Assembly (NCBI GenBank): GCA_007694025.1
Contig: RECL01000165.1
Span: 1-41,802 of the forward strand
Direction of reading: 5' to 3'
From: Spirochaetaceae bacterium
GTDB taxonomy: Bacteria > Spirochaetota > Spirochaetia > DSM-27196 > SLST01
DNA: 41,802 nt
Of this stretch, positions 1 to 41,802 are shown piece by piece (position 1 is the first letter of the stretch; every line of letters begins with the position of its first letter). The notes beneath the pieces are model-generated. The model did not search any database. It saw only the letters and a program-made list of their open reading frames with translations, and had not been told where the DNA came from. Position numbers and translations under genes: made by a program.

Positions 1-105
1 CATACGATATCCTCGACTGCTGGTTGCAGTGCAGAAGCACATTACCGTGGTCGACCGAAACCGTCAATCTATCTGGCTGCTCGTGACGTGGTCGGCTCCG
101 GCGGG

Positions 106-111
106 TATACT
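106..111 (+). promoter_or_regulatory. Candidate -10 box (TATACT) for the GH38 gene; 20-nt leader with G-run SD (123-128)
   Basis: TATACT read at 106-111, GGGGGG at 123-128, ATG at 132. Confidence 0.4.
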
Positions 112-131
112 CGGCTCGATCAGGGGGGACA

Positions 132-3110
132 ATGAGCGATGCACGACAACGGCTCGTTCGATCGATTGAACGGTCGGATCGAAGACGCGACGAGCTGCTC
201 GATATAGTCGGGGCCGAACTCGATTTTGCGGGCTTTCTCTGTGGCCGGCATCCGGACCGGGCGGCTGAATGGCGCCCGCTCGTGGAGCAGGCCTCCGCGG
301 CCGTCGCCGAAGCGCTCGACGGGGCCGGCGCATCGATCGACGCGGCGGTCGCCGAAGCCGAACGGATACTGATGCCGCTATCCGCAGCGGCAAAACAGAT
401 CACCGTGACGTGCGTCGGGCACGCGCACATCGACATGAACTGGATGTGGTCGTGGCCCGAAACGGTCGCAGCGACCATCGACAGCTTTCACACCGTGCTG
501 CAGCTGATGGAGGAGTTCCCTCGCTTCATCTTCAGCCAGAGCCAGGCGAGCGTCTACCGGATCGTCGAAGAGCACGACCCGGAGCTGCTCGCCCGGATCA
601 TCAAGGCTGTCGCCGACGGGCGCTGGGAGGTCACCGCGAGCCACTGGGTCGAGTGCGACAAGAACCTGTCGGGCGCCGATTCGCTCGTGCGCCATCTGCT
701 CTACACCCGCCGATACATGAACGAGCTGTTCGGACTCTCCGCCGACGACGTGCCGGTCGACTGGTCGCCTGACACCTTCGGACACGCCGCAACCGTTCCG
801 ACCTATCTGGCGCGGGGCGGCGTGCGCTACCTCTACCTCCATCGGCCCGGAACGCACGGCGCGGCGCGCCCGCTGGTGTTCCGGTGGGTCGGGCCCGACG
901 GGGCGGAGGTTCTCGCGATCAACGACATGCACTGGGGCTACAACGGAGTGGTGACCGCCGGCGCGATCGTCGGCAAGAGTATCCGCTTCGTGCGCGAGTC
1001 GGACGTCGACGACGTACTGTTCGTGTACGGTGTCGGCGACCACGGAGGTGGTCCGACGCGACGCGACCTGCGCGCGATCGAGTCGCTCGGTTCGCGTCCG
1101 CTGCTGCCGGCGATCGACTACGGCACCGGGGCCGGCTACTTCGCGCGTCTCGACTCCCGACGCGACGTCCTGCCGACTATCACCGGAGAGCTGAACTTCG
1201 AGTTCACCGGCTGCTACACGTCGCAGAGCCTGATCAAACGAGCGAACCGGATCGGCGAAGCACGAACCGCACTCGCCGAGCACACGTGCGCGATCGACGC
1301 TTTGCTGTCGAATGCCAGGTATCCGCATCGCGTTATCGAAGAGGCGTGGCGCGACGTGCTCCTCAATCAGTTTCACGACATTCTGCCCGGATCGGGCGTC
1401 CACGACACGCGCACCTTCGCGCACGGGATCTTCCAGCGGGCGATGGCTACCGTCGGTACGGCATCGACGCGCGCGCTCAGGGCGATCGCGTCGCTCGTCG
1501 ATACGAGCGGCTTCGGCGACCCGCTCGCGGACCCGCTCGGGTCGGGTGACGACGGCTACGGCGCGGGCGTCGGGTTCGCGTCTCACGAAGGCGGGGTTCC
1601 GGCCAATGACCTGCGATTCGGCGCGGCCGGCCGGCCGTTCGTCGTGTTCAACACGACCGCGTTCGACCGCGAAGAGGTCATCGAATGCGCGGTCTGGGAC
1701 GATGGAACCGACTCAGCGGCGTTTGAGGGGCGCGAGTTGGTCGTGGACCGCGACGACGGGACGACCGTCGCCGCGCAGTGCACCGAACGTGGCCGCTACT
1801 GGGGACACCGCTACGCGCGCATCCGCTTTCCGGTCCGGGTGCCGTCGATGGGTTACGCCGTCGTCGGTGTTCGAGAGGTCGTTCCCGGCGCATCGCCGGC
1901 AGGAGATGCGCCCGCGGGCGAGCCCTCAGCCGCACAAGCGAGCACGTCCGGTCCCGACGCTGTTGGCGCGCGGCAGGTTGCGCCGCCGCACCCGTGCGGC
2001 TACTCGTGGAATGAGCGCGGCGCAGAGGGGGTGGAGAACGGACTGATTCGACTGGTCGTTGATCCGGAAACCGGGGGGATCGCGAGTCTTCGTGATCTGG
2101 TGACGGGCCGCGATCTGATCGCGCACACCGACGGCCCGACGGGGATCATCGAGTTTGTCACCGAGCACGCGCACCCGATGTCGTCGTGGCATGTGGACCA
2201 CGAATCACCCGCCGGACCGGTCCGTTGCGTGGGCGTGCACCGCGACTGGAGCGGCCCGTTCGCCGCGCGCGTTGTCGCTGATCTGCGGTTCGGCGCGAGC
2301 GACTTTCGTGTCGAGTACGAGCTGCGCGCCGGAGATCCGTCGCTGTCGATCCGGATAGCGGGCACCTGGTTCGAGCGCGGTGGCGCAGGCGTCGGGGTTC
2401 CGGCGATGAAGCTCCGGCTTGCCTTCGCGCTTGCCGGCGCGAGCGCGCACTTCGAGGTTCCGTTCGGATCGGTCGATCGTGGAACCGACATCAGGAGCGA
2501 CCTCCCGACGCAACGCTGGGTCGCGCTTCGCGGCAACGCGGCCGACGGATCGGCTGCCGCGGTTGTGGTCGCGAACGACTCGAAGTACGGATGCGCGTGG
2601 GACGGCACACTCCTTCGGGTGCCGCTCATTCGCGGCAGCTACGATCCCGACCCCACTCCTGAGGTTGGCGCGCACGAAATGCGGTTTACGGTCCGTCCGA
2701 TCGATCCCGCCGACACTGTCGCCGCGGCGTACCGCGAGGGGCTTGCGCTGAACGCGCCGCTTATCCCGGTATCCACCGGGGTTCACGACGGAACGCTTCC
2801 GACGAGCGATTCGTTCGTGCGCGTCGGCGGTGGTGCCGTTGGCGTGTCGTCGCTCAAGCAGTCTGAGTCGGGAGAGCTCATGGTGGTGACGCTTCACACG
2901 CTCGCGCCGTCGCCGGTCACCGTCACGGTGCGCGTCTCTCACCGGCTTGCCGGGCGTGTCGTCGCGGCGCACGAGCTCGACCTCATGGAGCAGCCGCTTC
3001 GCTCGCTCGCCGTCGCGGCGGGGGATGAGGCCGACACGATCGACGTCGCGATACCCTCCGGCGGCATTGTCCAGGTGGGGTTCCGGCTGGAGCGTTCGGT
3101 CTCGCCTTGA
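132..3110 (+). CDS. Glycoside hydrolase family 38 alpha-mannosidase
   Basis: 992-aa ORF. N-terminal GH38 metal-site signature CVGHAHIDMNWMW and later NQFHDILPGSG block. Length typical of bacterial GH38 enzymes. Confidence 0.85.
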   Translation: MSDARQRLVRSIERSDRRRDELLDIVGAELDFAGFLCGRHPDRAAEWRPLVEQASAAVAEALDGAGASIDAAVAEAERILMPLSAAAKQITVTCVGHAHIDMNWMWSWPETVAATIDSFHTVLQLMEEFPRFIFSQSQASVYRIVEEHDPELLARIIKAVADGRWEVTASHWVECDKNLSGADSLVRHLLYTRRYMNELFGLSADDVPVDWSPDTFGHAATVPTYLARGGVRYLYLHRPGTHGAARPLVFRWVGPDGAEVLAINDMHWGYNGVVTAGAIVGKSIRFVRESDVDDVLFVYGVGDHGGGPTRRDLRAIESLGSRPLLPAIDYGTGAGYFARLDSRRDVLPTITGELNFEFTGCYTSQSLIKRANRIGEARTALAEHTCAIDALLSNARYPHRVIEEAWRDVLLNQFHDILPGSGVHDTRTFAHGIFQRAMATVGTASTRALRAIASLVDTSGFGDPLADPLGSGDDGYGAGVGFASHEGGVPANDLRFGAAGRPFVVFNTTAFDREEVIECAVWDDGTDSAAFEGRELVVDRDDGTTVAAQCTERGRYWGHRYARIRFPVRVPSMGYAVVGVREVVPGASPAGDAPAGEPSAAQASTSGPDAVGARQVAPPHPCGYSWNERGAEGVENGLIRLVVDPETGGIASLRDLVTGRDLIAHTDGPTGIIEFVTEHAHPMSSWHVDHESPAGPVRCVGVHRDWSGPFAARVVADLRFGASDFRVEYELRAGDPSLSIRIAGTWFERGGAGVGVPAMKLRLAFALAGASAHFEVPFGSVDRGTDIRSDLPTQRWVALRGNAADGSAAAVVVANDSKYGCAWDGTLLRVPLIRGSYDPDPTPEVGAHEMRFTVRPIDPADTVAAAYREGLALNAPLIPVSTGVHDGTLPTSDSFVRVGGGAVGVSSLKQSESGELMVVTLHTLAPSPVTVTVRVSHRLAGRVVAAHELDLMEQPLRSLAVAAGDEADTIDVAIPSGGIVQVGFRLERSVSP

Positions 3111-3141
3111 GTGCGGCCTCCGGCTCTGGTAGGATGAAGCG

Positions 3142-3834
3142 ATGGCATGGTTAGCGTCGGTTGTGCCCGGCAGCGAACTCGCGCTCGAGCATCTTGTCCA
3201 GCTCCTGATGAGTCTCCTGATCGGTGGCGCGATCGGACTGGAGCGCGAGCGCAGCAATCAGCCTGCGGGGCTGCGCACGCACGTGCTGATTACGCTCGGC
3301 GCGACGCTCCTGATGCAGCTGTCGCGCTACACCGCGATGCCACCGGTCGGTGGCGACCCGGGACGGATCGCCGCGCAGGTGGTGTCGGGAATCGGTTTTC
3401 TGGGCGCTGGGGCGATCATGCGCTACGGAGGCAACGTCAAGGGATTGACGACCGCCGCATCGATCTGGATCGTCGCGGCGCTCGGGCTCGTCATCGGCGG
3501 TGGGCTCTACCTCCTTGCGCTCATAGCCGCGCTCCTTGTGCTGTTTACGCTGATCACGCTCAACCGGTTCGAAAAGCGACTCTTTCCCGATCGCAACCCC
3601 AAGATTCTGGAAGTCGACCTGAAGGACGTCCAGATCAGGACCGAGGCGGTCATGACGGTTCTCAGAGCGCACGGGATACACGTCAGCAACGTCGATGTGA
3701 CGCAGGCGATCGCGAAGGGAATCGTCAAGATGAAGTTTCTGATCAGGATACAACGAAACGCCGATCTCACGACGCTCTACGACGACCTGAATGCGATCGA
3801 GGCGGTCACGCAGGTGAAGCTGACGCAGATGTAA
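3142..3834 (+). CDS. MgtC/SapB family membrane protein with C-terminal ACT-like domain
   Basis: 230 aa. LLIGGAIGLERE...GLRTHVLITLGA motif and 4-5 TM helices followed by a soluble ~90-aa C-terminal domain. TAGGAT -10 at 3130-3135, 6 nt before the ATG. Confidence 0.85.
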   Translation: MAWLASVVPGSELALEHLVQLLMSLLIGGAIGLERERSNQPAGLRTHVLITLGATLLMQLSRYTAMPPVGGDPGRIAAQVVSGIGFLGAGAIMRYGGNVKGLTTAASIWIVAALGLVIGGGLYLLALIAALLVLFTLITLNRFEKRLFPDRNPKILEVDLKDVQIRTEAVMTVLRAHGIHVSNVDVTQAIAKGIVKMKFLIRIQRNADLTTLYDDLNAIEAVTQVKLTQM

Positions 3835-3864
3835 GCGCCTGCGACGCGTGGTAGACTGCACTCC

Positions 3865-4689
3865 ATGTACCGACTCCTTGCGACCGACATTGATGATACG
3901 CTCCTGGCTCCCGACGGGGCGCTTCCGGAGGCGAACCGAGGAGCGCTCGCCGCGCTCCACCGCGCCGGTGTTGCGATCGTCTTCTGTTCGGGGCGCGCCG
4001 ACGTGAGCATCCGCGCGGTCGCACAGACGATCATACGCCCCGATGACGACGAGTATCTGATCGCGTACAACGGCGCGCGCATCGTGACCGCCGACTCGCG
4101 TCGTGTCGTGGTCGAGCACAACGTCGACTCCCGCGCGATTGCGTCGGTCATGGCGTACGCGCGTGATCACGGGCTCTACGTGCAGGGCTACGATGCCGAC
4201 CGCTTCGTCGTAGAACACGAGTCCGACCGGACCGCGGCGTACGCGCGGTCGACCGGCATGGACTTCCGCGTCGCCGACGATCTGGTCGCCGAGCTACGGT
4301 CGGGATCACCGAAGCTGATCGTGATCGACGACCACGATCGGCTGTTGTCTCACAAGCCCGCGCTCGACAGGCTGGGAACCGAGTTCGGGTTTGCGACGAT
4401 GTTCTCCAAGCCGACCTATCTTGAGATCGTTCGTGCCGGCGTACACAAGGGCGCGGCGCTTCGCGAGCTCGCGAGCGTGCTCGGCATCGGCATCGAACAG
4501 ACGATCGCAATCGGCGACAGCGGCAACGATGTGGAGATGATCCGCGCCGCGGGACTGGGACTGGCGGTCGCGCGCGCGCGCGACGACGCAAAGGCGGCCG
4601 CCACGGTCGTCCTCAATACCCGGGCCGAAGACGGCGCGCTCGCCGAAGTGGTCGCGAGATTCTTTCCGGGAATCGAAGCGCGTCCCTGA
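3865..4689 (+). CDS. Cof-type HAD-IIB family hydrolase (sugar-phosphate phosphatase-like)
   Basis: 274 aa. HAD motif I DIDDTLL at the N-terminus and motif IV GDSGNDVEM. TAGACT at 3852-3857, 7 nt before the ATG. Confidence 0.85.
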   Translation: MYRLLATDIDDTLLAPDGALPEANRGALAALHRAGVAIVFCSGRADVSIRAVAQTIIRPDDDEYLIAYNGARIVTADSRRVVVEHNVDSRAIASVMAYARDHGLYVQGYDADRFVVEHESDRTAAYARSTGMDFRVADDLVAELRSGSPKLIVIDDHDRLLSHKPALDRLGTEFGFATMFSKPTYLEIVRAGVHKGAALRELASVLGIGIEQTIAIGDSGNDVEMIRAAGLGLAVARARDDAKAAATVVLNTRAEDGALAEVVARFFPGIEARP

Positions 4690-4732
4690 TTCGGCGCTGA
4701 TTTCCTTCGCGCACCGGGGTATACTGCCGGCT

Positions 4733-5263
4733 ATGGGGGAGTATTCACACCAGGTGCCGGAACCGGTACGCAGCCATCTGCGTGCACTGGTCGCTCCGGC
4801 GGGGCTGGCGGACAATCCGGAGGCACAGGCGCTGCTCGAACGTGGCTGGGTCGAGAAGCACGACGCGTTTCTCCGGCACACCGCCGAGCATGACATGGTC
4901 GCCGCCGAGTGGTTCCACGCGCAGAATCCGGGCGGTGCGCTCGCGATGACGTATTCGGGTTCGGTCGTCAGCATCGGACCGATCATCGAACGTAAGCGCG
5001 GCGTCGCGTACGCGTCGATCGGGATCCGCAAAGACGTGCCGCAGCTTTCGGTGAGTCAGGGGTGCGCGCTCGAAGCCGACCTGAAGCTCGGTGAGCCGGC
5101 GCGGTTTTCGTCGGGTTCGATCGAGCGCACATCACCGCTGTTCGCGATCGCGATCTTCCAGACCGTGCTCGAAGCGCACGCGGAGAACGCTGCGCTGGTC
5201 GCGGTCACGGAGATGCTGACCGAACGGTTCATCCAGATCAACCGCGAGACGATCCCCGGCTGA
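4733..5263 (+). CDS. Hypothetical protein (no recognisable domain)
   Basis: 176-aa ORF with GC3-rich codon usage, fitting exactly between flanking genes. TATACT at 4720-4725, 7 nt before the ATG. Confidence 0.55.
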   Translation: MGEYSHQVPEPVRSHLRALVAPAGLADNPEAQALLERGWVEKHDAFLRHTAEHDMVAAEWFHAQNPGGALAMTYSGSVVSIGPIIERKRGVAYASIGIRKDVPQLSVSQGCALEADLKLGEPARFSSGSIERTSPLFAIAIFQTVLEAHAENAALVAVTEMLTERFIQINRETIPG

Positions 5264-5332
5264 CCCCGCGTCGGGTTCGTGCGCGTGTCGTAGAGGCTGT
5301 CAAGCGCGTCTAAATGCCGTACACTATTCAGC

Positions 5333-6376
5333 ATGCAGCGTGCCCGCTCACTTTCCGTCGGGATCGGCGTCGTCGCGATCCTTGCGGCCGGGGTAATCCA
5401 CTTCGACTCGCCTCGCGCGCACGGGCTCGCCCGTCCGATCTCCGACGCCAACGTCGCGACCGATCTTGCGGCAGAGCTGCCGACCAGCGCGCGCCCGGAC
5501 CGTTCCGCGCCTGAACTGGCGCCGTCCGACACGCCCGAAACGACCGATCCGACGCTGCTACCCGGCGCGATCGAAGTCGATGCGATGCTCCGATCCTACC
5601 CCGGCCGGTTTACGCGTTCCGAGGTCCGTGACGGCGAGTGGGCGATCGAGATGGACGGCCAGTGGTACTACTGGGCGCAGGGGAGGCTCCTGCCATCCGA
5701 CCTTCGCGCCCAGGCCGAACACTTCATACCGATCCGGTTCTACCGCTACGATCTTGGACCTATCTCTCCGCGCGTGATAGACGACGAACTGGCCGAGCAG
5801 CTGCGGACGCGCGGTTCGGCTGCATCAGGCGACCAGGGTGACGGCCGGATGCGCTTCAACGGCTTCCTGGACGCGCTCTACGGGATCTCCTCCGAGCGCG
5901 ACGCCGAGTTCACCGTAGTTCCGACCAGGTTCCTGGGATTTCGCACGCGTGTACACCCGATACTCGTCGAACCGCTCGAACGCGTTGAGCGTCGGATCCG
6001 GGTCGCGATGCTTTCCGACGACGCTCTGCGCGGGTTTGTCGAGGGGCTCGCGGTAGTATCGGGGTATAACTGGCGCAACATCGCAGGCACCCTTCGACGC
6101 AGCTATCACAGCTACGGGGTCGCCGTAGACCTGGTGCCGACGAGCTACCAGGGGCGATGGGCGTACTGGCTGTGGGCCGCGCAGGGCGGGATCGACGAGT
6201 GGTGGGACATCCCACTCGCGGCGCGCTGGACGGTGCCCGACGCGATCGTAGACGCGTTCGAGCAGGAGGGATTCATCTGGGGCGGGAAGTGGCTCTCGTT
6301 CGACAACCTCCACTTCGAGTACCGGCCTGAGGCGATCCTGATGGCGCAGGAGCGCGAACGCAGGGTAGTGGAGTGA
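5333..6376 (+). CDS. M15 family metallopeptidase (D-Ala-D-Ala carboxypeptidase/VanY-like), N-terminal signal anchor
   Basis: 347 aa. SxHxxGxAxD zinc motif (SYHSYGVAVDL) and C-terminal GGKW...FDNLHFEY. Hydrophobic N-terminus LSVGIGVVAILAAGV. Promoter CTGTCA-N17-TACACT at 5297-5325. Confidence 0.7.
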   Translation: MQRARSLSVGIGVVAILAAGVIHFDSPRAHGLARPISDANVATDLAAELPTSARPDRSAPELAPSDTPETTDPTLLPGAIEVDAMLRSYPGRFTRSEVRDGEWAIEMDGQWYYWAQGRLLPSDLRAQAEHFIPIRFYRYDLGPISPRVIDDELAEQLRTRGSAASGDQGDGRMRFNGFLDALYGISSERDAEFTVVPTRFLGFRTRVHPILVEPLERVERRIRVAMLSDDALRGFVEGLAVVSGYNWRNIAGTLRRSYHSYGVAVDLVPTSYQGRWAYWLWAAQGGIDEWWDIPLAARWTVPDAIVDAFEQEGFIWGGKWLSFDNLHFEYRPEAILMAQERERRVVE

Positions 6377-6417
6377 GCGCCTTTGGCCCCGCGGTTTCTG
6401 GCCGATAGAGAGAAGAG

Positions 6418-7227
6418 ATGACGCAGCCGATCACCGCCGACATCGCACGACGAGCGCTTCGCATCATCTACGGCGGCGCGTCTGTCGACGCGGTCGACCT
6501 GTCGCTGCTCGCGGCGCTCGACCAGCGCGAGCTATCCACGCGTTTTCGTGCGCGTGCACTCGAACTGCATCCCGATCGCGCGTCGCTTCTTGGGCGGGAG
6601 CCCGATGATCTGAACAGCGCATTTCGAAGGTTGCACAGCGCCTACCGCGTGCTCGGCGCGGTCGTCGACAACCCGACGCTGAAGGCGACCCTGGCCTCGC
6701 ACGCGCAGCGGGCAAGCCGGACCGCTTCGAACGTAGGATTCTGGACGCCACCGACCGATATCCGAGGGGGCAGTGCGACTGGCTCGGGGTCCGCTGCGGC
6801 CGCCGATGAGCGGCGCTACTATTCGGGGAGGGTACCCGAGACGCCGCTTCGCTTCGCGCAGTTTCTCTACTACCACCGCGTGATCGACTGGAAGACGATG
6901 ATCGATGCGGTTACGTGGCAGTATCGCGTCCGCCCGAAGGTCGGTGAGATCGGACGGTCGTACCGGTTCCTCGATTTTCCGTCGATCGGCGCGGTGCTCC
7001 GCGAGTCGCCCCGGGGCGAGCTCTTTGGGACGACCGCGTTGAAGATGGGGCTCCTTGACCGCAGGCAACTGTCGGTGATGCTCGGCAAGCAGTACCTGCT
7101 CAACTACCCGATCGGCCGCTACTTCGTCGAACACGGGATCCTGTCGAAGCCTGAGGTCGATCATCTGCTGAACGAAAGCCGCCGGCACAACCGGGCGTAC
7201 CGGACCCAGGGCACCACCGTCCGTTGA
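6418..7227 (+). CDS. J-domain (DnaJ-like) protein with divergent C-terminal helical repeat region
   Basis: 269 aa. J-domain HPD motif in ALELHPDRA...FRRLHSAYRVL. C-terminal region has two repeats resembling T2SS-E N-terminal-type helical repeats (LKMGLLDRRQLSVMLGKQ; FVEHGILSKPEVDHLLNE). Confidence 0.7.
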   Translation: MTQPITADIARRALRIIYGGASVDAVDLSLLAALDQRELSTRFRARALELHPDRASLLGREPDDLNSAFRRLHSAYRVLGAVVDNPTLKATLASHAQRASRTASNVGFWTPPTDIRGGSATGSGSAAAADERRYYSGRVPETPLRFAQFLYYHRVIDWKTMIDAVTWQYRVRPKVGEIGRSYRFLDFPSIGAVLRESPRGELFGTTALKMGLLDRRQLSVMLGKQYLLNYPIGRYFVEHGILSKPEVDHLLNESRRHNRAYRTQGTTVR

Positions 7228-7281
7228 CGTACCCTTCTCTCGGGTTGCGGGACTCGACGTCAGAGTGTTTGGCTGAAGCGG

Positions 7282-8946
7282 CTACAGTTCAAGCAGGTGG
7301 TGCTCGTGGTACATCGAGTCACGGAGCGCGCGCACGTCTTCGTTACGCAGGTAGTCGTCGAAGCGCATCGACCGGTCGATCACCCCGCCGGGGGTGAGCT
7401 CGATGATCCGGTTCGCGATCGTGTGGACGAACTCGTGATCGTGACTCGTGAACAGCACGACCCCCTTGAAATCGATGAGCGCGTCGTTGAGCGCGGTGAT
7501 CGCTTCCAGGTCCAGGTGGTTCGTCGGTTCGTCCATGATCAGCACGTTCGGCTCGGCGAGCATGAGTTTGCTCAGCATGCACCGCACCCGCTCACCGCCG
7601 CTCAGCACGCTCACCTTCTTCAGCGTTTCGTCGCCCGTGAAGAGCATCCGACCCAGGAAGCCACGAACGTACGACTCCTCTTCGACCTCGGTGTACTGGC
7701 GCAGCCACTCGATCAGGCTGAGGTCGCCTGAGAAGTAGTCGGTGCTGTCCTTCGGAAAGTAGCCCGGCGTGATCGTCTGACCCCAGTCGAACGATCCGGT
7801 ATCGGGTTTGCTCTCGCCGGCCAGGATCTCGAACAGCGCGCTCTTTGCCTGGTGGAATGGTCCGACGAAGACGATCTTGTCAGCCGGGTTCACGGTCAGT
7901 GTGAAGTTGTTCAGAACCGGCTCGTCCTCGACGTCCTTGCCCAGACCCTCGATCTCCAGAACGCGCTTGCCAACGTCGCGGGCCGAGTTGAACGCGATGT
8001 AGGGCGCCTTGCGGCTCGACGGCTTGATGTCGTCGACCGATAGTTTCTCCACGAGCTTCTGGCGACTGGTGGCCTGTTTCGACCGCGCGGCATTCGATGA
8101 GAAGCGCGCGATGAACTCCTTCAACTCGGCGATCTTGTCCTCCCGGCGCTTCTTGTCGTCGCGGAGTTGCTTGCGCGCGAGCTGCGACGAGTGGAACCAG
8201 AAGTCGTAGTTGCCGACGTAGAGCTGCATCTTCGCGAAGTCGATGTCGACGATGTGCGTAGTGACCTTGTTCAGGAAGTGCCGGTCGTGCGACACGACGA
8301 TCAGCGTGTTCTTGAAGTTCATCAGGAACTCTTCGAGCCAGCCGACCGAGTCCAGGTCCAGGTTGTTCGTCGGTTCGTCCAGCAGCAGGATGTCGGGGTT
8401 GCCGAAGAGCGCCTGCGCCAGGAGCACCCGCACCTTCTGCCCGCCGTCGAGCTCGCTCATCTTCCGCTCGAGCAGTTCGTCCGACAGTCCGAGCCCGGAG
8501 ATCAGCCGTCCGGCCTCGCTTTCGGCTTCCCAGCCGCCGAGCTCGGCGAACTCGCCTTCGAGCTCGGCCGCCCGCATCCCGTCTGCCTCGGTGAAGTCGC
8601 TCTTCTCGTAGACCGCGTCCTTCTCCCTCATCACGTCGTAGAGTCGGCGGTGTCCCAGGATGATCGCGTGGAGCACCGACAGCTCCTCGTACGCAAACTG
8701 ATCCTGTTTGAGCACCGCGAGCCGTTCGCCCTTCGGGATGATGACCTCACCCGAGTCGGGTTCGATGTCCCCGGAGAGGATCTTGAGAAAGGTCGACTTC
8801 CCTGCGCCGTTGGCGCCGATCACGCCGTAGCAGTTGCCCGGCGTGAACTTGAGCGAAACGTCCTTGAACAGAACGCGATCTCCGTACTGGAGCGCGATAT
8901 TTGCAGCTGTAATCACTGCGTCAAGGTACTGAATCTCGCCCGGCAC
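7282..8946 (-). CDS. ABC-F family ATPase (two NBDs, no TMD); probable true start GTG at 8916
   Basis: NBD1 has Walker A GANGAGKST, signature LDGGQ, Walker B ILLLDEPTNNLD. A charged linker DDKKRREDKIAELKEF follows. NBD2 has signature LSGGE and Walker B VLIMDEPTNHLD but a deviant P-loop GPFHQAKS. The ORF-track start at 8946 is GTG. TACCTT at 8928-8923 followed by 6 nt and GTG 8916 gives a typical ABC-F N-terminus VITAANIALQYGDR. Confidence 0.9.
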   Translation of the reverse strand: MPGEIQYLDAVITAANIALQYGDRVLFKDVSLKFTPGNCYGVIGANGAGKSTFLKILSGDIEPDSGEVIIPKGERLAVLKQDQFAYEELSVLHAIILGHRRLYDVMREKDAVYEKSDFTEADGMRAAELEGEFAELGGWEAESEAGRLISGLGLSDELLERKMSELDGGQKVRVLLAQALFGNPDILLLDEPTNNLDLDSVGWLEEFLMNFKNTLIVVSHDRHFLNKVTTHIVDIDFAKMQLYVGNYDFWFHSSQLARKQLRDDKKRREDKIAELKEFIARFSSNAARSKQATSRQKLVEKLSVDDIKPSSRKAPYIAFNSARDVGKRVLEIEGLGKDVEDEPVLNNFTLTVNPADKIVFVGPFHQAKSALFEILAGESKPDTGSFDWGQTITPGYFPKDSTDYFSGDLSLIEWLRQYTEVEEESYVRGFLGRMLFTGDETLKKVSVLSGGERVRCMLSKLMLAEPNVLIMDEPTNHLDLEAITALNDALIDFKGVVLFTSHDHEFVHTIANRIIELTPGGVIDRSMRFDDYLRNEDVRALRDSMYHEHHLLEL

Positions 8947-8998
8947 TGTAAGCCCGCCGTCGTTTCGGAGAGCCGGGTGGTACCGGCGACGAAGAAGT

Positions 8999-9087
8999 CA
9001 TCGTGATGCTGGTGCAGTACACTGCACCGGCAGCACGGTGTACATGCATCGTGATGCGTTGACACGCGTCGAGCATCGTAGCATCAT
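8999..9087 (+). promoter_or_regulatory. vapBC promoter/operator region: TTGACA (9059-9064)-N17-CATCAT (9082-9087), palindromes CATCGTGATG (8999-9008), GGTGCAGTACACTGCACC (9011-9028), GCATCGTGATGC (9046-9057)
   Basis: Hexamers and inverted repeats read directly from the sequence. ATG of vapB lies 6 nt after the -10. Confidence 0.5.
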
Positions 9088-9093
9088 GAAGCG

Positions 9094-9333
9094 ATGAGAA
9101 CCACGCTCGACATCGACGACGACGTGCTCAGGATCGCACGGCGGGTTTCCGCCGCGACGCAACGGCCGATCGGAAAAGTCATCTCCGATCTCGCGGCTCG
9201 CGGTCTTGCCGCACGGGGAACGCTGGAGGAGAAGGACGGGATTCCTGTGTTTTCCGTCGCCGAGTCCGCACCGACCTTTGGTCCCGATCAGGTCCACGCG
9301 GCACTGGACGAGGCCGATGACCTACCTCGCTGA
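9094..9333 (+). CDS. vapB: Type II antitoxin, VapB-like
   Basis: 79 aa. N-terminus MRTTLDIDDDVL typical of VapB-type antitoxins. Overlaps the downstream PIN toxin gene by 17 nt. Confidence 0.75.
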   Translation: MRTTLDIDDDVLRIARRVSAATQRPIGKVISDLAARGLAARGTLEEKDGIPVFSVAESAPTFGPDQVHAALDEADDLPR

Positions 9334-9751
9334 CGTCAACGTCATGATCGCGCTTTCGTGGCCAAACCACGTTCACCACGCCGTGGCGAGCGCCTGGTTT
9401 CGGTCCCTCGCGGGAGACCGATTCGCAACCTGTCCGCTGACCGAAGTAGCATTCGTCCGGCTGTCGATGAACCCCGCGGTGGTCGGGTATGTCATGCCGT
9501 ATGAGACCATAACTCAGGCACTGGAGATGTATCGAACGCACCCGAAGCACGACTTCTGGCCCGATCGAGCGGACTTTCTGTCGGCGACGCGCGGGTGCCG
9601 GCTGTCGGGACACCGCCAGGTGACCGACGCGTATCTGATCGGGCTTGCGACCTCAAGACGCGGCGCCCTCGTGACCTTCGACGCAGCGGTGCGGTCGCTG
9701 ATCGCTGCGTTGCCGAACGGCGAGCCGTCGTCGGTGGTCGTCTTGGAGTAG
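9317..9751 (+). CDS. vapC: Type II toxin, PIN-domain ribonuclease VapC
   Basis: Internal ATG at 9317 of ORF 9206..9751 gives 144 aa starting MTYLADVNVMIAL (first acidic PIN residue). Later TEVAFVRL and VTDAYLIGLA motifs are present. The start overlaps vapB. Confidence 0.8.
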   Translation: MTYLADVNVMIALSWPNHVHHAVASAWFRSLAGDRFATCPLTEVAFVRLSMNPAVVGYVMPYETITQALEMYRTHPKHDFWPDRADFLSATRGCRLSGHRQVTDAYLIGLATSRRGALVTFDAAVRSLIAALPNGEPSSVVVLE

Positions 9752-9753
9752 GT

Positions 9754-10563
9754 TCACATCCGCGTCCCGATCAGGTTGCCGCTCTCGTACTTGCGCAGAC
9801 CCCGTCGGAACAACAGTACTGAAACCAGCACGATCAGCGCGTCGGCGGCGATCACGATCGCGAGAAGGCGTGCATCGAAGGCGCGGAAGATCCGCGCGGG
9901 GATGTACGCGACGAACGCGGCCGGGATCAGCGTGTGGAGGACCCACGCGGTCGGACCGCGGAAAACGGAGCCGGGGTAGAGCGTGAACGTGAGCAGTAAC
10001 TCGCCTGAGAGCCCCGCGAACCCTTCGGCGTTCCCGAAGGAGAAGCTCGCCGAGTGGTACGCGACGCGTACCGACACGAGCACGATCCCGAGCAACAGCG
10101 AGAAGAGCGCGAAGAGCCCCACGTTCGCGAGCGACAGCGGTTGCGTCGCGAAGAAGAGGATGATCCCGTACGCGAAGTCGCCCCAGCCCGCGACCATCGT
10201 GCGGCTCATCAGCACGTTCGGCAGGACCGGTTTCGGCTGCAGCAGGTAGACATCGAGCTCGCCCGAGTAGATGATTCGCGACAGGAACATCGCGTTACCG
10301 CAGAGAACGACGCCCAGCCCGAACCCGGTTGCCGCGAGCGACCAGAGGAACATCACGTCGGCGAGCGCGTACCCGGCGATGTCTCCGCCGATCCGCTCGA
10401 AGAGCACCATCCAGAAGATGATGAACGCGCTGTTGTTGAGCGCCATGCCCACAACCTGGATCACGAAGCTCGTCGAGTACGCCATGCTCGCGCTGAGGTT
10501 GAACCTGAAGTAGTGCGCTGCAAGCCGCAGCATCCCGCCGCGACGGCGGTTTGATCGATCCAT
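9754..10563 (-). CDS. ABC-2 type transporter permease (COG3694/DUF990-like)
   Basis: Start trimmed to ATG 10563 (MDRSNRRRGGMLRLAAHYFRF...), 1 nt after the stop of the upstream permease. About 6 TM helices. Third gene of the ATPase/permease/permease unit. Confidence 0.75.
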   Translation of the reverse strand: MDRSNRRRGGMLRLAAHYFRFNLSASMAYSTSFVIQVVGMALNNSAFIIFWMVLFERIGGDIAGYALADVMFLWSLAATGFGLGVVLCGNAMFLSRIIYSGELDVYLLQPKPVLPNVLMSRTMVAGWGDFAYGIILFFATQPLSLANVGLFALFSLLLGIVLVSVRVAYHSASFSFGNAEGFAGLSGELLLTFTLYPGSVFRGPTAWVLHTLIPAAFVAYIPARIFRAFDARLLAIVIAADALIVLVSVLLFRRGLRKYESGNLIGTRM

Positions 10564-10564
10564 G

Positions 10565-11380
10565 TCAGCCTCCCTGCACGTGCAGCTTTCGCACTGCGGA
10601 GCGGAATACTCCCGCGGCGAGCGCGAGGAGCGCCACCGCGTACACAAACTGCCCGACTATCGTCGTCATCGCGCGGTCGAAGGAGAAGTCGACCCACGTG
10701 CTCGCCGGCCAGTACGCGACGAACGCGAACGGCGACCATCGCGCCACGTTCGCCAGCCACTCCGGGTAGAAGTCGAGCGGGATGAACATCCCGCCGATCA
10801 CGAAGACCAGTTTCTGGATGATCCACCAGAACGGCGATACTTCCTCGAACCAGAACGCGAGCAGCCCGATGATCGTCTGGACGGTGGTCCCGATCAGCAC
10901 GCCCATCACGATCGCGACCAGCCCCACCGGCAGCGCGGTGAGGTAGCCGGGAAGCGGGCCGACGAAGAGCGTCGCGACGACGAAGCCGGTCAGAAGCATC
11001 GGCGCGATCTTCACGATGTTCTCACCCATCGATCGGCTGATCCAGTAGAGCACGTACGAGTAGGGGCGACAGAGCGAGTACGCGATCGTACCGTCTTTCA
11101 CCTCGGCGGAGATTGGCATGAAGACCCGGGTCTGGCTGAGCTCGATCGTTTCTGTGAACGTCAGGTACCAGAGCACCTGCACCATCGTGAACCCCGCGAT
11201 CGTCGTCGCACCGGACGCGGCGACTCCGTCGGGCGCGCCGCCATAGATCACCCGCCACAGGGAATAGAAGACGAAGAGGATGATCACGAAGAAGACGTTT
11301 CGCATCAGAAACGACGCGATGTAGACGACCTGGTCGCGCGCCGCGATCGCGAACACCGTCGCGTACTTGCGCGCGCTCAT
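10565..11380 (-). CDS. ABC-2 type transporter permease (COG4587-like)
   Basis: Start trimmed to ATG 11380 (MSARKYATVFAIAARDQ...), forming an ATGA overlap with the ATPase stop at 11377-11379. Multi-TM protein. Confidence 0.75.
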   Translation of the reverse strand: MSARKYATVFAIAARDQVVYIASFLMRNVFFVIILFVFYSLWRVIYGGAPDGVAASGATTIAGFTMVQVLWYLTFTETIELSQTRVFMPISAEVKDGTIAYSLCRPYSYVLYWISRSMGENIVKIAPMLLTGFVVATLFVGPLPGYLTALPVGLVAIVMGVLIGTTVQTIIGLLAFWFEEVSPFWWIIQKLVFVIGGMFIPLDFYPEWLANVARWSPFAFVAYWPASTWVDFSFDRAMTTIVGQFVYAVALLALAAGVFRSAVRKLHVQGG

Positions 11381-12393
11381 GACTCGACCTCCGCGGGTTC
11401 CGGCGGGGCGGGGCGGCCGGTACGCTCGTAGATGTGCGTGATCACCTCCTCCATCGGCGCCGATGAGATCGTGATGTCCTGGATGCTCGACTGGCGCAGA
11501 AGCTCCGAGATCACGCGCTCGGCCGACGATACGCCCAGGTCGACCTCGATCTTCATCGAGTAGTCGCGCTGCTTCAGGACCGTGACCCCGGGCAGCGATA
11601 CAGTCGCCGGCCCGTCCATCTTGACCTCGACGATCCGCCGGTTCAGGAACGAGTACTTCATCTCCTTGACCGTGCCGTCCCAGACGATCGACCCGTGGTT
11701 GATCACGATCGCGCGGCGGCAGATCTTTTCGATGTCCCCAGCGTCGTGCGAGGTCAGGAAGACCGTGACGCGCTCTTCGGCGTTGATCCGCGCGATCAGG
11801 TCGCGGATGCGCTGCTTGACCACGACGTCCAGGCCGATGCTCGGCTCGTCGAGGAAGAGCACGCGTGGGCTGTGGATCAGCGACCCGGCGATCTCGCACC
11901 GGATCCGCTGGCCGAGCGACAGCTTGCGGACCGGCTGATCGATGAACTCGCCGATCTCGAACACCTCGGTCAGGAAGTCGATGCGCTTCACGGTCTCCGC
12001 GGTCGACAGGTCGTAGATCGTCCCAAGGAGCCGGAACGAGTCGGCCGGCGGCAGATGAAACCAGAGCTGGCTCTTCTGCCCGAACACGGTGCCGATCCGG
12101 TACGCGAGCGCCTTCCGCTGCCTATGCGGGTCCATCCCCATCACGCGTACGGTTCCGGCGTCGGGGTAGAGGATCCCGGTGATGAGCTTGATCGTGGTAG
12201 ACTTTCCCGCGCCGTTCGGACCGATGAACGCGACGACCTCACCGGGCTCGATCGCGAAATCGATCCCGCGCACCGCGTCGATCGTCCGCCGCTCGGGCCG
12301 GACGAGTCCCGCGATGCTCGCGGCAAGCCCGTGCTGCTTGACCCGCATCGTGAAGCTCTTGGTCAGGTGTTCGACGTGAACGATCGGTTCCAT
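11377..12393 (-). CDS. ABC transporter ATP-binding protein (COG4586-like)
   Basis: Start trimmed to ATG 12393 (MEPIVHVEHLTKSF), preceded by GAGGAGGAG SD at 12405-12397. Walker A GPNGAGKST, signature LSLGQR, Walker B VLFLDEPSIGLD. Confidence 0.9.
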   Translation of the reverse strand: MEPIVHVEHLTKSFTMRVKQHGLAASIAGLVRPERRTIDAVRGIDFAIEPGEVVAFIGPNGAGKSTTIKLITGILYPDAGTVRVMGMDPHRQRKALAYRIGTVFGQKSQLWFHLPPADSFRLLGTIYDLSTAETVKRIDFLTEVFEIGEFIDQPVRKLSLGQRIRCEIAGSLIHSPRVLFLDEPSIGLDVVVKQRIRDLIARINAEERVTVFLTSHDAGDIEKICRRAIVINHGSIVWDGTVKEMKYSFLNRRIVEVKMDGPATVSLPGVTVLKQRDYSMKIEVDLGVSSAERVISELLRQSSIQDITISSAPMEEVITHIYERTGRPAPPEPAEVES

Positions 12394-12455
12394 CTGCTCC
12401 TCCTCGCGACGTTCTTCGCGTCTGAGCGGCGGGCGGTTACGATCGCCGGCGGAGC

Positions 12456-12487
12456 AAAAAAAAGCCCGCGGGCGATCTCCCGCGGGC
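12456..12487 (-). terminator. Rho-independent terminator inside the 5' leader of the ABC-2 operon
   Basis: Minus strand reads GCCCGCGGG-AGAUCG-CCCGCGGGC followed by U8. This is a 9-bp all-GC stem (12464-12472 / 12479-12487), a 6-nt loop and a T-run at 12463-12456. It lies 62 nt upstream of ATG 12393. Confidence 0.75.
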
Positions 12488-12506
12488 GTCACTGCAGACA
12501 GTGGAC

Positions 12507-12581
12507 CTACCCCCGGGACACACCACAAATGACAGTAACGACGAGTAGCTGCCACTTGGAGGTCATCCGCGGAGCGGTCAT
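12507..12581 (-). CDS. Candidate leaderless sORF / leader peptide (24 aa: [24 protein letters not shown])
   Basis: ATG 12581 lies 5 nt downstream of TAGAAA (12592-12587). An upstream TG and TTGACG (12615-12610) at 17-nt spacing complete the promoter. TAG stop at 12509-12507 is immediately followed by hairpin 12506-12488 and the terminator. Many A/T-ending codons (CTA, GTT, ACT, ATT, TGT, GGT) are atypical for this genome. Too short for the ORF track; no homology evidence. Confidence 0.3.
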
Positions 12582-12586
12582 GTGGT

Positions 12587-12644
12587 TTTCTACCACTGCG
12601 ATGAGTTCCCGTCAAGTGACACGACTGGTCTTTTCCGCGATAAT
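12587..12644. promoter_or_regulatory. Back-to-back divergent promoters: minus TTGACG(12615-12610)-N17-TAGAAA(12592-12587); plus GTGACA(12616-12621)-N17-GATAAT(12639-12644)
   Basis: Hexamers read from the sequence. The two -35 elements abut. The plus promoter is followed by AAGGAG SD (12651-12656) and the MCP ATG at 12666. Confidence 0.45.
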
Positions 12645-12665
12645 TCGTACAAGGAGACCTGCACG

Positions 12666-14348
12666 ATGAAGCTAAACGACGTATACCGGGATTCCGGAGT
12701 GGTGGTACGGACCAGGGCGCCCCAGGTAATGAGCGTCCTTGTGCTAATTCTGGCGATCATGCCGGTGATTATTGTCTCAGAGATCCTCCAGGGCGACTAC
12801 CTGGATGCAGCGATCCAGAGTGCGGTTATAGTCGTGATGGCGGTATCGATCGTACTGCTACGTAGGGGTCGATTCAGGTTCGCAAGCCTTGCGCCGCTGG
12901 TCGTATCCACTCTCGTCGTCGTCGCGCTTGCGTTCATCGTTGACCCGAATCAGCCGCAGGCGGTCTACACCGTCGGATTCTACATGACGGCTCCGCTCTT
13001 CCTGTCGATCGTCGTCGCGGACAGCGAGTGGTATCCGATTGCGAGCGCCGCCGTTGGGATCGTGACGGTTGTCGCGGTCAGTCTCGCGATTATCGGGCCG
13101 GCTGTAGCGAGTACGAGCGGCGAAGGAATTGTCCAGCCGCTTGCGGTGACCGTCGCGATAACGGTGCTCAATGGTGCGTTCGCATTTCTGCTCGCCCGTT
13201 CCGGGCGTACATCGCTTGAGCGCATCGATGCAACGACCAAAGAAGCGATCGCGACGCTCGACCGGATCGGCAGGGTGAACCGCGATGCCCGCGGCAGCGC
13301 GAGCGCGGCCGCAGCCATCGGAGACGACTACCAGCAGGTCGAGATTAACCTCTCGCAGATCGAGCAGCAGATGACCGAGCTGCGGGAAACCGCTCGGCAA
13401 CTGATGGAGAATGTGGGGCGCGCGCTCGATTCGGTCCGGTCCACCGCAGATCGAGTCGTCGGCTTCCACGCGCAGGTCGACGAGCAGAACACTGTTGTGC
13501 AGGAGTCGACCGCCTCCGTGAATGAGATGTCTGCGTCTCTCGACTCGGTTGCTCAGATCACCGCGGCCAAGCGTGAGGCGAGCGATGCGCTGCTTGGCGT
13601 CGTCGATGCAGGGCTGAAGGCTCTTGAGCAGACAAATGCGTCCTTCACCGAAGTCAGCAAGGAGATGACGTCGCTCCTCGAGATAAACGCGATCATCGGC
13701 GACATCGCCGCGCAGACGAACTTGCTGTCGATGAACGCCGCGATCGAGGCGGCACACGCCGGTGACAGCGGCAGAGGGTTCGCTGTAGTCGCCGATGAGA
13801 TCAGAAAGCTCGCGAGTTCTACAGCCGAAAACTCGCGGGTGATATCTGAGAACCTGAAGAAGATCAAGACATCGATCGATGCAACCGGTACGCACGCGTC
13901 GCAGACGACCGACGCGATGGGGAAGATCTCGAACGAGGTGCGGGAAGTGTCCGCCGCGTTCGAGGAGATCACCGGATCGACCGCGGAGCTTTCGCAGGGC
14001 GGTCGGGAGATCATGAACGCGATGCAGGTCTTGCAGAACTCGTCGGTCGCGGTGCGCGACGGATCGGATCAGATCGCTCGCGACCAGGAGACTGCGCGCT
14101 CGGAGATGGACCGAGTCGGTGCGATCGTCACCGATATCGAGCGCTCGACCAGCCAGGTTGGCACCGCCCTGTCGTCGATAGCCGCGTCGATGAAGCACCT
14201 GCGCGCGACGATAGACCGGTCGACCGAGCAGTCGGAGCAACTTCGACGGTCGATGGACGAATTGCTCGCCGCAGACACTGCCCCGGCGACGCGTGCAACC
14301 GTTGACCCGACCCCTGCGGCAGCGGCCGCTGCAGCCATCTCACCGTGA
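12666..14348 (+). CDS. Methyl-accepting chemotaxis protein with multi-TM N-terminal sensor region
   Basis: Start trimmed to ATG 12666 behind AAGGAG. About 6 N-terminal TM helices. Conserved MA hairpin-tip motif [34 protein letters not shown]. Confidence 0.9.
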
Positions 14349-16388
14349 CACTGACGGCGCATCGGCGCCGTCGACGCACTCCGGAATCCTGATCGTGAAG
14401 CGGGTCCCGCCACCGTTGATGTCGGATCGGACGACGACTGTGCCGGAGAGCTTTTCCTCCACCAGGGTCTTGACGATCGACAGTCCAAGTCCCGAACCGC
14501 CACGCTCTTCAGCGCTTGTGTAGAAGCGGTCGAACACTCTCGGCAGCACGTCCGGTGGTATCCCGGCCCCGTCGTCGGAGACTACGATGCACAGCGAGCG
14601 GTTCGAGGACCCGGCTGTGACTCCGCCGGGGGCCTCTATACCGGCAGTGACGCACACCCGTCCTGATCGATCTCGAAGCCCGTGCTCGACCGCGTTGCGG
14701 ACCAGGTTCGTGATGATCTGCGTAAGGAAGCCCGGGACTGTCCGGAAGCCCAGACCGGCCGGCACCTCCCACGTCAGTTCGTGTTCCGATCGCTTGTACC
14801 GCAGAACGAGCGGCCTCAGCACACGCGCGATGTACGCGTCGACGTCCAGGATCTCTGCTGCCAACGTCGCCTGTTCCTTTGCAGTTTGCCGGACCGCGTG
14901 AACAAGCGTTCGGGCGTGGATCGCGCTCTCTTCCAGCAGCGTGCCCGCGTCTGCGATCGCGTCGGAGTCGGCCTTCCGGACAGCAGCGTCGTCCGCCATC
15001 CGTGTGCGCGCCCTCAGGTCGGAGCCGATCAGTAGCGCTGTCCCAAGCGGTGTCTCAAGCTCGTGCGCGATATCGGCAACAAGGTTGGCGAGGTCTGCGG
15101 CTCGCGCCGCGTCGACTATCTGTCCGCGAACCGCCTCGATCTCGAGCTCCGCAACCCGTCTGCGGTCACGGTCGCCCATCCGCGCCGCTTCCGTCCGACG
15201 CAGGATCGTCGCAGCGATCATGCTACTCTGTACGATGAACGCGATCGTCAGGACGAGCGAGGTGTCGGCGAAACCGTCGGGTGCGGCGATTCGACCCAGG
15301 TTTACAAGCGTCTGGACACCACCTGCAAGGAGCAGCGTGCCCCACGCGATGAGTACCGGCATTGACGCCGGGAACCGCAGTACCGCGCACGCGACCAGCA
15401 GTACGAGCGTGACAGGATAGATCACGATCAATCCGATTGACGCGATCTGAAAACCGGTCACCACGGGAAACACGAGAACCGCGGCTACGGCGCCGCCGAT
15501 CGCGCAGGTCATCGTGTTCGTTGCCGCAAGGATGATCCGGTGTCGCCGGTCAAGCTCCATGAGAAACCTGAAGAGCTGCAGGCTGAGTCCGAACGTGAGG
15601 AGCGACCCGATCCGGCCAACCACGGACGTGACGCCGGGGGCAGCTCGCCAGAGGACGAGCGGCCCAAGGCCCGTGCCGTACGTGATGAGGATCGACAGAA
15701 CGATCGCGAGTGCGAAATAGATGATGAACTCGGGTCGCTTCCCGGATGAGAGCGCGACGAACGCGTACACGACAACCATGACCGCGAATCCGACGCCGAT
15801 GCCCTGAAGCAGACCCACCGATCGTGAGCGCTCCAGGAGGCGAGCGCCACCGAGCAGGGAGAAGCGCGGGTTTAGTGATGATGTCGACTCCATCCTGATG
15901 TAGACGATCGTCTCTCTGTCCCTGGCCAAGTTCAGCGGTACCGCGGAGAACGACACGCTGCGGGTGAACCAGCTCTCGTCGGGGCGGACCATCCATCCGC
16001 TCGATCCGACACGCAACACTCCGCGTCCGACCGCGCCCCCGAGGTCGGTCCCGTCTGCCGACCCGATGAAGACATCGAACCTGTCGATTCCGTGGAACTC
16101 GCCGAGCGTGACGATCGGGTTCGTCGACTCGTTGCGGACCCTCATGCGTAGCCAGATTGCGTCGCGAGTGTAGCCGAACGCAAGAGGAGCGGGGGCCGGC
16201 TGCCACTCCTCTTCATGGAGCTTCACGACCGTCGCGATGTCCAGCCCCCCGTCCGGATCCCGCACAAACTCCAGTGAATCCGGTGCGACGCGAACTTCAT
16301 CATGGTCCGACCGAACGATGAGAGCGCCACCGGTTGACGCGAGCCAGGACAGGCCGGCCAACACCAGCCCCACGCGCAGCCAGCGCAT
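14340..16388 (-). CDS. 7TMR-DISM sensor histidine kinase
   Basis: Start trimmed to ATG 16388 ([12 protein letters not shown]...), a 1-nt TGATG overlap with the upstream RR stop. Periplasmic DISMED2-like domain ([18 protein letters not shown]) and 7 TM helices. H-box [17 protein letters not shown]-box [13 protein letters not shown]1 DDGAGIP, G2 [10 protein letters not shown]. Confidence 0.85.
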
Positions 16389-17899
16389 CAGTCGGGTAGC
16401 CTTGCAAGGATCTCTGTGACTTCGCCGCGCAGCCGGGCAAACTGTTCGGTAAGCCCGGGGTCGAAATCTGACCCTCCGCGCTCTATGATGTGCAGAAACG
16501 CGTCGCTGACGTCCCAGGCCCGCTCGTAGACACGCGCATGGGTCAGCGAGTCGAAGACGTCGGCTATCGCGGTCATTCGCGCCTCGATCGGTATCGATTC
16601 CCCGATCAGCCGATCCGGATAGCCGCTTCCGTTCCATCGCTCGTGGTGAGACCTCGCGATCACGGCGGCCAGCCGCATCACGTCGTCGTTGATACTGCTC
16701 AGCAAATCGTGTCCGAACACCGTGTGATCCCGCATCACGGTCAACTCTTCGGGAGAGAGAGAGCCAGGTTTGGTCAGGATACGATCGGGCACGCCGACCT
16801 TTCCGACGTCATGAAGCGATGACGCAAGTCGTCTGCTCTCCACAACCTCGGGAGGTTCACCGTTGCACTCACTGAGCAAACCGACGATCCGCCCGACCCG
16901 CCGGACGTGGTTTCCGGTGTCGCCCGATCTGCGTTCCACCAGTTCACCGAGCAGGTAGGCGGTCTCGCGCTGCGACTGACTGCGAATCAGCGTCATCGAC
17001 AGGCTGTCGTACGCGATCGAAATGCTGCTCGCGAGTGTGGCGAGTAGCGGTCGGCTGGTTTCATCCACCTGGCTGGGCAGCGCTGCGTACAGGACGACGC
17101 GTTGACCGGTGCGATCCAGCGTCATCACGAATCGTTCGTCTCGGATCACCGGGCATTGGGCGGACCGGCTCTCTTCGGCAATCTCTGCTATGCGACGGGT
17201 CATATCATCAGGACGTTCTTCGGCCAGTGATCGGAACGCGCCCGTGTACGCGATAGCCGAACCGATCCCATCGCGTTCCTGAATGGCGATCCCATCGACT
17301 TGGCCTCCGGTGCCGAGTAGACGCCCGATCTGGCGGATCGCCACGGCTGCGAAGTCGGCAAGCGAACGAGTCTTCCAGAACTCTGCTGTAGCCGTTGCAA
17401 TAGTCTCAAAGCCGTGGATGCCCTGCTCGATCCTGACAATGTCCTGGTAGCCACGGAGCGCGACGATCACCGCGGTTATCAGACGTGTGCCGGTGAGCTC
17501 GGTTTTCTCCTTGTAGTCGTTGATCTCGTACTGCTGAATGATCTCATCTTCGGGAGCTCGTCCAGGCTGGCCGGTACGAAGGATGATCCGCATCGCACGA
17601 TTGCCAAGGTCGTTTCGGATCCACCGAACCAGCTGAAGCCCCGCGTCATCGCTTTCCATGACAACATCGACGATCGCAACGGCTATGTCTGCGTGCCGGA
17701 CGCACGCGTGCCTGGCGTCTTGCGCGCTTCGCGCCGAGATCATCTCGACGGCGCGGCCGTCGTGCGTGAAGCCGTTCAGGATCATCGCGGTCACCCGATG
17801 AACTATCTCTTCATCATCGACGACGAGTACGCGCCACGCGTCGACCGAACCGCTCGTTCCGGCCGGCGTGTTCTTTTTGACCGGAGGATGCTCCGTCAT
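16388..17899 (-). CDS. Response regulator: REC + GAF-like (DUF3369-type) + HD-GYP phosphodiesterase domain
   Basis: 503 aa. REC motifs VVDDEE, IVDVVME, LRTGQPG, NDYKEK. HD-GYP motifs HDVGKVGVPD and HHERWNGSGYP. ATGA overlap with the upstream gene stop (17896-17899). Confidence 0.9.
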   Translation of the reverse strand: MTEHPPVKKNTPAGTSGSVDAWRVLVVDDEEIVHRVTAMILNGFTHDGRAVEMISARSAQDARHACVRHADIAVAIVDVVMESDDAGLQLVRWIRNDLGNRAMRIILRTGQPGRAPEDEIIQQYEINDYKEKTELTGTRLITAVIVALRGYQDIVRIEQGIHGFETIATATAEFWKTRSLADFAAVAIRQIGRLLGTGGQVDGIAIQERDGIGSAIAYTGAFRSLAEERPDDMTRRIAEIAEESRSAQCPVIRDERFVMTLDRTGQRVVLYAALPSQVDETSRPLLATLASSISIAYDSLSMTLIRSQSQRETAYLLGELVERRSGDTGNHVRRVGRIVGLLSECNGEPPEVVESRRLASSLHDVGKVGVPDRILTKPGSLSPEELTVMRDHTVFGHDLLSSINDDVMRLAAVIARSHHERWNGSGYPDRLIGESIPIEARMTAIADVFDSLTHARVYERAWDVSDAFLHIIERGGSDFDPGLTEQFARLRGEVTEILARLPD

Positions 17900-19233
17900 G
17901 CCGTCTCCTCGTGAAACTCGATTCTGAGCCCGTGCGGAGGCACCGAAAGCCTGGTCACTGACCGGACTCCTGCCTGGTCGCGCAGGCCGGTGCAGAGCGC
18001 GCCAAGGACGAGTGTTTCGGCGAAACGGGCGACTTCCGATCTCTGGAGTGGATTGCTGCAGTCAGCCCAGACGTCGGGGGGAATATCGACGCCAAGGATA
18101 TCGATCGACGGAGTCGACGACGTGTTTTCGACGATCCGTTGTGGGTTCGATCCGACCGTCCAGCCGCTCAAACGTGAGAGCTCGATCAGATCAATGACGA
18201 GTCTGACGAACTGATTGGCTAGGATGGTCGTCCGCCGCGAATCGCCTGCTGGGTCCCTATGCGCAGACTCCACGGGAATACCGATCGAGCTTGCCGTGTC
18301 CACCAGGCGATCGATCAGCTCAGGTATCGGCATCGTCGAAGCCGGAGAGTCGTCCCTGCTGAGATACACCTGTTTGAGCGTCCGCAGTCGTTGCGCAGCG
18401 ACCTCGAGCCCGGTGCGTGCCGCGACGATACGCTCGTCGGCACCGTCGCGCTCGGGAAGCGCCGAAATCGCGAGCAGGGCGGTGCCGACCGGCGTCGATA
18501 GCCAGTGCGACACGCCGGCGACGAAACGCGCCGCGCCTTTAGATACCGCAGCTTCCGCGAGCCCGGCACGCGTCGATTCGAGCTGTTGTGAGACGCGTAA
18601 CTGAGCAAGGTTGAACAGCGACATCAGGAACAGGACTGACGTACCCGCGACCGCAAGGGTTGCCGGTACTGTGGCCGCATCTGCAGTTCCGATTGAGTCG
18701 GTCGCGACTATGATGGCGATGACACCACGTGCGCCCCACGCCGCCGAAACCAGCGACGCAGCTGCTATCGCGAACAGCCCCGTTGCATCGCGGCCGGCGC
18801 GGCGGTGTCGCACCAGTCGGATGGCGACCCTTGCGAACACCAAGGCTGACCACGCGTTGAAGACGGATATACGCGCCGGGAAGAGGCTCAGGTCTACCGA
18901 CAGGAGCAGCAACGCCGCGAGCGCGACGACGTTCGTGATCAGGAATCCTCTTCTTCTTCCGGCGGTAAGCGAGAAGACGAACCGGAGCACGCCGACATCG
19001 AGGCTCGAGTAGGCGAGGAAGAACAGCCCGTACGCAATCGCGACCAGGAGCGGTCGTCCGGAAATCCCCGGGATAGCGTTCATCGCGATGGCGATTGTGA
19101 AGAACACTGCATACGCGAACCAGGCGAGAATGTAGCCCCGTCGACCGGTCTCAAAGTACGCGATGAGTAGTGACAGCGCGGACGCGGTCATCAGAACGGC
19201 GTAGAGAGTATACGAGAAGGTCACGCTGTCCAC
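17896..19233 (-). CDS. Multi-TM sensor-kinase-like protein with conserved H-box but degenerate ATP-binding domain
   Basis: 445 aa. GTG start at 19233 behind AAGGAGGA. 6-7 TM helices. H-box-like VAGVSHWLSTPVGTALL is paralogous to the HK H-box. The C-terminal region aligns to the HK G1 region (ILGVDIPPDV versus [10 protein letters not shown]) but lacks the N-box Asn and both G-boxes. Confidence 0.6.
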   Translation of the reverse strand: MDSVTFSYTLYAVLMTASALSLLIAYFETGRRGYILAWFAYAVFFTIAIAMNAIPGISGRPLLVAIAYGLFFLAYSSLDVGVLRFVFSLTAGRRRGFLITNVVALAALLLLSVDLSLFPARISVFNAWSALVFARVAIRLVRHRRAGRDATGLFAIAAASLVSAAWGARGVIAIIVATDSIGTADAATVPATLAVAGTSVLFLMSLFNLAQLRVSQQLESTRAGLAEAAVSKGAARFVAGVSHWLSTPVGTALLAISALPERDGADERIVAARTGLEVAAQRLRTLKQVYLSRDDSPASTMPIPELIDRLVDTASSIGIPVESAHRDPAGDSRRTTILANQFVRLVIDLIELSRLSGWTVGSNPQRIVENTSSTPSIDILGVDIPPDVWADCSNPLQRSEVARFAETLVLGALCTGLRDQAGVRSVTRLSVPPHGLRIEFHEETA

Positions 19234-19266
19234 TCGTCCTCCTTCCGACCGCGGTCGATCTTTGCT

Positions 19267-20808
19267 CTAGTCCGGGAACTGCTCCAACAACTCTGCGACG
19301 TCCGCCTCGAGCCGTACGAACAGCTGTACGATGTCAGGGTGAAAGTCCCGCTCGCTGCGATCTACCACGTAGGAAAACGCGCGGTCGAACTCCCACGCTT
19401 CCTTGTAGACTCGCTCGTGCGTCAGCGCGTCGAATACATCGGCGATCGCGGTCATCTGCGCCACTTGCGGGATTGACTCACCCGCGAGCGCGTCCGGATA
19501 CCCCGATCCGTCCCACCGCTCGTGATGCGAGCGGGCGATCGTCGATGCGATCGTCATGAAATCCCCGTGGTCGCGTTGGAGGAGTCTGCTGCCGATCACC
19601 GTGTGCTCCTGCATCTGCCGGAACTCGGCTGGGAGCAGCTTGCCCGGGTTCTCCAGGATCGCGTCCGGGATTCCCATCTTGCCGACATCGTGGAGCGTCG
19701 CGGCAAGGTGCCATCGATCGGCCGTCTCCGGTGACTGCCCCGACAGCTCGGCGATGCGCCTGACTATCTCACCTACGCGTTTGACGTGGTGTCCGGTCTC
19801 CTTTGACCGTTTCTCCACGAGCTCTCCTAGAAGGTAGATCATCTCCCTCTGCGACCGCTCGAGCTCAAGCGCCACGGTGAGCCCGTCGAGCCCGAGCGCC
19901 ACCGTAGAAGAATACGCCGACAGGATGAAGCGGTCCACATCGTCTATCGGACGGGCGGTTCGCAGGACCATCGCGCTTGGGGATCCACGCCGGGCCTCCA
20001 GGAGGGTGCCGACGTAGGGCGGATGATACACCGTCCCTCCACCGTTGCAGGCCGATTCGATCACTGCGGCGCGCGCGCTTTGGGCTCGCGACTTCTGAGC
20101 ACCCATGACCTGGCCACCTGACTCGGTCGTCGCCCGGATGATTCCAGGTTCCGCGCATCCCACGATAGTCGCGTCGCTCTCTCCACTGGTTGCGCCCAGC
20201 AGACCCGCGGCGCATTCGGTTGCGTGCGTCAGATAGTCGTCAATCGATCGGTGATCCCAGAACGACGTCGCGGTGGCGACTATCTGTTCCAGCCCGGCTC
20301 TGCCGCGGCTGATCGTGACCAAATCGCAGTATCCCCGGAGTGCGACGGTGAGGGTCGTGGCCAGGCGAGTGCTCGTGAGTTCGGTCTTTTCCTTATAGTC
20401 GTTGATCTGGTACTGCTCGATGACTTGTCGCTCCGGTGCGCAGCCTGGTTGGCCGGTGCGGATCACGATCCTCATCGTGTCGTTGCGAAGCTCTTCGCGA
20501 ATCCAGCGGATAAGTTCCAGTCCGGAGGAGTCGGTCTCCATTACGACATCGATCAGCGCGACGGCGGTGTCCGGATGCGCGACCAGAACTCTCCGAGCCT
20601 CGAGGCCGCTGAGCGCACCCAGGAAGTCGATTTCCCGACCCCGGAACCTGAAGTCGCGGAGAACCAGGCGGGTAACGCGGTGCACCGACTCATCGTCGTC
20701 GACGATCAGGACCTTGAGCGGATCGTTCGGGCATTCCGTTTCGGCCACGTGCGCGGCGTCGGCGCGCGGGTGACTCTGGGTTGTAGAGCGCTCGTCGACC
20801 TCCCCCAA
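19267..20808 (-). CDS. Response regulator: REC + GAF-like (DUF3369-type) + HD-GYP phosphodiesterase domain (paralog of 16388..17899)
   Basis: 513 aa. TTG start at 20808 preceded by GGGGGAG (20823-20817) and TATGAT (20840-20835). REC motifs IVDDDE, LIDVVME, IRTGQPG, NDYKEK. HD-GYP motifs HDVGKMGIPD and HHERWDGSGYP. Confidence 0.9.
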   Translation of the reverse strand: MGEVDERSTTQSHPRADAAHVAETECPNDPLKVLIVDDDESVHRVTRLVLRDFRFRGREIDFLGALSGLEARRVLVAHPDTAVALIDVVMETDSSGLELIRWIREELRNDTMRIVIRTGQPGCAPERQVIEQYQINDYKEKTELTSTRLATTLTVALRGYCDLVTISRGRAGLEQIVATATSFWDHRSIDDYLTHATECAAGLLGATSGESDATIVGCAEPGIIRATTESGGQVMGAQKSRAQSARAAVIESACNGGGTVYHPPYVGTLLEARRGSPSAMVLRTARPIDDVDRFILSAYSSTVALGLDGLTVALELERSQREMIYLLGELVEKRSKETGHHVKRVGEIVRRIAELSGQSPETADRWHLAATLHDVGKMGIPDAILENPGKLLPAEFRQMQEHTVIGSRLLQRDHGDFMTIASTIARSHHERWDGSGYPDALAGESIPQVAQMTAIADVFDALTHERVYKEAWEFDRAFSYVVDRSERDFHPDIVQLFVRLEADVAELLEQFPD

Positions 20809-20873
20809 GGAACAGACTCCCCCTTCAGACCGAAATCATACTCGGTCGACTAACGCCCGTCAAACGGAGGTCT

Positions 20874-21851
20874 CTACCCTTCGTGCGGGTAGCGGTACTC
20901 GACTCCGTCGTCGTCGACCAGGATGTACCAGCCGGGTTCGCGGCGACGGATCGTCGCTTCGGTGAGGGGGACCTTGCCTCCGCCGTTTGGGAGGTCTACC
21001 GCGTAGGTCGGGATCGCCAGGCCGCTCAGGCGTCGGCGCATCTCCTTCATCAGCGTCAGGCCCGTGTCGATGCTCGTGCGGAAGTGCGCGGTCCCCGCGG
21101 CAAGGTCGCCCTGGAAGAGGTAGTAGGGCTTCACGCGCCGCTCGACCAGCCCGCGCAGGAGCGCTTCAAGCGTGTCGGGGTCGTCGTTGATCCCGCGCAG
21201 CAGCACCGCCTGGTTGAGCACCGGTACCCCGTTGTCGATCAGGTGGCCGACCGCACGGTCGAACTCCGGGGTGAGTTCGCGCGGGTGGTTCGCGTGGATC
21301 ACCGTCCATAGCGGCGAGTAGCGACCCAGGCGGGCGCCGAGTTCGGCGGTGATCCTGCCCGGCTGGACGACCGGCACGCGCGTGGCCAGCCTGATGATGA
21401 GCGACTCTTTGGCGGCGCGTAGCGCGTCGAAGAGTTGAAACAGGTGATCGTCGCTCATCATCAGCGGGTCACCGCCGGAGACGAGCGCCTCCGAGACCTC
21501 TGCGTGCGACGCGATGTACGCGCGTGCCTCTTCGATCTCCGCGTCGGTGATCCGGCCGGTGCTGTGCCCGGTGAAGTGGCGGCGGAAGCAGTGCCTGCAG
21601 TAGGTTGCGCACCGATCGTTGGCCAGGATCAGAATCCGGTCGCGGTAGTGGTGGAGCACTCGCCGACCGACGCGGTAGAGCTCGTCCCCGATCGGGTCGG
21701 GCGTTTCGTAGGGCAGCGTGAGGTGCTCGGCTTCCTGCGGGACGAACTGCGCGGCGATAGGATCGACGCACGGGTCGAGCGATTCGGCGAGCGACGCGTA
21801 GTACGCGCTGACGCCGCGCGGCAGATCAGGGGGTGAGGACGATCTTTCCAT
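20874..21851 (-). CDS. KamA-family radical SAM protein (lysine 2,3-aminomutase/EpmB-like)
   Basis: 325 aa. CxxxCxxC cluster motif CATYCRHCFRR, SGGDPLMM, YYLFQGDLAAGTAHFR, C-terminal DLPNGGGKVPL. Overlaps the upstream gene end by 26 nt. Confidence 0.85.
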   Translation of the reverse strand: MERSSSPPDLPRGVSAYYASLAESLDPCVDPIAAQFVPQEAEHLTLPYETPDPIGDELYRVGRRVLHHYRDRILILANDRCATYCRHCFRRHFTGHSTGRITDAEIEEARAYIASHAEVSEALVSGGDPLMMSDDHLFQLFDALRAAKESLIIRLATRVPVVQPGRITAELGARLGRYSPLWTVIHANHPRELTPEFDRAVGHLIDNGVPVLNQAVLLRGINDDPDTLEALLRGLVERRVKPYYLFQGDLAAGTAHFRTSIDTGLTLMKEMRRRLSGLAIPTYAVDLPNGGGKVPLTEATIRRREPGWYILVDDDGVEYRYPHEG

Positions 21852-22830
21852 GCGACGGTGAGTTCATCACGATCTCGTGCGCGTCGGCCGCGCGGGCGAG
21901 CGGGAGCGACTCCTGGATGACCGGCTCGATCGCGCCGGCGTCGGCAGCGGCGGCGATCGCCGCGTGGATCTCGGTAAGCTCGGTATCGCTCGCTCCGTAG
22001 AGCATCACGCCGCGTACGTCGGCCTCGCGCGCCATGAGCCGCCGCGGGGTGACCTCGATCGACCCTCTGCTGCCGACGACGACGACGCGTCCGCCGCGCG
22101 CGAGCACGTTCAGGTCGGCTTCCAGATTCACGTTCGCGAGCATCTCGACGACGACGTCGATCCCATGACCCGCGGTAGCCGCGTCGACCGAATCAAGGTG
22201 CCCGTCGTCGCCGTGCGCGATCGCGTGGTCGACGCCCAGACTCTCGAGCAACTCGCGCCCGCGCGGAGTGCCGTAGCTACCGATCACCCGCAATCCGCGC
22301 AGCTTCGCCCACTGGATCGCGGCGACGCCGACGCCTCCGGTCGCGCCGTGGATCAGGACCCACTCTCCGGCGATCGCGCCGCCCCGCTGAAAGAGCGCAC
22401 GGTAGGCGGTACCGTAGTTGATCCAGAGGCACGCGCCCTGCTCAAAGGAGAGCGAGTCGGACAGCGGATGGACCTGGTCACGCGTACAGACGCACTTTTC
22501 GGCGTACGTGCCGGTGACCGATCCCGACACGTAGACGCGCTGCCCGACGGCAAGTCGGACGCCAGACCGAGACACCGGTCCCGGCGCGTCGAATCGGCCG
22601 ATCGATTCGATAACACCCGCACCGTCGGCCCCCGGCGTGAACGGCCGCGGTCGGTCGTAGCCCTGCGAACCCGATCGCTGGTAGGTCTCCACCGGATTCA
22701 CGCCGGTCGCGTGGAGCGCGACGACGATCTGCCCATTCTGTGCGACGGGATCCGGTACATCCTCGACCTTCAGTACGCTCGGCGGGCCGAACTCGCGAAC
22801 GACAACTGCCTTCATATGAGCTTTGGTCAT
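21826..22830 (-). CDS. NADPH:quinone oxidoreductase-like MDR (zeta-crystallin family)
   Basis: Start trimmed to ATG 22830 (GGAGG upstream; ATGA overlap with the upstream stop). MKAVVVREFGPPSVLKVEDVPDP, cofactor loop IHGATGGVGVAAIQ. Confidence 0.85.
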   Translation of the reverse strand: MTKAHMKAVVVREFGPPSVLKVEDVPDPVAQNGQIVVALHATGVNPVETYQRSGSQGYDRPRPFTPGADGAGVIESIGRFDAPGPVSRSGVRLAVGQRVYVSGSVTGTYAEKCVCTRDQVHPLSDSLSFEQGACLWINYGTAYRALFQRGGAIAGEWVLIHGATGGVGVAAIQWAKLRGLRVIGSYGTPRGRELLESLGVDHAIAHGDDGHLDSVDAATAGHGIDVVVEMLANVNLEADLNVLARGGRVVVVGSRGSIEVTPRRLMAREADVRGVMLYGASDTELTEIHAAIAAAADAGAIEPVIQESLPLARAADAHEIVMNSPSHGKIVLTP

Positions 22831-24659
22831 GAGACCTCCGGGAACACCATCTGCTCCATATAGTGGTTCTGGAACGAGATCGAGCCGCTGAGCTCGATAT
22901 ACGAGCACAAATCGACGATCCGACGCGCCTCGTCTGCCGAACCTCCGTTTATGAGCATCCGCACCGCACCGCTGCCGGCGGCGTTGCCGATCGCGCGGAT
23001 CTGCCCTGTGGCGAAGCCCGGCAGCAGTCCCACCCGGATCGCCGCCTCCGGTCTCACGTAGGTGCCGAACCCGCCGGCCAGATACACCGATGCGACGTCG
23101 CCGGTCGTCTTTCCCGCGTGCTCAAGGAGCACCAGGATCCCGGCGGCGATCGCGGCCTTCGCGAGCTGGACCTGGCGGACGTCGGCCTGCGTGAGCTCGA
23201 TCTGGACGCGCGCGTCGGGCGCCGACAGAACGACCGCGGGCTCTCCGTCCAGGTCGATGAAGCGCTGTTCGTAGGCGGCGCGCGCGTCGGGGGACGCGTC
23301 GTCCAACGACATTCGCCCGGTTTCGTCGACGATCCGGTCGTCGAGCAGCATCGCGAGCGCGTCCATCAGTCCGGTTCCGCAGATGCTCGCCGCGGCCTCG
23401 TCTTCGACGGTCTCAATCACCAGCGCGTTCCCGTCGCGTCGCACGTGGCTGACCGCACCGGCGACACCGCCCGATCCGTGGCGGATCGTCGCGCCCTCGA
23501 ACGCGGGGCCGGCGGCGGTTGAGCACGCAAGGAGGCGGCCGTCGGCGTTCAGGACCAGCTCGCCGTTGGTTCCGATGTCGATCAGAAGCTCGGTGGCCAA
23601 TTCGTCGTGCATGCCGCACGACAGCAGGTCGGCGATGATGTCGGCGCCGACGTAGGCTGACACGGCCGGAGGGATCACGATAGAGGCGTTCGGTCCGAGC
23701 TCGATCGCTTCGTTGGTCGCGCGGGTGACGGTAAGCTCGGTGGTGACGGGGATGAACGGGGTCCGGCTGATCGCAGTCGGATCGTGGCCAAGCAGGAAGT
23801 GGATCATCGTCGTGTTGCCGACGATCGATCCGACAGCGACCGATCCGATCGCGGCGTTTGCATGAGCGCAGATTCGTTCGGCCATCGCGGAGAGCTGCGC
23901 CCGGATCGTGCGTGTCAGCGGCGCGCCGTCTCCCGCGGCGGCGATACGGCTGATCACGTCGGCGCCGAACCGCGCCTGTTCGTTCGCCATCGACTCCGAC
24001 GCGATCACCATGCCGCTCTCCAGGTCGACCAGATACGCGGCAACGGTGGTGGTGCCGATGTCGAACGCGACCCCGAGCAGCGCCGCTTCCGGGTCTTCGC
24101 GGTGAATCCCGACCAGGGTCGGTGGTTCGTCGGGAAGCGTCGCGACGATCGCGTCGCAGCGCGCTGCAAGGAGCCCGAGCGCCGCATTGAGTGCGGACGC
24201 GCTCGCGCGAAGCGTGGGCATGTCCAGTGCGTCACGAAGCCGTCGGATGACCGATCGCTGATCGCCGATGCTCGGTTCGTCCAGTCGGATCGTGTGGCGC
24301 CGGACGACCGCGGCGACCGGCGGACCGCTGTCTATCGCGCCGCCCTTCGCGGCCGAACCCGTCGCGCGCGGCGCGACCGAGCCCGACGGCAGCGTGACGC
24401 GAACGTCACCGGTCGGTCTGCACCGGCACGCCAGGCGTAGCGAGTCGTTGCCGCGGGTGAAGCGTTCCTCTTCTGCGGCGCGCGGACCGCCTGAGCCCGG
24501 CGGGTCAACGGTGACAACGCATTTGCCGCAGGTACCGGCGCCACCGCACGGGGCGGCAACGTGCCAGCCCGCCTGCTGCAACCCCGCGAGGATCGTCGTA
24601 CCGTTGGCGATAGCGATAGATGTAACCCGATCCGGGGCTACGACCTTAATCTGACGCAT
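22827..24659 (-). CDS. [2Fe-2S] ferredoxin-domain + ASKHA/DUF4445 ATPase (RACo-like reductive activator family)
   Basis: Start trimmed to ATG 24659 (MRQIKVVAPDR...), with TACAAT at 24671-24666 six nt upstream. Plant-type ferredoxin cysteines CGGAGTCGKC...C and ASKHA phosphate motif AFDIGTTTV. About 610 aa, as in RACo-type proteins. Confidence 0.8.
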   Translation of the reverse strand: MRQIKVVAPDRVTSIAIANGTTILAGLQQAGWHVAAPCGGAGTCGKCVVTVDPPGSGGPRAAEEERFTRGNDSLRLACRCRPTGDVRVTLPSGSVAPRATGSAAKGGAIDSGPPVAAVVRRHTIRLDEPSIGDQRSVIRRLRDALDMPTLRASASALNAALGLLAARCDAIVATLPDEPPTLVGIHREDPEAALLGVAFDIGTTTVAAYLVDLESGMVIASESMANEQARFGADVISRIAAAGDGAPLTRTIRAQLSAMAERICAHANAAIGSVAVGSIVGNTTMIHFLLGHDPTAISRTPFIPVTTELTVTRATNEAIELGPNASIVIPPAVSAYVGADIIADLLSCGMHDELATELLIDIGTNGELVLNADGRLLACSTAAGPAFEGATIRHGSGGVAGAVSHVRRDGNALVIETVEDEAAASICGTGLMDALAMLLDDRIVDETGRMSLDDASPDARAAYEQRFIDLDGEPAVVLSAPDARVQIELTQADVRQVQLAKAAIAAGILVLLEHAGKTTGDVASVYLAGGFGTYVRPEAAIRVGLLPGFATGQIRAIGNAAGSGAVRMLINGGSADEARRIVDLCSYIELSGSISFQNHYMEQMVFPEVS

Positions 24660-24691
24660 CCTGTCATTGTACCGGCGCCGAGGGTATCTGC

Positions 24692-25870
24692 CTACCGATC
24701 GGCGAAGGGGAGGTGCGAGTTCAGCGATTCGATGTGCGCCTGCTCGTAGCGGTTGATCTTGTCGATGTTCATATCCATAACCATCTGCATCCGCCGATCT
24801 GCGAAGCGGTGAAGGCTGCTCGTCGACACGGCCGCGAACCCGCGACGGACCTTGTGGCTGCTTCCCATTCCGGGGTCGAAGCGCTTGACGCCGTGTTCGA
24901 TCCCCCAGCGGATCGGCTCGTAGTAGCAGAGGTTGAAGTGGAGGTTGTTCACAAAGCGCTCGGCTCCCCAGTACCGGCCGATCAGCCGCTCGTGCTTGTG
25001 GAGGAGCATCGACATCCCCACCGGATCTGTCGCGCCGCCTTCGAACGCCGCGCAGAACACGACACGCTGACCGCACGTCTCCTTCAGCATCCCGAAGAAG
25101 TCGGCGGTCAGGAACCGAGCCGCCCACATACCGAACTGGTCGTTCGTGTTCGAGTAGTAGCGGTACATGATGTCGCAGAAGCGGTCGGGAGAATCGGCGG
25201 CGGTCCGGGTGTCGATCCGGATGCCCTGGTCGTCCATGCTCGCGCGCTCTCTCTTGATGTTGCGTCGCTGGTTCTTGTTGAACACCGCCAGGTAGTCGTC
25301 AAAGGCCGCAAACGACGCGTTCTCCCAGCGGAAGTGCTGGTGCTCCCACGGCGTGAAGCCGCCCGATTCCGTGGAGTCGGCCGCCGCGTTGACCGTCGCG
25401 ATGAAGTCGGGCTCGGGCCACAGGATGCTGAAGCCGTGAAGTCGGTTTGCGCGGCAGAAGCCGTCGATCGCGTCGAGCATCACCGCGACTGTCTCCACGT
25501 CGTCGTATCGCTCGTCGACAAGGAAGCGGTATCCGATTGCCGGCGTGAGCGGGCTCATCGCGACCAATTTCGGGTAGTAGCGCGTCCCGAGCGACTCGGC
25601 GACCTCTGCCCACGCGTAGTCAAACACGAACTCGCCGACGCTGTGCGTCTTCACGTAGAGCGGTGCAGCAGCGATCAGTTCGCCATCGCGGTAGAGCAGG
25701 AGGTGTTGTGGCAGCCACCCTTCCGACGGCGTCACGCTTCCGGACTCTTCCAGAATTCGCAGCCACTCCCAGTCGAGCAGGGGAGTCTCGTATCGATCGG
25801 TGAGGCGGGTCCACTCGTCTCGGTCGACGTCACGAATCCGCTCGATCCACACCGCTTTCCAGTCGCTCAT
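24692..25870 (-). CDS. DUF482/COG3146 FemAB-like (GNAT-fold) acyl/aminoacyl-transferase family protein
   Basis: 392 aa. Family-typical blocks EESGSVTPSEGWLPQHLLLY, AAAPLYVKTHSVGEFVFDYAWAE, YYPKLV, FNKNQRRNIKRER, HFNLCYYEPI. TATCTT at 25884-25879, 8 nt before the ATG. Confidence 0.75.
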   Translation of the reverse strand: MSDWKAVWIERIRDVDRDEWTRLTDRYETPLLDWEWLRILEESGSVTPSEGWLPQHLLLYRDGELIAAAPLYVKTHSVGEFVFDYAWAEVAESLGTRYYPKLVAMSPLTPAIGYRFLVDERYDDVETVAVMLDAIDGFCRANRLHGFSILWPEPDFIATVNAAADSTESGGFTPWEHQHFRWENASFAAFDDYLAVFNKNQRRNIKRERASMDDQGIRIDTRTAADSPDRFCDIMYRYYSNTNDQFGMWAARFLTADFFGMLKETCGQRVVFCAAFEGGATDPVGMSMLLHKHERLIGRYWGAERFVNNLHFNLCYYEPIRWGIEHGVKRFDPGMGSSHKVRRGFAAVSTSSLHRFADRRMQMVMDMNIDKINRYEQAHIESLNSHLPFADR

Positions 25871-25878
25871 CGAGAGCG

Positions 25879-25945
25879 AAGATACTGCCGCGCGCGCGGC
25901 TCGTTCAAACGCGCCGTTGTCGACTGGTATCGCTTTCGGTATAAT
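25879..25945. promoter_or_regulatory. Back-to-back divergent promoters: minus TTGAAC(25908-25903)-N18-TATCTT(25884-25879); plus TTGTCG(25917-25922)-N17-TATAAT(25940-25945)
   Basis: Hexamers read from the sequence. A 14-nt palindrome GCCGCGCGCGCGGC (25887-25900) occupies the spacer of the minus promoter. Confidence 0.5.
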
Positions 25946-25954
25946 CCGCTACCT

Positions 25955-26947
25955 GTGAGAACCCGTCCAGAGGAAATGTTCAGTCCGGCGCTCCGAAACG
26001 ATCTGTGCGAGATCCTCTCCTCGTCGTTCACGTCCGACGGTATGGATGAGCTCGGCCGTCTGCTGTTCAGGCACTACAGCGGGCACCAGCTCGCCGGGGC
26101 CGATCGGCATGTAACGCTGTCGCGACCGCGCGCCGCGCAAACGCTCGTCGACCACGCCGAGGATCACGGTAAGCTCGCCGATCTGGTCCAGCTGATCGCC
26201 GAGCTCGACGGTCGGCAGTTCCTGGGCAAGACACTGAACGTCGACGCGATCGAGGTCTTCTTCAACGCGCTCGCACGCGTCGGGATCGTCTACGATCCGT
26301 CGCGCCGGCGGCTCTACCACTCGCGCGAAGAGATCGAACGACTGCGCAACTGGGGGAGCCTGCGCGACGACCGCGTCTACACGATCGCAGCGATGAGCGT
26401 CGATATCGTCGGGAACTCGCAGCTTGTTCGCACCCACGGATCGAAGAAGGTGGAGACGCTTTCGTACGAGCTCCTCGGCTTTCTGCAGCGCAAGCTCGAC
26501 GACTACGACGGGCGAGTCTGGAACTGGGCGGGTGACGGCGGTATGCTCGCGTTCACGTTCGCCGGATGCGCCGAGCGCGCGGTGATGTGCGGGATCGATA
26601 TACAGCGATCGATGCCGCTCTTTTCGCTGTCACCCGGGTACCCACTCCCCGATCAGGTGGCGCTGCGCGTCGGGATCGACACGGGTCCGGTCAAGTTCAG
26701 CAGCGATACCGGGCGGATCGTCTCCGACGTGCTCAATTACGCCGCGCACCTGGAGAAGGCCGCGACCGAGCCCGGGTGCGTGTCCATTTCCGGGAGGACG
26801 ATCGAGCTGTGCACTCCGAAACTCCTTGGGATCTTCGAACCGTCGGGCGACTATGAGGGGTACCCCTACAGGACGACGGCGCGGCTGGACTCGCTGTTTG
26901 GCGAAGCCGAAGGGTGTTCCGAACCCGAGCCGGTCGGCGCACGATAG
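25955..26947 (+). CDS. Class III nucleotidyl cyclase domain protein with N-terminal adaptor-like (effector-associated/Death-like) helical domain
   Basis: This is the C-terminal third of the 744-aa + ORF. The rest is antisense to the DUF482 gene. GTG 25955 lies 9 nt after TATAAT; the alternative ATG is at 25976. Cyclase motifs: metal Asp in MSVDIVGNS and WAGDGGMLAF, RVGIDTGPV, DVLNYAAHLEKA. The N-terminal ~110 aa (LCEILSSSF...ELGRLLFRHY...AQTLVDHAEDHGKLADLVQLIAE) resemble EAD-type adaptor domains. Confidence 0.7.
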   Translation: MRTRPEEMFSPALRNDLCEILSSSFTSDGMDELGRLLFRHYSGHQLAGADRHVTLSRPRAAQTLVDHAEDHGKLADLVQLIAELDGRQFLGKTLNVDAIEVFFNALARVGIVYDPSRRRLYHSREEIERLRNWGSLRDDRVYTIAAMSVDIVGNSQLVRTHGSKKVETLSYELLGFLQRKLDDYDGRVWNWAGDGGMLAFTFAGCAERAVMCGIDIQRSMPLFSLSPGYPLPDQVALRVGIDTGPVKFSSDTGRIVSDVLNYAAHLEKAATEPGCVSISGRTIELCTPKLLGIFEPSGDYEGYPYRTTARLDSLFGEAEGCSEPEPVGAR

Positions 26948-26960
26948 GCACGCCGCGCGC

Positions 26961-27275
26961 TCACTTGTCCGGCTCGTCGTCGGAGTCGTCGGAGTCGTCG
27001 ATCACGCGGAAGTCGCGCACAACGCCCTTCTCCTGAGGAGTCGCGTCCTTTATCTCCTCGATCAGCGTGACGGTCTGGAACGGGATCATCAGGTGGTCGG
27101 CGCGGCCGAAGGTGCGTCGGACCTCGTCCTCCGACGGATCGATGATGAGTTTCTTGCCGTCCGGGAACACGAGCCCCGTGATCGACACGAAGTAGGGGTG
27201 CGTCAGGTCGAGCCCGGTCGCGCGTAGCGTGAGATCCTTTTCCTTCCACTTGAAGTGGACTCTGTAGAGTGACAC
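26961..27275 (-). CDS. DUF1820-like small protein with acidic C-terminal tail
   Basis: 104 aa. YRVHF...DPSEDEVRRTFG...IPFQTVTLIEEI pattern resembles DUF1820. C-terminal tail DDSDDSDDEPDK. SD GAGGCGAGGAAG upstream. Confidence 0.5.
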   Translation of the reverse strand: MSLYRVHFKWKEKDLTLRATGLDLTHPYFVSITGLVFPDGKKLIIDPSEDEVRRTFGRADHLMIPFQTVTLIEEIKDATPQEKGVVRDFRVIDDSDDSDDEPDK

Positions 27276-27292
27276 TGCTTCCTCGCCTCTGG

Positions 27293-28681
27293 TCAGGTGG
27301 CCAGTCTGAGGTCGACCACGTTCTCAATATGGAATGTCTGCGGAAACATATCAACCGGCTGGATCCGCGCGATGTAGAACGCCGATAGCAGTCGCTTCAG
27401 GTCTCGCGCCTGTGTCGCCGGTTTACAGCTCACGTAGATCACCTGTCGCGGGCGCATCCTGATGAGCGCCTCGACGACGTCGGGGTGCATGCCGGCGCGT
27501 GGCGGGTCGATCACGGCGATGTCCGGCCGTGGCAGTCCGGACAGCAGAGCGCGCACGTCCCCGGCGTGGAACTCGGTGTTCGTGAAGCCGTTACGATCAG
27601 CATTCTCGCGTGCGCCGGCAACAGCGTCGGCGACGCTTTCCACGCCGATTACCCGACCGACGCGGTCTGCCAGAAAGAGCCCGATGCTCCCGATCCCGCA
27701 GTAGAGGTCGAGCAGCGTCTGTGATCCGTCTGTAATAGCCCAGTCGCGGACGACGCCGTAGAGCCGCTCGGCCTGCGACGAGTTCGTCTGGAAGAAGCTC
27801 TTCGGATGGATGGTGAGCGACAGCGGACCGCACCGTTCGCTGATCGTTTCGGTGCCGAACGCGTGGTGCACAGGGTGCGGCGCGCTGTCGTCATTCTGCG
27901 TGGTATTGACAAGATAGAACGCCGATGAGATGCGCGGGACCGCGTCGCGGAGCTCGCGCAGGAACGACTCGGCGACGTCGGGTCGCTCTTCTGCGATCGC
28001 GAGGATCACCATGACTTCGCCGTCTCGGGTCGTTCGAACCGTCAGACCGCGAAGCAGCCCGCTATGCTCACGCGGATCGTGGAACGAGTAGTCGTGCCGC
28101 AGCGCGATCTCACGCGCGGCTGTGCGAATCGCGTTCGACGGGTCGGGCTGCAGATAGCAGGTCCCTATATCGATGACCCGGTCAAATCGGCCCTTCACGT
28201 GGAATCCGAGCGCGCGCCGGTCGTCGACCGCGTCACCGCTGTCGATCTCGCTCGCTGAGAGCCACCGGGTAGGCGAAAAGCTGAACTCGAGCTTGTTGCG
28301 GTAGAGCCGGTCCGAATCGCATCCGATGATCGGAAGCGGCACCGGTTCGGTGATCCCACCGATCCGGCGGAGCACGTCGGCGACGAAGCGCCCCTTGTAG
28401 TCGAGCTGCTTCGGGTAGGGGAGGTACTGCCACGTACACCCGCCGCACTCGGCGAAGTGCGCGCAGAACGGCTCGATTCGGTCTGCCGAATCGATATGCC
28501 GCTCGGTCACGACGCCAAACGCGTGGTCGCGCTTTCTGCGCGTGATCCGCACGTCGACGACCTCGCCGGGAAGGACTCCTTCGACGAAGACGACCCGTCC
28601 TTCGGGCTTGATGATGCCGTTGCCGCCGTCCTCGACGTCGATCACGGTCTGATTCGAGTACTCTCTGAGCTTTGCCATCAT
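27293..28681 (-). CDS. rlmD: 23S rRNA (uracil-C5)-methyltransferase, RlmD/RumA family (TRAM + 4Fe-4S + SAM MTase)
   Basis: 462 aa. N-terminal TRAM-like domain, cluster cysteines CAHFAECGGCTWQ, SAM motif LLDLYCGIGSIG, catalytic YVSCKP. ATGA overlap with the nfo stop. Confidence 0.85.
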   Translation of the reverse strand: MMAKLREYSNQTVIDVEDGGNGIIKPEGRVVFVEGVLPGEVVDVRITRRKRDHAFGVVTERHIDSADRIEPFCAHFAECGGCTWQYLPYPKQLDYKGRFVADVLRRIGGITEPVPLPIIGCDSDRLYRNKLEFSFSPTRWLSASEIDSGDAVDDRRALGFHVKGRFDRVIDIGTCYLQPDPSNAIRTAAREIALRHDYSFHDPREHSGLLRGLTVRTTRDGEVMVILAIAEERPDVAESFLRELRDAVPRISSAFYLVNTTQNDDSAPHPVHHAFGTETISERCGPLSLTIHPKSFFQTNSSQAERLYGVVRDWAITDGSQTLLDLYCGIGSIGLFLADRVGRVIGVESVADAVAGARENADRNGFTNTEFHAGDVRALLSGLPRPDIAVIDPPRAGMHPDVVEALIRMRPRQVIYVSCKPATQARDLKRLLSAFYIARIQPVDMFPQTFHIENVVDLRLAT

Positions 28682-29598
28682 CCCTCGCTCTCTTGCGGCG
28701 CGATCGGCGGCGGCTCGGCCGATGCCACGTCGATTCTTCCTTCAGCGATGCCGCGCAGAAGCGCGATCTCTTGCGCCCAGATCTCCGGGTGATTGGTCTC
28801 GAGCACGAACGGTACGTCGGCCATCCGCTCATCGGTCACGAAGCGGGCAAGACCGGCAAGCCCGATCTGCCCCGCGCCGATCCGTTCGTGCCGGTCTTTG
28901 CGGCTCCCGCGTTCGACCATCGAGTCGTTGAGGTGTACGCCGACCAGCCGATCAAACCCGACGGTGCGCGCGAACGCGTCCATAGTCGCAGCGTACGCCT
29001 CGTCGCTACGAACGTCGTACCCGGCCGAATAGATGTGGCACGAGTCGATGCACACGCCGATTCGCTCGGGCGAGCCGGCTCGATCGATGATGTCGGCAAG
29101 GTGCTCGAAGCGGTACCCGACGTGATCGCCCTGTCCGGCCGTGGTCTCCAGAACCAGCACCGCACGCTCGGTCTGGTCGAGCACCTCACGCGCGACGGAG
29201 GCGATCAGGTCGATCGCGTCCGACTCTCCGATCTGCCCCAGTCCGCTTCCGGGGTGAAAGTTCACGAGCGTGAGCCCGAGCGTCTCTGCTCGACGACACT
29301 CGTCCAGAAGCGCTTCCGCCGACTTGGCGCGCTTTTCCGGATCGGGGTTCCCGGGGTTCAGCAGGTACGACGCGTGGATCACGACGTGGCGCTGGTCGAT
29401 CCCCGATCGCGTCAGGTTCGACCCGAACGCGGCAATCTCCTCGTCGGTGAGCGGTTTCGACTGCCACTGCCGCTGGTTCTTAGTGAACATGCCAATAGCG
29501 GTCGCGCCGAGTTCGATCGCGCGCTCTGGCGCGGTCTGTGGCCCTCCCGATATGCTGACGTGCGCGCCGATCCGCGAGACGCGCTGCTTCGTGCTCAT
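28678..29598 (-). CDS. nfo: Deoxyribonuclease IV (endonuclease IV)
   Basis: Start trimmed to ATG 29598 (MSTKQRVSRIGAHVSISGG). Motifs IHASYLLNPG, LVNFHPGS, VLETTAGQG, CIDSCHIYSAGYD, VHLNDS. ATGA overlap with the trmH stop. Confidence 0.85.
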   Translation of the reverse strand: MSTKQRVSRIGAHVSISGGPQTAPERAIELGATAIGMFTKNQRQWQSKPLTDEEIAAFGSNLTRSGIDQRHVVIHASYLLNPGNPDPEKRAKSAEALLDECRRAETLGLTLVNFHPGSGLGQIGESDAIDLIASVAREVLDQTERAVLVLETTAGQGDHVGYRFEHLADIIDRAGSPERIGVCIDSCHIYSAGYDVRSDEAYAATMDAFARTVGFDRLVGVHLNDSMVERGSRKDRHERIGAGQIGLAGLARFVTDERMADVPFVLETNHPEIWAQEIALLRGIAEGRIDVASAEPPPIAPQESEG

Positions 29599-30275
29599 TC
29601 GTAGCTCCTTGCGTGGAATCTCGCCTCGATCTGTTCGACGCGTGCAATGGTCGAGCGCAGCCATCCGAGCAGCAGGTCGCGCCGGTCATCCGGCGACAGA
29701 TGGTAATCGACCGTCGATGAGCGCAGCTGGTGCGTCAGATGATGGAGCGCTATCGCGACGCTGACCGAAATGTTGAAGCTCTCGACGAACCCGTACATCG
29801 GGATGATCAGGTGCTCGTCGGAGAGCGAGACGGCGGTGTCGGTGAGCCCGTCGAGCTCGGTGCCGAACAGCAGCGCGAACGGACCCGCGTCGATGTCGAA
29901 TCGCTCGAGCGTCGTCTGATTCGCGTGCGGCGACGTCGCGACGATCCGGTACCCCTGGTCGCGCAGGCGCGCGATCGCGCGCGGCGTGTTGTCGGGCTCA
30001 CCGCTGTAGCGGTGCAGCGTGAGCCACTGCGCGGTTCCAAGCTCCACCCCTGGGTTGAGCCGGTACGCGTTGCGGTTTTCGATGATGTGGACGTCCTGCA
30101 CGCCAAAGCAGTCGCACGTTCGCAGCACCGCGCTCGCGTTGTGCGGCTGGTAGATATCCTCGACAACAACGGTCGCGTAGCGGGTGCGTTCGGCGAGGAC
30201 CGCCTGCATCCGCTGCAGCCGCTGCTCGGTGACGAATCCCGCCAGGTAGTCGATCAGCGCGGTGACTCCGCTCAT
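29595..30275 (-). CDS. trmH: SpoU/TrmH family RNA 2'-O-methyltransferase
   Basis: Start trimmed to ATG 30275 (MSGVTALIDY...). Motifs QPHNASAVLRTCDCFGVQDVHII, LLFGTELDGL, IIPMYGFVESFNISVSVAIAL. ATGA overlap with the upstream stop. Confidence 0.8.
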   Translation of the reverse strand: MSGVTALIDYLAGFVTEQRLQRMQAVLAERTRYATVVVEDIYQPHNASAVLRTCDCFGVQDVHIIENRNAYRLNPGVELGTAQWLTLHRYSGEPDNTPRAIARLRDQGYRIVATSPHANQTTLERFDIDAGPFALLFGTELDGLTDTAVSLSDEHLIIPMYGFVESFNISVSVAIALHHLTHQLRSSTVDYHLSPDDRRDLLLGWLRSTIARVEQIEARFHARSYE

Positions 30276-32365
30276 CGCGCGACCTCGCGCGTCGCGGTGA
30301 CCTCGCGCATCGCGGTGACCTCGCGCGTCGCGGTGACCTCGCGCATCGCGGTGATCTCGTGGCCGTAGACACGGCACTCGCCCGGGCCGAGCGCCGGAAC
30401 GACGATTCGCGCCGTACGCGCGGGGGCGTCGGTCGGCGCTGACAGTCGCGGCGAAAGAGCCGCGCGGTCGGGGCCGGACGTCGGCGCGTCGGTTCGCGGT
30501 CCGATCGCGAACAGCAGAGTATCCGGCGCGACCTGGTCTGCCGGCCACGGGACGACTTCGTGGATCGGCGCGCCGGCTCCGCCGGGGTATCCGGGTACCG
30601 ACGCGGTGTTCGCCATGCACAGTAGCGGGTCCGGTCCGCCGCGCAGCATCCACGCGATCACGCGGTTTCCCGCGGTCGCGTCGGGCGGGAGGAGCCACTC
30701 GACTGCACCCGTGTCGTCAGCCGGAAGCAGTCGTGCCGCGGCATCGTGGATCGACGCCAGGCGGTCGTAGAGCGCGGTGTTGCGGCCGAACCGGTAGGGT
30801 CCCCTCGTTGCCTTCGGGCCGCGCTCCATGTGGAAGACGTAGAGCTTGGTGTAGCACTCGTTGGGCGCCGGAGTGTCGTGCCGGTCGCGTAGCTCGTAGC
30901 CGAGCGCGGTGTAGCTCGGCGAATCGACCAGGAACAGCGCGCAGAACGCGCGCAGCTCGTTCCCGAATCGGTAGAACGAGTCGAACCGTGGGTCGTCCTT
31001 GTCTCCGGTCATCACCGTGAAGCTCGGCCGGACCGCGCGCGTCGCGCCGATGTCGACCGCCCGGCGAAGGCGGGGAAGGAACGCGTCGTCGTCGACCGCC
31101 ACCGACTGCAGATCCCCCAATGTGACGTCGGCGCGGCACGCCTCCAGGTGATCGATCTCATCGCCGTACGCCATCGTTCCGGGTGGCGCCAGAAATCCTT
31201 CGGCGAAGTACGCGAACGATGCGCGCTCCTTGCCGATCCGTTCCTTGACGTAGCGTAGCGGGTCGTAGTAGCGATCGGTGTCTGCCGGAACGCCATCGGG
31301 TCGCATCTGGACGTGCGACATGTCGCCGCGCATAAAGTCGAATCCGTACGATGCGACGGTGTCGGCGACCATGTCGGCCAGGTAGTCGAACACCTCTGCG
31401 CGCGGCTTGCCGAAGTCCGGACCGGCGGCGTCGGTGCGCTCGTAGAACGAGTAGCGCGTGAGCGGCCCGAACGCACGCGACATCGGCGTGGGGTCGGTGA
31501 ACCGGTACTCGTGCCAGACGCGTCCGGCGGCGTCGACGGTCGTCTTCATCGGGTCGATCTCCAGCCCGCAGTACGGTGGGCCCATCGTCGCGGGCAGCGG
31601 CTCGAGTCCCTGTTCGTGCAGCCGCGATATCAGCGCGTCGCGTCGCTTGAGGCGCCCGACCGGGTTGTCCGGTTCGCCGAAGATGATCCGTCTTCGCTGC
31701 GTCTCTTGCATCGACCACAGATCGTCGCTTCCCGGAGCGGCTGCACATCCGTGCGCGCGAACGAGTTCTGCAATCTGCGCCTCAACGTCGCGCGCGACCG
31801 ACGGTGACCGGTCGACGATACGCTTCCCGCGGATACGGACCCAGTCAAAGAACGACGGGTTAGACAGCACGATCTCGCTGAACCGGTCGGTATGAGGAAT
31901 CACGTCGATGCCGACCGCGCGGTTCTGCAGATGAAGCAGCGCGACGGTGAGTCGAAGCTGACGCTCCGGTGTGTCGAACGCCGGGTACTCGCGTGCCAGC
32001 TCCGGATCGTGGAACTCGAACGCTACGTCACGGCTCGCGATGCCGTAGAGGCTTCCGACGACCCCGGGCTCCCAGATCGGCAGCAGGTGAACCGCGGTGT
32101 ACGTCGACGGAAGCGTCAGCGAGTAGTGGACAACGCGCCAGAACGATCCGACGGTGCGAACATTGATGCCGATCAGATTCGCCCGAGTGATCCATCGGGT
32201 AGACTCGTGCGCCGCTATCGGGCGCGGTACCGACAGCGGATCGGCCGTGCCGTTGAGAAGGTCGGCAAGCGGACGGCCGAGCCGGCTTTCAAGTCGGTCT
32301 ACGGCCTCACGCACCGGCAGCCGCAGCGCGTCGGGCGGCAGGAGGCGGGCACCGCTACGGCGCAA
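30272..32365 (-). CDS. Alpha-amylase-superfamily (GH13-like) protein of unknown specificity with C-terminal hexapeptide repeat
   Basis: 697 aa. TTG start at 32365 with GAGG 9 nt upstream. Blocks resembling GH13 conserved regions: AVHLLPIWEPG, GIDVIPHTD (region I-like), GFDFMRGDMSHV (region II-like, candidate nucleophile Asp), YFAEGFL (region III-like Glu). C-terminus EITAMREVTATREVTAMREVTATREVAR. Confidence 0.5.
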   Translation of the reverse strand: MRRSGARLLPPDALRLPVREAVDRLESRLGRPLADLLNGTADPLSVPRPIAAHESTRWITRANLIGINVRTVGSFWRVVHYSLTLPSTYTAVHLLPIWEPGVVGSLYGIASRDVAFEFHDPELAREYPAFDTPERQLRLTVALLHLQNRAVGIDVIPHTDRFSEIVLSNPSFFDWVRIRGKRIVDRSPSVARDVEAQIAELVRAHGCAAAPGSDDLWSMQETQRRRIIFGEPDNPVGRLKRRDALISRLHEQGLEPLPATMGPPYCGLEIDPMKTTVDAAGRVWHEYRFTDPTPMSRAFGPLTRYSFYERTDAAGPDFGKPRAEVFDYLADMVADTVASYGFDFMRGDMSHVQMRPDGVPADTDRYYDPLRYVKERIGKERASFAYFAEGFLAPPGTMAYGDEIDHLEACRADVTLGDLQSVAVDDDAFLPRLRRAVDIGATRAVRPSFTVMTGDKDDPRFDSFYRFGNELRAFCALFLVDSPSYTALGYELRDRHDTPAPNECYTKLYVFHMERGPKATRGPYRFGRNTALYDRLASIHDAAARLLPADDTGAVEWLLPPDATAGNRVIAWMLRGGPDPLLCMANTASVPGYPGGAGAPIHEVVPWPADQVAPDTLLFAIGPRTDAPTSGPDRAALSPRLSAPTDAPARTARIVVPALGPGECRVYGHEITAMREVTATREVTAMREVTATREVAR
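30273..30360 (-). repeat. Tandem 18-nt repeat (about 4.9 copies, alternating ...GCGT/...GCAT variants, i.e. a 36-nt higher-order unit)
   Basis: GACCTCGCGC[G/A]TCGCGGT begins at 30281, 30299, 30317 and 30335, with a decayed copy at 30353. On the minus strand it encodes REVTAT/REVTAM hexapeptides at the extreme C-terminus of the 697-aa protein and covers the trmH SD/ATG. Confidence 0.9.
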
Positions 32366-32999
32366 CGAACCTGACCTCGTACTCTTCGGTGATGATGATG
32401 TCGGCCATCGATTTGTGGCTCGAGATGATTCCGTGCTCGATCTCCAGGACTCGCTCCAGGAACGGCTCGATCGGCTCGCGTGCGCGGCGCCTGCGGCTTT
32501 CGAGCGTCTGGAGGCGGTTGCGGTCGATGAACACGCGGCAATCGACGTCCGTGAGCAAGGTCGTGTACGTGCCTTCTGCGACGAACACGTCGTACCCGCG
32601 GAGGTCGACCACCTCCGAATCGATCGCGTCGCGCTCGTAATCTACAAGCGGTTTGGCCAGTCGCCGCTCGCGCCGGTGTGCCGCCGCGATGTGTTCGTCC
32701 AGGAGATTGAGGCGGACCTCATCGGTGCCGACCCATGAGATGTCGTCACGACGGCGGCTGTCGTTCGACTTTGGCGGCAGCACGAAGTAGTCGTCCTGCT
32801 GGAACACGAACGCGCGCTTGCCGTTGCGCTCGAGCTCCTCAGCGATCGCCTTACCGGTCTCCGACTTGCCGCTTCCGCTCTCACCGGCAACGGTGATCAC
32901 GTACGCGCGTTCGGCGGCGATCTGCGGCAGCAGCCGGGCGACGATCTGCCGGGCGGCGTCGCGATGGTGCGGTTCAACGATGATGATGTCGCCCTTCAT
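32355..32999 (-). CDS. P-loop kinase of the uridine kinase/phosphoribulokinase-like family
   Basis: Start trimmed to ATG 32999 (MKGDIIIVEPHH...), with TATTAT at 33011-33006 six nt upstream. Walker A GESGSGKSE, followed by FVFQQDDYF. Its 3' end overlaps the next gene by 11 nt. Confidence 0.6.
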   Translation of the reverse strand: MKGDIIIVEPHHRDAARQIVARLLPQIAAERAYVITVAGESGSGKSETGKAIAEELERNGKRAFVFQQDDYFVLPPKSNDSRRRDDISWVGTDEVRLNLLDEHIAAAHRRERRLAKPLVDYERDAIDSEVVDLRGYDVFVAEGTYTTLLTDVDCRVFIDRNRLQTLESRRRRAREPIEPFLERVLEIEHGIISSHKSMADIIITEEYEVRFVAP

Positions 33000-33005
33000 G
33001 ACTCC

Positions 33006-33069
33006 ATAATAGTGGCTGCCCACGCGCGTGTGAACCGGGCCTGATACACGGTCCGAGTTTTGGTATAGT
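33006..33069. promoter_or_regulatory. Divergent leaderless promoters: minus TATTAT (33011-33006) and plus TG-extended TATAGT (33064-33069)
   Basis: -10 boxes lie 6 nt and 8 nt from ATG 32999 and ATG 33078 respectively. Confidence 0.5.
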
Positions 33070-33077
33070 GTCGACCA

Positions 33078-34352
33078 ATGAACCACGGCGACGCCGGATC
33101 TGCGATCCACCCGCTAGCAGCGCTGCGAGATCTACTCGGCGGTCATCCGCTCTTCGCGATCGGGATCCTGCTCTTTGTCGGGTTTCTGCTCGCGAAGCTC
33201 GCGGCCCGGCTGCGTCTGCCCGAGATCACCGGATTCATCGTCGCTGGCATTCTGATGGGCGAAACCGTCTCCGGGATCATCCCGCGAACGATGAGCGGCG
33301 AGTTGTCGCTGGTAACCGAGATCGCGCTCGGGCTGATCGCGCTGACCGTCGGCGCCGAGTTCTACGGCGCCAAACTCAAGCGGCACGGTCGGGGTATCGT
33401 AGTGATCGCGATCGTTCAGTCGGTGTTCACGCTCGTGATCGTCACGGCGTCGCTTACGCTCGCGGGACTCGGGATCGTGTACGCGGTGCTGCTCGCTTCG
33501 ATCGCGGGGGCAACCGCCCCCGCAGCGACGGTCGCGATCGTGCAGGCAGCGCGTGCGCGCGGTCCTTTTGTCGACCACCTCTACGGGCTGGTCGCGCTCG
33601 ACGATGCGGTGTCGCTCGGTGTGTTCGCGGTCGCGTTCACGGTCGTTGTCGCGTGGTTTACAGCGAGTGCAGGGGCCTCCGGCGGAGGGTCTTCGCTGGC
33701 TGTCGCGGTTACGGTTGCGTACCAGCTTGCCGCGTCGGTCGCGACAGGCCTTGCCGGCGGATGGGTCATCCACCGCTTCGCCCGCGGCCGGTCCAACTCG
33801 CACGAGTCGCTGATCACCACCGTTGGCGTTGTGTTTCTGACCACTGCGATTGCGTTCGTGTTCGACCTGAACGTTCTGGTCACGAACCTGGTGGCCGGGG
33901 CGTTGCTGATCAACCTGTCGGCGCAGAACCATCGCGTGTTCCGCTACCTTGAGCCGTTCACCCCACCGATCTTTGCGTTGTTCTTCGTGCTCGCCGGTAC
34001 CGAGTTTCAGCCCGGGCTACTGACGCCGCATCTGATCGTGATCGCCGCGGTGTACGTTGTAGCGCGCGCGGTCGCCAAGGTCACCGGCGTCTATGTCGGA
34101 TGCAGGGCCGTGGGGCTGGCCTCACCGATCCGCCGCAATCTTGGTCTCTGCATGCTTCCGCACGCTGGGGTCGCGATCGGGATGGCGCTCCTGTTTGTCG
34201 CTGCTCCCGCAACGCAATCGCTCGCGGCAGCCGAGCGCGAGCTGTTCCTGGCGCTGACCAATGTGGTCCTGGTCAGCGTCTTCGTCTACGAACTGATCGG
34301 ACCGTTTGTCGCGCGCCGAGGCCTGCTTCGCGGCGTCGGGGGGGAGGTGTAA
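33078..34352 (+). CDS. Cation:proton antiporter (CPA2/Kef-type Na+/H+ exchanger family)
   Basis: 424 aa, about 12 TM helices. N-terminal LAKLAARLRLPEITGFIVAGILMG typical of the CPA family. No RCK/KTN domain. Confidence 0.85.
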   Translation: MNHGDAGSAIHPLAALRDLLGGHPLFAIGILLFVGFLLAKLAARLRLPEITGFIVAGILMGETVSGIIPRTMSGELSLVTEIALGLIALTVGAEFYGAKLKRHGRGIVVIAIVQSVFTLVIVTASLTLAGLGIVYAVLLASIAGATAPAATVAIVQAARARGPFVDHLYGLVALDDAVSLGVFAVAFTVVVAWFTASAGASGGGSSLAVAVTVAYQLAASVATGLAGGWVIHRFARGRSNSHESLITTVGVVFLTTAIAFVFDLNVLVTNLVAGALLINLSAQNHRVFRYLEPFTPPIFALFFVLAGTEFQPGLLTPHLIVIAAVYVVARAVAKVTGVYVGCRAVGLASPIRRNLGLCMLPHAGVAIGMALLFVAAPATQSLAAAERELFLALTNVVLVSVFVYELIGPFVARRGLLRGVGGEV

Positions 34353-35176
34353 TGGAACTGTTCACGATCCTGGATAAGCAGAGCTGTTCGCTCGACATGA
34401 AGGCACGGACCAAGGACGAGGCGTTGCGCTCGCTGTCTGAGCTCGCCGCGCAGAGCGATCGGGCAAGCGCGGTCGACGCCGACACGATCTACTCGGTTCT
34501 TGCAGAGCGCGAGTCGCAGGGGTCGACCGGCTTCGGGAACGAGATCGCCATCCCGCACGCGCGCCTGCCCGGCATGACCGACTTCCTGCTCTATATCGCG
34601 GTCGTGCCCAAAGGGGTCGACTTTGACGCGATGGACCGCAAGCGCGTCAAAGTGTTCTTTGTGATCCTTGGTCCGCCCGAAGGCGTGACCGACCACCTGA
34701 AGATCCTTGCGGCGGTCTCGCGGGCGATCGGTCACACGAACGTCAAGAACGAGCTGTTACGAAGCGCGAGCGTCACCGCGCTCTACGAGGCGTTCCTGCG
34801 CAACGTCGATGCCGCGCCCGGAGAGAAGGGCGAGCAGCGCAAGATGCAGCTGATGCTCCTCAACCTCTACGAGGACGATCTGCTCTACTCGATCCTGGAG
34901 ATTTTCATCGAGGAGGGTATCGAGGGCGCGACGATCATCGAGAGCGCGGGAATGGGTCAGTACATCTCCAACGTGCCGCTGTTCGCGAACTTCATCGGCT
35001 TCATGCGCGAGAACAAGAACCAGAGCAAGACGATCATGGCGATGGTACCCGAAGAGCACACGCGCGATCTGATCGCCCGGATCGAGGAGACGACCGGAGA
35101 TCTGGACACCAAGCAGGGCGCGATGCTGATCGTGCTCGACGTTCCCTACTTCAAGGGCTCTATGCAGATGATGTAG
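34352..35176 (+). CDS. PTS EIIA(Ntr)-type domain fused to a PII-like domain (putative regulator)
   Basis: Start trimmed to ATG 34352 (TAATG overlap with the antiporter stop). EIIA motif with active-site His GFGNEIAIPHARLPG. The C-terminal ~115 aa have a PII-like pattern (KMQLMLLNLYEDDLLYSILEIFIEEGIEGATIIESAGMG...KTIMAMVPEEHTRDLIARIEE). Confidence 0.65.
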   Translation: MELFTILDKQSCSLDMKARTKDEALRSLSELAAQSDRASAVDADTIYSVLAERESQGSTGFGNEIAIPHARLPGMTDFLLYIAVVPKGVDFDAMDRKRVKVFFVILGPPEGVTDHLKILAAVSRAIGHTNVKNELLRSASVTALYEAFLRNVDAAPGEKGEQRKMQLMLLNLYEDDLLYSILEIFIEEGIEGATIIESAGMGQYISNVPLFANFIGFMRENKNQSKTIMAMVPEEHTRDLIARIEETTGDLDTKQGAMLIVLDVPYFKGSMQMM

Positions 35177-36167
35177 AGCCGCGTTCGACCCTGCTATCGG
35201 TCTGCCACATGTCGGGGTTCGGACCCATGTCGCGCTTGAGCGTCTCGCTCGCGGCGGTGAGCGCGTTGATCGCCGATTCCGGCAGTGTCTGCGTCAGGAT
35301 CGACGCGTTGTCGATCGCCTGTTCGACCGTCCGACTCCCGGCGAGCACGGTCGCGACACCGGGCTGCGCGACTACCCACAGGAGCGCTGCGACCCTTGGT
35401 TCGACACCGTGTTCGGCGGCGATCACCCGCAGCCTGTCGACCAGAGCGAACAACTCGTCCTCGTGCCCCGATTCGTCGTGGCGGACCTGTTCGCGCGCGC
35501 CGCTGAAATGGCGCGTGCGTGCGCGGCCCGCCGGAACCTCGTCGGCATTTCGGAACCGACCGGTCAGCACGCCGTGCAGGAGCGAACTGTACGTGATCAG
35601 CCCCATTCCGCGGCGGAGAGACTCCGGGACGATGGAGTACTCGGTCGCGCGGAACGCCAGGCTGTACGCGATCTGATTGCTCACGAACAACCCGTCCGGG
35701 TAGCGCGAAAGATCCGTCGATCCGAAGTTCGATACGCCGAGGTGGCGGATCTTCCCTTCGCTGCGCAGCGCCGCCATCGTCTCCACGACGTCGTCGGGGT
35801 CACCAGGGAACGACGGCCAGTGAATCTGGTAGAGGTCGATCACGTCGGTCCGCAGACGCCGCAGCGACTGCTCGCAGCTGTGGCGCAAGCTTGCCGGCGC
35901 CAGGTTCGACGGCGACACCTTCGTCGCGATGACTACGTCCGCGCGTCGGCCCGCGAGCGCCTTTCCGACGACCTCTTCCGAATACCCGTCACCGTATCCT
36001 TCGGCCGTGTCAAAGAAGGTGATCCCGTTGTCGACCGCGGCCAGCAGGCTGTCGATGCTCTGTTGCTCGTCCTGATCGCCCCACATCGCGCCACCGGCGA
36101 TGCCCCAGCATCCAAAGCCAACGACCGACACGCGCAGATCGCTCGATCCTAATCGCCTGGTTTCCAT
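35160..36167 (-). CDS. Aldo/keto reductase
   Basis: Start trimmed to ATG 36167 behind GGAGGA. LGSSDLRVSVVGFGCWGIAG, FFDTAEGYG, IHWP and GVSNF motifs. Its 3' end overlaps the convergent EIIA-like gene by 17 nt. Confidence 0.85.
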   Translation of the reverse strand: METRRLGSSDLRVSVVGFGCWGIAGGAMWGDQDEQQSIDSLLAAVDNGITFFDTAEGYGDGYSEEVVGKALAGRRADVVIATKVSPSNLAPASLRHSCEQSLRRLRTDVIDLYQIHWPSFPGDPDDVVETMAALRSEGKIRHLGVSNFGSTDLSRYPDGLFVSNQIAYSLAFRATEYSIVPESLRRGMGLITYSSLLHGVLTGRFRNADEVPAGRARTRHFSGAREQVRHDESGHEDELFALVDRLRVIAAEHGVEPRVAALLWVVAQPGVATVLAGSRTVEQAIDNASILTQTLPESAINALTAASETLKRDMGPNPDMWQTDSRVERGSTSSA

Positions 36168-36685
36168 CGATCCTCCTGTCCCGTCTCTTTCCGGATTTCC
36201 CAGTGGAGCTCTTCGGCCGCCACGTACAGCGGAAGCGCGTAGCGAACCTGCTCCGACAGAGAACGTTTGAAGCGGCAATACGTGTCGAAGTCGACCGTAC
36301 TGCGCAGCAGCATCAGTTCGAGCATCACGCGCACGGTGTAGCCGGCGATCCCGCGCTCGGCCGCACGCGCAAGCAGTCTCAGATCGTCGGATAGCACCGC
36401 GCAACCGGTCTTGTCGGCTGCGACAACCACCTGCGCGTCGACCTGGTAGCCTTCGTACACCCGGTCGGACTCCTCAAGATGGGCGATAGCGGCGATCGCG
36501 GGCGACACGTCGCCCCGCTCACCGAGTTCGTCGAAAACACCCGGCGGCGCGATGATCCGGATCGTCTGCGTCAGCGGGATCAGGAACCCGGCGCGCATCG
36601 CGTAGATGAGCGATGAAGTATCGGCGACTACCTTGTCCAGGCGGCGCACCGTGTCGAGCGTCAGATGCGCGAGCGCGTCGTTCAT
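36149..36685 (-). CDS. PIN-like domain protein (COG2405/DUF3368-type)
   Basis: 178 aa. VVADTSSLIYAMRAG (first acidic residue) and CAVLSDDLRLLARAAERGI pattern. TAGAAT at 36700-36695, 9 nt before the ATG. Overlaps the AKR start by 19 nt. Confidence 0.5.
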   Translation of the reverse strand: MNDALAHLTLDTVRRLDKVVADTSSLIYAMRAGFLIPLTQTIRIIAPPGVFDELGERGDVSPAIAAIAHLEESDRVYEGYQVDAQVVVAADKTGCAVLSDDLRLLARAAERGIAGYTVRVMLELMLLRSTVDFDTYCRFKRSLSEQVRYALPLYVAAEELHWEIRKETGQEDRWKPGD

Positions 36686-36721
36686 CGCAATCCTATTCTA
36701 GCAGGTCCGGTCGATTCTGTC

Positions 36722-37675
36722 TCAGTTCGCGTTGCGTTCGCCGTTGCGCGCGTCGCAGATGCGTTGGATCTCATCAAACGAGTACTCGTATACCGAGTTG
36801 CAGTTGTGGCACACAACGCGCAACGGAAAGGGCCCTTCTTCCAGGATGCTGTTGATCTCACCGTCCGGAAGCGACCCTATGTACCCTCCATAGTGTTCCT
36901 TGCTGCAGTGACAGCTGAACTCGATCGTCCGGCTTCCCACGACTTCGGGCGCGAACTCGCCAAAGAACTTGTTGATAATGTGCGCCGGGGTCTCGCCGGC
37001 GGCGAACAGCGAACCAAGCGACGGAATCTCCCGCACCCGCTGCTCAAGCTCGGCGCCGATCGTGCCGCTCGACCCGGGGAGCGCCTGGATGAACAGCCCT
37101 CCTGCGCCGCTTACCCGGCCTTCGCGGTCGAACTGAATGCTCAGGCTCACTGCCGTTGGTAGCTGTTCGGAGACAACGTAGTAGTGCGCCAGGTCCTTCG
37201 CCAGGTTGCCGTACTGGAGCGATACGTGGCCGACGAACGGTGTGCGGGCCATCTCCAGGTGGCGGCTGACGCTGAGCGTCCCCGAACCGATGAACGGCGC
37301 CAGGTTGAAGCTCTCCAGCGGCCCATCGACCGGAATAGCATCGACCCGCAGATAGCCCCTGATCTCTCCGTGCGCGTTCGAGTCGACCGAAAACCCCACC
37401 GCGGGTCCGTCGCACTCCATCGTCATCGACACGCGGTCGTTGCCCTTGACGAGCGACGTCAACAGGCCCGCCGCGATGTACGCGTGCCCCAACAGCAGCG
37501 TCTCAAGGATCCCGAGCTGGTGATTGCTTCGCATCTGGTTCACGAGCCGAGTGCCGTGAAGCACCGCTCCGCGGTAGCTATCGTCGAGCAGGAAGATGTC
37601 CATCCCGTCGGCGGCAATCTGATCGAAGAGTTCGTTCAGTATTTCGTCTTCGATTGGCGTCAGCTTCATGTCCAT
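36722..37675 (-). CDS. hslO: Hsp33 family redox-regulated chaperone
   Basis: 317 aa. C-terminal zinc centre CHCSKEH...CHNCNSVY. The alternative leaderless start ATG 37669 lies 8 nt after GATATT (37683-37678). Confidence 0.85.
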   Translation of the reverse strand: MDMKLTPIEDEILNELFDQIAADGMDIFLLDDSYRGAVLHGTRLVNQMRSNHQLGILETLLLGHAYIAAGLLTSLVKGNDRVSMTMECDGPAVGFSVDSNAHGEIRGYLRVDAIPVDGPLESFNLAPFIGSGTLSVSRHLEMARTPFVGHVSLQYGNLAKDLAHYYVVSEQLPTAVSLSIQFDREGRVSGAGGLFIQALPGSSGTIGAELEQRVREIPSLGSLFAAGETPAHIINKFFGEFAPEVVGSRTIEFSCHCSKEHYGGYIGSLPDGEINSILEEGPFPLRVVCHNCNSVYEYSFDEIQRICDARNGERNAN

Positions 37676-37697
37676 GCAATATCCTGGTCGCGCGCGC

Positions 37698-37739
37698 GGA
37701 AATCAAGGGCGCCACGCTCGGGAGCATTGGCGCGGCGCC
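37698..37739 (-). terminator. Candidate intrinsic terminator after the anti-sigma gene
   Basis: Minus strand reads GGCGCCGCGC-(12-nt loop)-GCGUGGCGCC, a 10-bp stem with one G-U pair (37739-37730 / 37717-37708), followed by CUUGAUUUCC. It begins 3 nt after the TAG stop (37744-37742). Confidence 0.45.
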
Positions 37740-37741
37740 GG

Positions 37742-38440
37742 CTACCGCGGAACGGAGAACATCACGACCGGACCATCAGGCTCGGTCGCGCGCGGGTTTC
37801 GCTCGATCGTGATCTGGATCGCGCCGTTACCTTCGGGTGCGCCTGTCGTCAACCGACCCGATCCGTCGTCGACATCGATCCTGCCCAGAGTCGTTGCCCG
37901 ACCACCGGCTACCCACCACGCGACGTAGCTGACGCTTGCCGCAGGCTCTGGAAGCCCGGAGACCAGGATAATCAGGCGCCCCCGGTCGATGAACGCCGTC
38001 CCGTACGCTTCGGGCGCTGTCTCTGCCGCGACAAGCAGCTGCGGGGAGTGGGGCGCCGATGCGCCTGGGCGCAGAAGCGCGACGTTCAGCGCGAGCGACG
38101 CGACGACGATCATCAGCGCAAGGCTGCCGATCGCTATCGCCGGCGGGGTGATTGGCACGCGCAGGATTCGCGGTTCGCGCTGCGTTCCAGCCCGCGGTGC
38201 GGCCGCCCGGCTATCCGACGGCGTAGCTGGCGCCGAATCGGCGGCGGTGATCGACTGGTCGCTCCAGGAGGGCGACCCGGTGAGAGCTGCCGGGGGCTCT
38301 ACCGCCGGCAGCAGGTAGACCAGTCCGTAGACCGCTTCGAGCGCCGATCGCTCTCCGTCCCCAGATGGTGCAGGCTCTGCGTTGGGAGCGAATCGACGCG
38401 CGGCCGCGCGCGGACCGTCTCCGACCGTTGGATCATGCAT
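37742..38440 (-). CDS. Membrane protein with C-terminal RskA-type anti-sigma-K domain
   Basis: Start chosen at ATG 38440 (GGAG 6 nt upstream); the alternative is ATG 38464. Single TM helix AIAIGSLALMIVVASLALNVALL. C-terminal pattern YVAWWVAGGRATTLGRIDVDDGSG...IQITIERNP typical of RskA. No zf-HC2 anti-sigma N-domain. Confidence 0.6.
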   Translation of the reverse strand: MHDPTVGDGPRAAARRFAPNAEPAPSGDGERSALEAVYGLVYLLPAVEPPAALTGSPSWSDQSITAADSAPATPSDSRAAAPRAGTQREPRILRVPITPPAIAIGSLALMIVVASLALNVALLRPGASAPHSPQLLVAAETAPEAYGTAFIDRGRLIILVSGLPEPAASVSYVAWWVAGGRATTLGRIDVDDGSGRLTTGAPEGNGAIQITIERNPRATEPDGPVVMFSVPR

Positions 38441-38939
38441 CGTAGACTCCGGGGATGTCGTCATCGGCGGGCAGCGTGCGCTCGGTGAGGCGGGCGGTGA
38501 GCGTGGCGATCGCGCGCGCAAGGTCTTCCTGGTCGTGGTTGTCGGACGCTCCGCCGAAGAGCGCAGCGGCTATCGCCTCCTGGTCGGCGCCGGGTAGCGA
38601 TGCGAACGCGGCGGTGAGCGCGGCAGCGTCGACCGGGAGCGCATCGCCGGTTCCCGGCGCAGCCGAATGCCGCCCGAATAGCGACGCAACAAGCGGGGCG
38701 GCGCGATCGACGCGTGGACCGGTCGCGTCTTGCCGAAGGGAGAGCGCGGCTCGGCGGGTCGCGTCGAATAAATCTACCCAGTGATCGTGGGGCCTGGACG
38801 CGGAAGAACCGGTCTGGTCTATCGCGGTGCGCGTCGCCTGCGCCGCAAGGTCGGGATCGCCACAGATCGCGTGCGCGTACGAGTAGGCTGCCGCAACGGT
38901 TCGCGCTGTGAGGCGGTGGCTGCCGTTCGGGTCGATCAC
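38433..38939 (-). CDS. Hypothetical protein, possibly a truncated sigma-70 (ECF) region 2/4-like protein
   Basis: 168 aa. GTG start 9 nt after TACAAT (38954-38949). Its stop overlaps the anti-sigma start by 8 nt. Weak resemblance to ECF regions (AAAYSYAHAICGDPDLAAQATRTA; FASLPGADQEAIAAALFGG). GC3-rich codon usage. Confidence 0.4.
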   Translation of the reverse strand: MIDPNGSHRLTARTVAAAYSYAHAICGDPDLAAQATRTAIDQTGSSASRPHDHWVDLFDATRRAALSLRQDATGPRVDRAAPLVASLFGRHSAAPGTGDALPVDAAALTAAFASLPGADQEAIAAALFGGASDNHDQEDLARAIATLTARLTERTLPADDDIPGVYDA

Positions 38940-39025
38940 TGCGGCGCGATTGTAGCACGCCGGACAGAGTGGTGTCGATTTTGTTGATTGCCGATCCTGC
39001 GGTATCTTGGACCGGGAAGGTATCA

Positions 39026-39532
39026 GTGGCGAACGAAACGATCACGCTCGGCGGCGGGTGTTTCTGGTGTGTAGAGGCGGTATTCAAGCGGATGGCAGGC
39101 GTCGTCTCGTGCACGTCCGGCTACGCCGGCGGCGCGACCGCGAATCCGACGTACGAGCAGGTGTGTAGCGGAACGACTGGTCATGCGGAGGTCGTGCGCG
39201 TCGAGTTCGATCCGGCGGTCGTGACGCTCGACGCGATTCTCCGGCGCTTCTTTCAGGCGCACGATCCGACGACGCTCAATCGGCAGGGAGCCGACGTCGG
39301 CACGCAGTACCGGTCTGCGATCTATCTGGAGTCGCAGGAGCAGCGGCCCGCGGTCGACGCAGTGGTCGCCGATATGCGCTCGGTCTACCGGGATCCCATT
39401 GTCACGGAGGTCGAACTCCTGGACCGGTTCTACCCGGCAGAGGCGTACCACCAGGACTACTATGAGCGCAACCCGAACGCCGGCTACTGCCGCGTCGTGA
39501 TCGCGCCGAAGCTCAAGAAGCTCGGCCTATAG
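39026..39532 (+). CDS. msrA: Peptide-methionine (S)-S-oxide reductase
   Basis: GGGCFWCVEAVF active site. GTG 39026 behind GGGAAGG gives a 168-aa protein of canonical length. The ORF-track start at 38969 (GTG) adds 19 non-conserved residues. Confidence 0.9.
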   Translation: MANETITLGGGCFWCVEAVFKRMAGVVSCTSGYAGGATANPTYEQVCSGTTGHAEVVRVEFDPAVVTLDAILRRFFQAHDPTTLNRQGADVGTQYRSAIYLESQEQRPAVDAVVADMRSVYRDPIVTEVELLDRFYPAEAYHQDYYERNPNAGYCRVVIAPKLKKLGL

Positions 39533-39612
39533 CCGGGCCGACTCGCGCGCAGACGCGAAGACTCACGCGTCGCTCTTCGGCTCGTGGCGGAACTCGTTCC
39601 AGACGGTGATGG

Positions 39613-40638
39613 TCACACCGCCTCCAGATCGATCGCGATCGTGCGACCCGTTTCCGCGCTCTCTACCGCGGCCAGGCACATCGCCAGGCTCGCTATGTTG
39701 TCGTGGCTTGCGGTCTCGGGCGCTTTCCCGGTGCCAAGCGAATCGAGGAATCCCCTGATGCAGCCGGCGTGACCGGTCAGTTCGAGCTCAACCGAAGCCG
39801 GCGGTTCGATCGGGATACCGGCGCGGATCAACGTGTCCCCCGATCCGGCGGCTTCGCCGGCGATCTGTGCGCCACCGTCCCACGTTGCCGAACCACCGTC
39901 GCCGACGATCCGCCATGCAGACTCCCAGCTGGTGTTCATCCCTTCGGCGCACCAGCTGCCGCGATACGAGAAGCGCGCGCCGTTGTCCATCTTGAACAGC
40001 GCTACGGCCGCCGCGCCGTGCGTGTACCACGACCCGTGCGGATTCCACTCGGTACAGGAAGCGGAGACGGGCCGCGCATCCAGAATCATCCGCGCGGCAT
40101 CGAAGGTGTGGATCGCCATGTCCAGGAGCAGCACGTGGTCCATCTCGGCACGGAATCCGCCGAAGTGCGCCCCGATGAAGAAGTCCGCCGTGAGCATCGT
40201 GGGGCGTCCGATCGATCCATCGGCGATCAGTCGTCTGAAGCGGCGGATATCGGGCAGGTATCGCCGGTTCTGCATCACCGCGTGTGTACGACCGGTCGAC
40301 CGCGCAGCGGCGACAACGCACCGTGCGGCCTCCATCGTGTCGGCGAGCGGTTTTTCGCACATCACGTGGCACCCGGCTTCGAGCGCCTGCACGTCGATCT
40401 TTGCGTGAGCCGACGGAACGGTGCAGTCAAAGACGACATCGGGGGAGAGCTCGGCGAGCGCGGCCGACAGATCGGTGTAGATCGCCGCACCGGGTGCGTA
40501 TTCGGCCGCCCGGCCTTCGGCTACGGTCCGATCCAGATCGACCATCCCGATCAGCTCGACGTCGTCCATCGCCGAAAGCGGCTTCAGCCACGCGGGACTT
40601 ATCCCGCCACATCCAACGATCATGCATCTGTGCGCCAT
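39613..40638 (-). CDS. Gfo/Idh/MocA family oxidoreductase
   Basis: Start trimmed to ATG 40638, 7 nt after TATCCT (40651-40646). Rossmann N-terminus MIVGCGGISPAWL and CEKPLA motif. Confidence 0.85.
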   Translation of the reverse strand: MAHRCMIVGCGGISPAWLKPLSAMDDVELIGMVDLDRTVAEGRAAEYAPGAAIYTDLSAALAELSPDVVFDCTVPSAHAKIDVQALEAGCHVMCEKPLADTMEAARCVVAAARSTGRTHAVMQNRRYLPDIRRFRRLIADGSIGRPTMLTADFFIGAHFGGFRAEMDHVLLLDMAIHTFDAARMILDARPVSASCTEWNPHGSWYTHGAAAVALFKMDNGARFSYRGSWCAEGMNTSWESAWRIVGDGGSATWDGGAQIAGEAAGSGDTLIRAGIPIEPPASVELELTGHAGCIRGFLDSLGTGKAPETASHDNIASLAMCLAAVESAETGRTIAIDLEAV

Positions 40639-40697
40639 GCGCGGCAGGATAGCGCGTTCTCCTTCCCAACGCAAGCAGCCGTCGGTATCATGACCGA

Positions 40698-41663
40698 ATG
40701 GGATATCTTTTGTACGGCGGAAGCGAAGAGCGGCTCGGAACCGATCGGTTGGCGGAATTGCGTCGCGTTGCGGCTCCGCTTCAGGTGCTGGTCACCGAAG
40801 ACGAAGCGCTGATGCGCGAGCGCGCTGTCGATATCGACATCGCGGCTGCGCGGATACCGGTGGGTTTTCTTGAGAGCACGCCCGGGATCAAGTGGTACCA
40901 TCACTGGTTTGCCGGGGTCGAGCACCTGGCGCACATCCCGCACTTCCACGACGGATCGACGGTTGTCACCAACGCGTCCGGCGTCCACGCCGAGCCGATG
41001 GCCGAACAGTTCTTCGGCATGCTGCTGAGCTTCGCGCGACGGCTGCACGTGCACTTCCAGAACCAGCCGCGTCACGAGTGGTCCAAGAACAGAATGGACG
41101 ACGTATTCGAGCTCGACGGCATGTCGATGCTTGTAGTCGGAATGGGCGCGGTCGGACGTCGGATCGCCGAGCTTGGCCTGGCGTTTCGGATGCAGGTCGA
41201 GGCGATCCGTCGGACGGCGGTCGACGACATCGTGCCCGTCCACGCGATCGACGCGCTCGGCGATCTGCTGCCGCGCTTCGACGTCGTCGTCTGCATTCTG
41301 CCGCTCACTGCCCAGACGCACCGGATCTTCGGGCGTCGCGAGTTCGATCTCATGAAGCCGACCGCTATCTTCTCCAACTTCGGCCGCGGCAAGCAGGTCG
41401 ACCAGGCGGCGCTCGTCGACGCGCTGTCGGCCGCCGATCCCGCGCGGCGCATCGGCGGCGCGCTGCTCGACGTGACCGACCCCGAACCGCTCCCGAAGGA
41501 CAGTCCGCTGTGGACCGCGCCGAACGCGCTGATCGCTCCGCACGTCGGCGGGTTCACGCCAAGGTACACCGAGCGCGCGTGGCCGACCTTCATCGAAAAC
41601 CTCGGTCGCTACCACCGCGGGGAGCCGATGCTGAATCTGATCGATTTTGAGCTGGGTTACTGA
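40698..41663 (+). CDS. D-isomer-specific 2-hydroxyacid dehydrogenase family protein
   Basis: 321 aa. NAD loop VVGMGAVGRRIA, catalytic-region motifs NFGRGKQVD, LLDVTDPEPLP, APHVGG. TATCAT at 40686-40691, 6 nt before the ATG. Confidence 0.85.
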   Translation: MGYLLYGGSEERLGTDRLAELRRVAAPLQVLVTEDEALMRERAVDIDIAAARIPVGFLESTPGIKWYHHWFAGVEHLAHIPHFHDGSTVVTNASGVHAEPMAEQFFGMLLSFARRLHVHFQNQPRHEWSKNRMDDVFELDGMSMLVVGMGAVGRRIAELGLAFRMQVEAIRRTAVDDIVPVHAIDALGDLLPRFDVVVCILPLTAQTHRIFGRREFDLMKPTAIFSNFGRGKQVDQAALVDALSAADPARRIGGALLDVTDPEPLPKDSPLWTAPNALIAPHVGGFTPRYTERAWPTFIENLGRYHRGEPMLNLIDFELGY

Positions 41664-41802
41664 CCTCCGCTCGCTGACACGGTTCGGTTCTTGAGCAGGG
41701 CAAACGCACATAAGCATGCAGGGTTGAGGGAGCAAGAGCGGGAAAACGGAATTTCTATGCACCTTTCGATGAATTCTTATTCTGACTAGACGTATAAGGA
41801 GT

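Follow-up and report, generated by a model that had tools for sequence, protein, structure and literature searches.

A predicted leader-peptide attenuator in front of a natA-like ABC-2 transporter operon of a spirochaete

Leader-peptide attenuation is the textbook mode of control of amino-acid biosynthetic operons. In Corynebacterium glutamicum, the leader peptides of the ilvB, leuA and trp attenuators are translated from transcripts that start at the start codon. In the bmrB leader of the bmrCD operon of Bacillus subtilis, read-through depends on the position of the ribosome, and we take its general plan, a translated leader ORF and a terminator ahead of an ABC transporter operon, to be the same as that of the locus described here. 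The ppGpp riboswitches of ykkC subtype 2a are ON-switches located upstream of natA+COG3694+COG4587 operons (Sherlock, Sudarsan and Breaker 2018, PMC6003355; PMC9881157), and their discoverers could not account for the association with natA operons (2018, PMC6003355).

The locus studied here lies in a 41,802-nucleotide stretch of spirochaete DNA, the whole of which is called the window. On its minus strand, the leader of a natA-like ABC-2 operon is likely to act as a classical ribosome-mediated transcription attenuator, as judged from the sequence and from folding models. It would thus represent a further case of classical leader-peptide attenuation, placed before a transporter operon in a spirochaete. 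A literature search found no report of this leader, be it in Spirochaetota or before this transporter family. The features of the leader and of the operon are as follows.

12610..12615, minus strand: -35-like hexamer TTGACG of the leader promoter, read directly; TTGAC is kept in relatives
12587..12595, minus strand: putative extended -10-like element TG-n-TAGAAA, 17 nt past the -35, not mapped
12507..12581, minus strand: leader sORF of 24 codons plus TAG (ATG at 12581, TAG at 12509-12507), with an orthologous sORF in 21 leaders, this one included
12549..12579, minus strand: segment 1 (GACCGCUCC...), the 5' half of the sORF, a predicted anti-antiterminator that in MFE folds of the ribosome-free RNA pairs with the 3' end of the sORF
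12528..12548, minus strand: candidate control codons L12 L13 V14 V15 (T16) V17 I18 (CTA CTC GTC GTT ACT GTC ATT), at the apex of the 1:2 hairpin
12499..12526, minus strand: segment 2, the 5' strand of the predicted antiterminator (codons 19-24, TAG and the 5' half of the hairpin 12506-12488), from a constrained fold of the nascent transcript
12470..12494, minus strand: segment 3, the 3' strand of the predicted antiterminator (the 3' half of that hairpin, the whole 5' arm of the terminator, its loop and the first bases of its 3' arm)
12456..12487, minus strand: intrinsic terminator GCCCGCGGG-AGAUCG-CCCGCGGGC followed by U8, -20.7 kcal/mol
12394..12455, minus strand: spacer with the SD GAGGAGGAG, between the U-tract and the ATPase ATG
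12393-11377, minus strand: ABC ATPase, natA-like, of COG4586 type, the first gene of the operon (Pfam)
11380-10565 and 10563-9754, minus strand: two ABC2_membrane_6 (PF06182) permeases (Pfam)
9754..12393, minus strand: the regulated ABC-2 operon, ATPase and two permeases (Pfam)

The gene order of the operon was identical in all relatives. The NCBIfam search gave only a sub-threshold DrrA match for the ATPase and no match for the two permeases. The transporter has no assigned substrate and no known link to branched-chain amino acids, and no branched-chain amino acid genes were found within the window. Public annotations often run the ATPase ORF through the leader, the homologues being given as 354-372 aa instead of about 330 aa. 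The SD GAGGAGGAG and the ATPase ATG at 12393 that the earlier note had assigned were confirmed, and this start matches the N-termini of the orthologues.

Read directly, the minus strand from 12615 to 12456 consists of the promoter-like TTGACG-N17-TAGAAA, an ATG, the 24-codon sORF and the terminator. The promoter proposed earlier, TTGACG-N17-(TG)-TAGAAA, was indeed present, with the TG (12595-12594) inside the 17-nt spacer and TAGAAA at 12592-12587. In about 20 orthologous leaders, TTGAC lies at an equal distance from the sORF ATG and the promoter geometry is also kept; the relatives have TAnnnn hexamers with equal spacing, the last base being 5-10 nt upstream of the ATG in nearly all leaders. 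A consensus promoter scanner did not call the weak leader -10 because TAGAAA lacks the final T. The TTGACG stands back to back with a -35-like GTGACA (12616-12621, plus strand) of the divergent MCP gene. The promoter spacing suggests a transcription start that coincides with the sORF ATG or lies only a few bases from it. As this ATG (12581) is only 5 nt past the -10, the sORF is probably leaderless.

The layout of promoter, near-leaderless sORF, gap, terminator, SD and ATPase was found in 21 leaders of Alkalispirochaeta-like spirochaetes, the window included. Eight further leaders were gained by exact-protein look-ups, and the L140 locus has no leader. Meanwhile, a scan of metagenomes with the ATPase alignment gave relatives of at most 59% identity among the matches listed and was of little use for the leader. 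The start, the frame and the stop of the sORF are kept across the leaders, the in-frame stop being retained despite length variation: the sORF has 19-31 codons in 20 of the 21 leaders and 40 in one, with 22-25 codons in the close group. The distance from the sORF stop to the terminator stem is 19-31 nt in all 21. Twelve close leaders have a conserved motif that contains the stop, and in 10 of these 12 the stop is in frame. A covariance model (R1) found one copy in the window, at 95 bits.

The base composition of the sORFs is codon-periodic, as T occupies 39% of second positions in the proposed frame versus 16% of first and 21% of third positions (chi-square p = 1e-22). The earlier note had pointed to unusual A/T-ending codons, and four of these are rare in the neighbouring genes, where the share of CTA among Leu codons is 5%, of ATT among Ile codons 8%, of ACT among Thr codons 7% and of GTT among Val codons 15%. 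Rare Ile and Leu codons are enriched in the leader sORFs; this use of rare codons could reflect mere weak selection on a short ORF. The 24-codon sORF itself was read directly in the window, and with its orthologues and its codon periodicity it is presumably translated. The version found in Firmicutes has an AGGAG SD. What is conserved in the peptide is a general hydrophobic run (I/L/V/F/M/Y/W) of 5-7 residues, often followed by D, S or P and with a conserved Pro ahead of it.

The 9-bp all-GC terminator with U8 described in the earlier note was confirmed. Its stem (12487-12464) has nine G-C pairs and a 6-nt loop, and the T8 at 12463-12456 is the sole [AT] run of at least 8 in the whole 41.8-kb window. 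The terminator is kept in all leaders, with one compensatory C-G/U-A pair. A promoter scan of the minus strand of the spacer between the terminator and the ATPase gene (12394-12455) showed no promoter-like site. In three relatives (L005, L139 and L142), the spacer is only 9 nt long (GGAGGAAGC) and the U-tract directly adjoins the ATPase SD. In these leaders, a separate promoter is therefore excluded, and transcription of the operon has to pass through the terminator.

Folding of the leader gave three mutually exclusive pairings, namely within the sORF between its 5' half and its 3' end (1:2), between that 3' end and the 5' arm of the terminator (2:3), and within the terminator itself (3:4). 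Independent MFE folds of the leaders showed the same architecture. In constrained folds with a ribosome footprint on the hydrophobic codons, the nascent RNA folded into the antiterminator in nearly all leaders. The energy gain of the antiterminator in the window was -22.9 kcal/mol, compared with -11.7 +/- 2.9 kcal/mol in dinucleotide shuffles (z = -3.9), and it was better than in the shuffles in 20 of the 21 leaders (mean z = -1.78). RNAalifold, applied to a MAFFT alignment of 13 close leaders, returned the terminator as the only consensus structure. The upstream helices were missed because they are not aligned in columns, so alignment-free tests, namely the shuffles and a comparison of cognate with non-cognate duplexes, were used. 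In the latter tests, which covered about 16 related sequences, the cognate 2:3 pairing was better than the non-cognate ones (p = 0.007; reversed control p = 0.21). The 1:2 pairing of the first 12 codons with the stop-codon region gave p = 5e-5, of which part must be attributed to base composition since its reversed control was also significant (p = 0.005). The plain duplex energies of the stop-codon region with the terminator apex had weak individual z-scores (mean -0.9), since a G-rich strand readily pairs with a C-rich one by chance. A pseudoknot reading of the X:Y pairing was rejected, as a 0-nt loop would have to span a 10-bp helix.

Not all of the pairings proposed in the earlier note survived. 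The hairpin 12506-12488 exists in the window, where it forms the apex of the antiterminator, and in the 95%-identical leader L134, but it is absent from the other relatives and was dropped as an independent conserved element. The supposed pairing of CCUCC with the ATPase SD fails already in L134, which has ACGTCC instead. The long-range helix ACCACAUGAC/GUCAUUUGUGGU needs 5' bases upstream of the likely start site and does not appear in the MFE fold, and no predicted fold needed CCGCGG to pair with a terminator arm. None of these three is among the conserved pairings.

These pairings suggest the following course of events, for which a ribosome would have to load on the sORF while the RNA is still being made. 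Without a ribosome, 1:2 would pair, the terminator 3:4 would form and transcription would stop at U8. A ribosome that reaches the TAG would cover the antiterminator strand with its footprint (about 12527-12497), and the terminator would form again. Should the ribosome stall on Leu-Leu-Val-Val (codons at 12548-12537), it would disrupt the 1:2 helix and leave the strand 12526-12499 free; this strand could then pair with the emerging 5' arm of the terminator (2:3), and the polymerase would read into the ATPase gene. Since termination is predicted both without a ribosome and with a ribosome at the TAG, the default state would be OFF and slow translation would turn the operon ON. A ribosome at codons 12-15 leaves segment 1 (codons 1-4) outside its footprint, so the model has to invoke steric exclusion or a second ribosome queued behind the first.

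The likeliest natural cause of such a stall would be a shortage of charged Ile, Leu or Val tRNA, and the signal sensed is probably starvation for branched-chain amino acids. With a 30-nt footprint, V15 is the furthest codon that can occupy the A site without the antiterminator strand being covered. Across the leaders, the fraction of Ile, Leu and Val was 0.46 in the stall window defined by structure and 0.23 elsewhere (Fisher p = 5e-7). The clustering of these residues in individual peptides was modest and not significant alone (4/5 in the window sequence, p ~0.16), and the more distant leaders L008, L011, L012, L036 and L041 have only 1-2 of 7, clustering being absent from some distant leaders. 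No homopolymeric codon run such as in the his, phe or leu leaders was found in the sORF.

The same sORF, antiterminator and terminator would also work if the ribosome were stalled by a translation inhibitor or by a nascent-peptide ligand, the pump then being an induced exporter or resistance pump under a leader of the bmrB-bmrCD kind or like those of erm, cat and ABC-F genes. We regard this as unlikely, although several observations speak for it. The subfamily nearest to the ATPase is of the DrrA exporter type (below the cut-off), and one database labels a homologue as belonging to the 'viologen exporter family'. The enrichment of Ile, Leu and Val is modest when taken alone, and the conserved element is a general hydrophobic run after a conserved Pro. 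This run presumably bears a loose resemblance to the arrest motifs IFVI and IAVV of ErmCL and ErmAL. However, the peptide is similar in sequence neither to the known arrest peptides nor to a leader in Rfam, and its C-terminal part is not conserved as a peptide, L004 and L136 being separated by a frame-changing indel. Moreover, the leaders from three phyla have ILV-rich stall windows in common without a shared motif. Finally, the Firmicute counterpart of the leader senses (p)ppGpp, a signal of starvation and not of a drug. The precedent of bmrB and bmrCD invoked in the earlier note serves only as an analogy, and the Firmicute counterpart points instead to starvation or translation stress.

A translation-independent riboswitch would be a more distant explanation, and we consider it quite improbable. 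In such a switch, CUCGUCGU, GGGGUAAGGUC and the terminator apex would fold into a binding site for a ligand, which might be an alarmone, with the ORF being incidental. The motif GGGGUA(A)GGUC and its complement in the terminator apex are strongly kept at the nucleotide level even where the frame differs (L136), a short hairpin 3' of the hydrophobic codons covaries between loci, and the orthologous operon of Firmicutes is under riboswitch control. Nevertheless, the ATG is conserved in its place at the predicted 5' end, the length variants retain the in-frame stop and the composition is codon-periodic. Leaders that have a 5' UTR (L027, L040) also show an SD, and the 13 close leaders showed no conserved multi-helix junction beyond the attenuator-type alternative pairings (RNAalifold).

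The searches for known RNA families also speak against a riboswitch. Rfam (4227 models) gave no family at the gathering threshold in the whole window or in 17 spirochaete loci. At E <= 10, the sub-threshold matches in the leader region owed their score to the terminator or were on the wrong strand; one of them, anti-hemB, was terminator-driven and reached 21 bits against a threshold of 49.5. RF00442 (ykkC/guanidine-I) had no match in the window either at the gathering score or at E <= 10. A ykkC subtype 2a aptamer with its CUAGGGUUCCG and GGGAUAAAAGCC elements was considered and discarded, as the window has no ykkC-like fold. Meanwhile, the same operon in Firmicutes is preceded by a ykkC-subtype-2-like (2a-like) aptamer and a terminator, matched by RF00442 at 28-48 bits, and among the orthologous loci only those of Firmicutes gave RF00442 matches. 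The versions of the operon in Christensenellaceae and Chloroflexi have sORF attenuators of their own.

Lastly, an independent gene for a small RNA or for a 24-residue hydrophobic peptide, unrelated to the control of the ATPase, would fit the promoter-like site and the very strong terminator, and in other bacteria terminated attenuator RNAs can act in trans (rnTrpL, PMC6614838), but it is very hard to credit, because the element always accompanies the ATPase operon and never the upstream neighbour gene, which differs between loci, because the stretch from the terminator to the ATPase gene has no promoter-like site and L005, L139 and L142 have no room for one, and because the hydrophobic run is too short for a membrane helix and the C-terminus is not conserved.

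Together, the comparative and the folding evidence favours a leader-peptide attenuator over a riboswitch or a small membrane-peptide gene. The conditional termination by a leader peptide put forward in the earlier note is supported by the conserved sORF, the codon periodicity, the kept terminator and the better-than-chance antiterminator.

Among the systems described so far, the bmrB leader is longer than the present one and equipped with an SD. It responds to ribosome-targeting antibiotics, the operon under its control encodes a type-I exporter heterodimer, and it has no homology to this leader. The C. glutamicum leaders belong to another phylum and to biosynthetic operons and have mapped start sites, whereas the start assumed here comes from promoter spacing. 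The branched-chain leaders (E. coli ilvL-ilvGMEDA, ilvBN and leuL; the S. aureus ilv-leu leader with its leucine-rich peptide, PMC5794164) likewise have a leader ORF and a terminator before the first gene. The mutually exclusive 1:2, 2:3 and 3:4 pairings and the default termination of these leaders are also those predicted here, and their Ile, Leu and Val codons, rare CUA included, lie where a stalled ribosome releases the antiterminator, as we propose for this leader. In contrast to them, the present leader would control an ABC-2 transporter operon instead of biosynthetic genes, has 4-6 ILV codons without a long run and an apparently leaderless sORF, belongs to Spirochaetota and shares no sequence similarity with them.

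The ppGpp riboswitch of ykkC subtype 2a (PMC6003355; PMC9881157) occupies the same position before the same orthologous three-gene operon, and it is an antitermination ON switch tied to amino-acid starvation, similar to the output and the signal proposed here. Its sensor is a ligand-binding RNA aptamer, while the sensor predicted here is a translated sORF. We tentatively suggest that one COG4586/COG4587/COG3694 transporter may have two interchangeable front ends, the attenuator of Spirochaetota, of some Christensenellaceae and of Chloroflexota and the (p)ppGpp riboswitch of Clostridia and Paenibacillaceae, a proposal about which we remain rather doubtful. If it is true, the role of this orphan ABC-2 transporter would be that of a dedicated effector in amino-acid, specifically branched-chain, starvation, and the question raised in 2018 of why ppGpp riboswitches control natA operons would have its answer. 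In addition, the terminated 126-nt leader RNA, presumably abundant, may act in trans in the manner of rnTrpL. The main value of the locus is comparative, as the same operon has a ppGpp riboswitch in Firmicutes and an apparent Ile/Leu/Val-codon attenuator here and in two other phyla. The convergence of two unrelated sensors on starvation or translation stress would give a testable functional hint for a widespread orphan ABC-2 transporter.

The minus-strand reading of 12300-12760 showed that all the leader elements listed in the earlier note are present:

12615-12610 (-): -35-like TTGACG.
12592-12587 (-): -10-like TAGAAA, preceded by a 17-nt spacer ending in TG-g.
12581 (-): ATG of the 24-codon sORF, 5 bases past TAGAAA; the TAG lies at 12509-12507.
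Directly 3' of the sORF (-): hairpin GUCCACUG-UCUG-CAGUGAC.
12487-12456 (-): terminator GCCCGCGGG-AGAUCG-CCCGCGGGC with 9 G-C pairs, followed by U8.
62 nt past the terminator (-): GAGGAGGAG, then the ATPase ATG at 12393.

The U8, noted as unique, is indeed the sole A/T run of at least 8 in the whole 41.8-kb window, and four of the sORF codons noted as unusual are infrequent in the neighbouring genes (CTA 5%, ATT 8%, ACT 7% and GTT 15% of their codon families). The whole leader folds more stably than its shuffles (z = -3.0). The leader promoter was not called by a consensus promoter scanner because TAGAAA lacks the final T; the same scanner found no other minus-strand promoters from 13200 to 11800. 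The divergent MCP gene (ATG 12666) has a promoter-like site on the plus strand, GTGACA-N17-GATAAT at 12616-12644, with its -35 back to back with that of the leader. The ATPase frame is open through the entire leader (11377-12615, minus strand; 412 aa from TTG 12615). Public gene calls probably set the ATPase start too far upstream, extending the gene through the attenuator, because several homologous proteins (P0002, P0007, P0009-P0011) are called at 354-372 aa versus about 330 aa.

Downstream of the leader lie the ABC ATPase and two ABC2_membrane_6 (PF06182) permeases, the operon ending at 9754. As the NCBIfam search gave only a sub-threshold DrrA-subfamily match for the ATPase and no match for the two permeases, this is a transporter without an assigned substrate. 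The divergent neighbour is an MCP gene, and no branched-chain amino acid genes were found within the window. The end of the operon is marked by a convergent gene pair directly after the last permease (9094-9751, plus strand), possibly a vapBC-type toxin-antitoxin; its matches to a VapB antitoxin and a PIN domain are weak and fall under the cut-off. Beyond this pair, and encoded like the transporter on the minus strand, is an ABC-F type protein (7282-8946) with two ABC_tran domains and ABC_tran_Xtn. On the other side, 14340-20808 (minus strand) contains a 7TMR-DISM histidine kinase and then two paralogous genes (16388-17899 and 19267-20808) with response-regulator, DUF3369 and HD-GYP-type (HD_5) domains, separated by a 445-aa ORF (17896-19233) with no Pfam match.

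The comparison upstream of orthologous operons, proposed in the earlier note, showed that the leader layout is kept in related loci. The nearest genomes are Alkalispirochaeta-like Spirochaetota (ATPase identity 62-77%), together with one metagenomic relative at 95%. The conserved order is TTGAC, 17 nt, a TAnnnn hexamer, 5-10 nt, the ATG and the sORF (19-31 codons; 40 in locus L017), and then the stop, a 19-31-nt gap, a GC-rich terminator with a T6-T10 tract (interrupted in L009), 9-105 nt, the SD and the ATPase ATG. It is carried by the window and the orthologous loci L002, L004-L006, L008-L013, L015, L017, L134-L139, L141 and L142; the copy in L007 is partial. The upstream neighbours vary between loci (MCP, alcohol dehydrogenase, GH30, DUF4379, histidine kinase, melibiase, ABC permease). 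When 13 close leaders were made into a covariance model, it matched the window just once (95 bits) and picked up L008 as a further member. A reading of the leader as a stand-alone sRNA or peptide gene is argued against by L005, L139 and L142, in which the T-tract runs straight into GGAGGAAGC-ATG, so that the ATPase there can be expressed by read-through only.

The -35 of about 20 loci is a near-perfect TTGACA, and the -10 hexamers (TAGAAA, TACACC, TACAAG, TAGACC, TAAACC, TATCAC) share an unusual form without the final T. L002, L004 and L136 also share, 10-20 nt past the terminator U-tract, a GUCGUCC that repeats the GUCGUC of the sORF Val codons and is not in the window.

The window and 17 spirochaete loci gave nothing at gathering thresholds in Rfam 15, the database check that had been suggested for 12394-12615; all the matches at E = 10 or below were terminator-driven or on the wrong strand. 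Literature searches found no earlier report of this leader.

The sORF looks translated. Nearly every leader has its ATG at the predicted 5' end, and in Christensenellaceae, where the 5' UTR is longer, AGGAG stands ahead of the ATG. In the close group the sORF has 22-25 codons, and the stop lies in frame within a conserved GGGGUA(A)GGUC motif in 10 of 12 leaders. Counted over 19 leaders, the T content is 39% at codon position 2 versus 16% at position 1 and 21% at position 3, and most bases at position 1 are purines (chi-square p = 1e-22; the compared leaders are mutually related, and this and the other p-values overstate independence). In the hydrophobic run, the second-position U is kept and positions 1 and 3 are variable. 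Some leader features, however, are RNA-level: L004 and L136 are set apart by a 1-nt indel close to the 3' end, which alters the C-terminal peptide and retains GUAGUGGGGUAAGGUC.

The MFE folds of 21 leaders, obtained independently, share a common architecture. A long-range helix between the first codons and the stop-codon region (pairing 1:2) encloses one hairpin that bears the hydrophobic codons and another, short one of locus-specific sequence, and is followed by the terminator (3:4). When a 30-nt footprint was placed on the hydrophobic codons and the transcript was ended four bases into the 3' arm, an antiterminator (2:3) became the MFE in nearly all leaders. Its strands in the window are:

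12526-12499 (-): 5' strand; made up of codons 19-24 with the TAG, plus the 5' half of the hairpin that follows the sORF.
12494-12470 (-): 3' strand; made up of the hairpin 3' half, the complete 5' arm and loop of the terminator, and the start of its 3' arm.

In the window, adding the 5' part of the terminator gained 22.9 kcal/mol versus 11.7 +/- 2.9 when the upstream strand was dinucleotide-shuffled (z = -3.9); the antiterminator energy beat the shuffles in 20 of 21 leaders (mean z = -1.78). For an alignment-free covariation test, cognate and non-cognate duplex energies were double-centred and permuted 20,000 times. The antiterminator strand and the terminator apex gave p = 0.007 (reversed-sequence control p = 0.21; related leaders). 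The first 12 codons and the stop-codon region gave p = 5e-5 among the same related leaders, part of which is accounted for by base composition, since the control gave p = 0.005. A compensatory change is seen in L135, where GGGGCAGGUUC pairs with GAACCGCCCC, the other leaders having GGGGUAAGGUC paired with GACCUGNCCC; the quite divergent L009 and L010 retain the pairing. A ribosome at the TAG would have a footprint of about 12527-12497, covering the entire antiterminator strand. We consider it likely that the leader is a translation-coupled attenuator.

To define the stall window by structure alone, we took seven codons, the last of them being the final A-site position at which the footprint still spares the antiterminator strand. 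Among 21 non-redundant leaders drawn from three phyla, Ile, Leu and Val made up 0.46 of the stall-window codons versus 0.23 in the remainder of the peptides (Fisher p = 5e-7; related sequences). The stall stretch of the window is KWQLLVV, with V15 as the last permissive A-site codon. The rare Ile codons ATT and ATA account for 70% in the sORFs versus 18% in the adjacent ATPase genes, and CTA for 9 of 29 Leu codons versus 5 of 412. A branched-chain amino acid sensor is a tentative reading of this bias, because the clustering in any single peptide is modest, distant leaders have few such stall-window codons, and the hydrophobic run also has F, M, Y and W.

Loci of Clostridia, Paenibacillus, Cohnella and Tumebacillus have a conserved aptamer and terminator ahead of the orthologous ATPase, scoring 28-48 bits against guanidine-I (RF00442), under the gathering score of 63:

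L019 3819-3916: ykkC-like aptamer and terminator.
L022 3774-3914: ykkC-like aptamer and terminator.
L029 3807-3914: ykkC-like aptamer and terminator.
L020, L021, L023, L024, L030, L032, L037, L042, L045, L046 and L071: further loci with the aptamer.

Unrelated to the leader, a NiCo riboswitch (L025 541-629, minus strand) and a tandem glycine riboswitch (L022 6752-6927, plus strand) lie near the transporter loci of two Firmicute relatives.

The aptamer ahead of the orthologous ATPase fits the ykkC subtype 2a (ppGpp) class. In the work of Sherlock, Sudarsan and Breaker, subtype 2a was shown to bind ppGpp and to promote read-through; 78 of 105 sites precede branched-chain amino acid biosynthesis genes and 12 of 105 precede 'natA + COG3694 + COG4587' operons, and the authors stated that no ppGpp connection of these transporters was known (PMC6003355). 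Another 23 natA-associated aptamers, nearly all of them from Paenibacillaceae, were added later (PMC9881157). L027 and L040 (Christensenellaceae) and L036 and L041 (Chloroflexi/Chloroflexota) have their own sORF and terminator leaders, which follow the logic of 1:2, 2:3 and 3:4 pairings seen in the spirochaetes; L039 (Chloroflexota) probably has an sORF and terminator leader too. Their peptides are MRFHQSDYSLVFIALIMPNKGLLVLT, MNGNLNKTCWSTVIEALIMQNKGLLVFT, MLNKHAYLVSITICTAMAETVGFGRGAACLGDAPKEA and MSFEHVCATFGLGTVLAVDLSQWIMVRAACLGDRLSAG, and the AACLGD stretch that is conserved corresponds to the antiterminator strand. L021, which has the aptamer, is annotated to the same family as L027 and L040. 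One operon would thus be under different starvation-type sensors by lineage. The most interesting consequence is a clue to what the transporter does and to the so far unexplained tie between ppGpp and natA.

Nearest in kind are ilvL and leuL. The mechanism that the leader has in common with them is, as far as the sequence tells, that of a classical attenuator, with a predicted start site and putative translation, stalling and signal. Unlike ilvL and leuL, the leader in the window has an orphan ABC-2 transporter as its target and an apparently leaderless sORF, and it differs from them in phylum and sequence.
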